DNA of 63,013 nucleotides, filler included, from Sphacelaria rigidula (lineage: Eukaryota), in assembly GCA_964200075.2 (NCBI GenBank). It is 9 parts of 9 records of this genome, joined end to end, with 100 filler letters (N's around TTAATTAATTAA, not from the genome) between each part and the next. Parts side by side here need not be neighbours in the genome. Positions count along the whole stretch, not along the records: positions 35,066 to 41,977 come from CAXNAA020017441.1; 8 more parts are not named here. The stretch is one strand, 5' to 3'. Positions 1-63,013 of the stretch are shown here, one piece after another. How positions within the stretch are numbered: position 1 is the stretch's first letter; each line of letters starts with the position of its first letter. The notes below the pieces were generated by a model. It was not told where the DNA came from, made no database searches, and saw only the letters and a list, made by a program, of their open reading frames with translations. Both the position numbers and the translations under genes were made by a program.

Positions 1-716
1 TTCCCTGCAAAAGAGAAATGCCACTTCAACCCCATATTTTGTATCAACCCCATTTTCTAGGATCCACTGTTCTTTGAGGATTCTTCTGTTTTCACGGAAA
101 TTTGGGAAAAAAGGGGACGAGCAATGCTCCAAAACAATTGCGGGGTGTTATTCGTGCGTGAAAAACACGGCAGGGGCACACTGCGTCTGACTTCCCGCCA
201 GGGGAGTACTTTTATCTTCATGTGCCATTACTATTTTATTTTCAGTGCAAACGTCACATTAGCTCGATTCCTTGGAAATTTTAGTTCGATTCCTCCAACG
301 CGTGGCCACCGGGTGCAAGGAGCGTACCGCCCATACCCATTAAACAAAGGTTTAACAGAGAAAGGGCTTGAAACAAAAACGATACACGAAAGAACGACAT
401 CTACACTACGAATGCAACCGCGCAAATCTCCCGAAGTACAGGGAACACCCTGCAAGCTGAAAAACTTCCGGCGGGCGATCTAGATGACGAACTTGTCACC
501 TACTGCTGTATATACGTGTAGTAACAGCTAACATCAGCTCGATTCCTGTTCATATTAGTCCGATCCCTCCAACCCGTGGACATGGGGTGCATACCATTCA
601 TACCCATGAACCAAAAAGTCAACAGAGGAAGGCTATAAACAAAAACGATCCACGATACAAAGCACCTACACTGCGAAAAAGCTACGTTATGACCGATCAA
701 ACTACAGGCAACCTAC

Positions 717-1047
717 TGTGTGTGATGTGTGTGTTGTCGTCCCATGTATCATGGACGCCGGTCTACACCTTTCGGTATATGTGGGCGCACCAGCCGTGGT
801 CACACAGGAGGAAGGTCAACACAGGCGTGTTTGTTCCTTTTTGTTTATTTATAGTACTCCACTTTTCTTCTGCGGTGCTTGCCTCTATTTTTTATCGCGA
901 GATGGGTTCAGCGGTCCCTTTCCCTTGTCGACCGTTAAGTCGAATTTTGTGTACCCACGACATAATCGCTCTCCACTGTCGGGCATGATGTGAGAAAATA
1001 TCCCAGATCGCTCCGAGATTTTAATCCACGACCCAACCGTCAAAAGT
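717..1047 (-). mobile_element. SINE family 1, lacking the A-box end
   Basis: Colinear with 61037-61360. Confidence 0.78.
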
Positions 1048-3361
1048 GTCATGAGGATGCATATTTGTCTTTATCATGCCGCCTCAGACCCGTTGATGAG
1101 TCCGGCTTTATATTTGCATTTCTGGTATTCTAAGACCGAAGACTGCAGGTCTCTTTCAGATTTGGTCAGATACGAAGTGAATTTAAATATGACAGATGAT
1201 GATGGCTCTGGTGTGCCTTTGCGCAAGCCGAGACACCCTCCTCTTCACTGCCATCTGCACCCTTCTTCCAGCAAAGAAGTCTAACACTGGCGAGACTGAT
1301 TGATGGAGCGTGAGATTGAATTTGTTGATCAGATACTGGAAGATCGAGACCAAGCAGTAAAGAAGAGATATAGCCTATGCGTGAGATTCTCCTATTTCCC
1401 GGACCGTCTGTGTGAGACGGTGCCCATCATCCTGCTTGGCTGTTCAGTCAGAGGATTGATCCCCTTGCCTTGCCTAGTGAGCCTGTGCTTGTTTATACAG
1501 CACCGTAACCTCATTACATTTGGCGTCGACGGTACCCTCATTACATTTGGCGTTCGAGTAAAGAGCTTCTTTTGAATTTGCGTTTCTCTTCTCAACACCA
1601 ATTGCACCCTTGCTTGCCGAGCTGCGCGCGGACGGCTTGTTGTTGACAATTTTCTCCTCGTGGTCTTCGATCAGGTAGTCAAACTTATTTAGCCCCTTTC
1701 GGCCTGCTAGATAGTCAGTTGTCAGCTACTGCGAAGCTTTCAACCTGTGTGTAGCACCGTACACAGTGCTCGTGACTTGCAGCTCTTGCTGCTTGCTGTT
1801 TGCTGCAGCGTTTGGTTGCACGGCCTTTCGACGCTAGGCCAACGCGCGTCGTCGCCCCAACCTCGCCTTGCCGTGTTCCTGTGTATTTTGTGACATATAC
1901 ACCTATACGTTGCACTTGTGGTACGTGGTACCTGCACAACACAACCACCCCTGGTCGTTCAGTACAGCACGGTCACACGCCCGGCCATCCCTGGCTCGCG
2001 CACTTGGCGTTTTTGCCCCCTTCTTTTCTGACAGGACAAGTTTTCTACTACAGGTTTGTTACAGAACAACGCTGCACAGGGTGCATCGTTGCTCACAGCC
2101 AACTGCTGTTTCTGACCAGAGCCTTTGCCAAGCCAGCAACCTGCCGTTTTCACATTTCAGTATCGATTGTACACGACCCATTGCATCTTTTTTGTTCACA
2201 GGCCGTTGCGTAACACAACCCGTGCTTCCCCGACATGCGACTACGGACACCCGTACACGAGATTTGTACCCGTTCTCTTGCACTTCCGCTGCGTCGCAAA
2301 ATACGTCACTCGTAGCTACTTTGTTGTTGTTGTTCTCTTCTAGTGTGCTTTGCACATCTGTAGAGCGGCGCCGTACATCGCCGCGATAATTATCAATACA
2401 CAGCCCAACAGACTGTGATATTTTATCATTGAACCTCGCTCGACCAAAAACAGTTAATTGTTCCGAGACACGTTCCATTCGCGATAATATGCGCCTGTGA
2501 CATTCCGACGTACCGGTCGCTAGTTTTTCTTCCCCATAAATCAGTTGTTGCGGCGATTCCCAAAACTACACTCTAATTGACACGACGCATTGATAAATTC
2601 CAGACCTACGCTACCTGCTCACTTGGAACACACGTCTCTCTCAAAACCAGTGCCCCTTTGGTGTGTAACTCTTTTCCGGGACACGCCCTCAGCGTTGCCC
2701 CTGCTGCGCACTACTTCAACTTTGCTACCACGCCGTTGTGTGCCAAGCCTTCGTGCTGCACTACGCCGCTCGATCCTACGGTCTCCATTTCAAGCTTTTG
2801 CTGAAGCTTTTGTGCTGCCCTACGTCGCACGTCCCTTCGTTGCCCACTTACTATATTTCTGAGCACCGCCGGTCGTTTCCCAGTTTGGGCCGGGATAACA
2901 CAGTGGTGTTCGGCCCCTGATGCCGACGCTGTAAACACGTGCGGCTTGTACTACTTTCAAGTACCAACCGCCGCTATAGCCAATTGGATTTGTGCATTTT
3001 TCGACGCCTGTTTGTTCTGTGCGCGATCCCAGAATCCCGTCGCTAGCTTTTACCGCCGCACCTTCGATAGGTGTATTATAAGGAGTTCATCAGGTCCCAG
3101 ACGGAGGCCCCTGTAGGTGCTATTAACTTCACTTTCTGATATTTTTGAATTGAAGCTTTGAATGATAATACGGGAGTTCGTCTGGTTCCAAAAGAAGGTC
3201 CCTCCAGGCGCTGTTAGGCTTCATTACTCCGTATTTCTAATACAAGCTTCGACCGTTGCACCTAGCACTTCTTGGTATCACGCTCCTTTGATTAGAGCCC
3301 GACAAGCACAACCACACTGCCCCTACTTTTCCAAGTACACCAGTTGCGTACGACTAGCTCC

Positions 3362-6300
3362 ATGTCGCACAAAAATAGTGCCGACTCTTCCCCCCAATTG
3401 TGAGACCGACCGCTTCGCCGGACACGGAGCCAAACTACTGGCGGTCTGAAATGTTTTGATATCAGTAGCGCGTCACCTTCGACTACTCGACGAACGTACG
3501 CGAGAGCTGCTCGATCTTCGGGATTTGAAGACAAACTTTCGAACGCTGCTCATCCTTCGGGACTTGAAGAAGAGACTATGACGTCGCGACCTGTTCTCTC
3601 CAGTACCGATTCCAACTCGGAGAACAGGACTGTGCCACTGGCTGAGTCAGTGGCTCCTGACAGAGAGTGATGCTGCGGTAGGGGTGCACAAGTATTTTCT
3701 GAGGCTAGAATTTTTAGAAGCCCTTTATCTCAAGAAAAATACGACCTATGAAAATGTGTGAAAGCACGCCAGGATTACTACTCCAATGTGCTAGGGATAT
3801 CCCGCATGAATTTGCAAACGGGGATGCCCTGACCATATTTTTGTGCATCTAGAATCGTTAGGAGCCCCTCACCTAAGCATGATTTTGCGAAAATGTGCAC
3901 CCCTACCGTAGAATTACTCCAGACATGTCAGCGAACCCATACCGGTGGATTGCGTAGCACCCCCCTCGCTGCGGCCCGTTCTTCCGGATCCCGACATGGA
4001 ACCGAAGACAGGAATGTGGAATGTGCCCCCAGCTGAGCCGTTGTCCCTGGATACATGTGTCCAGCATGGCCCTGTGACGGTTGCTTCAACCGTGGAACCC
4101 CGTCGAACAACGGTTGACAAATCTCGAGACGACTCAGTCCCGACGAAGCGTATCGCTTCTGGAGCAAGAGATATTGTCACGTGGGTTGCTTCCGTTACGG
4201 ACCCTAATTGCACGACTCTCGGCAGTCCAATGCGCCTTGCTTCGCAGCCTAGTGATGGACAAGCAGTCGCGGCCATACATTCTTGTCTCCAGAATCTACC
4301 TTGCCCTTCTTCGGCGTCAGCGGACACGCCAGTCCCAGCTCTAATCGAGGCATTTACGGCTTTTTGCCACGCCGCGTTCCAAGATCAATCGGCCTCCGCT
4401 CACGTGCAATTCCATGATGACTCTACAACTATCGCGTCCAAACCCGTATGTTTGGCGCCCCGATTGGCGACACCGCGTTCTCCGTTCGTCTCTCATGAGA
4501 GTTTCAATGAAGACGAGTCCAGCCCCTCCTCCACTTCACACCAAAGTCTTGCTCGCGCTTCTGGACGGCTTCGCACACAGACAGTTGGTCACGACCACGT
4601 CACTCGTGCTGGCAGCTCCAAGGACGACTCCCGGGAAAGCTTCCATTTCTCGCGCGTTCTCACACGCTCGCAGAATGTAGCTCATGGCCGCACATACGGA
4701 GGTAGTTCACGGCACAGCTCTAATTCATCGCGCGCCCCCAGGCGCCCGATGAATGCCAACCGTGACCGTACTCACGAGGATAGTTCGCGGCGCAGATCGA
4801 GTTCATCGCGCGCCCAATGGCGCCCCAAGAATGGCGATCATGCAACCGCGTGCATCCCTCCCGCTTCACCTCGGTCACGCCGCCGTCATTTACGCAATGA
4901 TAATACCGTACATGCTGCCGACATTCAGAAGATATGTTCGGACATATCACCAGCTTTTGAATCCTCAATAGAGGGATTCAGCTGTAATTCATCGCACAAC
5001 CGACGACCCAGCACTGACCGCGAACTCCCGTCCCATTCTGATGCTGCGATCATTCGCTCTTTGCAACCACAAATCGCAGATGTCGAGCGAAGAGTCGCCA
5101 AGACAAACATGGGCAACAAAGGAGTACCCGCCGCCGCTGCTACCGCCACCACTGCCGCTGCCGCCGCTGCTGCCACGGCCGCCGCGCTTGCCGTCACGGC
5201 TGCTACTGTACTATCACGGCTCCCACCACAGTTGCCGCCCCGTCTGCCGTCGACACCGACGCTGATAGTAGGCCCACAACTGATCCCGTCACGGATGTCA
5301 CCGTGCCCCCCACACCGTCTGTGTAAGCTCTCCCTCCGCTCGGTGACCAGCACTGTCCGATTGGCCTCCTCTTGAGGCTCTTCAGGAACCGTTCCCGCGC
5401 GGAACAATTGGCGCTGATTGAGGATTACGCCTCGGAAGTTCCAGCGCTCGCTAGGGATATCCTCGATCAACAACGCGCGGCTGACGCCGCCGCTGTACGC
5501 CTCCTCGCGGAGGAACATGTTGACAGGCAACGGGACCTTCAGCGGCAGGCCTCACGCGCCCAAACGACGAACATGGCGCCGCGACGCGCCCTTCAGGAAG
5601 GTCGCACGGCCGCCATGGCGGCCCAGAAACGGGTGTGGGATCTGGAGGACCATGTCCGACGGACCGCTCCCGACGCGGCTACATCGGTGGCCCGCCTGAT
5701 CAACCATCAGGCCTCTCCGCCGTCCGCCGGCAACCTCAGTGGACGCCCTCCTCACCCGCCTTCGGCCTACACGGCTGAGCCCAAGACCGGCCAGTCGACT
5801 TACAAAATCCCACGTAAGTCCGACCGACCGTCTAATGCTGCGGCCATCGCCGTCCCCAAGACGGCCCCAACACCCCCGCTTCGACCAGCTATCTCGGCTG
5901 CCAATGACGGCCCAAAACCAGGTCTGCAACTCACTCACCACGAACGACTATGGCTTACTCGTTCCGCGGCCGACTTTCCAAGCCCGTTTCACAAGACAAA
6001 TCACTTACACTGCTCCCGTCAGGCTTGGAGCGTGGTGTCCCAACGTCTACACCGCGTTGTTGGCCTTTACGTGGACCAGGGCGGGTTCTTCTCCGACGAC
6101 GGTATGCCGTCCCTCACCCTGGGCCAACTGGTACTTCATATGACCATTGGCGCCGGCTTCGATTACCCTTAATGTGTGGAAACTGTCACAGATTGTTTGC
6201 GGCGCTACGTGCCGCTCACAACTCTGACCCCGACGCCACCATCGCCGACGATGATCAGGATGACGATGGTTGGACTCCCACGAGTGCCACCTGCAGGGGA

Positions 6301-6510
6301 AAGAAGAAGAACCACCGGCGGGATGACGACGACAACAATGAAGGAGGCTCACGCTGCAGCTATGGCGGCGGAGGATCCTCCTCGGGCGCTTCCGGACCGA
6401 ACTGCCCGGTCCACACTAACTGCGGCCCGACCCAGAAGAAAACAGGAGGCAGTTCTTCCGGATCTGCCGCGACAGATCGGAACCGGTCTAGCACAGGCCT
6501 GCCCCCCTAG
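3362..6510 (+). pseudogene. Decayed long intronless low-complexity ORF, possibly gag/ORF1 of a retroelement
   Basis: The frame starts at ATG 3362 (one TGA at 3401) and passes ATG 3578. It continues in frame into ORF 3945-5375 once the MITE at 3665-3919 plus one TSD is removed, then shifts into ORFs 5372-6172 and 5950-6510. The product is S/P/R/A-rich with a coiled-coil-like stretch and CxxC (CGNC). No recognisable enzyme domain. Confidence 0.45.
3665..3919. mobile_element. ~255-bp MITE with GAG...CTC ends and 4-bp TSD (Sola-like), copy 1
   Basis: TIR GAGTGATGCTGCGGTAGGGGTGCAC / GTGCACCCCTACCGTAGAATTACTC; CAGA duplicated at 3661-3664 and 3920-3923. Confidence 0.85.
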
Positions 6511-6759
6511 GGTTCGGCGACACCCAGGCAAGTGGTACCTAAGTTGGCTGATGTTTCGGGTCGCATTTTGGGTCAATCTGATTCGGACACACCAAATCGC
6601 CCATTGTGTTCTACTGCAGCCCGCGCTTTAGCAACCGCTGCGGCGGATGAAGAACGTTCCGAAGCTAGTAAAAAGCAGCTTCCGATAAAGTCGAGTCTAC
6701 CCGAGTAGCTGCAATACAGAGACAGTATATTCAGATGGGCGTGAAAAAGCTTTGGCATA

Positions 6760-6913
6760 CAGTAGTCAGCGTCAGAAGTACGCAGAATCCTTAATTTCTT
6801 AGTTTCTCAAAGATTGTCCGAATGTGTTTTGCTTGCCACCGCTCATCACGGTTACTTTTGGATGTAAAAAAATGCGCATCCGGAGATATTTGAATCCTCT
6901 TGGCAAATATTGA
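6760..6913. mobile_element. End of another copy of the 17150-17870 family, cut by the contig end
   Basis: TA|CAGTAGTCAGCGTCAGAAGTACGCAGAATCC...; reverse complement of ~17720-17870. Confidence 0.75.
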
Positions 6914-7013
6914 NNNNNNNNNNNNNNNNNNNNNNNNNNNNNNNNNNNNNNNNNNNNTTAATTAATTAANNNNNNNNNNNNNNNNNNNNNNNNNNNNNNN
7001 NNNNNNNNNNNNN
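6914..7013. other. Artificial contig linker (N44-TTAATTAATTAA-N44)
   Basis: Identical linkers at 13927-14026, 20940-21039, 27953-28052, 34966-35065, 41978-42077, 48990-49089 and 56002-56101; intervening contigs are 6913 or 6912 bp (size-sorted). Confidence 0.97.
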
Positions 7014-8459
7014 TTCTGTGGTATCGCCACTTCCGGAGACAGCCACGGCGTTTACACAGCATCATGAGTGTCTAACCCATATGTCATCCATGGGAGGGTG
7101 TTGACGTCAAAATATGTTGTTTTACTGCCGGTACACACCATCCGCCTTTGCTTGCTTCGGCGTCAACCCTCAACGGGCAGGGATCGCTGAACCAAACCCG
7201 ATTGGCCCCTCTGTAGCTCTCCATACATGAGGCTCGCTCCCGAGTTTAGACGAACGCCTATTCCGTGGCAACAGAAACGCTGAACAGCATTCGCTTAGCG
7301 GTGTTCACTGACCGCGAAAGGAGCAGGTACGGTAGGTACTGGCATCTTGGAATACCGGTATCGTGGGTATCGTAGGTATGACACTTGAAAATACCCGATT
7401 GGGTCGGCATCGGTAGGGTATGAGATGTCCGAAATACCAGTACGGGGTACCTGCCTTACCCTCTACACCGATTTCAAAACTGTCATCCGGCAGTGCGGAG
7501 AAGCGTTTAAGATCTGAGCAAGTTGGGCAGTCAAATTCTTCATGTGCCCAAGGTGAGCAGTCCCACCCGCATACGTACACAACGCACAACGCTAACCTGT
7601 AGACCTCAAAGCGCAAATAACCCCATCATGACCGCCAGCTGGATTGTTGCAAACAGCTGACAGGGTTAGACACCCAATCCATGGATCGATCATGAGTACC
7701 GCGTGGTGATTTTCGTGGTTGTTGACGTGGGTGCAGAGACGAGAGCACTCTGAGGATAGAGCAGTAGTAACTGAAAATTTGAGATTCAACAAACACGCGG
7801 ACATTCGGTTACCCCATAGAGGATTTTCCGAACGTCACCCTCGGCTCCGTCCGTTTTGAAATCCCCACCAGAGGATCTTGGGTATTCGCAAGCCCCTTGA
7901 GGATTTTGATGTTGGGGCCCTCGAAGGTCTGTGTCAATATTAAAATCCTCTGGATTGGTTTCGGAGGCACGAATGCTATGGAAATCTGGAGTTTCGGAAA
8001 GCCTCTGCTGTTCGAAATAAATCCTTTACAGTATACCCAATTCCAAAGTTGGGATCGGACATGAAATTCTAAATTCGAAACCTTACATGAAGGACTTTTT
8101 TCGAACAGCAGAAGCTGTATAAATCCAACATACACTCGCAGATGGAATTTGTACACCAGAAGAAGCTGTTCGGAACAAACCCCCATTCTGCCCGCCAATA
8201 CCTGAAATTGGGCAACACAAAACGTTATTTGCCAGCAGCTTCTGCTCTTCAAGTCCCACATACTGCACCGTATCAGCGGATGAGATTCGAGAGGCAGCAT
8301 AAATTGTTGAAAATTCATCCTCTTGCCCCCCAATTCATGTATCAACTGAGCAAGGGGATATAATTCTTCAACAGTCTCGGTTGTATACAAATCCCATACA
8401 CTGATTTCGAGTGTGTGTCCACACGGCTGTGCTCCGAAGCATCAAGCTCCAGCTTCAAC

Positions 8460-8961
8460 TCGTTACTACCGTAATCACTCCCGACCGGAGTTCGCAACGG
8501 GTATGAAAGCTAAAGATTTAATTTTTCTCAACTTCATCCACACAATTCAAACGACTTAAGACCTGAGGGAAGGTGGCCGCCTCGGGTCCGCCTAAACACG
8601 TCAAGATACCATCGAATAGCAATACCACACTTTTCTAGGATTGGCATCAGCCAGTCCGTGGAGAACGGAACAGAAATCGACAAATTGCCGTTCGCATAAG
8701 AAAACAATGCGCATGAAACGCTTTGCAGGCTCGAAAACACGCATTTTCATGGAGGAGAAACTTTCCGTACCCCCATTAGTGTTGTATGCGGTTGTAAAAA
8801 CTCTACTGACCTTCATTAATGCCTGGCGGGGGGACAGGGAAGCCGTCCTCCCTCAGGTCTCGGGAGTCGTTTGAATTGTGTGGATGAAGTTGAAAAAAGT
8901 TGACTGTTTAGCTTTCATACCCGTTGCGAATTTCGGTCGGGAGTGAGTACGGTAGCAACGA
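8460..8961. mobile_element. MITE with ~110-bp TIRs
   Basis: TCGTTACTACCGTAATCACTCCCGACCGGAGTTCGCAACGGGTATGAAAGCTAAA... is mirrored at 8845-8961. Superfamily unclear. Confidence 0.7.
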
Positions 8962-9803
8962 AAGCTAGCTATGATCAGGTTTGCCTGCCGTACTACCGAC
9001 AGCGTTGCGTGAAAGCCACAAGACCTTTGCTGTCGGTGGTTAATGGCGTGGGTCTCAAGTGCAACGACAAGTGGTTGATCGTGGAGCACTCTCGTTCCAG
9101 CTTGTAATGCATGACCTCCTCACATCGGAATAATTATGGAAAGCTACTCGTACTGTACCCAGGTGTTCACGCGACCAACGTGTGCTCCAGATTGCAGCAT
9201 GGACGGACTCCTATGCGCCACACTAGCAACAGTTAGGTCACCACCATACTCATCTTTTTGCACTTCGCATGTCAAAACGTTATCTACAAGTGTTTGATCT
9301 CTCATACACCCCAGTCAACTGGCGTGTGGCAGGCTGTTCTCGTCGGGCACCCAGAGGGTCAGATGTGGGTAAACTCAATGATGAATAACACCCCCCAAGT
9401 TCAAATTGAATCTATTTGTTATGGCCGCACCACCGCCCTGCTGGCATGTGTGTGACAGAGAACGGTAGTAGCGATGACGGGAACATTGCCCTGTTTTTCA
9501 ACATGTTTTTCAGCGCACAGAGGTGTGTCCTGTCCAAACGGAGAGGCAGAAAGAAATCCATCTTCGCATTCGTGAGCTCGACAGACAATTGTAAGACGAG
9601 AGAAAATCTCTCCGCAGCTCGATGTTTCGGCACATGGAAAGTTGGGCACCTGCTGGTAATATCGATGATGCCATTATCTCGAGAGTTTGGTAATCGCCGA
9701 GCGAGGACACACAGAGGACACGGGCGAGGAGCTTCCTCTCTGTCGCTGTTTCTCTCTCTGGTGATATCGTCATCGACACGCGTGTACACCGCATTCGTTA
9801 GGT

Positions 9804-10016
9804 GTGTAATGCGTGAGAGGACCGCAGGCTTAGAGGACCGCGCCGTAGTTCAAAATACCTTAAGATCGACGTTTTTCAAAGCCAATCGGGTCAGTTCCTG
9901 CAGGTACCACGCCCCTGACCCTAACCCCAACACTAACCCTAACCCTAACCCTAACTGTAGGGGTTTTCAAAGACCGATGAGGCCCTCTAAGCACGCGGTC
10001 CTCTCACGCATTACAC
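9804..10016. mobile_element. MITE with internal (CCCTAA)n tract, copy 1
   Basis: TIR GTGTAATGCGTGAGAGGACCGC..CTTAGAGG on both ends; CCCTAA-like repeats at 9913-9955. Confidence 0.75.
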
Positions 10017-10941
10017 GGACTCCCAGATTTTGTCGCCCCCGATTTGGTCCAAATCGGTGTCTATAAAATGCATTCCCCGATTTCCCCCCCCCAGATGCTC
10101 GGAAAAATCGAGATTGTTGACCGCCATGAAAGTTGGTCTGACTACCCCGAGCTAGGGTAAAAATATATCATTCAATGAATCGTACCCAGAAACATTTCAC
10201 ACAGAGGCGATACAACACAAAAAAATAATAAATAATAAAATGAAAATGCTAGAAAAAAAAAAGGAAGGAAAAAGGACTACTGCTAGCCATTTCAGCTCCG
10301 ATGTCATATGCGAACATTCGGGCTACTGGAGGCAGAGCTCATTGACCCACTCAACACGCGAGGCCAAACAGGCAGGGAGCCAAACTTGAGAGCCACGATC
10401 GTCACCTCTTTACAAAGGATGAATTGGCGGTAGTACGTACGAGAAAAGTGGAGAGAAGGCAGAGTATGACAATTACAGTAACGTAGGGGAGGGGGTTTGT
10501 GAAGCGAATACTTGTTGTTGTTGTTGTTGTTGTTGCTACTGCTGCTGCTGCTGCTACTGCCGTGGTTGTTGTTGTACTTATGGAAATGGCTATTCGGGCC
10601 CCTCTGCACCCGCCTGCTCTTCTTGCTCATCATGCCGCATTACAGATGGAACGGCTAAAGTAATTCAGCAAAATGCTTCGGGTTACGCGTAGGTTCAGGG
10701 CGAACACCTCAAACGAACCACCCCGCAAAAGAACGTTACAAAGACGTTCGGAGTTAGACTAAACATCTGCACTCATGGACGTTAGGTCAGTGCGAAACGT
10801 ATCAGGGGAAAAGTGCTTCTGATTTTTTTTCGCTGGTTTCCGAAGGTCCTAGAGTTTGGGGGAGTTTCGGACAATACGTGCCGTTCTAGGACCCCGTTGG
10901 CCGGCGAAATGTGCAAAAGGTGAAAAAAAAAGCCCTCAGTA

Positions 10942-11806
10942 GTGTAATGCATGAGAGGAACGCGTGTCTTCTGGGCCGCATCGAAGTGTACACACCGCTG
11001 AGTCGTCCTACGATAGGGGGGGGGGGGGGTTTTGAGCCACTTCTCGCTCGAAGGAGCCCTTTCGGGCCCGTCCCAGGATACGCTTGGCGTGCGTGTTGAG
11101 TCACCTCTTCCCCAAAGGATACCCTGCGATCCCAACCACGTGGACGATCAATGTCAAGTATATTCAATATTTTGTGTTGTTTCCATTTTTTTACGAAAAC
11201 CCGAACCAACAAAAAAACAGCACAACAAATTCCCACACCTACATTCGAGGGTTCTCCTTTTCGTAGGTCAAAAGTATATGGGTCTTTCTGTGTAACCCAA
11301 CCCTTTGGCTATCGGACAGCCAGAAAAGGGGTTAGGGTCACGCGGCGTTGTCGTGACGCGGTGTAGTTTTCATTATTTGGAATGCGCAGACGAGGCCGAT
11401 TCACGAAATGGCTTCTCCAACCCCCGTGCAGCTTGTTAGGGCCCCGTTAGCTAAAGATGTGTGCAACCCCTAACACAACATCGCGCTGGACACAGTATCG
11501 CAAATCGGCCCCGGGTGGACAAGTCTTATCAACATCAACTATCCAACATGTTGTATATAGTAGTGTTCCCCTCGTGGACGAAAATCGACATCAACAAAAT
11601 ACAGCACGCCAAACACCCACGCCACTACTCCAGTGTTTTTTTCCTCGTAGCTCGCTGTGGTTAGGGTTAGGGTTAGGGTTGGGGTTGGGGTTGGGGGCGT
11701 GGTACCTGCAGGGACTGACCCGATTGTTTTTGAAAAACGTCGATCCCTGAGGTATTTTGAACTACGGCGCGGTCCTCTAAGCACGCGGTCCTCTCACGCA
11801 TTACAC
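10942..11806. mobile_element. Longer member of the telomere-repeat MITE family
   Basis: Right part 11658-11806 matches copy 1 (TTAGGG tract plus TIR); a diverged left TIR GTGTAATGCATGAGAGGAACGCGTG lies at 10942. Pairing of the two ends is inferred. Confidence 0.55.
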
Positions 11807-12109
11807 CGTATCACCTCTTTGGCGACAACGTTGAGGAGGAATCACCGCAGTTTGGCTACAACCTACCCATGGCTGGCCCATCTCATAACTATCGCTATCT
11901 CTAATCCTAACGCTAGCCCCAACCTGAGGTAACCAGAACCCTCGGGAAGGGTGGGTGTGCACAAGATTGAGCAGTGTTGGACAAGGTGGACAGCCCTCTT
12001 CGAAGAAGCAGGTTTGACCTTGGTCCGTTTTGACCTGATTGATCCGTCCCTTCATTCAGCGCTGCTACAACAATAGACACCATCAATGGCGCTGGACCCA
12101 ACAATTACA

Positions 12110-12215
12110 CGGGTGGCCACTGGGGTGCCTGTAACCTCAAATTTGGACGTTACAGACCTTGTGCAACGTCTGCAACGTCCAAATTCGAGGTTGCAGGCAC
12201 CCCAGTGGCCACCCG
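12110..12215. repeat. 106-bp near-perfect palindrome/hairpin
   Basis: 48-bp arms with 3 mismatches around a 10-nt centre. Confidence 0.9.
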
Positions 12216-12311
12216 CACAGTAAATATTATAGGTATCTCAAACCCGAGGTTCCCGATACATTTAGCTGTAAATTACTGTGTAACATGTATATCAGGAATC
12301 TCGAATTTTAA

Positions 12312-12410
12312 CCCTCGGACCGCGAGGGTAGTCCTTCTGGATCAGGCATACTTTTTTCAAGTGAATGTTGATGCCGATTCAGCAGGTGACCTACCCTCGC
12401 GATCAAAGGG
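12312..12410. mobile_element. 99-bp piggyBac-like MITE
   Basis: TTAA|CCCTCGGACCGCGAGGGTAG ... CTACCCTCGCGATCAAAGGG|TTAA. Confidence 0.7.
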
Positions 12411-12953
12411 TTAAATGACTCTAGTATCGGGACCCAGAAATTGCCTCTTTGTATATAGACTAGGCCGGAAACGCTCCTATTCCACGTTTCAAGCTAACGT
12501 TGACCAGCAGACTTGTTGGAATTGTTGATGAATGCTAGGAACCGTTATTATATTGTCTGTAAGCTTGTACCGTACTGAATTGAAACATACATTGTAGTCT
12601 TCATGATTACAATACTTTTCATCCGTATCAAGGCGCCCCTTTCATTTTCGTGACTCTATGATTAATTGCAGCACGTGTTATGGCTTGTCTACAAACACTT
12701 ATCCTTTCTTGCGCCACTACAATGTACGAATCAGTATTATTTTGTTAGCGAAATCAGTTGATAGCGAAATCATGGGATCCCATGGACCGGTAGGGTACGG
12801 TGTTGAGAGTCTCATACGAAAGAGGCCATAATAGGGCATCATCTTTATGGAGCTTTATATTTTTGAAGCTGCCCTCTGGTGAAATTTGGCACACTTGGGA
12901 TGTGTCACTACTCGTCGAAACGAGTGCACTCTTGGATGTTTTTTGAGAGCACA

Positions 12954-13762
12954 ACGAGCAACGACTCGTGTGCTCGAGTCATTCGGTTTTTTTACATCAA
13001 GCGATGACTAATGTGCTCAAGTCGTTCAGTTTTTTCACGACGAGCAATGACTCGTGTGCTCGAGTCCTTACTTTTTTGTACAGCGAGCAATGACTCGTGT
13101 GCTCGCGTTATTGATATTTTCACAGCGAGCAATGACTCGCGTGCTCGAGTCGACACTTTCTACGATAGCCCCTCCTTAATGCGCGAGAGGACTGCGTGCT
13201 CAGAGGACCGCATCGGAATTTGAACATCCCTATGATGAGGGTGAGGGTCAGGGTGTGGGTCAGGGTTAGGGTCAGGGTTATGGTCAGAGGCGTGGTACCT
13301 GCAGGGACTGGCTCAATTGGTTTTGAAAAACATCGATGCCGAGGTGTTTTGAACTACCGCGCGCGGTCCTCTAAGCACGCGGTCCTCTCACGCATTACAC
13401 TCTCCACAAAAAGTAGCTGGTTTGGGGAGGCAAAATCTGCACGTGAATCGACCTGAAAAAGCTGTGCACAACGAGCATCTGGGAACTTCAACGCTTGAGT
13501 TCGTTTTCGCCTTTGTCGCCCTTATGAGGCGCTTCATGGAGCCTGGAACCAGACATCAGGCACTGTATGACCATTTTCTTCGTGACAGGTCAGGGCTGGT
13601 TTTGGGGAGGGCTATCGTAGAAAGTGTCAGCCATTAATTTATTGCAACGAGCAATCACTCGTGTGCATGCGTCATTTGCTTTTTTATTACAACGAGCAAT
13701 GACTCGTATGCTCGAGTCATTAATTTTTTTCACAACAAGCAATGACTTTAGTGCTCGCCCTA
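12954..13762 (+). repeat. Interrupted ~43-bp tandem array of ACGAGCAATGACTCGTGTGCTCGAGTC
   Basis: 5 units at 12954-13152 and 3 units at 13647-13762, split by other sequence including the MITE at 13177. Confidence 0.8.
13177..13400. mobile_element. Telomere-repeat MITE, copy 3
   Basis: TAATGCGCGAGAGGACTGCGTGCTCAGAGG ... CCTCTAAGCACGCGGTCCTCTCACGCATTACAC; degenerate TYAGGG tract. Confidence 0.75.
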
Positions 13763-13814
13763 TAAATGTACTAACCGAGAGATACTTTCCGCCGCTTTAG
13801 TAGAACTCTGATAT

Positions 13815-13845
<31 letters not shown>

Positions 13846-14169
13846 GGGGGGGAAAAAAAAGGAAAGGGGGTTTGTTTGGTGGTTGGGGTGTTAAAAATAA
13901 AAAAAATAGTTTAAATTTAAAATTTTNNNNNNNNNNNNNNNNNNNNNNNNNNNNNNNNNNNNNNNNNNNNTTAATTAATTAANNNNNNNNNNNNNNNNNN
14001 NNNNNNNNNNNNNNNNNNNNNNNNNNGTGTACGTCTCGTTCGCGCTGCTGTGACTACACTATACGTATTCCGCTTCGATGTGTGCATTTCCCTTCAAGTA
14101 GACCTATCTAAATCACCCTAGTGTAGGCTGCACTTCCCTTGAAGCAACTCAATCTCGGCTGCCATTCAT

Positions 14170-14900
14170 ATGCAAGATGCTTGGTATGCTTGGGCCCGAA
14201 CAATCATCAGGATGCAGCCCAACCCTCATGCGACTTTCCAAACACGTCACGGCGTTTCACGCTTGGCGATTGAGTGCGAGCCTGGTCCGGCGAAAACCCG
14301 GCGTGCTTCGTCCCGGCTTTGTGGGGTATGCGGGGTCAATGTTCTCATGACTACGGCGTGCAAGATGATGAGTACACCACCCCCCGTCCGGTTGAGGGCC
14401 GGCGTCGCTTCGAAACGGCGCTGTGAAACACACCACTTACTGCGGAAGCTAGGCAGTCAGGTTACCGGGGTTTCTTCGCACATTGTTTTGGGGTGCTGAC
14501 GATGATGGTGGTCGAGCTAGGTCGTTTTGTGCGGATGGAAAGCTCGACCTCTGCGTGAGGGGGATGATCGTACTACGTAGTGTTCAAATGGTGAGACACC
14601 GATGGTGCAGTGTGTAATCCGTGGCTGTCTCTGGAAGTGGCGATACCAGAAAATGAAGCAACTGATTCTAGGCTGCCGTTCATATGCAAAAGACGTGGTA
14701 CGCTTGAGGCCGAACAAGTCTTAGCTGGATACAGCTTACTCCTCGCGCGACTCGCCGAACACATCACATCGCTTTGTGCTGGGTGATATATATGCGGACA
14801 TGGTCCGGCGAAAACCGGGCGTGCTCCCTTCCCTCTTTGTAGGGATGAGAGGCCAATGGTCTCATGACTACGGCATGAAAGATCTTGAGTACACCCCTCG
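14170..14900 (+). repeat. Dispersed repeat, two tandem diverged units
   Basis: The TGGTCCGGCGAAAACC..CGTGCT...CTCATGACTACGGC..GAGTACACC core occurs at ~14283 and ~14801; homologues at ~20790-20920 and ~49950-50350. Confidence 0.65.
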
Positions 14901-15121
14901 CCCGTAACCCATCGGCCGTGGAATACGCCAGCCGACAACCGAGATATCGTCAAGTGATACCTGCATGGAAAAAATGCAGGTCAATGTTTTTGCCTGGTTC
15001 TATTCCCCCAGTCAGACCACTGCATGCTCGTTTTTCCTCTGTCCCTCCAAAGCGTTGCTGCTACGGTATTTTGGCCACCCTCACACACTCCTGCCCCCTT
15101 CCCCCTATTTCGTTGTTGTAG

Positions 15122-18100
15122 GCCCATCACCTAGCCCGCTCGCCGTCACCGCTGCCGCCACAATTGCCACCGCCCCCTGGAGACATCCATGACTACGCAC
15201 GCGGGGGTGTCGGCGGCAGGATAAACCCCAGAGATGGCGCAGCGGCGACTTCCGCCACGAGCATCGCTGTGGGGGGCTACGAGGGGGAGACTGCGGGTGA
15301 AGGATTGGCGGGATTCGGTGCCGGGGTGACGCGGGTGGCGAGAAAAGCGGGAGCTTTGATGAAGGACAGTTCACCGTCAAGGTACAGTCTCGAGGCTCTG
15401 GAGGTGGACCAGGCGCGGCTGCGGCAGTGGGTGAGTGTGCAAAAAACAAAAACGACCATTTTCCTTCTTATCTGTCTTTGATTGGTTGATTGCGGGGTTC
15501 TCGATGGACCCTACTGCCCTCCACACACATATACACATACACAAACACAAACATCTCACGTGCCAGCACATGGTGAAAAGTAAGAGAGTTCTCGAATGAT
15601 CTATGTAAGCCGATGGCAAGCGCAATCGTGGCCCCCGCCCTGCTCTTCCCACCCCACCCCGCCCCGCCCGCATTCTTTTGACCCCCTTACGACTCGTACG
15701 GTAGGCAGCCGCGAACGTGGTGCGATCTCGAGCTTTGGCCCGAGTGACCGACCCATCGGTGCGACCGCTCTTATTTTGTTCCGGCCCGCATCTCCCGAAC
15801 CGAGAGGAAACACTCAGCAGTTTTCTTCTGGGAGCGGATATCAGCAGCAGCGGCGGCGGCGGCAGCAGCAGCAGAGGAAGTATTTTGATGGTACGCGTTG
15901 TTGAGAGGTATACGGATAAAGAAGGTTGCGGTCGCTATCACTGGCGTAGTGGAGTGTGCTTTGGTTGGAAAAGAGCACCTTTTTTTTTTTTCCTTCTGGC
16001 GGCACAGTTGTGGTGGTACCGTGACGACTGCGGCGACTAGATCATGCAGCAAGACTGGGTGTTGGATCTTCGGAAAAAGTCAGGATTCCAGATGAAGGCG
16101 GATGCACAGTACCTGTGGGTTGAGCTGGTAAATCGCATTTTTGTGGTCAGGTCTCGAACGGTGACTTGATGGTATGATTATTTACTACTAATATTCATAT
16201 CATTATCGTTTGTATCGTGCCAGTGTGAATTTTTCCTGGGTCCGATTTCATCTTATGGTCTTCTTTCACCCTAGCTTGGGATAGTGAGTGTCTGACCACG
16301 GAAGGCGTCCGCATCAGATGCCCGCCCCGTACAGAGTACTGCGCAGGTATCGGAACGGTTTTTAATTTCAAGACAACAACAACAATTATGATGATGATTG
16401 TGATTGTGACCATGATTTGAATAATGAATATGATTATAGTTATGATTTTAATCATGACTATGGGTATGACTATGGTTATGATTATGATCATGTTTATGAG
16501 TTTGAGTTTGAGTTTGGTATTAATATTATGGCAGACTGCATTTGGAGCGGGGCAGATTTTCTCGGTAACTACCCATCAGATCGCTCCATTTCGCTTGGGA
16601 ATCGCCAGGGTTGTACTCTAAAACCTAGTTGCTCGCGCGGTCTAACTCGTAGCGCGTTCCAACCTAATACAGTATCATAGACAGTACAGTATTGTACACT
16701 GAACACAGTACAGTAGTACGGTACAGCACAGGCCCACAACGCACAGCGCCAGCAGGAGTGCCGCAGCAACGGACGGCGCGTTGTCCGCCTTACCGAAGAC
16801 AAAGCAGTCAACACACCCGTGAAGTTTTCAACAGTGAGGAGCCAGCACTGCGTGCAGTCCACCATTGTTTTCTGCAGAGACGAACACGAAGACAATATCG
16901 CAGCTCATGCAATCCAAGCAAACCGTCTTCGCAATGCGTGAACACGCCACAACAGTACAGGCAGGGGAAGCTCCAACACGTGAGACAGGGCTTGAGTGTT
17001 TTTGCTGCGGTACAGTAGTGAAACAGTACATGTCCTACATTGCAGTCCTCCGTCTGATTGCGGAGAGGTCTTCAATTTTGGGCAAGTGCAGAGTTCGAAC
17101 ACTCGGCCATAGTCGCGTTTCTTTCAATTCACTTTGGGTTATTATACAATAGTAGTCAGCATCAGAAGTTTTGCAGAATTCGTAGTTGTTGTAGTTCTTG
17201 AGTTTTCCTCGAGTGTTATTCTTCATCACTACTTGAGAGTGCTAGCGCCGGTAGATTTAGGGGGGAAGCGTAGGTCGCGCTCAAATTGCAGTGCCCAAGT
17301 TGGTGTTTTTGGGGCGATACGGACTAGATACCCCGTTTATCAGGAGGGTGTTACTGACCGTTTTGGGGGCCAATGAAAACAGTTTTCCGGCTCTTCCGCA
17401 ACGAAACGGTATATATTCCGATAAACGGATACGTATGCAATTATTCACAATAACGATCGAGATCATGTTCCCTTCCTATACTGCACAGACCTCAGTCAAA
17501 CATTTTCTGTGGATGGCCTCTTTTCGGGGCTTTAGCGCAGTGGATAGGTGGAATTTCCAAAAAATAATCCTTTTTGAGTCTTCACTTAAATGATCGGGAT
17601 CGATTCGGTCCACCGAAAATACCGATAAGGTAGAACCTGGGGCTGCACTTTCGCAGGACCCTCGAAGATCGGTCAAGCCCGTAAGTCACTCAATATTGAT
17701 CGCGGATATTTTATATTTCAATATTTGTCAAGAGGATAAAAATATCTCCAGATGCCCGTTGTATGGCATCCAACAGTCCTGTGATGAGCGGTGGCAAGCG
17801 AAACAAATTTGAAAACTCTTTGAGAAACTAAGAAATTACGAATTCTGCATACTTCTGACGCTGACTACTGTACCCTAATATGTGTGTGGGAGGTTCGGCT
17901 TGTGATGCGGGCTTCACCCACCAATTTAATCAAGCAGATTCTGTCCCGGTACATCTTCATTTTGCCATGATTATCTCTGGAATAAGCTGCGGCTTTCGGT
18001 GCTGCAGCAAATGACTCTTGGTCACGACACCCCCCAGGTTCTGTCGCTACTCCAATCAATCCCAGCAGCCATCAAGTCTTGTTAACGCGTTTAATCGTAG

Positions 18101-19353
18101 AGCATGCCTGCTGCAGTAGCATACACGTGCGTACAGTCTGCGTAGGCGGCGTAGGGCAAGACCCGTGCAGAGAAATCGTCTTTTTTTCTGAGTAAATTTC
18201 TTCCAGTGTTGTATTCTGATTAGATGGGGTATACTCGGAAGTGGGAGAGATTTTTGACTGGCGTACCAAGTCATACCGAAAAGTGTACCGACCATCCCAC
18301 GATGGTCCGTCAGGGTATCGAACCCTGTTCCAAACAATCCGGTATGGTTTGGCAGGGTGTATACCGAAAAAATAACAATTTTACCCTTCTCTGAATACCC
18401 CATGTTTACTCTTAGCCTGTATGGTATATCCTGAAGAACAAAACCTTGGATTTTTCCGTTGTCGTGCCAGTCGTCTATAACTCGAATATGTTTTCTCCCT
18501 CATTTGGTTAATCGTTGAGAGCGCCCCCCTCCCTCTCCCTTCCGCACTTCCCCACAAACGCTCGCTTGCTTCCGTGTACGCATTCTGTTTTCTGCCTTCT
18601 CTTGACAAAATCAGCAAGTAAGAAGCAGTTTCATGCCTACTCCTCGGCGATGTGTCGCCGCGTTCATGCGCGACCGTCAGTGGTTGGTGACCATCGCAAG
18701 ATTCATGGCCAGACCCAGGGAGTACGAGAAGAGGCGAGAGGCCGCCACCCGAGCGTTCACCCCGCAGAAATTCCGCCAAGAGTGGGAATTGTTCTGGGAG
18801 CTGTTGGACCCTGTCTTCGACGCCCTCGACACCCAAGTCACGGTAAGTGTTCACCTGTAGGACGGCCGTCGGAGCGGGAGAGGGAGCGGTGGCGGCGGTG
18901 ACGGTGGCGGCGTGTATCGTGTGCTACTCCATGTGCTCGCTAAACATCGTGGACCCCACGACCCCTCACCCGCCTTGCTCCCCCCTCCTCCCTCTCCCCA
19001 CAGCTCCGACATGGAGGCAGAATTTATTATTCAGCAATATAGGAATGTACTAAGCCCGCAAGCGGATTATTCAAGGCAGTGTGTCGGCCCGACTTTGGGG
19101 CATGAGCTGCAGGTGGGCAGGTAGCAGCGGTCTAACTTCGATACCCTTTTTCCATCCTCCTACCCTCTCACACACCTTCCGCATTGCTTGCCACCCTCGG
19201 TCCGGTCTCCGTTTTGTCACCAGGAGCTGTTGGCGTGGAAGCGACCCCTGCGGAGTGTGACGGTGATGGTCGCGCTGTTGCTCGTGGCGTACTACGATCT
19301 CATCCGCTACGCTATCCCGCTCATGCTCCTTGGCAACGTGGCATATATCTACG
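15122..19353 (+). CDS. Partial multi-exon gene, membrane protein with MCTP/GRAMD4/Pex30-like (reticulon-type) region
   Basis: Exons 15122-15430 (tag/gtgagt), 18615-18842 (cag/gtaagt) and 19224-19353 (cag/gtaatg) join in phase 0: ...RLRQW|QVRSSF...RAFTPQKFRQEWELFWELLDPVFDALDTQVT|ELLAWKRPLRSVTVMVALLLVAYYDLIRYAIPLMLLGNVAYIY. An amphipathic helix, an LLxWxxP motif and a hydrophobic hairpin resemble those families. The family call is inference. Confidence 0.7.
17150..17870. mobile_element. Tc1/mariner/pogo-type MITE, intronic
   Basis: TIR (C)AGTAGTCAGCATCAGAAGTTTTGCAGAATTCGTA / TACGAATTCTGCATACTTCTGACGCTGACTACTG|TA. Confidence 0.75.
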
Positions 19354-20267
19354 GTAATGAGCACACGTGTGCATGTGTCGTCTGTGATTCGTTTCGGGAT
19401 TCGGGTACAAGTGTGGGTGCGCGTACTCAGGACTGGTTTTGACTGTCGAGTGTTCGTTTTTCTTGCCGCACTCACGATGCGTTACAAAGGGCATGCTGCT
19501 GTAGGTTGTGCTTGTGTTCCACGATTCTCCTGTTGCAACCCTTAGCTGCTCCTGTAAAAAAAAACAAAAATCACGCAAGTTTGGAACAGGCAAGCGGAGC
19601 CAAGAAACCATGTTCAGAGCCGCCAACGAAGGAATCGTCGGAGCTCTGTCATGGCTTACCGTGTGTAGGCCGGCCGGGCCGGTGGTGTCTCAGTCCTGCC
19701 GTATCCGCGGATTTGACATGCTCCACGTATCCGTTCCCTCGCCCAGGTCGTACTCCAGCTGTCAACAATTCTGCACGCTGGGGAGACATACTTTCGCAAC
19801 CGTTGGTCTGAGAGAGCCAGTGGGGTTAGCATGTCGATTAATGAAACCAACCAGCGATGCTGTGCCACGACGGGAAAATGATCCTTTTTTTTTCGAAATC
19901 GCCGATCTGCGTAAAAGCCCTTTGGGTTGGGCAGCCGTTTGATCTATGTAAACGAGCTGAGCAGATCAAACCCTCACGGTACCGGTGTCGACGCTTCTTG
20001 TTATTGCGTTACTGTACAACACAGTGGTCGGCGCAGCCGATGCTGGCCGGGGAGGAGGTGTTGCGCTGTTGCGCCGCGGAATAGGGTCCCCCAGCGGAAG
20101 TCCTGCTCTACCGCCGGTTGCGAGACGGGGTCACGTGCGCCATCCGAGGTGACCTTCGCGATTGCGTAGCAATATTTGAGATAATACAGAAATTTTCGTC
20201 GACGTTTGGACAACAAACGTGAAAAGGTATGAAATGATCTAGTTTTTCTACGCGTAGTCAGTTTGTT

Positions 20268-20641
20268 GCCGGCCGCCTCGGTGGGTCAGTTGGTAACCTC
20301 AAAACCTTCTGGTGGTTGGGTCGTAGGTTCCACTCTCGGAGCGATCTGGGATTTTTTCTCACACAATGCCTGCCCAACAGTGGAGAGCGACTAGATCATG
20401 GGTACAAAAAGTTCGACTTCATGGTCGGCGAGGGAAAGGGATTGCTGAACCCCTCTCGCGATAAAAATAAAAGACAAGCGCCGCAGAAGGAAGGTGGAGA
20501 ACTGAAACAAACAAAAAGAAAAAAAAAGCTCCTGTATTGGCCTTCCTCCTGTGTGACCCCGGCTGGTGCGTCCACATATACCGAAAGGTGTAGACCGACG
20601 TCCAGAATAGATGGGACCACAACACACAACACACACAGCAC
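20268..20641 (+). mobile_element. tRNA-derived SINE family 1, full length
   Basis: GCCGGCCGCCTCGGTGGGTCAGTTGG head, degenerate B box, body and tail colinear with 61037-61399. Confidence 0.8.
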
Positions 20642-21676
20642 AGTTAGTTTACGGAGTCGGAATTTTCTAACACTGCCGTGTTATATTTATTTATTCCTCT
20701 TTTGCTTCATGTATAGAGAGAGCACGTACAGTAGTGCGAGCCAGCATCATCCCACCTCCATCTACAGTGCGGCACATTAACCGCCACTCTTCACCAGAGC
20801 GAAACGGTTGAGATTCTTGATGCTCGACATGCCATGCTTCGTCGTGGGTCTGATTACCCCCCCCCCCGTTAGCCTGGTCCGTCGAAAACCCGGCGTGCTC
20901 CGTCCCGCCTTTGTAGGGGCGGATCCCCGATGGGGTTGGNNNNNNNNNNNNNNNNNNNNNNNNNNNNNNNNNNNNNNNNNNNNTTAATTAATTAANNNNN
21001 NNNNNNNNNNNNNNNNNNNNNNNNNNNNNNNNNNNNNNNCGTCTGTGTCGATGAGATATTGCTTTTAGAGCTTGAATCCGTTTTTAGGCTGGCCCAGCTC
21101 GTACGTGCTCTCTGAATACGCCTTTCTCACAATCCCAGCGGTTGGGCAGGAATCGAACATATCCGTACCGCACGTCCAGCATTGCCTTTGCCCCACTCCC
21201 CCTGGCGGATGGTAGTGCAGCCGCGGGCTTGTCTTCGAGTGCTCGATGACAGTCCCAACTGAAACTTCGAGTAGATAAAGAGGGGTGACGGATAACACCG
21301 CGCGGTTTCTTGTCCTGCCTTCTCCATGAGCAACCCTCAGAGGTCCACCGTCGACGCTCCGTCCCACAATGCATCGCGGGAGTTGAACACAGACAAGCAA
21401 TACCGTATGTCCACCGTATGACCAGCGGTTGTGGAATTCACATGACGCTTCACCGCCGCATGCACCACAGTGCATACCTATCGTCGACAGACTGCTGTAC
21501 CACTGCGTGCAAACTGCCTCTTACATCAAATGTAGGCAACACAGCACTGTCTGTACTGCACGGTGTTCATACATGCAATACATGGCTGCACATATCACAC
21601 GGGGCACACGGGTAAAACATTGTACCCAAACGAAGGCCGCCACCCCGAACGGTTAATGATCTACCCTGCTGTAAAT

Positions 21677-23198
21677 CACACAACGTCGGACGGATCACTT
21701 TCTATAGGACGCAGGCCATACAGCTTAAGTGTGAACACACCTGTGTACCCGATTCGGGTGATACAGAGCAACTAGTCATGAGACGGTCCTCGTGATCCGG
21801 ATATCATTGATCAGGAGGGAGGTATCTTGTGCGGGTTATAAGCATACGCAAGTTCTTCTTGACGTTTTGTGTACACCTAATTCGGATTACATAGGTGTGC
21901 CCAAGGAGATGATGTACGGATACTCGGGTCATACAGATCATCAGACACATCGTACATGGATCACACAGATCACACAGATCATCATCAGACGAATACATAT
22001 GAATCGCACTTGTAATTCAGGTCAGGTGAGCAATTCTGAATACTGGTTATTGTCTGCTTCATCCCACACGTCGGACGGATCAGCTCGTGACATATCCGGG
22101 TCAGGTCATTTGGGGCATTGATCATGATCCGTCCGAGGTGAGCTGTCACCCGTACACGTTTGCCCAATGCTGATCCGTACGACCCGCTTGACCCGTACAT
22201 GTTTGCCGAGGGACAGGCTGTACGACCCGCTTCACACACACACTTTCGTGTACAACTGATCTGCAGACCCGTGTCATCTGTACAACATCACAAAAATGTC
22301 AATTATGTCACTTGGGTTAGGCAAGCGCAGTAGCTTGTCGTCGACCCGTGCGATTTGAATCACATGTACACCAAAAGCTACCCCTTACCTGTGGAATCCG
22401 AATCTATCATAGTCCAGTATACAACAAACCCTTTCAAGCACCCGTGAAATCCGGATCAAGTATGCAAGAAATCAGTATTCAGCTCCCTCACCTGTTAACC
22501 TGTATGGCCCGGGTACAATGCATGTTCACAAGCCCGTACGTCGGTTGTGGCAACCCGGGCATATGAAACATGAAGTACGTATATTCTATTCCGAGTGGTT
22601 GCACGATGGGGGTGCATATTTTTTCCAAAGATGTGCACTATCGGCGCATCCGAATGAATTTTACAATAAACAGTATGACCCGGTTACAATGCATGTTCAC
22701 AAGTCCGGATGTTGGCTGTAGCAAGCCGGGCATATGGAACATGAAGTACGTATATTTTATTCCGAGTGGTTCCACGGTAGGACTGCATATTTTCTATGAA
22801 GATGTGCACTGTCGGCGCAATGGATGAAGTATACAATAAACAGTTTTCAGCATTCCTCACCTGACCTGTACTACCCGCGCAATTCGTACATATCCGTCTG
22901 ATGATGATCTGTATGACCCGTGTGATTCGTACATATATGTCTGATGATCTGTATTACCCGAGTATCCGTACATTACCTCCTTGAGCACACCTATGTGATC
23001 CGAATCAGGTGTACACGCAACGTGGAGAAGAACCTGTGTATGCTCATAACCCGTTCGAGATACCTCCCTCCTGATCGATGATATCCGGATCACGAGGACC
23101 GTTCCATAACTACTTTCACTGTCTGCATCACCCGAACAGTGTTTACACTTTAGCTGTATGACCTGCGTCCTATAGAAAGTGATCCGTCCGACGTGTGG
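21677..23198. mobile_element. Foldback-type element with ~370-bp inverted arms and an internal 171-bp tandem duplication
   Basis: 21677-22050 is the reverse complement of 22840-23198; terminal motif CACACGTCGGACGGATCA (third copy at ~22063); 22503-22673 is duplicated at 22674-22843. Confidence 0.7.
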
Positions 23199-24360
23199 AG
23201 GGATAATGTCACTTCGACGTTGCTAAAACAGAAGTAGCTGGCGCGTGACAGTTTGCCATTGAATCTAAGTGAAGTACTGGACGGGTAAGCCCGAATAAAC
23301 TGCACAAAAAATGAGAGTGCCTGTCATATCCGTACATTATGCTCTGGCTCTGTGGTCATGATTGCATCTTGACTCGGCGTCTGTGCGGTTCGTAGGAAAC
23401 GTCCAACTTTCTCTAGCTGGCTGTACTGTGCTGTCGGTGCTGTAGAGTATTCACCGTCGCCATTATCCATGCTGTCTAGGAGACCCCTCCCCCCTCACCT
23501 GGCAACTGGGGTACCCGCTCTCCAGGCCTCGCCCAAAATGAAACAAGCGTGTCCAAGGTATTGGCTTTTGGCCTGCAGTTGCTGAAGCCTTTCATTGTAC
23601 AGTACATACTGTCGTCATTATCCGTGGTATATGAAGGAACCCCACCTGAACACAGGCGTGCGGCAACCATACCTTGTCCAGAGTGAGCTTTCTCTAGAAT
23701 CGGGATAGTGGCGCCTGGCCTGTCGCTGGCAGGGTCCGTTTCTCTGCTTTCGAAATATGGGCCGCAATCGCCCGCTCGTTCATGATACGGTACCGCTGCT
23801 CTCAGAAACTCCAGGAACAACGCGTGGTGTTATTTCGCAAGACTATGCTTTGATATGCTGTAGCTGCAAGCGGTACAGTTATTCTGTCCCATAAGTAGAG
23901 TCAGGTATGTGTATACAACCTCTGTCCCCTAAGTCTGGTCGGTTATGTTTGTACAAGCCCTTACCGGTGTTCGATCTGATTTTCGATGTTTTCCCCCGAC
24001 TTCTCGGCTATTTCTCAAGTTGGAAGCATAGCGTTTATTTTTGCAGCTCGCTGTTGAACTATGCGGCCCAACAGCCGCAAAAAAATCAGTCAGCCCAAAA
24101 ATGACCCTGTTTCTTCCCTTTCTCAGGGGAAAAAAAAATGCCAGAAAAAATAACTGGTCGGCCGAGGAAATTCCTGGTCGCCTCGTCCACCTGATCGCAG
24201 ATCACGTCGATTCGGTGAAGCTTCTGAGCAGAGGCAAGGGAAGGTTTGATGCGGCGAGCCACCTTTGCCGCTCCTTCTTTTTTAACCACCGCCGCATGGT
24301 CTCTGTACCATAATCCAGCCCGATGTCTTTCAGCTGATCGGACACCTGCCGGAGCGTTAT

Positions 24361-25975
24361 CCCTTTTGGAAAGCCCCCCTCCTGTCCCCTGGCCAAACGC
24401 CTTATTGTGAGAAGCCCTGAAGACGAGGAAAACATGGAAACAGAATAGGCCGACGGCAACCATTTTTATAATGGATGACCGGAGAAGAATGTCCTCCCTG
24501 GACAATTTGGGTAAGGTTTGTCCAATCATACCACGCAACGGGTGAAGTGTGTCCAATTGTATCCATCGACAATAATCAGCAAAACCACTACGAAACATTC
24601 CAATAAAAAAGCAGCAATGGGCTCCAGGGTCCAATCAGGCGCGTTTGTATATTATCATTTGTAGATAAGCTAAGTATCCTGAACAACAGAATACACTGTC
24701 AAAACGTTCACTGTGTACAGTATTGACTATTGCGCCTATTGATGCAGACAACAGATTCCATACTGTACGGGCTGCAGCATCGGGTGGCGAGTTTACCAAG
24801 CCACACCGTACATACAGCATAGTATGGCTGAACCCAGCGAAATCTCGTCACCAAATGTGAAGGGCACAGTGGGTTGTGCGGGCGTTACATGGCGGGCGTA
24901 ATCGCAGGCATCCGCACAGCCGATATCATGCACACGGGAGGGAGCCAACGGGCACCGCCTACCGTAATCAGGCCAGATGAAAAACACTACAGTCAGTAAA
25001 TACAGTAGTTTACAGTATTGCCTTACGGCTACACTCCGTGCAAGATAAATATAAGCATGTGAAAAGTCAGCCACGAGAGTAGACGGCACGGGACAATAGC
25101 GGTAGCCGGCGTCATGAATCTCATGCAGCATGAAGTATGTCGGTTCAACGGTCGGGAACGATCAACCCGCGGTATAGATGTGGTGCGGCAACTGTGCCTT
25201 TCGCTACGCCGTTGTGTAATAGTCAACCCGCAGTATGATACTGTCGGCACGTGCTTGGCAGAGCGCAGTTCTGTGCATGCCTCGCGTTTTACAGAGATGT
25301 TTCAAAGTACGATATATTTTCAAAATATAATACAGACATAATACGAAGCAGCAAGGCATCACACCTGGGGCGACGGCACTTGGCAGACTCTACACCACAG
25401 TGACGGTGCATAACTGCAGGGCACATGGCGTCTGCGTCGCCTTTACGCATTTTTACAAACGGCAGGATGGTACTGTTGGAACGTGCATGTTGTGCATGAC
25501 GTGAGTCTGCAGTCGAGGTTACCCCAAACTGCTGTAAACACACTCAGTACTATACAGGGCAGTATCGCAGCACCCCCGGCGATATGTAAAGGTAACTGCC
25601 TGGGATTGTATTACACTGCCAGTTCATAAATATGGTGAATGTGTCATCGGCGTTGCCCTTGTTGCTATGACGCTGCGAAGAGTATAAACTGCAGCGGAAA
25701 GGGCGTGCAGGTCAGGCGGGAAGCATGCTTCACAGAGGCTTGCCGCGCACTGTGGAAAGAGCTCATGAGTGTAGAATAAAGACGCCGACGGGTTCTGGAC
25801 CTCGCCGCGGCAAGAAAAGAGGGAGCCTCCTCCTGTTCCACTTGTCACTCGCACGGGTCTGAAAAATACGCGTTGGGCCGAAACTGTTGCGTCTACGCTG
25901 TAAACCATCAACCATATCTTGCTCAGAAACCGTCAGTTGCAAATGATCAATTTTCCATCGTGAGTTCCAAAAGGG
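24361..25975. mobile_element. piggyBac-like non-autonomous element inserted in the mariner transposase
   Basis: TTAT|CCCTTTTGGAA ... TTCCAAAAGGG|TTAA; both ends are homologous to 40786-41449. Confidence 0.8.
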
Positions 25976-26451
25976 TTAATGACCGATCCTGCTTGTAAAC
26001 GTTCTTCAGCGCCGCAACCTTTGTTGGCGTGAGGAGCGACGGGCGTCCAGTCCTTGTGTTGCTCGAAAGGTCGACCTCCTGGGTAGCGTCGATCTGGGCT
26101 TTGGCGTTTTTCCACAATTTCGCCGGGTACTCGAGACCAACACCGTAGCGTTCGCATATTGGCCCCAGCGAGCCCTTGGGCACCTTCACCTTGCCCAGTG
26201 GAATAGCAAGCGCAACCTCCATCGCAATCGCATAGCGGCGACCCAAATATAGCTGGCCCCCCTTTCGGCGAGTGGAGGGGGGTACTCTGGGGTAAGTCTA
26301 TCGTATTGTGATGTCTGTGGGCTGGGTGTGGAATGTTAAAGACGAATTCTCAATATGATTCTCAAAACAAATCCCACAAGAATTCCGAAAAAAATGCCAA
26401 AATGGCGTATATTGTGACCTGTTTTTTTTTTCTTTCATAAGCTTCGTATGC

Positions 26452-26708
26452 GAGGTATGCTACGGTAGGGGTGCACTTTTTTCACGAAATTATGTCTAGT
26501 TCGGGGGCTCCTAATGATTCTACATGCACAAAAATATGGGTAAGGGGAACCCCGTTTGCAAATTCATTCGGGATATCCCCAGCACATTGGAGTAGTAATC
26601 CTGGCGTACTTTCATATTTTTTCATAGGTCGTGTTTTGCATGAGATAGAGGGCTCCTAACAATTCCAATATCAGAAAATATTTGTGCACCCCTACCGTAG
26701 CATCCCTC
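26452..26708. mobile_element. Sola-like MITE, copy 2 (opposite orientation), inside a mariner
   Basis: TIR GAGGTATGCTACGGTAGGGGTGCAC; ATGC duplicated at 26448-26451 and 26709-26712; empty paralogous site at 44520-44523. Confidence 0.88.
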
Positions 26709-27240
26709 ATGCACTTTGAGAATATCTTATAGAATCCAACTTTGAGGTCATCGTCAACACCACAGCACCCAAACAAAAAATGCCCATAATCGACCAGACT
26801 TATGGGACAGAGGAAGTAATTGTACAAATATCGACTTTTCATTTTCGTTTTGAAGCGTTTTTTTTTCAGGGCTTTCAGTCACCGCGATTTATCACGGTTT
26901 CTGTTTTATCCAAACTTGGAAATTCCGCACGAATTTCGAAGAATACAAAATTTTCTTCGACCAAGCCCGGACGAGATACGGGCTAACCAGTTGTTGGGGA
27001 TCATATGAGTATCCAGCCGTCAGTACTCTCTCTGTGATATTGTCGCTCGACCGATTCGATCCAGTTCGCAATCGTGAACAATTCAGCTGCTCAACATGTT
27101 ATTTAACCATATACGGTCCACAGCAAACCCTCGATAAACGGGGTTTCACTCGGTACCGTTTCGACTGTACACAGGTGGAAAATATGTGTTCTGAACACGA
27201 CCTGCTTTCGATTCCCACGCCTACCCACCATCGAACCTTC

Positions 27241-27289
<49 letters not shown>

Positions 27290-30200
27290 CATGTCTATCA
27301 TGTGACCACGGCTGGATCTCTGAAGCATCAGTTAATGGGCGACAATCATCATCGCCATCCTCACCATCATCAATATCGTGCGATTATATTGGGTGGGATG
27401 GAGACCACCATAAGCAGTGACCGTGCCACCACCGCACGTGGTATGTCATGTACCAGGGATTTACAAGCCCTAGCCCACGGGTGGAACAGTTGTTCTTACA
27501 GGGCTCTAGGCAGACTCAGCTGCGAGTTCTATGCTGTATGATCCATACGCCCCAAAACTCCAGGGCCGTCCTCGGTTACGCGCTTCGGACTATGGTTGCA
27601 CAGTTCTAAGTTAAACTTCCGTTAGCGGTGTCACTGCGGTTCATACGGTGCGCGGTACTGGCAATGTGTGTCACGGTTATGGGCGCGCCTGACCCCCCAA
27701 ACTGGGCAAAAAAAGTGTTACCGACCAAAAGCATGAAAAGACCCGAACATATCGACTTTCGGGGCTTATTCAGGCTCGTCGGGTAAGATATGCCTCACGT
27801 CATCGGGAGAGAACGACATGGATCCAAAATTCATATAGAGAACCCTACAGTTACTTCCGTCGTTGTTCCATATATGCTGGATGCCACTGCGCCACTGCGT
27901 AGCTTTTCGTCCATGCTTGCGATACGCTGGAGTGCCAGGAGGCTAGTTGGGTNNNNNNNNNNNNNNNNNNNNNNNNNNNNNNNNNNNNNNNNNNNNTTAA
28001 TTAATTAANNNNNNNNNNNNNNNNNNNNNNNNNNNNNNNNNNNNNNNNNNNNCTTGTCCCCTGGTCATCATCCAGGATCCTACACATGCTACATCTACTA
28101 CGCCTTGGTGTATTTTGGCTACAATGCACAGAATTGCCACTGTGGCGAAGCAATAGAGAGCATAACTTATATGTGGCAGAACGAGAACTATGCAGAACGA
28201 AAAACGGGACGTGCAAGAGGGGGAAATACGGGACATGAACGAAGGTAGCATGACGTCGTTTAATGCATAAGACTTTAGGGAGAAAGTGATGGCTACACTC
28301 GGGAGATACTAGGAACGTACATGGTGGCCACAGAAGGCGGAAGAGGACGGGCATTTGATATATGAAAGGTTCTTGCGTGACGCATGGAAGAAACGTGATA
28401 CGCACCGAAATGTTGGAGGTGTCTCTATTAGGAGTAGGAACGGTGCTCCGTCTCGAAAGGGATGCGTGGTCAGAGGCCAAACGACTGAAGTAAACAACAA
28501 ATAAGGACACCTTCCCCCTGAACCATTTCTAGAAGAATACCCACGTATAGGGAGCGCCATTCTTTATTATTTTTATTGATGTCAGTCTTCGTTTTTAGTG
28601 GAACGCGCGTGATGTGGTGGACACGCTCCGTCAACACGCACAGTAAACGAATAGCGGATCGCTAAAGCGAATAGATTCCGAGATAGGCCTCGATGATTAA
28701 TCATACTGTTCAGTTTCGTCCTGTTTTTTCACGTGAAAATACTCTGCATTCGCCGAGGTTCAAGTTCTGCAGGTCTTGGTGATGTACCCTCAAACCTGAA
28801 GTAAGAATTTTGCCGACACCCTGAACCGACGTCGCAAGGTCCAGACTCCAGGCTTCAGCCACGCACGAATACACTCTTGCTAAGAGGAGAGGGGCCGACT
28901 TCGCGTTCGAGCGTGACATGAAGTCACCGGCGTTGAGACCGGTATTAACTCCGTTGACACTTACCCGTATTTTGCGTCCGTGCACCTTTGTGTTGCAAAG
29001 TGATGCTGTACAGTGTTCCCCAGCAGTTGATTCGCAACCCGCGTGCACGGCTTTTTTTCTTCCTTCGTTTTGTTGAGCTATGCTTTGTTGATTGTGTACG
29101 GCTTCCTCACCATATGCCATGCACTACGGCATTTCCTTTTGCTTTGATGGTTGCGCAGGATCGGTACTATTGAAGATGTGTCTTGGAGTCATCTCTTCTC
29201 CCCCCCCCTCCCGTTCCTTCCTATTCTTCTCCCCTCTTTGTGTGTGCTTGTTTTATGTTCCTCGCTGGTGAGTTGAATCTGTTCTTTCTGTCCTCCTCTC
29301 TACCTTGAGCTTCGGTTAGTGAGTCTCTCCCGCCTTTTTACCTCGAGCATGTGCATCGTGTGACCGTGGCTGGATTCCCAGGGGACCAGTCAGCGTGCAA
29401 CAATCAACTCTTGTAATCTTGGCGTATGCTTAAACCTTTTTGGGACCGACCCCCGACTCACACGGGGTTGACCATGTGTTAATAAAATAATGAAAAATAA
29501 GTCAGGAAGCGACCTGCCCAATTACGGCGAGGCGGCGACATTTATCAACCAGACCCGAACAACCAGGGCGAGGACTGCTGCCGAGTATGATGTCACTGCA
29601 AATATCATGTGGGGGCCCTATTCCTGGCCCAGATAAGCCGTCCCAGGTTTCCAAAGCCAGGATGCTCTGAGTATGGCTTCTCATATTACTTTCATTCAGT
29701 ATAGCGTTCCCGGGATTTCCCGGATGTTTTTTTGGGTCGCCAGTCTATACTAAGTTAGGCTCACACAGGGAGAAGTATACATACTACTTTGTCGTCATTT
29801 CGACGAGGCACTTAACCCAGGTCGGTCGTGGAAAGACAAAACGAGCTATCGTCACGTATTCTGCCGATCCCTCTTCCGACGCCTTGCAGTGTGCAGTTAG
29901 CATGTATGTAATGGGCGGGGATGAAGAAGCGGGATATAGGCAGTTGATCTTGGTAGCTGAGAACTGCCCAGAACGTGCAAGGGAGTATGAAGCGGCAGCT
30001 GCTGTTGCAGTCGGAGAGGCGTACTGCACTGTACTGTTGTACAGTATGTACGCGCGCCGCAACGCCCATACCCTTCGAAGAGAATTTGCCGCATGCAACG
30101 AAGAGGAAAATGGCGGCCCACCCCGACCACAAAGGGCTGTTGTGATGGGGATAATAGTATCAACCAAAGCAACGAGTGGCGGGCGGCCCGCCAGTCGCCG

Positions 30201-31288
30201 CATCCTGTTGAAAGCTCTCTACCGCGATCCATACTGCTTGCTACATTAGATGTACATTACCTAATGTGCACCCTGCACGTGAACATAGGTTGGATGATAC
30301 TCTGAAGCTTTCGGTCTTCCTCATAACTCTGCGGTTTCATACGTGTATTTTCAGCAACACGCCACTGCTTCGTGTAGACGCCAGACACGTCATTCCCAAC
30401 CAGCCTCATTGGTCGTTCTGGAGGCTCGGTCTCAAAAGGGTTAACGGAAGCTCATGCGTACGCCTGTCCGGTCCTGTCGGTTTTGGATTTTCCTTGGCTA
30501 AAGAATTCAGCAATGTTACTCTCCATACGTAGGATTGGTTGTCCCTTCTCTTTTCCGCGTCCATGTTTTGTAGATTCCCCGAATCGTATGCGTGCTTGCG
30601 TCTGTCCCTTGCAGAGCTTGTGTGTGGAACGTTCTACCCGCGTAGTGCCGTGTCCAGGTAGCTGAGTCGCTACATCATTCAATCCTTTTTTTCTGTACGA
30701 CCTGCGGACCTGAAGCCATGTACGTGCTGGTCCAGTCCAGAAACGGGTTTAAACTCTCAAAGCAATACCTCATCGACAGAGACGAGTTGGGCCGTGATCT
30801 GCATATTATATTTATCGCCTAATCAAGGGGACGGTGTCCATCCGCTCGACAGTCTGGGCCAATTGTTTCTCGTTGATGGACCGCCATGTCTAGTAATTCC
30901 TACACCGTATGGGGATAGCGTCTACTCTAAAGTCTCTATAGAACCCCGAATGAAGAACACGGCGGATGGTGACGATTTTTGGTGTGGACATTTTCTGGAG
31001 CACGAGGGAGCGATCGATACCATCACATGGACCTAATTCGTTAGAGTAAACGTCCCTACTACGGGACAGTACCAATTAAGGAATCCCTGTTTTTCAATCG
31101 TCCATAAGTCCGCGAAATATTAACCGTTTTTCCATTCTGTTTTTTGCTGCGCGTGCACGAGAGCACGACGCTTCTTTTGAGCTACTGCACATGCCTCTCA
31201 CATCAGAAGACACCATCCCACAGCACTGCGAATAAGGGCGTGTGTGTCTTTCTTCAAGATCAGCTTTTTGATCGATCGGCTTCTAAGC

Positions 31289-31805
31289 ATGCAGAGAGTA
31301 AGGATGGACCCAGAACGTGCAGCAGAGGCCGTAGAAGCGGTACGCAGTGGTCGCATGACCTTCCATGCTACTGCAAATACCTTTGACACCTTCGTTGGTT
31401 CGCTGCAGAAGCGTGTCAGTGGTAGCATAGGCATAGCTGGCAGGGTTGGTCCGGGTACTGTACTGTCGAGGTAGGAACAAAATTCCATCGAAGATATGCT
31501 GAAATTTGCCGCAGCTCGTCAGCAGGTCTGAATAGAGACCGCCTGAAACAGACGGTTACGGCACTCTGGAGCGACAACTGACCGGTGCCATAGGACCCGG
31601 CAGTAGGCTCAGGCCGAAGATAGCTCGACTTGTTCCTTCGGAGACACCCGCGGCTAAGTGAGGGCAGCAACCGCATCTACAAGGCCGACAGGGTGGTGCG
31701 GCCGATGAAGAAGATCGCATGCCGGAGTTTCATGCGGCCTGTAAGGACTACGTGGACAAGGAGAAGCCAGCAACCGATCACAGATGGAACACTGACGAGA
31801 CAGGT
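31289..31805 (+). pseudogene. pogo/Fot1-type (DDE_1) transposase relic
   Basis: psq-type HTH (AAEAVEAVRSGRMTFHATANTF..SLQKRVSG..GPGTVLSR*EQ), CENP-B-type HTH end (LFLRRHPRLS) and first catalytic motif WNTDETG; stops and frameshifts present. Confidence 0.78.
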
Positions 31806-32829
31806 GCTTTACTGTCTGTCAAGGGCCGTTCCGTTCATGTGATACAACACATGCCTATAGAGCTAGAGCCAGGGGCTGTTGCTGTTGAGTGTTGAGTCAC
31901 TCTGCGTTTGAAACGGAATAACTGTCGCCGCATTCTTCGCCGACAAAGCACCCGGCGTTTGCATGCTCGTTGCTGTCTCGGCGTATTCCGTTGATTGCAC
32001 TTACTCCTTATAGAGCTCCTGCCTATACTGTCTGTAGAATTGATGCAAGTACCGTGCCGGGGCTGTGCGTACCACCCGATACTCGACGTACTACTCTGTA
32101 CCGTGCACCGACCCCCCCCCTTCCCCCCCCACCCCCCGCCCCTACACCCGCCACTCGTGGATATCTTCGCCGTAGGTGTTACTCCGCAAGGGACCAGGGC
32201 GTGGAAGGTCATCGCCTAGAGAGATTCGGCGAAGTGTTCGCTGCTTGGCTTGCTCTGTTTCGTGCTCGCTGCTCCCTGTGAGCCACGTCTACCGTTCTCG
32301 TAGTCATTGTCGATTTTGGCGAGAGTTTTGTGGGTGGGGGGGGGGAGGGGGGGGCGGGGGGGCAGCATGTTCGAGTGTTTGTAGCTTTGTGACCCCGTGA
32401 GAGGATGGGATGCAGACTCGACTCAGACAGTCGATCAATGGACACGGCTGACAGCTGATCAAGATGAGGTAGAAATGTATGATGAAGTTTTATCATTGAT
32501 GAAGAGGGAAGGAAGGAGAGTGGACCCAGTAGGGGCCGAGGTCTCAAGATGCGACAAGCACCACTCACGTATGTCTAGTCACTAACATCACAATATAAAG
32601 TCATCCCGCGTGGTACCCGGAACTCAAACAGGTATGTCACTAGACTACTGAACCTTATCCTGACAAGGTGTATCTTACTGACTACCCCAGGCCATCCTAC
32701 GAACACAGCAAACATGTTTCGTTATAACTCGGTCACATCCGTTGAACATCAAATGTTTGCGAGGATTATGTCGAAACCAATTCCACTTGGTTGGGTAGCT
32801 CTAAACAAACAGAAAGCATAAAGCTCTAC

Positions 32830-33715
32830 GAAGGTGTTCGTCGACTTCGGCGTTGTCAAACATGGAGAAGAATGCTCAAATTTGTTCCGAAAATCCGGGG
32901 ACAGGCCAATTTAATCCCCGAATTGACTATTTTCCCTCGTTGGTGACGAAAAAGTGATGCATGGTGAGGCATGGTGATGCGTTGCGATGCGTAAAGATTT
33001 GTGCCAGCGGAAAATATCTGAAACGTCCTTGCTCTAGGCGTTGCATTTTTGCAGTCATTGTCGATTTCTGGTGATTAGGGGGCATCACTCGACGTGCGTC
33101 ATAGTACCTTAATCGTAACCCATGAACACCGAATTTTGGGAGATTACTGACAAACCGTATTTCGATGGGTCAATGAAGGAGGAAACGAAAAAAACTGTTT
33201 CGTCGAGTACGGCGGTGCCAAGCACAGACTTGATGGCGAAATTTGTTCCGAAAACTAGGGGATAGGCCATTTTCAACCCCGCATTATTTTTAAATTCTGC
33301 AAAACGGACCACACTAGTGCCATACACATTTTTAGCAAAGGAGAAGGCCTAAAACGTCACAGGTGTTCCATTTTCGTAGTCATTATCGATTTATGCTGAA
33401 AAATGAGTAAGGGGCACCACTCAACGTGCGTGATAGAGTACCTTAGCCAAAACCGATGAACACCAAACTTTGGGAGATCACTATCAAAACGTATTTCAAT
33501 GGTTTGAAAAAGAAAACGAAAGAAAATAATATAGTTTTTGTCGAGTACGGCGTTGCCAAACACCGACTTTATGCAGAAATCTGTTCCAAAAAACAGGTGA
33601 TCTGTGATTTTCATCCCTGGGTCGAATGTTTCTTCTCCTTGTTTTCCTCGAAAACGGACCGCACTGATCTCATGAACATTTGTACCAAAGTAGAAGGTCT
33701 GAGGCGTCTAAGGTC
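32830..33715 (+). repeat. Degenerate ~350-bp tandem units
   Basis: TCGAGTACGGCG..GCCAA..AATTTGTTCCGAAAA-like motif recurs at ~32840, ~33200 and ~33540. Confidence 0.6.
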
Positions 33716-35971
33716 GTGAGATATCAGCTGCTGCGTAAAGTGTACCGTAATTGAAACAGAGGATGTTTTGGCCGCATTTTTACGTCGATCGAGCCATACT
33801 CCACATCTACTCCTGCAAGTTGGTTTGATATCGTTCAATTTTTAAAAGCTTGGGTGATGGAGATTAAATTGTCTCTCTCCGGATACTCTGGGCATTGTTC
33901 TACGTGTCGTGGTTCCCACGGACCAGCGATTTTCCCGTCAGGTGCTTGAAACGTACCTTAATTGGGACATTTACCTCTATCTCAAGATATGGCGCACATA
34001 ATATTCTACACAAAGACCAATACATTACGAGTATAGGCCTTGAATGCGCTGAATCTGGATTTCGTTCTCAGTTTCTGACGGTTGTGGCTGAAAATTTCGT
34101 ATGGAGAATCGCCAGTGCATAACAAGAAAACTTCTTTGTTTTCATTTGTTTTCGTTTGTTTCAAGGCCTTAGGGAGTTTTGACAAGAAATGGACATTGTT
34201 CGTTGACCTAAGTTCAATTTTTACATCTATGATTTGACGCTTAGCATGGAGAACCGCTAAGGCATACTGAAAATATGAAAAAGTGGGTGTTCATTTGTTT
34301 TTCGGGAGAGGTTAAGACGTTCTCATGAAAACATGGTCTTTACTATAAGACGTCCTGAATCGGTAAAATATATGAAAATCAACCTGTCCCACTCTTTTTG
34401 GTTCATTGTTCCCTCGCGAGGTTCCACACAACATTTCAACAGACAAGTACCAAGCCTGAGCCGGAAAGTGACCTGCAAAATAGTGTCCCAAATTATGACC
34501 GACCCGGTTTCTAAATGGCCCCGCCTCACCTCAAACCTGAGAGTGGACTTGAAAATTTGGTACGGAGAATGAACAGGGAATGATGGAAAAAATATGGACC
34601 CTGAGTTATTCCTCCATGAGTTGATGGCAATCATCAACTTTCAGCTTTCCGTAAAAATGCGTGTAACATGAAAACGAAGAACGGATCCATATATATATAT
34701 ATATATATATATCTGTGTTGAAAATCGGATATCGATACTCGATACGATTTCGATGATATCGGTCGATACGGCGTATCGGTATCGCCGCTTCCCAATCCGA
34801 TATATGTCGGTACTTATCAATATCAATATCAATATCAATATCGGATATTGATATGGTCGATAGATTCATTTTTATTTTTCACTGGGGGGGGGGGGAGGGG
34901 GGGGGGGGGGACAGCACATCGTGCCGCAGCCCATCACCCCGTCACCCACCACACCCCACACCCCANNNNNNNNNNNNNNNNNNNNNNNNNNNNNNNNNNN
35001 NNNNNNNNNTTAATTAATTAANNNNNNNNNNNNNNNNNNNNNNNNNNNNNNNNNNNNNNNNNNNNGTTTCTTGTTTTTTATAGGGTTTTGTGTTTTATTT
35101 TCACTTTATTTAGTAAATCAAACTATTATTTCTTCTCCCCCCCCCCCCCTCTGCACTCAACGAAGACCCAACCGCATGAAAACCTCTGGACTGTCAGCCA
35201 TCGATTTTGTTCCGAGAGAGAGCTTGCAGTAAAAGTGTTTAGGGGCTCGATATCCATTCCTCTCCAGTGGGGGGCTTGTCGTGAAAACATTGCGCAGGTG
35301 TTCCAAGTCTTCCTACTGAGTGTCTCTGTTGATGGCCACTATAGACATCGCGGGAGGATCGTGTAGACTGATGCTAGCATCGCTCTTTTGTTGTCAAAGC
35401 ACGACACAAAAATACTGCAAAGAGAGGCCTACCGGGTTGATCAATAAGGTGCAAAGCATATGAATGAGCCAAGCAGCGAAGTACAGCACTCATTCGCCCG
35501 TGAGATGAAACAAGAAAACGGTTGCTGCGCACGTCCGCATACGGGGTCGCTTCGCTCTGAACATTATCGGACCATGTTCACCTCGACAAAATGCAACGAC
35601 ATATTATAAATCATTGCAATCGAGCACGATTCATCGCTGCCTCGTCCACGGCGTCACTGGTGCAGGTATTTATATCGAGATGTCATCCATGGCAACGAAT
35701 GCAACCTCTTCTCATTGACGAGGTAGCCCCTCCCGCTTCGCCCCCCCCCCCGCGCTGTGTCGGGGCTTCAGTGGCGGCAACACGTACAAAATATCACCAG
35801 GACCTGCACGTCTCTTGTAGGTGACCACCAGCTGCGGCAAGCCCTGCTCATATCCTCTTCCCTTGCCCCCCATAGTTTTCTACGCTGAAAGCAGGTATGC
35901 CATCCACGGTAAGCTTACCATGGAATACCACGTTAGCAAAAGGCCACAGCCGCATACATGGAAAAGAAGGA

Positions 35972-36028
<57 letters not shown>

Positions 36029-36157
36029 GAACAGCATGGTACTCTGTTTATTCACCGCGCATGCGAATAGTATACACTGATCGGGTGCAGTAAATTTGGG
36101 CTTGGGGACGAGCCCCAGAGCGCCATTGATGGTCACGACCGCTGTAGTCGTAGTCCA

Positions 36158-36301
36158 TCACGCTGATCCCTGAGCCTGAATGTTCTTGATGATTTCCTCC
36201 AGATTGCCTTCTTGAGACGCCAACCGCTTCTGCAGGTACGAATGCTTCGCCTGAAGAAAAACGAAGCGGCAACGAGAGAATGGTCTCATGGGCTAGGAAT
36301 G

Positions 36302-36356
<55 letters not shown>

Positions 36357-36646
36357 TAATGCTACGGTAAGGGTGCACAAATATTCTCTGAGCTTTGATT
36401 TGTTAGGAGCCCTTTATCTCATCCAAAACACGACTAATGAAATACGTGACTACGCCAGGACTACTATTCCAATATGCTAGGGACATCTCGAATGAATCTG
36501 CAAGCGGGGATGCCCTGGCCCCTATTCTTGTGCATCTAGAATTTTTGGGGGCCCCTGAACCAGACAAGATTTTGCGCAAAAAGTCCACCCCTACCGTAGC
36601 ATTACTCTCTCTCTCTCTCTCTCTCTCTCTTTCACACACACACACA

Positions 36647-36686
<40 letters not shown>

Positions 36687-39600
36687 CCTCTTCCCGCCCG
36701 CGTATAACGTAACCTTCGATGTTTTCTTAATTCGGTTTTTTCTTTCGAGTCGTAACTATATTCTTGTGTGTTTTTATTATTTCGCCGACGTGTTTAGTAG
36801 AACCCCGTCCTGCGGCACGCCGTATATTTCATGCTCGTGGGCGTCATATTTATTTGTTTTCCTTGTACCTTGCCTTTTTGTGCCATGACTTAGTGACTGC
36901 GGGCGCTAGATTTCCGGAAAAGGGCAACGGTGAAAAACAACACACACGAAATATATGAAGCCGATGGCACTGATTTCACCTGCAATTTCGAAACGGGATG
37001 CAGCAGTAGCAAATGAGGTGTTTTCCCCTCCATGAGACCGCACGGAGATATTCGCTGCTTCCTCCTCGCTTATTTGTCTACAGTCTCAAGTCCCCCGTAC
37101 CCTCGTCTTTGCGCCCGGATCTTTACTGTCCACCTACAGAAGCTCACCTCTAGCCGAGTCGCCGAGTTACTCTTGTCTGATTGCTGAGCATCCAATAGCT
37201 CCGTAATCTCCCCCTTAGTCCGTGACAAGAACATCTTCCCTGCAGGAATTCCCGAGGGACGGAGGGACGGAGGGACGGAGGGACGGGGGTGAGCAGAACA
37301 GTGATGGCAGACGCACGCATGGGAGACAGGAAAAAGTTATCATCTGGAAGGTGGTGAAGTTCTCGCAAAAACTTTGGCAGCGTACATCACTCTCAACTCC
37401 CCCGCAGTGTACGTACGCCTTCAACAACATTCTACAGGCTATGAATCGTTGAGTGGAAAAAGAGAGAAGTATTGGACAGGGAGTTTGTATGGTTGGCATA
37501 TCTTCAACTTCGCCATTCGCTCAAACACGTGCGTGGTGGGATGTGTGGGGATGCGCTACTACAACAGTAATGGCTCGATACCAACTTTCCAAGGTTGTGT
37601 GCTCTGGAGGGTAGAATTGTATTCCCGGGGTAGTTACCTGGGTATTTACCCGTACCCGACGTTTGCGTGAGTTCTGCAAGCCTCTCACACCGGTACCCGG
37701 TAGTTTTGTGAAACCTGTAAGAAATGCTTTCCTTCACCCACGGTACGGGTATACCCTTGTGAAAATGGCCGGTGGCGGGGAAAAGGTTTCCGCACAGCCT
37801 CCACACCGTATCCAACCGTTCTGTAAGTCCTGTGATAAATCTCATACCCTAACAAACATACCCGTACCCTACAGAACACCACCTTGCACCTTTTCGGTCG
37901 CCCACTGGGAACGAGTGTCCATCGAAACGGAGGGGTGTGGTGCGGGGGAGGACGAGTGGTGTGAGCATGTGAAGGATGGGGGGCAATGAGGCACAGCCGC
38001 CGCGATATACAGCACTCATTGAAGAGAATGATAGGTTCAGGGTACTTGGGTGCAACAAGCGGAAAACAAACATAAACTGGAAGCTGCTGCACACGGCGGC
38101 CCTTATTATAGTCAAAGTAAAAAGACGAGAAAAAAAAGCTTGGATGCCGCATCGACTTTCCCAGGATCCTGGATGCTATCGAGCAGCCCGTTTCCAAGCG
38201 TTGTTACCTACGCTCTGATACATTTGCGCATCATCGTCGACCCTGTCTAGCTCCCCCTTCGTCAACACCCCGCGCTTCTGCTCCCTGACGCACGCCTGCA
38301 GCTGAGCCTCCACCTCTGCCAATTCCCTCTTGGTACCCCCCACTGCTTCGGAAAGGTCTTGGAACTGATCAGGGTCGGCATGGCACAGTATACGGAAAGG
38401 AGAGAGGGGAACTTTACATTGAAAAACAAAACGGTAAAATAACAGATACTCAGTGTGACCAAAACGCGAGGGAGATCGCAGTTCCTGGCTTTCCCTTCTC
38501 GTTGCCATCGGCTCTTCCTTTTTTTATATTTCTTGTCTTTTTTTTATCTTCCTATCTGACGTTGTTCAGTCTCCGCTGCGCAGGCTCGGTAGATGATCTC
38601 CTTGAACAGCACTCTAGACAGTAGATCTATTTTGTGATCGGTCTCTGTTTTACGCGACCGTTTCGGTTATCGGCTTACTGGTTGTTATACTCAGTGTATA
38701 CACCGGTACGTGGCAAGGTAGTCGAAGAGATCGCACGCGGGGAATTTTTGGATTTGAGTAGATTTCCTGTTGTTCGATCCGTCTTACGGATCTATCGTAG
38801 TGTAGGTGCCCTTTTATCGTGTAGATGTTTTGTTTCTTACCTGTCACTGCGAGCTGTTTGATTCATGGGTATGATTGGTATGCTCCTTGCACTCGATGAC
38901 CACGGGTTCGAGAGATCGAGCTAATGTGACGAACATAATAATATGATGATGATCGGGCAATATACAAAAAGGGGTATACCATGGTACTTTTGGAACAAAA
39001 GAGGGTGACGCATTTTTTGCTTTGGGGCCCGGCGCTGCACGCGGGCTAAACATCTCAAAAACACGTTCCAGCGCCTCAGCCCCACGCCCAAGGTGTCTGG
39101 GCAGCATACCTGTCCATTTTTTTTTTCATTTTCACAAGTGTTACTGGGCTGAACTGCGGCGCCGAAAATGACAGCCTGTAAGAGTACTCTTTTTTGTAAG
39201 CACAACGGGAGGGTACACCCTGCCCTCTGTTGAAAAGTTATATTGCACCTAGGGCTCGGAAATGGTTTGTCTAACCATTAGCCACTTGAATGGTTACGCG
39301 TAGCGCACTCATTCACCAGTTAAATGATACATAATGGTTTGGTCATCGGGGGGCGCAACCGTGAGCCAAAAAGCTCTCCCCGGCAGAGAAGGCCCAGCCG
39401 GAGGCGCCCCCGGAGGGCCTCAGTGGAGGCGCCGTGCCAGAGGCACGTTTTCACGCAATTTGGCTTCACTAGAGCTAAAAAACACGAAAACGTTTGGCCA
39501 ATTTTCAAGGGTTGTATGTAGCGTACGTAGCCGGTAATGGCTTCTAAAGCCGGTAACGGTGAATTATGGTTTGGAACCATTATCCAAAATGTTCATGTAA

Positions 39601-40632
39601 CCATTACCATCATTACCATCATTACCATCATAATAATAATGGCCAGTTATAACTGGTACCATTTCCGAGCTCTGATTTCACCCTTTTTTGTTCTACTGTT
39701 GACCCTTTTCGCGAAGTGGTGACCGTACCGCCGCCTCAGCACAAGATACGCCGAGAGGTCACAACCATAACCATTTTCGGTGAAATTACACCCCACCAAA
39801 AAAGGCCGAAACCCAACGACCAGAAGAGTGTAGCCCCCCATCGGGGCGCGGTGGCTCGGTAGCACGTTATGTCCACAACAACACTGGATCAACATCGTCA
39901 GCAGTGCACAGCTCGCCTACGGGTACGATTAAGCAGAAAACGTGCTCGTACCTCTAGGATCGTCTGCGCGTCGATCCGAGGACCGTTCTCCCCTCCTCCT
40001 CCTCCGCCACTGCTCCGTGCCCCTCCGCCCCGCGTAACGGCCGACTTTTTGGCTCGCAGCGTTCGCTTCAGTCGAAGAAGATCGCCGTTTTCTGCTCGCT
40101 CCACGTGGGTCGAACAGCAATGGAAACGACGTTTTTTGTTGTTGTGTAGATGTAACGATGTAACGGAAGGGCTTGTGGTGTGGAGGCGCTTCAGGGAGTC
40201 AGATCGGCCCTCATCACTATGGCGATACGGGGAGGACTAGTTCTTTGTTTATTGGTATATTATTCTCCATTTTCCGTGTGTCGGGGTATTTGGATTGTAG
40301 ACCTGGAAAACAAATGTCGAGCAAAGTGCAAAAAAGAAAAGAAAAAAGAAGCGGATAACTTCCGCACAACTGGACAGGCATCACGCAGCGGAATGATGCC
40401 CGATCCTCAAGGTTTTCATAGGACGTAAAATGAGCGGCGCTGACTGCATTTCGGTAATGAAAAGTCTCTTTGGTGTGGGTACAGCGGTAGAACAAGGATT
40501 CGTTGGACAACGACAAAAACAGACAAGAAAAAATAGAAGATGACTGACTCACTTGAATCTTTGCCGAGTCCAACGTCAAGCGTTGCAAGCGCGGCGCTTG
40601 TCTCCCCCATGTCGCTCTGCGCCGTCGCCAAC
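36158..40632 (-). CDS. PFDN1: TPR-like repeat fused to prefoldin subunit 1 (beta-type); 5 exons, 5'-partial
   Basis: Minus-strand exons 40553-40632, 39952-40091, 38208-38364, 37148-37239, 36158-36250 all have CAG acceptors, the first four have GT donors, and phases match (1,0,1,0). Spliced protein: (R)LATAQSDMGETSAALATLDVGLGKDSKNGDLLRLKRTLRAKKSAVTRGGGARSSGGGGGGENGPRIDAQTILEFQDLSEAVGGTKRELAEVEAQLQACVREQKRGVLTKGELDRVDDDAQMYQSVGKMFLSRTKGEITELLDAQQSDKSNSATRLEAKHSYLQKRLASQEGNLEEIIKNIQAQGSA*. MYQSVGKMF between two coiled coils and YLQK..EGNLEE are prefoldin-1 hallmarks. Confidence 0.85.
36354..36607. mobile_element. Sola-like MITE, copy 3, intronic, within (CA)n/(TC)n
   Basis: TIR GAGTAATGCTACGGTAAGGGTGCAC / CCCCTACCGTAGCATTACTC; body colinear with copy 1. 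Confidence 0.85.
37590..37886. mobile_element. hAT-like MITE, intronic
   Basis: TIR CAAGGTTGTGTGCTCTGGAGGGTA / TACCCTACAGAACACCACCTTG; flanks CAACTTTC vs CACCTTTT (6/8); TACCCG-rich interior. Confidence 0.65.
39250..39674. mobile_element. hAT-like MITE, intronic
   Basis: TIR TAGGGCTCGGAAATGGT / ACCATTTCCGAGCTCTG; flanks ATTGCACC vs ATTTCACC (7/8); ATGGT/ACCAT repeats inside. Confidence 0.75.
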
Positions 40633-40785
40633 CTGAGTTGGAAGGAAAACAAATGAACAAAATGTCCCCCCCCGACACACACACTACTCGATCAATACCT
40701 CGAAGCGACGATCGCCGATTCGCAACCGAAAATCCGTTGGCGATATGCTACTCAAGTTGTTCCAACGCTGTCGTGCTGGGGTTAA

Positions 40786-41449
40786 CCCTTTGGGAACCCT
40801 CCCCTCCCGTCCCCGGTTCAGACGCCTCACTACTTCAAGCGCTGACGAACAAGAAAATATGGTAAAAGAAAACACCGACAACGATCATTTTTACAGCGGA
40901 AAGTCACAGAAGAATTCGCCAACGTACGTCATGCTCGCACCAACAATGTCGCCCGGGTGCGATCGGATTAGTTTTATCGAATGAGGGGACGCAACGGGTC
41001 GAGTGTGTTCAACTTTGCGCACACAGCAAAAACCAGCACCGTGGCCTCTAAATTTCACACGACAAAATTCAGCACCGACTGTATATTTTATATTTGTTTA
41101 GTCCCGTGTGGCACAGCGGCACACGTATATATAGGTGACACACCCCACCGGAGTATTGTTGTGCTGCAGGCCGGAGATCGTACCCGCCCAACACTTGGCA
41201 AGCGCGCTAAGCCACATCACAGAAACAAAGTGGTGTGGCCGAGCACACAGAAATCCCCTCACCACACGTGGAAAGATTGAGATGCGAGTTAGTATTTGCG
41301 CGATTCACCGCCAGTTGGAAGCGGTCGCGGGTCTAAAAAATACGCCTTGGGCAAAATAGTGGCCCTCGGAAGCTGCAAACAATCAACCATATGTTGTTAA
41401 AAAACAGCACCTGGAAATCAACACTTTTCCATCGCCAGTACCAAAAGGG
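40786..41449. mobile_element. piggyBac-like MITE
   Basis: TTAA|CCCTTTGGGAAC ... GTACCAAAAGGG|TTAG; subterminal sequence shared with 24361-25975. Confidence 0.75.
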
Positions 41450-43671
41450 TTAGGGCTTTTGTGTTCTACCTAATAGCTGTTATACACGGAGAAAAAAAAT
41501 GGCACCACCTATTTGCGCAAACAGTAAATAATAAGGGCAAGAGGGAGAGAGAGAGCTCCTAATGCAATGTCATGAAAAAACAAAATGTCGCCTTCACGTG
41601 AGTGATCTCGGTCTTGACGTGGACTGGGACCCAACAGCCCATCGAAGGGAAGCAGGTGCAGAACGACTCCCGCCCCCGTAATTTCAGTGTGTACACTTGA
41701 ATCGACGAGAGCGATCAGGCAGAATCCCTCAGGAGGAGCGCTGCGAAAATTTCACGGGAGCCTGCTCACCGGAAGGTGTAGGTGCTCAGAACCAAACACC
41801 CTCGGTGGGGATATTTTAGACATCGATATCCTCGGAAATGCGCAGTTGGAAACGGCGGACGTTTCGACACACTGAAACTTTCCTGAATAAGGCGAACCTT
41901 CTTTTCTTCCCTCTCCCTCCCCCGACCCCCGATGGGGTTGGCGTCGGTTGGCGATGACGCTGTAAAACACGCCACTCNNNNNNNNNNNNNNNNNNNNNNN
42001 NNNNNNNNNNNNNNNNNNNNNTTAATTAATTAANNNNNNNNNNNNNNNNNNNNNNNNNNNNNNNNNNNNNNNNNNNNGCGGACCCATTTTCAAAATCGGA
42101 TCAGCACATCTCCACAAGCCACAAACAGCAGGCGACCAGCTGGTCACACGACAATAGACGAAACTGCCGTTTTATGAACAACTGCTAACGCCATGTTTGA
42201 CGCGAAGATGTCTTCTCCATGGCGCTGAGACAAAAGTCCCATCCATATCGCCAACGAGCACGGGGCTTCTCGTGGCCCAAGCCTGCCGCGTCGCCCTGCG
42301 GTTATCGATATCCGACGACCCATAGCGGTTTGTGTATAGCATGTGACCGCGAAAAGATTTCGTTTGCTCTTTTTCAGAGGTGGCAAATCCAGATCAACAG
42401 ATCGATGCGGGATGCCCCATTTCGAAGCAACCGTGTTTTCAGCTCCAGTGGTACACAGCGAAGCCTCCTCTGCCTGAGCTTGAAGTCTACGATAGACATA
42501 GGGACACTACTCGATGTTGTATCAGTTTCTAAACCAGGGGCACGTCGCGGAGGCAACCGCTGGATCATGACCAGACCGGTGGATCATGACGAAGGTGATA
42601 AATCCCTACCTACATATTTGCATCCTACAGCACCTTGCCGTGCACCGTTCAGGGGGCGTGTGTTTGCAGCCCACAGTCGGCTGGGTTTTCATCATTGTAT
42701 GCGCGACATTGGAAAAAATCAGGAGCTGCAGGTTCGACACTGATATTACAAATGCATCCAATACTTGGCTTATTTCAGAGCTGCTGATGCTCTGTCGTGC
42801 CTCTAGCCTGTGGGAATCACGGGGTACAACACCCCCTCGGCAGTGGTCGTCGTCACGTCGCGTGTACGCCTTGTGGGAATGCGTGAACTTTTATTTCTAG
42901 TTGCGGGCTGATTCAGAATCCAAATTTAATTGGCCTGCGCGGCGTTTGTTTCGTGTTGTTCATGCCGCTGTGCCGTAGCCCGCACCCTCATAGCCCAGAG
43001 CTCTCCGTACGTCCTCGTTTGTAGGGGGTGACGAGAAGTCAAACTCTACCGTGATGTTCTGACACAGCACACTCTGAAATCATTGCCATCTGCGGAGAGT
43101 TGTGGGCTACGGCGCAGCGGCATAATGAAGCCACGAGAAAATAGTAACGTGGGCTGGTCCGATTTTTTCAAGAAGAGTAGTCTGAAGACTCAGAGGGTCA
43201 TCCCACGATACGGGGCGGGGGGGGGGGGGGGGGGGTGGTGTGCCGACGGGAAAGAAGGAGCATAGNNNNNNNNNNCAAGCTGCGCTACTGGGCCCGCGTC
43301 CGGCGCGCCCCGCGTAGCGCCGGCGCGGCGGCCCCGCCCTCCTATTTGACTGCACGGGAAAAAAGGCTCATAGGTGTGTCAGACGACCTGCCACACTCGC
43401 GGTGCGCTTGTATTTAGGTCAAAATGGTGTCGAGCAGTATGAATGAGCGTTATATATCTTCAACAAGCTCGTTCGAACAACCGTTGCTGCTTCCAACGAC
43501 GACGTGACCTGGAATTTCGTGCAAGAAGTGGCCCGGGATTCCCCCCTCCTCGCTATCGTAGGATGCCTCAAAACAGAATCCACACACACACACCCCGGAA
43601 GGCGGCAACGTGATCTTCTACAAGTATTTCGCTGCAAAGTCGTGGACTGACAGGAAAACCCCAGTACACTA

Positions 43672-44334
43672 CGAGCTGGGCCAGTCAAGAGTAGGTGTGA
43701 ATCTCGCTCAGGCGACGCACGGCGCGATATTGGGAGTTGGACGCTGAAATTTTGACAGCAGCTATATATTATCAAAATGCAGAAAATCAAGAGTCGTCTA
43801 AATCGATCGTGCGTTCAACCTTTTCCGTGACGCTGCTGCACCCCTATAAATCAAGTGATGGGAGACTCCAATCATGGAGGTCACGAGTTCCAATCCCGAC
43901 ATTTTCTTTTTTTATTTCGTCCGTCGTGAAGGTTACAAGGATCGGACAAATAATGATTCGTCTGGAAATTACTTGCTTTTGTTACGATGAGTCGACTCGT
44001 GACGAATCAATCCCTAGGCTTTATGTCAGCGTTGCANNNNNNNNNNACCCCTTGGACCAGCGATCAACTTTTTTCTCCCTTTTGGGCAATCAGGTCGAAG
44101 AAAACGTGAATCTGGTCATTTTGAGTCGTGATGATTTGTCCTAACCGTGGAAGGTTATGCATTATGCTGTACATTTTTTTCTCCTCTTTTTTTCATTCAG
44201 CGACGGTGCCGTATGTCACCAGGTTGGTCTACACTCCACAGTGATATGCTTACATCGGGGTCATTCGGGAAACTGGGGAAGCTGCGGTGTGAGCAAGTTT
44301 CAGCAGCTTTTAAGCTGGCCCGGCTCGCGGCTCG
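43672..44334 (+). mobile_element. Tc1/mariner-type MITE (TIR CGAGCTGGGCCAG) with internal tRNA-like segment
   Basis: TA|CGAGCTGGGCCAG ... CTGGCCCGGCTCGCGGCTCG|TA; colinear with 59340-59918 except for the hAT insert. Confidence 0.75.
43936..44149. mobile_element. hAT-like MITE with perfect 8-bp TSD
   Basis: GAAGGTTA duplicated at 43928-43935 and 44150-44157; TIR CAAGGATCGGACAAAT / ATTTGTCCTAACCGTG; the paralogous copy near 59758 lacks the insert. Confidence 0.82.
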
Positions 44335-44414
44335 TAGATACTTCCGAAAAAACACAGGTGACACTTGCGACCTCTTGCTCGTGGATAGGTATTGCCGAAG
44401 AAAACACAAGGATA

Positions 44415-44850
44415 CTTCCTCTGTCCCGTAAGTCTGGTCGGTTATGGGCGGTTTTTCGTTTGGGTGCAACGGTGTTGACGATGATGACCTCATAGTTGGG
44501 TTCTATTGGAAGAGAAAGCGCATACGAAGCTGACGAAAATAAAGGAACCTCGATTTCAATACTAAAACCAGGTCAGAATATACCCCCATTTTGTCCCTTC
44601 TTAGATATCTTATGAGACGTTTTGATAATCATTTTGAGAAATCGTGCTTAACATCCCACACCTAGCCCACGGACCTCAGAATACGATGGACTTGCCCCCG
44701 AGTACACACACACACCCTCGTCGAACGGGTGGTGAGCTACAATTGCGTCGCCGCTATGAGATTACGATGGGGGTTGCGCTCGTTATTCCACCGGGCAAGG
44801 TGAGGATGCCCAAGGGCTCGCTGGGGCCAATATGCGAACGCTACGGTTGA
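44415..44850 (+). mobile_element. 5' part of a second copy of the Stowaway-like mariner
   Basis: TA|CTTCCTCTGTCCCGTAAGTCTGGTCGGTTATG, then RRYEITMGVALVIPPGKVRMPKGSLGPICERYG, homologous to the ORF at 25947-26246. Possible short right end GGGACGGAGGGCG|TA at 44899. Confidence 0.78.
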
Positions 44851-47003
44851 AGCCCCACTCTACTGTACTGTACTGTACCAGAGGGGGGGACGGAGGGCGT
44901 ACTCACTTGTTGCTTGCCTTAGACGTTTGGCCATTGACCACGCATCCCTTTCGAAACGGGGGGCGGGGGAGCCTGCAAATGCCAAGCTAGATAGTAACTC
45001 AAGTGGTAGTTTTGTTTGAGTTTGTGCCGTGCCTTCGTCACACGGACCTACCGCCCCGAATTTTACATGGAGCCTAGCGGAGCACGGTGATCGGGTGGTT
45101 ACCAGCAGATGCGATTATGTTCGTTATTTTTCAGAAGTACAGTAGTATGTGATTCCTGCCGTCAAAGGTATCAGGACGTGAGGACGTGGACAACGAAATA
45201 AACTAACGGGAGTGAGTGGCGGTCATGATTTTTTCCGCGTAATCAGAGTGCCAGGTATGTACCAGAGGAAATATGGGTTGGTCCCTTGAGGCTATTACAG
45301 TAGACCACGGCCTCGTCCCGTGAAAGGGAAGGGGTTGGAACTATAACGGAAGGAATCACACAGATATATATATATATACATATATACATATATATATACA
45401 TACATATACTTGAAGGTTTGTCGCGTTCGTAGTATCGTCGTAGAACCATAACATAGGTCCAATCAGGATACTGAGATCTGTTTTGCGCAAGCCGATTGAG
45501 AGTGATACTCCCATCTCCTGCATTAGCTCGTTGTGATGTCTTCCACGCGCTTGGATTGCGCTATTCCGCGCTCATCATATCGGAAAGGAGGAAGAGATTA
45601 TTGAAGGAGTCGTTTTCGAGTACGAAGCTACATTGCACAAAGTCGCGGATCCAGTTGCTGCTCGCTTGGCGGATGCGCTATCAACCATGGAGCCCGAGCA
45701 CTCGTCTCAGGTGAGGGCAACGCGTGCATGACTCTTGTCCGCGATTTTGCCTCCCTCGATCGTTCTTGATGTACTTTCTGTATCTTCGACCCCTTCGGCA
45801 ACCGCAACTTTCTCGCGAAAAAAAATAAACGCGCGTTCGAGTTGCTCGCTTGCAGCGAACAAAATAAACAGTCTGTGAAGAAAAACTATATGCACGAGGT
45901 GTGGAGGAGGAAGAAAAATGAACAACAAACAAATCCGTATGCTTGAAAGGACTCCGACGATCACGCAAAATCTGGTAAAATGTGTGTACTTCGTTAGGTC
46001 GGGGTGCTAGTTGCGAGGACACCGATGTCTCCGATTGTTGGCGTTCCTAGGGCAAAACCCTCCATTTCCTTTTTCTATGCTAGTTACGCCGTTTGCTGCT
46101 TCCTTAGGTCACGGTGAAAAATTATTATATATACAGGGAAATGATGACCGTTGCGATAATGCCTCAGGGTTAATATGAACAATACACAAGAGGAATTGAT
46201 GGTAAACCGTAACGGATTCACGTGGGAGCAGACCCGCCGGACCGACTTCATTATGCAGCCCAAGACGCTTCCTGCGTCGCTTTGCGGTACGAGGTTGTGG
46301 CCCACCGACACACGCAGCCAACACAAATATAGCGTTCAGTGATGAGGGTCAGGCTCGTCAGCTGCGTACGTTGGGTGGGAGTATGGTCGCCGGCGCCAAT
46401 ACTCTCCCCCCTATACCTATGACAGGCTTCCGACGGGAGGGGAGCCTTAAAGACTTCTCCGTACCCGACGCCTATGCTGAAATGACTTCGCACTTGCTTT
46501 TGGCGGGGAAACATGAGGAGATTAAATGTGTGCAGGCTACAATACACTAAGTTATTTTCAGCAGATGCGGAGTATGCTAAAACCTGACTCGAGATCGGAA
46601 TGCACCTCGTCAAAAGAACCCAACAGCCAAATCACCCATCACTTGCAGTCACAGGTTATCCGTCGGGGCTCTACACTACAACACAAATCACGGGTCCCCC
46701 TCAACTCCGAGCGCCTTTCCCTTTCCTCTTCTCCCGCCTGCCCCGTCTCGAAATAGATGCGTGATCAATGGTCAAATGACTAAGGCAAGCAACAAATGAG
46801 TATCCCCCCTAGACTCTTGGGTTGGCGTCGAGTGGCAACGACGCTGTAAAAACAAGCCACCAAAACCTAGACAAATGTTTAGACTGTGACCGTACACATA
46901 CATTGACGAGCCATTCCGTTGTTCCTTCCTTCGTAGTGTTTTCTTTCTTTTCTTTCTTTACATTTTTCTCCCTTTTCCGTTTATTTTTTCCACCTCCTGT
47001 AAC

Positions 47004-47915
47004 ACAGCCCGGATACAGACATGGAATAGAGAAGCTAACCCTGCCTTTTCTTCAACCGACCATGACACAGCCCGGACAAAGACATGAAACAGAGAAGCTA
47101 ACCCTTCTTTTATATAACCTACCATGACACAGCCCGGACATAGACATGAAATAGAGAAGCTGACCCCCCCTTAAATTTAACCTATCACCATACAGCCCGG
47201 ATATAGACGTAAAATAGAGAAGCTCACCCTCCTTTTTCTTCCACCTACCAGAATACAGCCCGGACATAGACATGGAATAGAGACGCTAACCCCCTCTTGA
47301 ATCTAACCGACGATAATACAGCCCGGACAAAAACATGGAGGAGAGTAGGTGACCTTCCTTTTAATTTAACTCACCATAATACAGCCCGGATATAGACATG
47401 AAATAAAGAAGCTGACCCTCTTTTTTCTTCAACCGACGGTAACACAGCCCGGACATAGACATGGAATAGAGAAGCTAACCCTCCTTTTCTTCAACCGACC
47501 ATGACACAGCCCGGACAAAGACATGAAACAGAGAAGCTAACCCCCCTTTTTTTTAAACCTACCATAATACTGCCCGGACATAGGCATGGAATATACAAGC
47601 TAACCCTCCTTTATTTAAACTATGATAATACAGCCCGGATATAGACGTAAAATAGAGAAGCTCACCCTCCTTTCTCTTCCACCTACCAGAACACAGCCCG
47701 GACATAGACATGGAATAGAGAAGCTAACCCTCCTTTTATTTATACAGCCCGGACAAAAACATGGAAGAGAGTAGCTGACCTTCCTTTTTAATTAACTTAC
47801 CATAATACAGCCCGGATATAGACATGAAATAAAGAAGCTGACCCTCCTTTTTCTTCAACCGACGATAACACGGCCCGGATATAGACATGCAATAGAGAAG
47901 TGAACCCTCCGTTAT
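47004..47915. repeat. ~63-bp minisatellite, 15 units, 7-unit higher-order repeat
   Basis: CAGCCCGG starts at 47004, 47068, 47130, 47193, 47255, 47319, 47382, 47444, 47506, 47570, 47631, 47694, 47744, 47808 and 47871 (approximate). Confidence 0.92.
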
Positions 47916-49171
47916 CTTTAACCATTCAAAACATGGCCCAAACATGAGCGTGAAATCGCGAAAAATAACAGATCTACTATTCCATATCAAGTCGGAAAAT
48001 AACCAAGATCCTCCCCCCCAATATCATCACAAACGTAAGACAATAACAAATCCAAGACCTAGACATGTAAACAACAGCATGAAGGTTGACCACCTCACAC
48101 GCGAATCGAAAGTATACAAGATACAACCAGTATGGATAGGGTAGGGTCATCACCCCCTCCATGTCAAATTCACATAGAGGTTAGGTTCTCGTGGTAAGAT
48201 GCCCGTAAAATCTTACCGGTTTCCATTTGGCGGTGGAAGCCTGGTCAGCCATTTTCAGAAATTTCCGACATCAGGTGCAAAAAGCGCCCAATGAAGGAAA
48301 GGGGTGGACAATGCATGGCATAAAGGCCAAGACCTACTGCACTCATGAAACAAAGACCTTACCAATGACCGACCACATGACCTACGAGAAGGAGCACCAA
48401 GCGGTACGCAGACTTCCTAGAGATCTTGAAGGATAGAAGNNNNNNNNNNAGCTTTCGGCAGCAAAGGTCTACTCGGAAGTATCAGTGGAGTAGCGACCCA
48501 TGATGAATCGTACACGGAGTGGAAGAGTGATGTACGGGACATCCCGGTGCGAGTAAGATCTTGTGTTATGCAAGCCGTACTTGAACCTTATACGGGGAAA
48601 ATGACCTCCCTGGAGGGAAGTAACCAGTACAGTAGCGGGGCAAGAAGAGAGGAGATACGATCGTGGGACGCCTGTATGGTTTACCATGAAGATCGCCTGA
48701 CACAAACGTGGGGTACTTGTGTCAACGGTGTTGAACTTGGCTTCAGGCTACGAGCCCGTGTTGGAGGCATTACTTAGTGTCGGTGAGCCAGGAAAAGAAC
48801 TGAAAGGAACCAGACCCCCAACGAGTAGGAGGATTGGGATATACCAGTGCGTTGAAGATATCCCACGAATACAAATATACTGAACAAGCTGGAGATTCTC
48901 TCGAAGGAGATCGAGAGAGAGACGGTAAGGAAGGGCGGGTGGCGGAGTAAAGAGTGGTCGGGTAAGGTAATGGCAGGTCTGGAAGTTTGNNNNNNNNNNN
49001 NNNNNNNNNNNNNNNNNNNNNNNNNNNNNNNNNTTAATTAATTAANNNNNNNNNNNNNNNNNNNNNNNNNNNNNNNNNNNNNNNNNNNNCCTCCAAACAA
49101 AGAGGGTACCCAAGTTTGTCGCTAATGCACCATGGTATACCCTCCTGTGACGTTTGCCCCCCCCAAAACTC

Positions 49172-49280
49172 CCGTGTTGGCCTTCCTGTGTGAACCCGGC
49201 TGATGTGGCCACATATACCGAAATATGTAAACCGGCGTCCAGAATAGATGGGACGACAGCACACAACGACAACACAGACC
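49172..49280 (+). mobile_element. 3' tail fragment related to SINE family 1
   Basis: TTGGCCTTCCTGTGTGAACCCGGCTG...CCAGAATAGATGGGACGACAGCACACAAC matches 20537-20630. Confidence 0.6.
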
Positions 49281-49749
49281 ATAAAGCCTCGTTCGCAGGT
49301 TGATAGGTTACTCTCCACAGGACCGGGAAACTGGTGGTCCCGCTGAATACCAATATTTTTCAGTAGTTTTGGAAGGTATGTGTGTCGATACAGAAAATGG
49401 TTCTTCGTTGCAACCACCATCCAGTTACCCTAAGTAGCAACGCTTGGTAGGGTTCCTTTGTATTCGCACACTTTCACCTGCAACGTCTTTGACGTAGGTT
49501 GTCATCCATACCCTGATACCCAGCATCTTGACGTAAGCAAATCAGCAGCACTATGAGTCTGCATGAATCTGGTTATCTTAAAAAACCAAATCGCAGGTAC
49601 AGTAGTATTGTGCTATGGTTTTCCTTTTATCCGCCCATGTATACAACTTTACTCACGATGTGAAGCCTGCAGATAAGTTGCCCCGTCTGGTTGGGGTACA
49701 TGCGTTATTTTTGAAGAGGTTAGTCGTATTTTGTCCCCCCCCCCCACTA

Positions 49750-49908
49750 TTACGAGTAGGAACGGTGCTCCGTCGCGAAAGGGATGCGTGGTCAATAGTC
49801 ACACGACTAAGGCAAGCAACAATTAAGTACGCTTCTCCCACCCACATGCCCCTTTTCCTTTGGGGGGTTGGCGTCGGCTGGCAACGACGCCGTAAAAATA
49901 CGCCACTC
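49750..49908 (+). repeat. Dispersed short repeat (GGGATGCGTGGTCAA..GGCAAGCAACAA..GGGGTTGGCGTCGG..AAAACACGCCACTC)
   Basis: Related pieces at 28430-28505, 41930-41977, 44905-44960 (minus) and 46745-46860. Confidence 0.65.
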
Positions 49909-50711
49909 ACTGCTAGGCAACCAGGTTACCGTTTGTTTGTTTCACGATAGCCATGATGGTGATCGAGCTACATCCTGTCATGCGGAGTGGACAGCCTCAT
50001 CTCCGTGCAAAGGGGATCATCATACTACGTAATATTTGAATCGCAAGACACCCATGAGGCAGGGTAACCCGTGGCTGTCTCTGGAAGGGACGAACCCGAT
50101 AATTAAGCAATACATTGGAGGCTGTCATCCATATGCAAGATTATCAATACGCTTCGGGCAAAACAATCGTAGTCAGGATGCAGCTCATCCTTCATGCGAC
50201 TCGCCGAACACATCACATCACGGCGCTTCGCGCTTGGTGTTTTTGAGCCTTGTCCGACGAAAGTCCGGCGTGCTCCATCCCCGCTTTATTGGGATGCAAA
50301 GTCAACGGTCTTTTGAGTACGGCATGCAACATCATGAGTACACCCCCCCTAGCCCCCCTTCCACGACACGATTTCGTATTATTACGCGATCAACCCATAT
50401 CTCCCCCGGTACCCGCTTTGCACTTAATCATCGAAGCCTGGGCCAGCACTTCTGTAAACCCGTCGAATTTCATCGAACCATCGTCGACAATTCCAATCTT
50501 CATGTCTTCAGAAGAACGGGAAGAAAAGACAAAGCAGATTCCTCCATGCGACGGTATCGGGACCGATTGCCGTAGAAATCACACAATCCTCTGAAACCAG
50601 TACTCACGTACTGGTTTCACCGTCGGAGTGCGGCGTTAATTGTTCACTGCAGTACATGAAAATAATGCGACGCACTCCCCCTTAAATGATATAGATTTTT
50701 TTTGTCAATTA

Positions 50712-51192
50712 GGCCGGATGTTATGGCAAACAGATTTTTGGCTCACGGGGTGTTCGCTTTTGGGACATTTGACCCACCTTTTGACCCCCAAACAGGGAAA
50801 ATCGCCAACACACGTCTTGGACAATTTACATCACCCCACAGAGAGGAGCCTAGTCTGTTTTTCAGATTCGCTTGGCTCCGAGTTTTCCAGATTGGCCGCT
50901 GAACAATAATCCGTGTGCAAAAATCTGTGCTTGCCTACCCCCGCCAGTTTGCCCAACAATCTGTGGAGATCGCCGTAGATTTTATTATACACAGATTATT
51001 GTTCAGCGGTCGCTCTCGGAATCTTGGAGTCAAGCGAATCTGAAAAGTGGGCTGGGCTCCTCTCTGTGAGGTGATGCAAAGTGTCTAAGACGTGTGTTGG
51101 CGATTTTCCCTGTTTGAGGGTCAAAAAATGGCTCAAACGTCCCAAAAGTGACAATCCGTGGGACGGAAATCTGTGTGCCATAACATCCGGTC
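50712..51192. mobile_element. PIF/Harbinger (Tourist-like) foldback MITE
   Basis: TTA|GGCCGGATGTTATGGCA ... TGCCATAACATCCGGTC|TTA; ~210-bp inverted arms; related fragment at ~56910-57030. Confidence 0.82.
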
Positions 51193-51302
51193 TTACTCAG
51201 AGGTCTGAAGTTGTTTGACGCCTGAGCAAATTTCTCTCTTTCCCCCCCCCCCGCCGCTCCGTTCCGCTCTGTTTTTTTTATGCTGGTATTTATTTTTGAC
51301 AG

Positions 51303-54300
51303 TATCGTCTGAAGGCTCCGGACGCCCTGCTGTTCACGAAAAAAAACGATACGAATCCTATGGAGGACGAAACGTCGGCGGAGTTTCTGATGGCGAAGAA
51401 CGACTGCTCGCTCATGGCGTTCGGCAGCCACAACAAGAAACGTCCCAACAATCTCGTCTTGGTGAGACCGACAGAGGGAGGGAGATACAGAGAGGATCTA
51501 TTTTTTTATGCATCGTTATGCTGTGTTGGAAATCACTGTACTTCTTGGAACAATGTTGCTACTGCATGCAATGATGATTTCGGCACAGTTTTCTATACAT
51601 TCTCCACGTGAAATTTGACCAACCCCCGGAACTTGTTTTCACCAAAACACCAAAACTTGAGCAGGTCGCAATATAGTAGGATAGTAGGGGATGACACATG
51701 CAACCTGTTGCGCTTTTTTTGTCATACTTCAACCCCCCCTCTTTTTTGGGACTGGTCCAAAGTCTCGAGAGCACGGCCCATATCTCCCCCGGTACATGCC
51801 TGGGACTTTGATGCCGAGACTTGGACCAGTACTTCCGCACCCCGTCGGCTCTCGTCGAGGTTTCTTTGCTACTCACGCTCTCACCGTTTTCACCGTTTTA
51901 GCGCCCTGCGGCGTGCTGCGGCTCCCGACAGTCCCGTGGAGGATGGCGATATTGTAGACGATGAAAACCATAGCAGAATGTTCGGGCGCTAAAACGATGT
52001 CTATTATTTTACTTTTTGACCTATAGGATGGCAGCAGCCTAACATGATTGAGCAGCCAAGTTGGAGTCTTGTTGTTGTCCTAGCTTTTATTTGTGCAACG
52101 CTTAGGGCGAACAGGATGGCTGCGTGCCGTGCGTCTTCCGTATACCGCTGGTGTTACCGTTGACGCCTATAACACGGAGACGCTGCTGGTGTGCACACTT
52201 CAGGAGCGGGCACGATCTGTGTGCGTGCCATAAGCCTGGCGGACCCAAACCTCTTTGATTACGTTGAAGGCGTTGTCGTTTCCATCAAAACAGCCATTCC
52301 TGGCGAGGGAAAAAACAACTGCTGGCGCGCATGCGCTCCAAGAGGGATCAAGGGCGGAAACCAAATTCTTTCAAAACTAGCCGTGTCTGTCGGCATTCAA
52401 ACATGCAATGACCCTCCGTAACTGACTATAGTTTTGCCGGTCAGATCTCTGGGGCGCAGCGACAACACCGCTTTTTTGTTCTGGCTTCTAATCTCCTCCC
52501 CTTCCTCGGGACAAGTCCGTGGTCTCAATGGATCAACCCATCTCTCTCCCGGCACGAACCTTACATTTTGCTATCGCAGATTGGATCATGACTATGGTAC
52601 TATCAGCACTCCCGCACCTCATCGACTGTCGTCTGACAAACTTAGTCAAGCATACTCTTTTCTGTTACTTAGTCAGACACTCGTGAGAAAAGAAGATCAA
52701 GCTGGACGGATATGACAGGAATCGAACCCAGCGTCCTCTCCCGCCCTAATGGTGTCACTTGTACCACTAGACCATCGGGACATGACTGTAGCGTATGTAA
52801 ATTTTGGCAGTACGCGCATCGTAGCATATGCAGTAAGACTTGCATGCCACACTGGCATAGACATTACTGCTTGCTATTTTTGCTATCTGAAGTATACCAT
52901 GAAGAGAAAATAAGCCCTTTGCCCCCCTAGATGTGTTCAGCTGGTGGAACTGTCATTATTTTTCTCGATTGAGTGACTCTTCAGGCATGAGCGTTCATCT
53001 CCTGGTGCTCGAAGATCTCGACGCCTTTAGGCACGAAGGTGTCGACTTTTATCCGTGCACTGCCGCCGCGCCCCAGTAGTGCAATGGTGTAATGGTCCGA
53101 CTGTCACCATTAGGGTGGAGAGAACGTCGGTTCGAATCCCGATGCGTTCGTTTTTTTCCTTCGAAGTATCTGATTCACACCGTCGACAGCGTGAGTGGGT
53201 GAGTAAATCAAATAGTTGACTGAGTTTGTTTGACGAGAGTCGACGCGGTACGGGAGCGCTGATAGTCATGATCCAATGCGCGAGACAAAAATGCAAAGCG
53301 GGTACTGCCCGCTGCAGACCCTCTCGTAGGTTGATTGTCTTGTGTCAGTTGATTCCCAACGAACACCTTGGCAGGCGAGTAGTGGGAGTGCTATACAGAC
53401 TGTCCGATGGTGCAGCGAGGCAAGCACTGACGTCTGAATGAATCGACTTTCCCGGTCACGAGAGAAGTGGGGTGACGGAAAGAAGAAAATTAATAGTGAT
53501 CTGTAGTTTAAACCGTTGAGATGTGCACTGCAGGATACATTCGGATGGCTGAGATTGACTAAAATCGTCGTCTTGATCCCAAGCCATATTTATCGGGCAA
53601 AGCGATATTTTTCCAACAGTCTCTGCTGTACAACTCCCATACACTGACTGTCAGTATATGTCCACATGACCATGCTACGAAGCTTCAGCTGGTGATTATG
53701 GATAAATAGCATACGCCCTCCAGGTCTTTACACATGATATTGAAAACGTCGTAGTCGCTCGTCTACGAAATTGCACAGTATCCCTCGACGGGGTTGTCTA
53801 CCGCGGTCGCTATGTCGGTACTCCTCCCGTCAGGGTCTAGGATCGCGGTTGCAGTGTAGAGCGCACACAGGTTCCTCGTCCTACATGATGTGTCGCAAAT
53901 TCCTGGTCTTGTCTTCAAATTTGATTTGTAGGGGACGTTCGTGTGAGCAAGCTACATCAGGCTGCGGCACAGGAAGCACGTACACTATCCAGCTCTACAC
54001 TAATAAATTTAAGGTTGGGAGATGAGTATGTGTTGACGTAAAAACTCCACCAGCTATACTGTTAACCCTGACACGCCTCGGTACTAACGTCGATACGTAT
54101 AGTCTTGTCCGCGTGAGGTGGAGGAAATTTTGTTTTCTTTGTCGTTTGTCGTTTGTGTTGTAGATCCTTACATGCCCCGATTTTCACATGAATACGGCGA
54201 TGACAGGCACGTACGTTCGACGGACACATGCTGGACATGATCGAGCTCGGGCTCATAGGATACAAGGCGCTCGGCGAGTTGGCAGGGCTTGCCAAGCGTG

Positions 54301-54384
54301 TGGGTTCCAAACCTGCATTCTCGTTCATCGGAGAGCAGTGGGGACGAGACGAGGCACATCGGAAGCTGCAAAATTTGCTCTTGG
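51303..54384 (+). CDS. RPF2: Ribosome production factor 2 (Brix domain), two internal exons
   Basis: Exon 51303-51461 encodes YRLKAPDALLFTKKNDTNPMEDETSAEFLMAKNDCSLMAFGSHNKKRPNNLVL (cag acceptor, gtgaga donor). Exon 54207-54384 encodes ARTFDGHMLDMIELG...KPAFSFIGEQW...RKLQNLLL (cag acceptor, gtatgt donor). The join is phase 0. DCSLxxFGSHNKKRPNNLV.xR.xD.xxLDMIELG is the RPF2 signature. Flanking exons were not found on this contig. Confidence 0.92.
52550..52782 (-). mobile_element. tRNA-derived SINE family 2, in the RPF2 intron
   Basis: A box TGGTCTAGTGG (52774-52764), B box GGTTCGATTCC (52728-52718); body shared with 53075-53310. Confidence 0.68.
53075..53310 (+). mobile_element. tRNA-derived SINE family 2, in the RPF2 intron
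   Basis: A box TGGTGTAATGG (53085), B box GGTTCGAATCC (53129); shared body GTCGACGCGGTACGGGAGCGCTGATAGTCATGATCCAAT; another fragment at ~55149. Confidence 0.68.
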
Positions 54385-55589
54385 GTATGTCTGTTGCAGC
54401 CACTTGATGCTAGGGGAGAGGGTGTGTGTTGACTAAATCGTTTGCACGAACGAAGGAGCTATCTGAGATGTCTCTTCCGGCAGTACTGAGCGTGTATTAT
54501 GCGTGCCGTTGTCGATTTAGGAGGCAATAATTGCGCAAGTGGTGACAACAGTACAGGTATCCATTTCACGGTACGAGGTGGGCCCTTGCTTTCATCGAAA
54601 TCTGCTGCTCCGAAGGAGCTGCTTTCGGTAGCATTCGGCAAGCGCTCTAGCGTGGAACATGACACATTTTTGCGGATCACTTTGGGTTGACTGGGTGTGC
54701 GTTTTGGGGGTTCACGTCGTGGTGGGAGATTTCGGGTCGTGGTAGGTTTTGCTATTTTTCACATACACGATTTGTCTGTTAGGATCTGTCTTTTTCAATC
54801 CAAAGGTTTATTGTGGTGGGAACTAATCGTGTGCGTGAGATTTTTGTCTTGGAGCTTTTGCGACGTATCGTGGTGCTCATGAATTGGCAGTCAGTCGTCA
54901 AGGTATTATAATTGTGTTAGTGCTGGCAGTACAGCGAGTCGCATTCTGCGTTGACACGTTAACTACCGTACAACTCTTGTTTTTGTGAAAACGTCAGTAT
55001 CATACTTGCACGAATCCCCCGACGCGTCTCTCTCCCAAGCAAGCTAGGATAGGGTGTATAGTGCTGGGACCCGGCTGTAATTCGAAGTACAAAACGTACG
55101 CACATATTGAAATACTTGAGGCGTAATACCAGAGGAAAAACAGCAAACGTCGACGGGGTACGGGAGTGCTGATCCTTTGAAACAAAAAATAGGGATGTGC
55201 CGAGGCAGAGATAGGGTACGGTAGTGTGGGCAGATCCTATTTTGACTGCAATCGCGTCCCGAGGAAGGGCAGGGGTTTTTCGAAATTATGATGAAAGGAA
55301 TGAATCAAAGGGTAGCGTGCGACTAGCGTCGGGATTTGCATTTATGTGGCAAAGGTTTTAGCTTTGCACACGGCCTTCACAGGGTGAATATGAGAGTAGG
55401 CACAAGAAAAGCCATCTAAACAAGCTTCAAATCACCCTTGCTTTGGGCTTTCAAGAGTACACGAAATCACCACGTTATCGCTTTCACGAAATCCTAGTAT
55501 CCCATGGCGTTAGATTTCTATACGTCGGAGTTCTGAGCACCGACTTGAACACAGGTGGTCCTCTCATTTTTGTGGCGCATGACAATATG

Positions 55590-55840
55590 TACTCTGGCAG
55601 AACAAGATGCTCTGTCCAGTTCAACCGGATAGCAATTCATTTGATCCGTGCTGGATAGAGCATATTCTTATCCAGTGCACATGAAAAATCAGCACACTTC
55701 ATTCTATGAATCGAGATGTACTCCGGGAAAACAAGATGATCTGTCCAGTTCAATCCGATTGCAATGCAGTTGAGCCGTGCTGGATAGAGCACTTATCCAG
55801 TGCACATGGAAAATCAGCACACACTTCATCTATGAGTCAT
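55590..55840 (+). repeat. ~130-bp tandem duplication
   Basis: AACAAGATG..TCTGTCCAGTTCAA...CCGTGCTGGATAGAGCA...TATCCAGTGCACATG occurs twice. Confidence 0.75.
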
Positions 55841-56214
55841 GCCACTTGTTCTACCATTTCCCCAGAGCAGCTGCAACCATCGCAAAAAGAACCTTCGCAT
55901 ACATCGCTCCCCCCCCCCCCCCCCCCCGATTTTCCCCAACATCTTCCCCCTCTTTTTTTTTTTTTCCCTTCTTTTTTTCTCTTGCTCTTCTTTCCTTCTT
56001 TNNNNNNNNNNNNNNNNNNNNNNNNNNNNNNNNNNNNNNNNNNNNTTAATTAATTAANNNNNNNNNNNNNNNNNNNNNNNNNNNNNNNNNNNNNNNNNNN
56101 NGATCCATAGGTTACCCCCCCCCCCCCCGATTCGCATCTCTAACTGTTGTCGTGTATACCATCCAGTTCGTCCACGCTCAGAGAACATGGGGAAACATTC
56201 CTGATACTATGTGT

Positions 56215-56838
56215 CATCTAGACCGGCCATTAAAAGCTCCTATTCAAATATACTTGGATCAGTCGTGAGAAGTCCGTCTACTGCTCTCGGACCTGCGTAA
56301 TTATCACACGTACCGGGGGAAGCTGAGGAGGGGGCAGGCCCTACACTCCCTGAGGGAGTATGTGGGAACCCAGCACCGCGGAGAGCATGCACTGTACTCC
56401 CTAAGGGTGTGGGCGGAAACCCAATGCCGGGGGAGTAAACACTATCCTTCCTGAGGGAGTAGTCGGGAATCCAACACCGGGGGAGCATGTACCACACTTG
56501 GAGTATAGTGCATACTGCCCCCAGTGTTGGGTCCCCACACACTCCCTCAGGATGTATAGTGCAAGCTCCCCCCGTTTTGGGTTCCCACCTACGCGCTCAG
56601 AGAGTATGTGTCTGTTCCCCCCGGTGTCGGGTTCCTGACTACTCCCTCAGGGAGTACAGTGTCTGCTTCCCCCGGTGTTGGGTTCTCGCCTATTCCCTCA
56701 GGGAGTGTGGGGCCTCCTCGCCCCTTGGCTCCCCCTGGTACGTGTGATAATTACGCAGGTCTGATATCAGTAGACCGACTTCTCATGACTGATCTAAGTA
56801 TATTTGAAGACGAACGTTGAATGGCGCCGATCTAGATG
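56215..56838. mobile_element. MITE with ~105-bp TIRs and internal ACTCCCTCAGGGAGT repeats
   Basis: CATCTAGACCGGCCATT...ACCTGCGTAATTATCACACGTACC is mirrored at 56732-56838; no clear TSD. Confidence 0.7.
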
Positions 56839-58938
56839 AAAATACCTGCAGATGCCGCATTTTATTCCCCAGTGTATTCTTGTCCAGAGGCTGTTGTCGA
56901 AATCCCGAAGCCGTGCGAATCGGAAAAGTGGGCTAGACTCCTCCCGGTGGGGCGATGCAAAGTGTCCAAGACGTGTGACGGCGATATTCTCTGTTTTGCG
57001 GCCAAGAATCGTGTCAAATGTCTCAGAACTGGAGAATACGAGGCAACAAAAATACGAACCGTGAGGCCGTGTCTTGAGGTTTGTTTGTTTCACAGAAATC
57101 GCGCAAAAAAAAAATAAGAGGAGGAAAGTTTACTTTTGCGCCATGAGCCCTCCTGGCTTTCATTTTTCTCTTTTTCTTTATTCGAGACGGGGCGCGACGC
57201 TTACACACTAGAACAGACACCCCTTTAAATCCCGCTGGCGGTGCCTCTGTTGCCTCCCCGCTCTTTTGGTACCCTCCCTCCAACCCCCCGAGAAATATAT
57301 AGGGGAACCGTAAGATAAGGTCAGCATTTGTGGTCGTATTTTCTAGCGACATTTTTTTATGGTATTTTTTTTTTTAAACGATACGATGGGAAAAACGAAC
57401 CGTAAGAGTCGGCCTCAGAGTCAATTTGTGCCGAGGATCACGAATATGCCCCTTTTCCTCCTCTCGGATGATACTTCGAAGTGTATCATGCCCTTGATAA
57501 AAAAATATGTCTTGAAGACACGTTAATCGATCATATTGGAATTTTGCGATGTATTGCCGGCGTAATATATATTGGTACCCTTGGACTACACACATATTGC
57601 GCGCCCAATATATATTTTTGATGTCGTCGGACTGCATACATTTTGTCCGCCCAATATATATTTGTACCGTGGGATTACACACATGTTGTCTCATTCATAC
57701 GTCGTACATATTGGGGGCATTGTAGGCGACGACATATTGCACGACCGATATATATATATATATATATTAGGGCGGCATTGGTGAGAATATAACATTTTGC
57801 ACGGGTCAATATATATTAGATATTACAAGTATGGTGTACGCTTTGAGAAAGATCCAGACGCGACGGATGCCGGAGCCCGTGCAGTTTGGGAAAATATTTG
57901 AAGGAAGCCAAAGAAGTTTGCGTGCATTGCGGCGGAGAGTTGTCGAATGCATTTGATGAAAATATATTGACCGAAAAGTATGATGACAGAAGAGGCGACG
58001 CGGTATATATGCCTTTTGATACCTATCTGACCACCGGTGCGATGCCGGTCATCCCCTTCAGACCAACTTGTATGGCAGCCAATCCCGAATCTAGCGGGAC
58101 CCGAATCTGTGCCAAATCGGGGGGACTCAGATTCGCGAAACTCAGATCTGTGTGTACTCCTTTATGGCTTTACAGATTTGTTGAAATCGTTCTGTACACG
58201 GACGATCATTTTCTGGGCGGGTGCTGTCTGACAGTAGTGAAACCGAAGAGTAGGCATTCAGTGAATCATCCTTCAAGAGTAGCGTCCTACCGTGGTACCC
58301 TAGGTTATAATGCAGTGCAGTACACGGCACAATCACAGTACACGATAATGCAGTGCAGTACACTGCACGGTCACATAACGGTGCACAGTGTGCGACAAGA
58401 GTTCACGACTGCAGTGCCATTCATCACGCTGCAAGTACCGTGACAGCAGTGTAGGATAATACAGTACCGCTCGTTATGATGATACACACAGCAGTGCAGT
58501 GCAGCATAAATATTGCCATCGCCGCAGGGTACGGCGTCAAAACTTCTTATCCACTTGTCAAACCCCGTGCGGAGCCGCTCCACTAGCTGGTGCTGGCAGG
58601 CACGGTCTGTGCTGTCACGAGACTGTCTGCTGCTGTTGTTGCAAAAATATCACACGCATGTTGCCCTAGAACTGTACGTCAACATACGTACGTCACTTCC
58701 GATAGATTCAGGGGACCTCGATTTTCCCCAGATCTGCGCTTTGATTCGGGAAAAACCGTTCTCGAATCGTGAAGTACTAGTCTGAGCCTCCCTGATGTGC
58801 GCCAAATAGGGGTCTATACAAAGCGGTTCCGGATCTGAGGTCCCCTGATCTGCGTACAGGTCCGTTTTTGTGACTGCCATACAAGATGGTCTCAGGATCT
58901 GTCTTGAGCAGCATGAGCGAAGACAGGCCCTCAGAGTA

Positions 58939-60112
58939 CGAGTTGGGCCAGCAGTAAATCCCGCTTTTGCATGTCACACCATGACTTCTCAAGCTCATCA
59001 AATCAGCCCGACTTGACTATATTGGTGTAACCTGCAGACCAATCTGTCAACGCACGGCACCGCCACTGAATGAAGCAAAAATTGAAAGAAAAAATTATGT
59101 ACTGCATCATGTATAACCTTACCGACGGAACAAAAAAACGAATTCGTTGGGATTCGAACTCGTGACCGCCATAACTGGAGTCTCTTGTATCGCTTGGATC
59201 AGAGGGGCGCAGCGGTGTCGCACAAAAAGCGCCCTGCCGCGCCCAATTTGAGATATTTTTGCACCATAATCTCCAGCACATAAGTAAGCAAACCACCCCG
59301 AGGGACGCCGATGTACTTTTTTGTTTTCACGGTGTTATACGAGCTGGGCCAGCCAAAAGTAGATCTGAATTTCACTCAGGCGACACCCCGCGTGATATTA
59401 CGAGTTGGACGCTTAAATTTCGACAGCAGCTTTTTGTGATCGAAATGCAGAAGATCACGTGAGCAGCAAAGAAAAATAGAAGAAAAAGAAGTTATGGGGA
59501 TTCGAAATTTCAGCAAAAACAAAATAATGCCATAAGTCCAGGAAAAAAAAGGAGAATCTGCAGCTGCTCACGTTGTGTATCATTTCCTTGGGTGCAGAAG
59601 GCCTTCCTGGAATTTCAGCTCAGGAGTTGTCGAATTGGGCCGTGCGTGCAACATTTTGCGTGACGTTGCTGCACCCCTCTAATTCAAGTGATAACTCTAA
59701 TTATGGAGGTCATGAGTTCGAATCCCGACATATCCTATTTTTTTTTTCGTCCGTCGTTGAGGTCATATATTATGCAGTACATTTTTTTCATTCAGCGGCG
59801 GTGCCGTGACCAGGTTGGTCTGCACTTCACAGTGATCTGCTTACATCGGATTCATTCGGGAAACTGGGGAAGCTGTGGTGTGATAAGGTTTTAGCAGCGT
59901 TTAGGCTGGCCCAGCTTGTAGCATTTTTCCAGTTTTTGCAGAAACTTCAAATCGCTCCAACTTTCTGTTTCGTTTTGTTTTTCGTTGCATCCCCCGGACG
60001 GTTGTGCGTATTAGTGATTAAAACGTCGCATCAAGATTTCAGCGCCCAACTTCTCGAATTACCCACAGCCGGGCCCGGAAACATTGAAAAATCAGTCAGC
60101 TGGCCCAGCTCG
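58939..60112 (-). mobile_element. Outer CGAGCTGGGCCAG-family MITE
   Basis: TA|CGAGTTGGGCCAGC ... GCTGGCCCAGCTCG|TA; internal 59030-59260 is the reverse complement of the family body. Confidence 0.72.
59340..59918 (+). mobile_element. Inner CGAGCTGGGCCAG-family MITE nested in a relative
   Basis: TA|CGAGCTGGGCCAGCC ... GGCTGGCCCAGCTTG|TA. Another right end of this family lies at ~21086-21103. Confidence 0.8.
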
Positions 60113-61036
60113 TACGTAATATATCTTTGCTAAAGATAACGACGGCAGAAAGCGCGGGTTGATTTGCGCCTTTTAGTACAGCATAGATCACTTGCGCGAA
60201 GCAATCATTTGCTTCGGATACTTTCGCGCCAGGAATCGATGACACCACGTGGGCATTCAGCGCCGAACTGCACTAGACTTCGTTTCACGTTCCTTCTCCT
60301 GTACGAGAGATTGTCGGTGCGCCCACCAGAAATAGACGCCGTATACAGTGGCACTAGACTTCGCTTTTACGGTCCTTGTTCGCGAGAACGCGTTCGTTCG
60401 CGCGCCGTATCTTACGCCCTGGAAATAAGGCCGGTCCAGTTGTTGTTGGAGGTACATATCACGAGCTCGAGTTGTCTCATATATCTAACTTGTTGGGACC
60501 ACCGCGATAACGCGTCCGTTCGAACGGTCGCGAACGGATGTGTACCCCCGCACAAAATGTAGCACGAATCCGCGTAGCGGACCCGTAGCATTGGACTTGG
60601 CCCCAACAGTCATCTCCTGGGGTGGGTGCGGAGGAACTTGCACACTAAAACCGGCATAAATATCGTGGACGCCTCGTTACAAAGTATACTTCACGCTCGC
60701 GAGCTCGAAATATTCCATACATACCGCATATATTATTTTGTATTGTCCAGGGTGTATATTAGCTCTTTTCCGTCTCGTTCTTCCCCTTTCTATGCTTTTG
60801 TCTTGTTCTTATTTTTTCGTTTTCCCATTCCCTCCATTCGTTTGTTCTTGTACCTTGGGTATGTCTTCGTTGTAGATAATGACCATGGCGGGGTCCCTCA
60901 GAGATTAGTAGATGTGCGACAGTCATTACCGAAAGCGCAGTGTTGTCGTCCCATTTGACTAGACGTGCCTGGAAATTATCCCCTCTCTCACGCAGCTGTA
61001 CCTGAAAGTGACTAAACACGGCAGTCAGAACCGGGA

Positions 61037-61399
61037 GTGTGTGTTGTGTGTTGTCGTTCCATCTATTCCGGGCGCCGGTCTACACCTTTCGGTATACGTG
61101 GTCGCACCAGCCGGGGCCACACAGGAGGATGGTTAACACAGGAGCTTTTTGTTTTTTATTTGTTTTTAGTATCCCACCGTCCTTCTACGGTGCTTGCCTT
61201 TCTTTTTTTATCGCGAGAGGGGTTTAGCAGTCCCTTTCCCTCGTTGACCGTTAAGTCGAATTTTGTGTACCCACGACATAGTCGCTCTCCACTGTGGGCT
61301 TTGTGTGAGAAAAAATCCCAGATCACTCCGAGATTCGAACCCACCACCCAACCGTAAGGAGGTTTCAAGGTTACCAACTGAGCCACCGGGGCGACCGGC
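61037..61399 (-). mobile_element. tRNA-derived SINE family 1, full length
   Basis: A box TGGCTCAGTTGG (61385-61374), B box GGTTCGAATCT (61341-61331), ~280-bp body, (CACAA)n tail, flanks ACTCCT/ACTCCC. Confidence 0.82.
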
Positions 61400-61419
61400 A
61401 GGAGTCCATTGTGCAGTTC

Positions 61420-62271
61420 CGAAGCGAAATCAGAAGATGCCAATCGTGACCTCTCCTCTTCCCTGCGAAGGTTTCGTACCCCGCAAATTCAATACCCACG
61501 AAATTCAGCTTCGAAATTTCGAACGGGAACTTTGCCGACACGGGAGAAGCAACCGAACCTGCTCTTCGCTGCAGAAGCTTGATTCCCCGCAAATTCCAAG
61601 AGCCGCTTCTGCTGCAACTTTTTGTTCCCGATCTCGGATTTGACTGTTCACTCTGAACACGAATCATGCTCAGTGACACTCCCGAAGTGGTGAAACCCCA
61701 TGAACTATACAAAGCCGTCACCAATACTTGACTGTACTGTATCCTCTACTCTATCCTTTATCCTGTACTAAATCGGTCACGACATCAGTGTACTGTGCTC
61801 TCCGTTCATGTAATGCCGTGCAAAGCACGCCGACGGCCCGATAATCAACAAACATGCTGCATAGCTCCTGGCATGCCGAAGGCACAACGTCAGCTGTGGT
61901 ACGCAACGCCCCCCCGTGGAAACGTAGCATGATCACTCACCAGAGCACGGGGGGGAAAGCGGTTGTGGAGGGAAGGCAACGTTCTTGACAACAAAAGGCA
62001 TGGATATTTGCCGTTAAGCAGTTGCTCCTGCACAGGCGGGTAGGACGCAGAAAACATGCGGGGCAAAGGCGCAGCAGAAGCGGCGTTTGTCGTCCGCGGA
62101 GAATCGAGCTTCCGCGGCAAAGAGCCGGTTTGATTGCCTCTCTTCCGTCCTGCGGAGTTCATGCCCAACGTTTCAAAGCGAAACTTCGTGTGCATCACAA
62201 TTTTCGGGGTACCAAATGTCAGCGGCAGAGAAACAGGATATGTAGCTCTTGGCATCTGCGAATTTCGCCTC
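61420..62271. repeat. Old diverged ~210-bp inverted repeat
   Basis: 61420-61631 vs reverse complement of 62059-62271 (shared GAAGCTYGATTC, GCCGCTTCTGCTGC, GTACCCCG). Confidence 0.6.
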
Positions 62272-62842
62272 ATGGTTGCCGAGGGAAATTTTATTACTAC
62301 CGTGTCTGGCCACTTTCAGGTACTCATGGAGTTGCAGGCACAGTTTGGGGGGAGAGTAGACACACGTTCACTCACCACCTGCATTTTCGGTAATGTCAAG
62401 TAGTCTGCTCTCTCAGTCAATCCGATGGCGCATTTGGGGCATCTTACAGTGTTTCGCAGTTGTTCCTGAAAATATCCAGAAAGTTCTCAGTTGTACCTTA
62501 ACGTGACCATGGACCTTTGATTTACACGCCGAGCACCTCGTCCTGAAAACCCTGTAGGGCGAGTCTGACTTGAGTAATTCGAGGAAAATGAGGACGAGTC
62601 GTGGGTCAAGTCATACGAGTCACACCCGAAAGAAACGATCTTGAGCTTTTGAGTCGCGAGCAAGTCATTGGCGTCATCTGGGAAAAGTGAGGACGACTCT
62701 TACTTACTCGTACGGGCCTTATCGTGAATGAAGTGAATCCGCGAAAACCTCGATGAATTCTGGTCCCAGGGTTACAGAGACCCGGACTCGTTGGACATGT
62801 GGAGACTTCGCAGACCAATACGAAGAAAATGCGGCAAAAAAT

Positions 62843-63013
62843 GAATAGGGCGAGCACTCGAGTCATTGCTCGTTGTGGAAAAATGTGATGACTTGAGCAC
62901 ACGAGTCATTGCTCGTTGTGCAAAAAATGAATAGGGCGAGCACCCGAGTCATTGCTCGTTGTAAAAGAAAATGAATAGGGCGAGCACTCGAGTCATTGCT
63001 CGTTGTAAAAATA
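62843..63013 (-). repeat. Same ~43-bp tandem family, reverse strand
   Basis: GGGCGAGCACTCGAGTCATTGCTCGTTGT-like unit, 4 copies, running to the contig end. Confidence 0.8.

Follow-up and report, generated by a model that had tools for sequence, protein, structure and literature searches.

Five exons on the minus strand of the window (the whole stretch of 63,013 nucleotides of Sphacelaria rigidula DNA analysed here, filler included) lie at 36158-40632. Their splice signals are AG at the acceptors and GT at the donors, and joined together they form a single open frame of 186 codons. The first of them, E1 (40553-40632, 80 nt), covers what is left of helix A of TPR3, then its helix B, and runs into the capping helix (LATAQSDMGETSAALATLDVGLGKDS...), and it matches residues 85-110 of the proteins P0017 and P0014 in the alignment, a region where the structural model of P0014 has the helices H79-91, H95-108 and H113-135. 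After intron 1 (40092-40552, 461 nt, GT..AG), E2 (39952-40091, 140 nt) continues with the capping helix, passes through a Gly-rich linker and opens the first prefoldin helix (…PRIDAQTILE), and this linker is the sole stretch of the model with lower confidence (10-residue block means of 70-71 over residues 131-150). Intron 2 (38365-39951, 1587 nt) includes repeat-family sequence, to which many contigs fit with a likeness of 90-95%, their loose ends falling at 38785-39673. The following exon, E3 (38208-38364, 157 nt), encodes the N-terminal prefoldin helix as far as the beta-hairpin and is 72-78% identical to the brown-algal proteins. Intron 3 (37240-38207, 968 nt), whose boundaries are taken from the exon model and the contig joints, separates it from E4 (37148-37239, 92 nt), which encodes the beta-hairpin (…VGKMFL…) and leads into the C-terminal helix; here G207 and K208 (P0014 numbering) are invariant in all 169 fused proteins described below. 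Intron 4 (36251-37147, 897 nt) has (GT)n and (GA)n microsatellites inside, and the coding part of E5 (36158-36250, 93 nt) provides the C-terminal prefoldin helix and the stop codon TGA at 36160-36158. The 3' untranslated region (36037-36157) reaches at least a (CT)n repeat at 35962-36036, since spliced contigs span 36037-36249 in four out of four public runs.

The splicing was evaluated using Logan contigs of four public runs (X1-X4), which are presumed to be RNA; a processed DNA copy would give identical joints. Regions to which no contig fitted were left out of the evidence. All four introns are bridged exactly by a single contig per run in every run, with the joints at 36249/37147, 37238/38207, 38364/39952 and 40091/40553, where CT..AC on the plus strand corresponds to GT..AG introns, and only two between-run differences occur within the exons, both synonymous and at the third position. 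An earlier note on this DNA had proposed the five exons with canonical splice sites in one frame and had suggested a transcript check across the 39952/38364 junction; both the frame and the junction are borne out in 4/4 of these presumed RNA runs. The same note had placed the beginning of E1 at an acceptor and assumed that N-terminal sequence is missing, which also proved right. The contigs fit the window over 81 letters 5' of intron 1, then depart from it at 40633 and run on into unrelated letters, indicating that the 5' end of E1 is a used acceptor and that 40633-41977 on the minus strand is the 3' part of a further intron of at least 1345 nt, whose donor exon lies beyond the end of the window piece. 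Record 11 of X2 (866 nt) and record 21 of X4 (1176 nt) extend about 460 and 456 further letters 5' of E1, respectively. Moreover, 255 letters of an X3 contig overhang at 40633, and the final 30 of them read NPDFIKGYYR in frame, straight into LATAQSD; these ten residues are identical to the motif preceding L85 in P0011 and carry the TPR3 helix-A motif in frame in transcript contigs of the same organism. The 30-letter overhang is absent from the whole window (no match with up to three mismatches), the upstream overhang has no 11-, 12- or 14-mer in common with it, and KGYYR is missing from its six-frame translation. The exons for the N-terminus lie outside the window because it was put together from nine unlinked pieces with N spacers between them, and the piece with the gene stops at 41977, followed from 41978 by the spacer N44-TTAATTAATTAA-N44. 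The recovery of upstream exons, another suggestion of the note, reached as far as the in-frame overhang, the exons themselves not being recoverable from such a window, and ten of the first 84 residues of Sphacelaria rigidula itself could be read, all from these 30 letters. From its first residue on, the spliced translation aligns to brown-algal proteins starting at their residue 85, with 61-70% identity to five of them (264-271 aa) over residues 85 to the end; together with the end of the piece at 41977, this means that about 84 N-terminal residues are encoded outside it. The region contains the exons for residues from about 85 to the end of a protein of about 270 amino acids, and we consider the whole explanation given below, of which this is a part, likely.

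Alternatively, the locus could encode a short prefoldin 1 only, with a small N-terminal extension, starting from ATG 40610 (the first in-frame Met of E1, giving a product of 179 aa) or from ATG 38508 in intron 2, and the link to the TPR part would then be an assembly chimera or a read-through of two adjacent genes. The ORF from ATG 38508 enters E3 and exists as the called protein P0005, and among the public gene models of brown algae, several consist of prefoldin alone (P0008-P0010). However, P0005 runs past the E3 donor into intron 3, like an ORF called on unspliced sequence, and the short gene models begin inside an intron or carry a partial mark, while in 4/4 runs the contigs join E3 with E2 and E2 with E1 and continue in frame upstream through the E1 acceptor. 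Furthermore, the fused frame runs end to end in 169 of the 315 proteins collected from genomes and transcriptomes of many species. Both starts were set aside on these grounds, and a short prefoldin 1 at this locus is highly improbable.

In the full-length relatives (260-271 aa), three TPR repeats are followed by a capping helix, a Gly-rich linker and the whole of prefoldin subunit 1, whereas for the gene of Sphacelaria rigidula only part of TPR3 and the capping helix are visible from the window alone, the full set of three repeats being seen in the orthologues. In the three full-length proteins scanned (P0011, P0012 and P0014), Pfam reported TPR_1/TPR_2 at 51-57 bits, above the cut-offs, and Prefoldin_2 at 45.2-47.7 bits against a cut-off of 27.6. 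The Pfam check suggested in the note thus succeeded for both domains in 3/3 orthologues but not for the single exons of the window: E1, E2 and E5 (26, 45 and 30 aa) gave no match when scanned alone, and E3 gave a weak one (Prefoldin_2, E 3.7e-4, 20.9 bits), below the cut-off because the exon is half a domain. The model of P0014 has a mean pLDDT of 94.5 and shows seven helices in the TPR region (H5-135), the linker, and then a helix, a beta-hairpin and a helix. The best solved match of the modelled TPR domain is HOP TPR1 with an Hsc70 peptide (1elw_A; TMt 0.95, rmsd 0.8 A, 37% identity), and the next fold matches in Foldseek are the TPR domains of SGT/Sgt2, RPAP3 and PP5. With TPR3 helix A in frame upstream, TPR_1/TPR_2 in the orthologues and this fold match, the view of the note that the half repeat is the end of a three-TPR domain of the co-chaperone type is well founded. 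The HOP residues K8/N12/N43/K73/R77, which form the clamp of HOP as reported by Scheufler et al. 2000, align without gaps to K15/N19/N50/K80/R84. A check of the clamp residues, also suggested before, held for four of the five, as N19, N50, K80 and R84 are kept in 169/169 fused proteins, and less strictly for the first Lys, since position 15 is K in 136, R in 10 and neither in 23 of the 169 (10 of these being a gap). In the case of Sphacelaria rigidula, the last K and R of the clamp are seen, in the KGYYR of the overhang. Judged from the clamp residues and the model, the TPR domain of the fusion may dock Hsp70/Hsp90.

The fusion is already present in public protein sets, unnamed or under generic or wrong names, for example, ‘Hsp70-Hsp90 organising protein’ (UniRef), ‘Stress-induced-phosphoprotein 1’ and ‘TPR repeat-containing serine/threonine protein kinase’. 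HOP/STI1 is composed of TPR1, TPR2A and TPR2B together with STI1/DP domains in about 540-590 aa. The fusion protein resembles its TPR1 (1elw, 7kw7_E) in the three repeats with a capping helix and in the conservation of the five aligned clamp positions (with the exception noted for the first K), but it has one TPR domain instead of three in 260-271 aa, and Pfam, with matches admitted up to E 1, gave no STI1 domain (PF17830). An identity with HOP/STI1 was thus rejected, and the UniRef name is a misnomer because of the single TPR domain and the missing STI1 domain; the true HOP-like matches are separate proteins of 538-596 aa with three matched stretches. SGT/Sgt2 and PP5 (5lyp, 5lyn, 2vyi, 1a17) are close fold matches (ranks 2-7 and 12) in which a single clamp-type TPR domain is likewise joined by a linker to another module, but that module is either a phosphatase or a dimerisation domain together with a Gln-rich one, and in the fusion protein it is a prefoldin subunit.

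As for this second module, the spliced translation of the window aligns to P0011, P0012 and P0014 across the whole Prefoldin_2 domain, in agreement with the full beta-prefoldin domain originally proposed. The helix, beta-hairpin, helix topology is present in the P0014 model (H149-194, E202-206, E209-213 and H215-264); the block means of pLDDT across residues 151-260 are 92-98. Among solved chains, the C-terminal 120 residues of P0014 match human prefoldin subunit 1 with an E value of 2.2e-9 over 112 residues (5.6e-9 for a second chain), archaeal beta subunits are also matched (E 0.14-1.2), and no other human prefoldin subunit is matched at E up to 10. In this one-way search of solved chains, the prefoldin part appears to lie nearer to subunit 1 than to any of subunits 2, 4 and 6. 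Human PFDN1 (7wu7_1, 6nr8_1) shares with it the beta-type topology, the Prefoldin_2 domain and 112 residues aligned end to end, but its chains are single domains of 107-122 aa, and the fusion protein has about 135 extra N-terminal residues (TPR and capping helix) and the Gly-rich linker.

Taken as a whole, the data are probably best explained by a TPR domain of the carboxylate-clamp type at the N-terminus, a short, flexible Gly-rich linker and a beta-type prefoldin 1 in one protein, which would serve in the prefoldin hexamer and provide a docking site. The prefoldin part would take the place of subunit 1 in the hexamer. The termini of a beta prefoldin subunit are at the tip of its coiled-coil arm, and therefore the TPR domain tethered to it would be placed at the opening of the substrate-binding cavity. 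In this position it could bind the EEVD-type tail at the C-terminus of Hsp70 (or Hsp90), and clients such as nascent actin and tubulin might be exchanged directly by Hsp70/Hsp90 and the prefoldin-CCT route. Elsewhere among eukaryotes, separate TPR adaptor proteins provide such coupling.

Another possibility is that the fusion is real but acts alone or in a prefoldin-like assembly of the PAQosome type, in which an RPAP3-like TPR domain has been merged onto a beta subunit, and that an unfused prefoldin 1 serves the classical role. The TPR domains of RPAP3 are close fold matches (4cgv_B, 6fdp and 6fd7 at ranks 8, 19 and 33), and, according to PMC5460035 and PMC5902453, the R2TP/prefoldin-like complex unites TPR and prefoldin-type parts. 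In addition, a search of the ESM Atlas that used just the prefoldin part and left out TPR clusters gave scores of 0.78, which are leads only, among them a diatom-rich cluster of 133-aa Prefoldin_2-only proteins. On the other hand, the prefoldin part matches human subunit 1 over its entire length and no other human subunit, and all the shorter relatives inspected (P0009, P0298, P0308, P0313 and P0314) are truncations of the fused gene, beginning from an internal Met or an intron. An identity with RPAP3/Tah1 of R2TP, in which TPR domains go with an RPAP3 C-terminal domain or a Pih1-binding tail, was rejected as well, as the Pfam scan of three full-length proteins found no such domain, and their C-terminal half is Prefoldin_2. 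The PAQosome with RPAP3/Tah1, as described in PMC13153604, likewise has a TPR part binding Hsp90/Hsp70 tails and a prefoldin-type module in one machine, but these are on separate polypeptides connected via other subunits, while the fusion is one chain with a subunit-1-like partner. A role outside the classical hexamer is considered unlikely. Still less likely, in our opinion, is that the TPR domain binds another acidic C-terminal tail, of a client or a CCT subunit, and acts as a tether for the client or for the chaperonin. It is true that clamp-type TPR domains take several kinds of C-terminal peptides, and Foldseek lists the CHIP TPR domain with a tau peptide (8fyu_B); however, the closest matches in sequence and fold are HOP TPR1, SGT/Sgt2 and PP5, several of which were solved with Hsp70 or Hsp90 tail peptides.

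The survey of domain architecture proposed in the earlier note found the fusion in brown algae, diatoms and oomycetes (the latter represented by three Phytophthora species), and also in xanthophytes, raphidophytes, chrysophytes, pelagophytes, bolidophytes and Platysulcus. The named holders include, besides the brown algae, Chrysoparadoxa, Tribonema, Fibrocapsa, Phaeomonas, Aureoumbra, Mallomonas, Pedospumella/Spumella, Triparma and many diatoms, and every one of them is a stramenopile. The profile was matched end to end in one stretch by 35 of the best 150 representatives at 50% identity. In a tree of 20 named sequences, brown algae group with Chrysoparadoxa and Tribonema (90/90) and the chrysophyte with the synurophyte (99/97), groupings such as vertical descent would be expected to give, while 7 of the 17 branches, the deep ones, are open and the diatom Stephanopyxis is on a long branch apart from the other diatoms. 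The fusion is an old family trait and not a quirk of the Sphacelaria rigidula genome. The suggestion of the note that this lineage may hard-wire a docking module is supported insofar as the TPR-prefoldin 1 fusion is real, but the fusion is stramenopile-wide and not special to one lineage.

In the literature, no paper was found describing a TPR-prefoldin fusion or a prefoldin gene fusion in stramenopiles, or mentioning PITG_10463. A brown-algal genomics preprint (10.1101/2024.02.19.579948) discusses composite genes in general, and no occurrence of ‘prefoldin’ is listed for it, although its CompositeGenes archive or supplements may list the gene; the passages of PMC13153604 on RPAP3 contain neither ‘fusion’ nor ‘stramenopil’. 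Recognition of the fusion corrects misleading names that are spreading in databases.

Since the fusion occurs in Platysulcus, in oomycetes and in all the sampled ochrophyte classes, we tentatively propose, at somewhat less than even odds, that it had a single origin predating the last common ancestor of stramenopiles and replaced the free subunit 1, so that every hexamer there would have a built-in docking site for Hsp70/Hsp90 at one arm tip. This would amount to a chaperone relay hard-wired into the hexamer, of a kind not known from animals, fungi or plants. The fusion would be a candidate marker for stramenopiles, and, if that single origin and replacement are true, it would be a rare genomic change marking the group. 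It is understood only in part how clients move between the prefoldin-CCT route and the Hsp70/Hsp90 system, and a natural covalent fusion of an EEVD clamp with a core prefoldin subunit, kept through the history of a major eukaryotic group, would make direct hand-over between the two testable.

The gene lies on the minus strand, and sequence reading together with scripted splicing gave it five exons: E1 (40632-40553), E2 (40091-39952), E3 (38364-38208), E4 (37239-37148) and E5 (36250-36158), each preceded by AG and all except E5 followed by GT, with introns of 461, 1587, 968 and 897 nt in order from E1. Spliced, they form a single open frame of 186 codons with the stop TGA at 36160-36158, and the translation runs from LATAQSDMGETSAALATLDVGLGKDSKNGDLLRLKRTL... 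through a Gly-rich stretch into prefoldin-like sequence. The five exons, canonical splice sites, single frame and Gly-rich linker ahead of the prefoldin described in the earlier note were the same on scripted splicing. Eight sequencing runs were found, none of them recorded as RNA; for the four used here (X1-X4) this nature was a guess, and their contigs were compared with positions 35700-41950. In all four runs, a single contig (depth 215-320) bridges all four introns, with joints at 36249/37147, 37238/38207, 38364/39952 and 40091/40553 and CT..AC ends on the plus strand. Since these ends occur at all four joints, the introns were removed exactly as modelled; the 39952/38364 junction, which the earlier note had singled out, is spliced in every run, and with the spliced frame these joints confirm its whole observation. 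RNA is the simplest explanation for a library with contigs free of every intron; judged from contigs alone, a processed DNA copy would give the same picture. Within the exons only two letters differ between runs (36203 and 40006), both synonymous and at third codon positions.

At 38417-39670 (intron 2) and 36327-36744 (intron 4), the contigs add up to a depth several-fold above the exon level, and most of them are only 90-95% alike; many loose contig ends occur (36551-36555, 38785, 38929, 39033, 39535, 39632 and 39671-39673). Both stretches look like dispersed repeat or transposon-family sequences within introns. The 3' region and intron 4 contain long microsatellites of the types (CT)n, (GT)n and (GA)n (35962-36036, 36294-36360 and 36596-36689). 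The transcript contigs are interrupted at the (CT)n run, so that they do not mark where the mRNA truly ends, and below 35961 there is a separate contig of 847-850 nt at depth 32-33.

On the E1 side of the joint 40091/40553, the contigs match the window over 81 letters and then diverge, with about 460 extra 5' letters in record 11 of X2 (866 nt) and about 456 in record 21 of X4 (1176 nt). A contig of X3 has a 255-letter overhang at 40633, the last 30 letters of which, read on the minus strand in the frame of E1, give NPDFIKGYYR, followed by LATAQSD. As the overhang is in frame with E1, this exon begins at a used acceptor and the frame extends upstream, so that N-terminal sequence is indeed missing from the model. 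N runs recur each 7012-7013 bases as N44-TTAATTAATTAA-N44 (6914-7013, 13927-14026, 20940-21039, 27953-28052, 34966-35065, 41978-42077, 48990-49089 and 56002-56101), which makes the window a set of nine separate pieces, each about 6912-6913 nt long, with identical spacers across which features are not linkable. The gene is within the piece 35066-41977, and the following piece is not its genomic neighbour. For this reason the X3 overhang was absent when looked for across the window, the upstream part of the gene lying outside, and the first ~84 codons are not readable from it. Shorter N10 gaps at 43266, 44037 and 48440 resemble ordinary assembly gaps. From its first residue on, the spliced translation aligns with residue 85 onward of fused relatives (61-70% identity), and thus the in-frame Met at 40610, which aligns with M in the full-length relative P0014 and with L in another, P0017, is an internal residue of TPR3.

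With E3 as query against longer proteins, 11 proteins were found among 60 candidates. Three are full-length (264-266 aa; Pylaiella littoralis, Ectocarpus sp. 12 and one EukProt record) and have TPR and Prefoldin_2 Pfam families. Another four are brown-algal models, three marked partial, being prefoldin-only or starting in the capping helix, and the fourth (P0009) having an unrelated N-terminus ahead of E3-equivalent sequence. The other four are ORFs called on contigs and reading into introns, among them P0005 (110 aa), which is 100% identical to E3, starts with the ATG-38508 ORF and extends into intron 3. In the window this ORF (38176-38523, minus strand) crosses the end of intron 2 and E3. 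P0005 shows that gene calling on unspliced contigs yields spurious prefoldin-only models, and a similar truncation seems to affect several public brown-algal models. A short, unfused gene product is a further reading; with the 38364/39952 joint in all four runs, it is very unlikely. The prefoldin half of P0014 as query gave eight proteins (five fused, one partial and two fragments), adding fused proteins from Ascophyllum nodosum and a second EukProt record. A rival reading is that the fused protein serves in a prefoldin-like or stand-alone context beside a free subunit 1.

The spliced mRNA encodes a single chain in which a flexible linker joins a clamp-type TPR domain to a prefoldin domain of the subunit-1 type. 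In all three full-length orthologues, TPR_1/TPR_2 (51-57 bits) and Prefoldin_2 (45-48 bits) score above the Pfam cut-offs, and the scan of these three gave no STI1 domain. An AlphaFold2 model of P0014 built on a 36-sequence alignment (mean pLDDT 94.5) has seven helices in residues 5-135, namely three TPR pairs and a long capping helix, then a linker at ~136-148 (block-mean pLDDT 70-71 for residues 131-150), a helix (149-194), a beta-hairpin (202-213) and a helix (215-264). Foldseek matched the TPR part to HOP TPR1 with the Hsc70 peptide (1elw_A, TMt 0.95, rmsd 0.8 Å, 37% identity), followed by TPR domains of SGT/Sgt2, RPAP3, STI-1 and PP5. The C-terminal 120 residues of P0014 aligned across 112 residues with human prefoldin subunit 1 (E 2.2e-9), and no other human prefoldin subunit matched them at E up to 10. 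Three TPRs with a capping helix before a full prefoldin 1, as the earlier note had read the gene, are thus borne out by Pfam, model and fold match. A gap-free profile-to-PDB alignment equates K15/N19/N50/K80/R84 with HOP K8/N12/N43/K73/R77, which reportedly form the carboxylate clamp of HOP (Scheufler et al. 2000). N19, N50, K80 and R84, as well as Y34, R51, G207 and K208, are invariant in the 169 of 315 collected proteins that match the profile of alignment A2 end to end; position 15 has K in 136 of the 169 and R in 10. In these aligned relatives the clamp positions are retained throughout the group.

A profile of five brown-algal proteins against 1.84 billion representatives gave 67,454 matches at E up to 0.001, for the most part TPR proteins. 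Among the best 150, 35 proteins (236-379 aa) match end to end as a single stretch, a further 5 are truncated but include part of each domain, and the remainder are multi-TPR proteins, HOP being an example. At E up to 1e-20, a word-based search with the 36-sequence alignment returned 419 proteins, and most of the 120 matches listed have PF01920 and TPR families. Named holders comprise brown algae, Chrysoparadoxa australica, Tribonema minus, Fibrocapsa japonica, Phaeomonas parva, Aureoumbra lagunensis, Mallomonas marina, Pedospumella encystans, Spumella elongata, Triparma retinervis, the diatom genera Seminavis, Cylindrotheca, Cyclotella, Discostella, Thalassiosira, Nitzschia, Pseudo-nitzschia, Mayamaea, Skeletonema and Stephanopyxis, and Phytophthora infestans, P. 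nicotianae, P. cactorum and Platysulcus tardus, so brown algae, diatoms and oomycetes all have the fusion. All of these are stramenopiles, with membership confirmed by look-up for two of them; this range describes named holders, and with many others being metagenome or transcriptome records it may be wider. The ESM Atlas has two clusters with Prefoldin_2 and TPR, of 83 (Oomycota commonest) and 61 members (Bacillariophyta commonest). In a tree of 20 named sequences chosen from the 169, omitting all unnamed and further diatom and Phytophthora rows, brown algae group with Chrysoparadoxa and Tribonema (90/90) and Mallomonas with Pedospumella (99/97), and the deep forks are open. The tree fits old, vertical inheritance, without proving a single origin. 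P0162, from the Stephanopyxis turris cluster, lies apart from the other diatoms on a branch of 2.4-2.5 changes per column, which is very long; it may represent either a second paralogue or a copy that evolves fast.

Public names of the fused proteins include 'unnamed protein product', 'hypothetical protein', 'chaperonin cofactor prefoldin', 'TPR repeat protein', 'Hsp70-Hsp90 organising protein' (UniRef), 'Stress-induced-phosphoprotein 1' (Seminavis) and 'TPR repeat-containing serine/threonine protein kinase' (Nitzschia); the last three, borne by the relatives P0178, P0213, P0028 and others, are misleading. HOP identity was rejected, the fused protein having one TPR domain and no STI1 domain. 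To our knowledge, the TPR and prefoldin parts are textbook matter and their combination is not. Judged from sequence records, the architecture is already visible in databases; no description of the fusion was found in the literature covered, a scope outside which the composite-gene catalogue of the brown-algal genome paper falls, and the function is a predicted one.

The window gene is classed as a member of a stramenopile-wide, apparently undescribed variant of prefoldin subunit 1; the interpretation of the earlier note is supported, with function as its inferential part. Both termini of a beta prefoldin subunit are located at the distal tip of its coiled-coil arm, the site that holds clients. 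The prefoldin half would act as subunit 1 of the hexamer and carry the TPR domain at the tip of its arm, where this domain may capture the EEVD-type tail of Hsp70 or of Hsp90. The Hsp70 tail is suggested as ligand because the best matches are the Hsp70-binding HOP TPR1 and SGT; the ligand could instead be a different acidic C-terminal tail. With an EEVD-type tail as ligand, the captured chaperone and its client would be brought close to the prefoldin cavity, and the client could then be handed on toward CCT.
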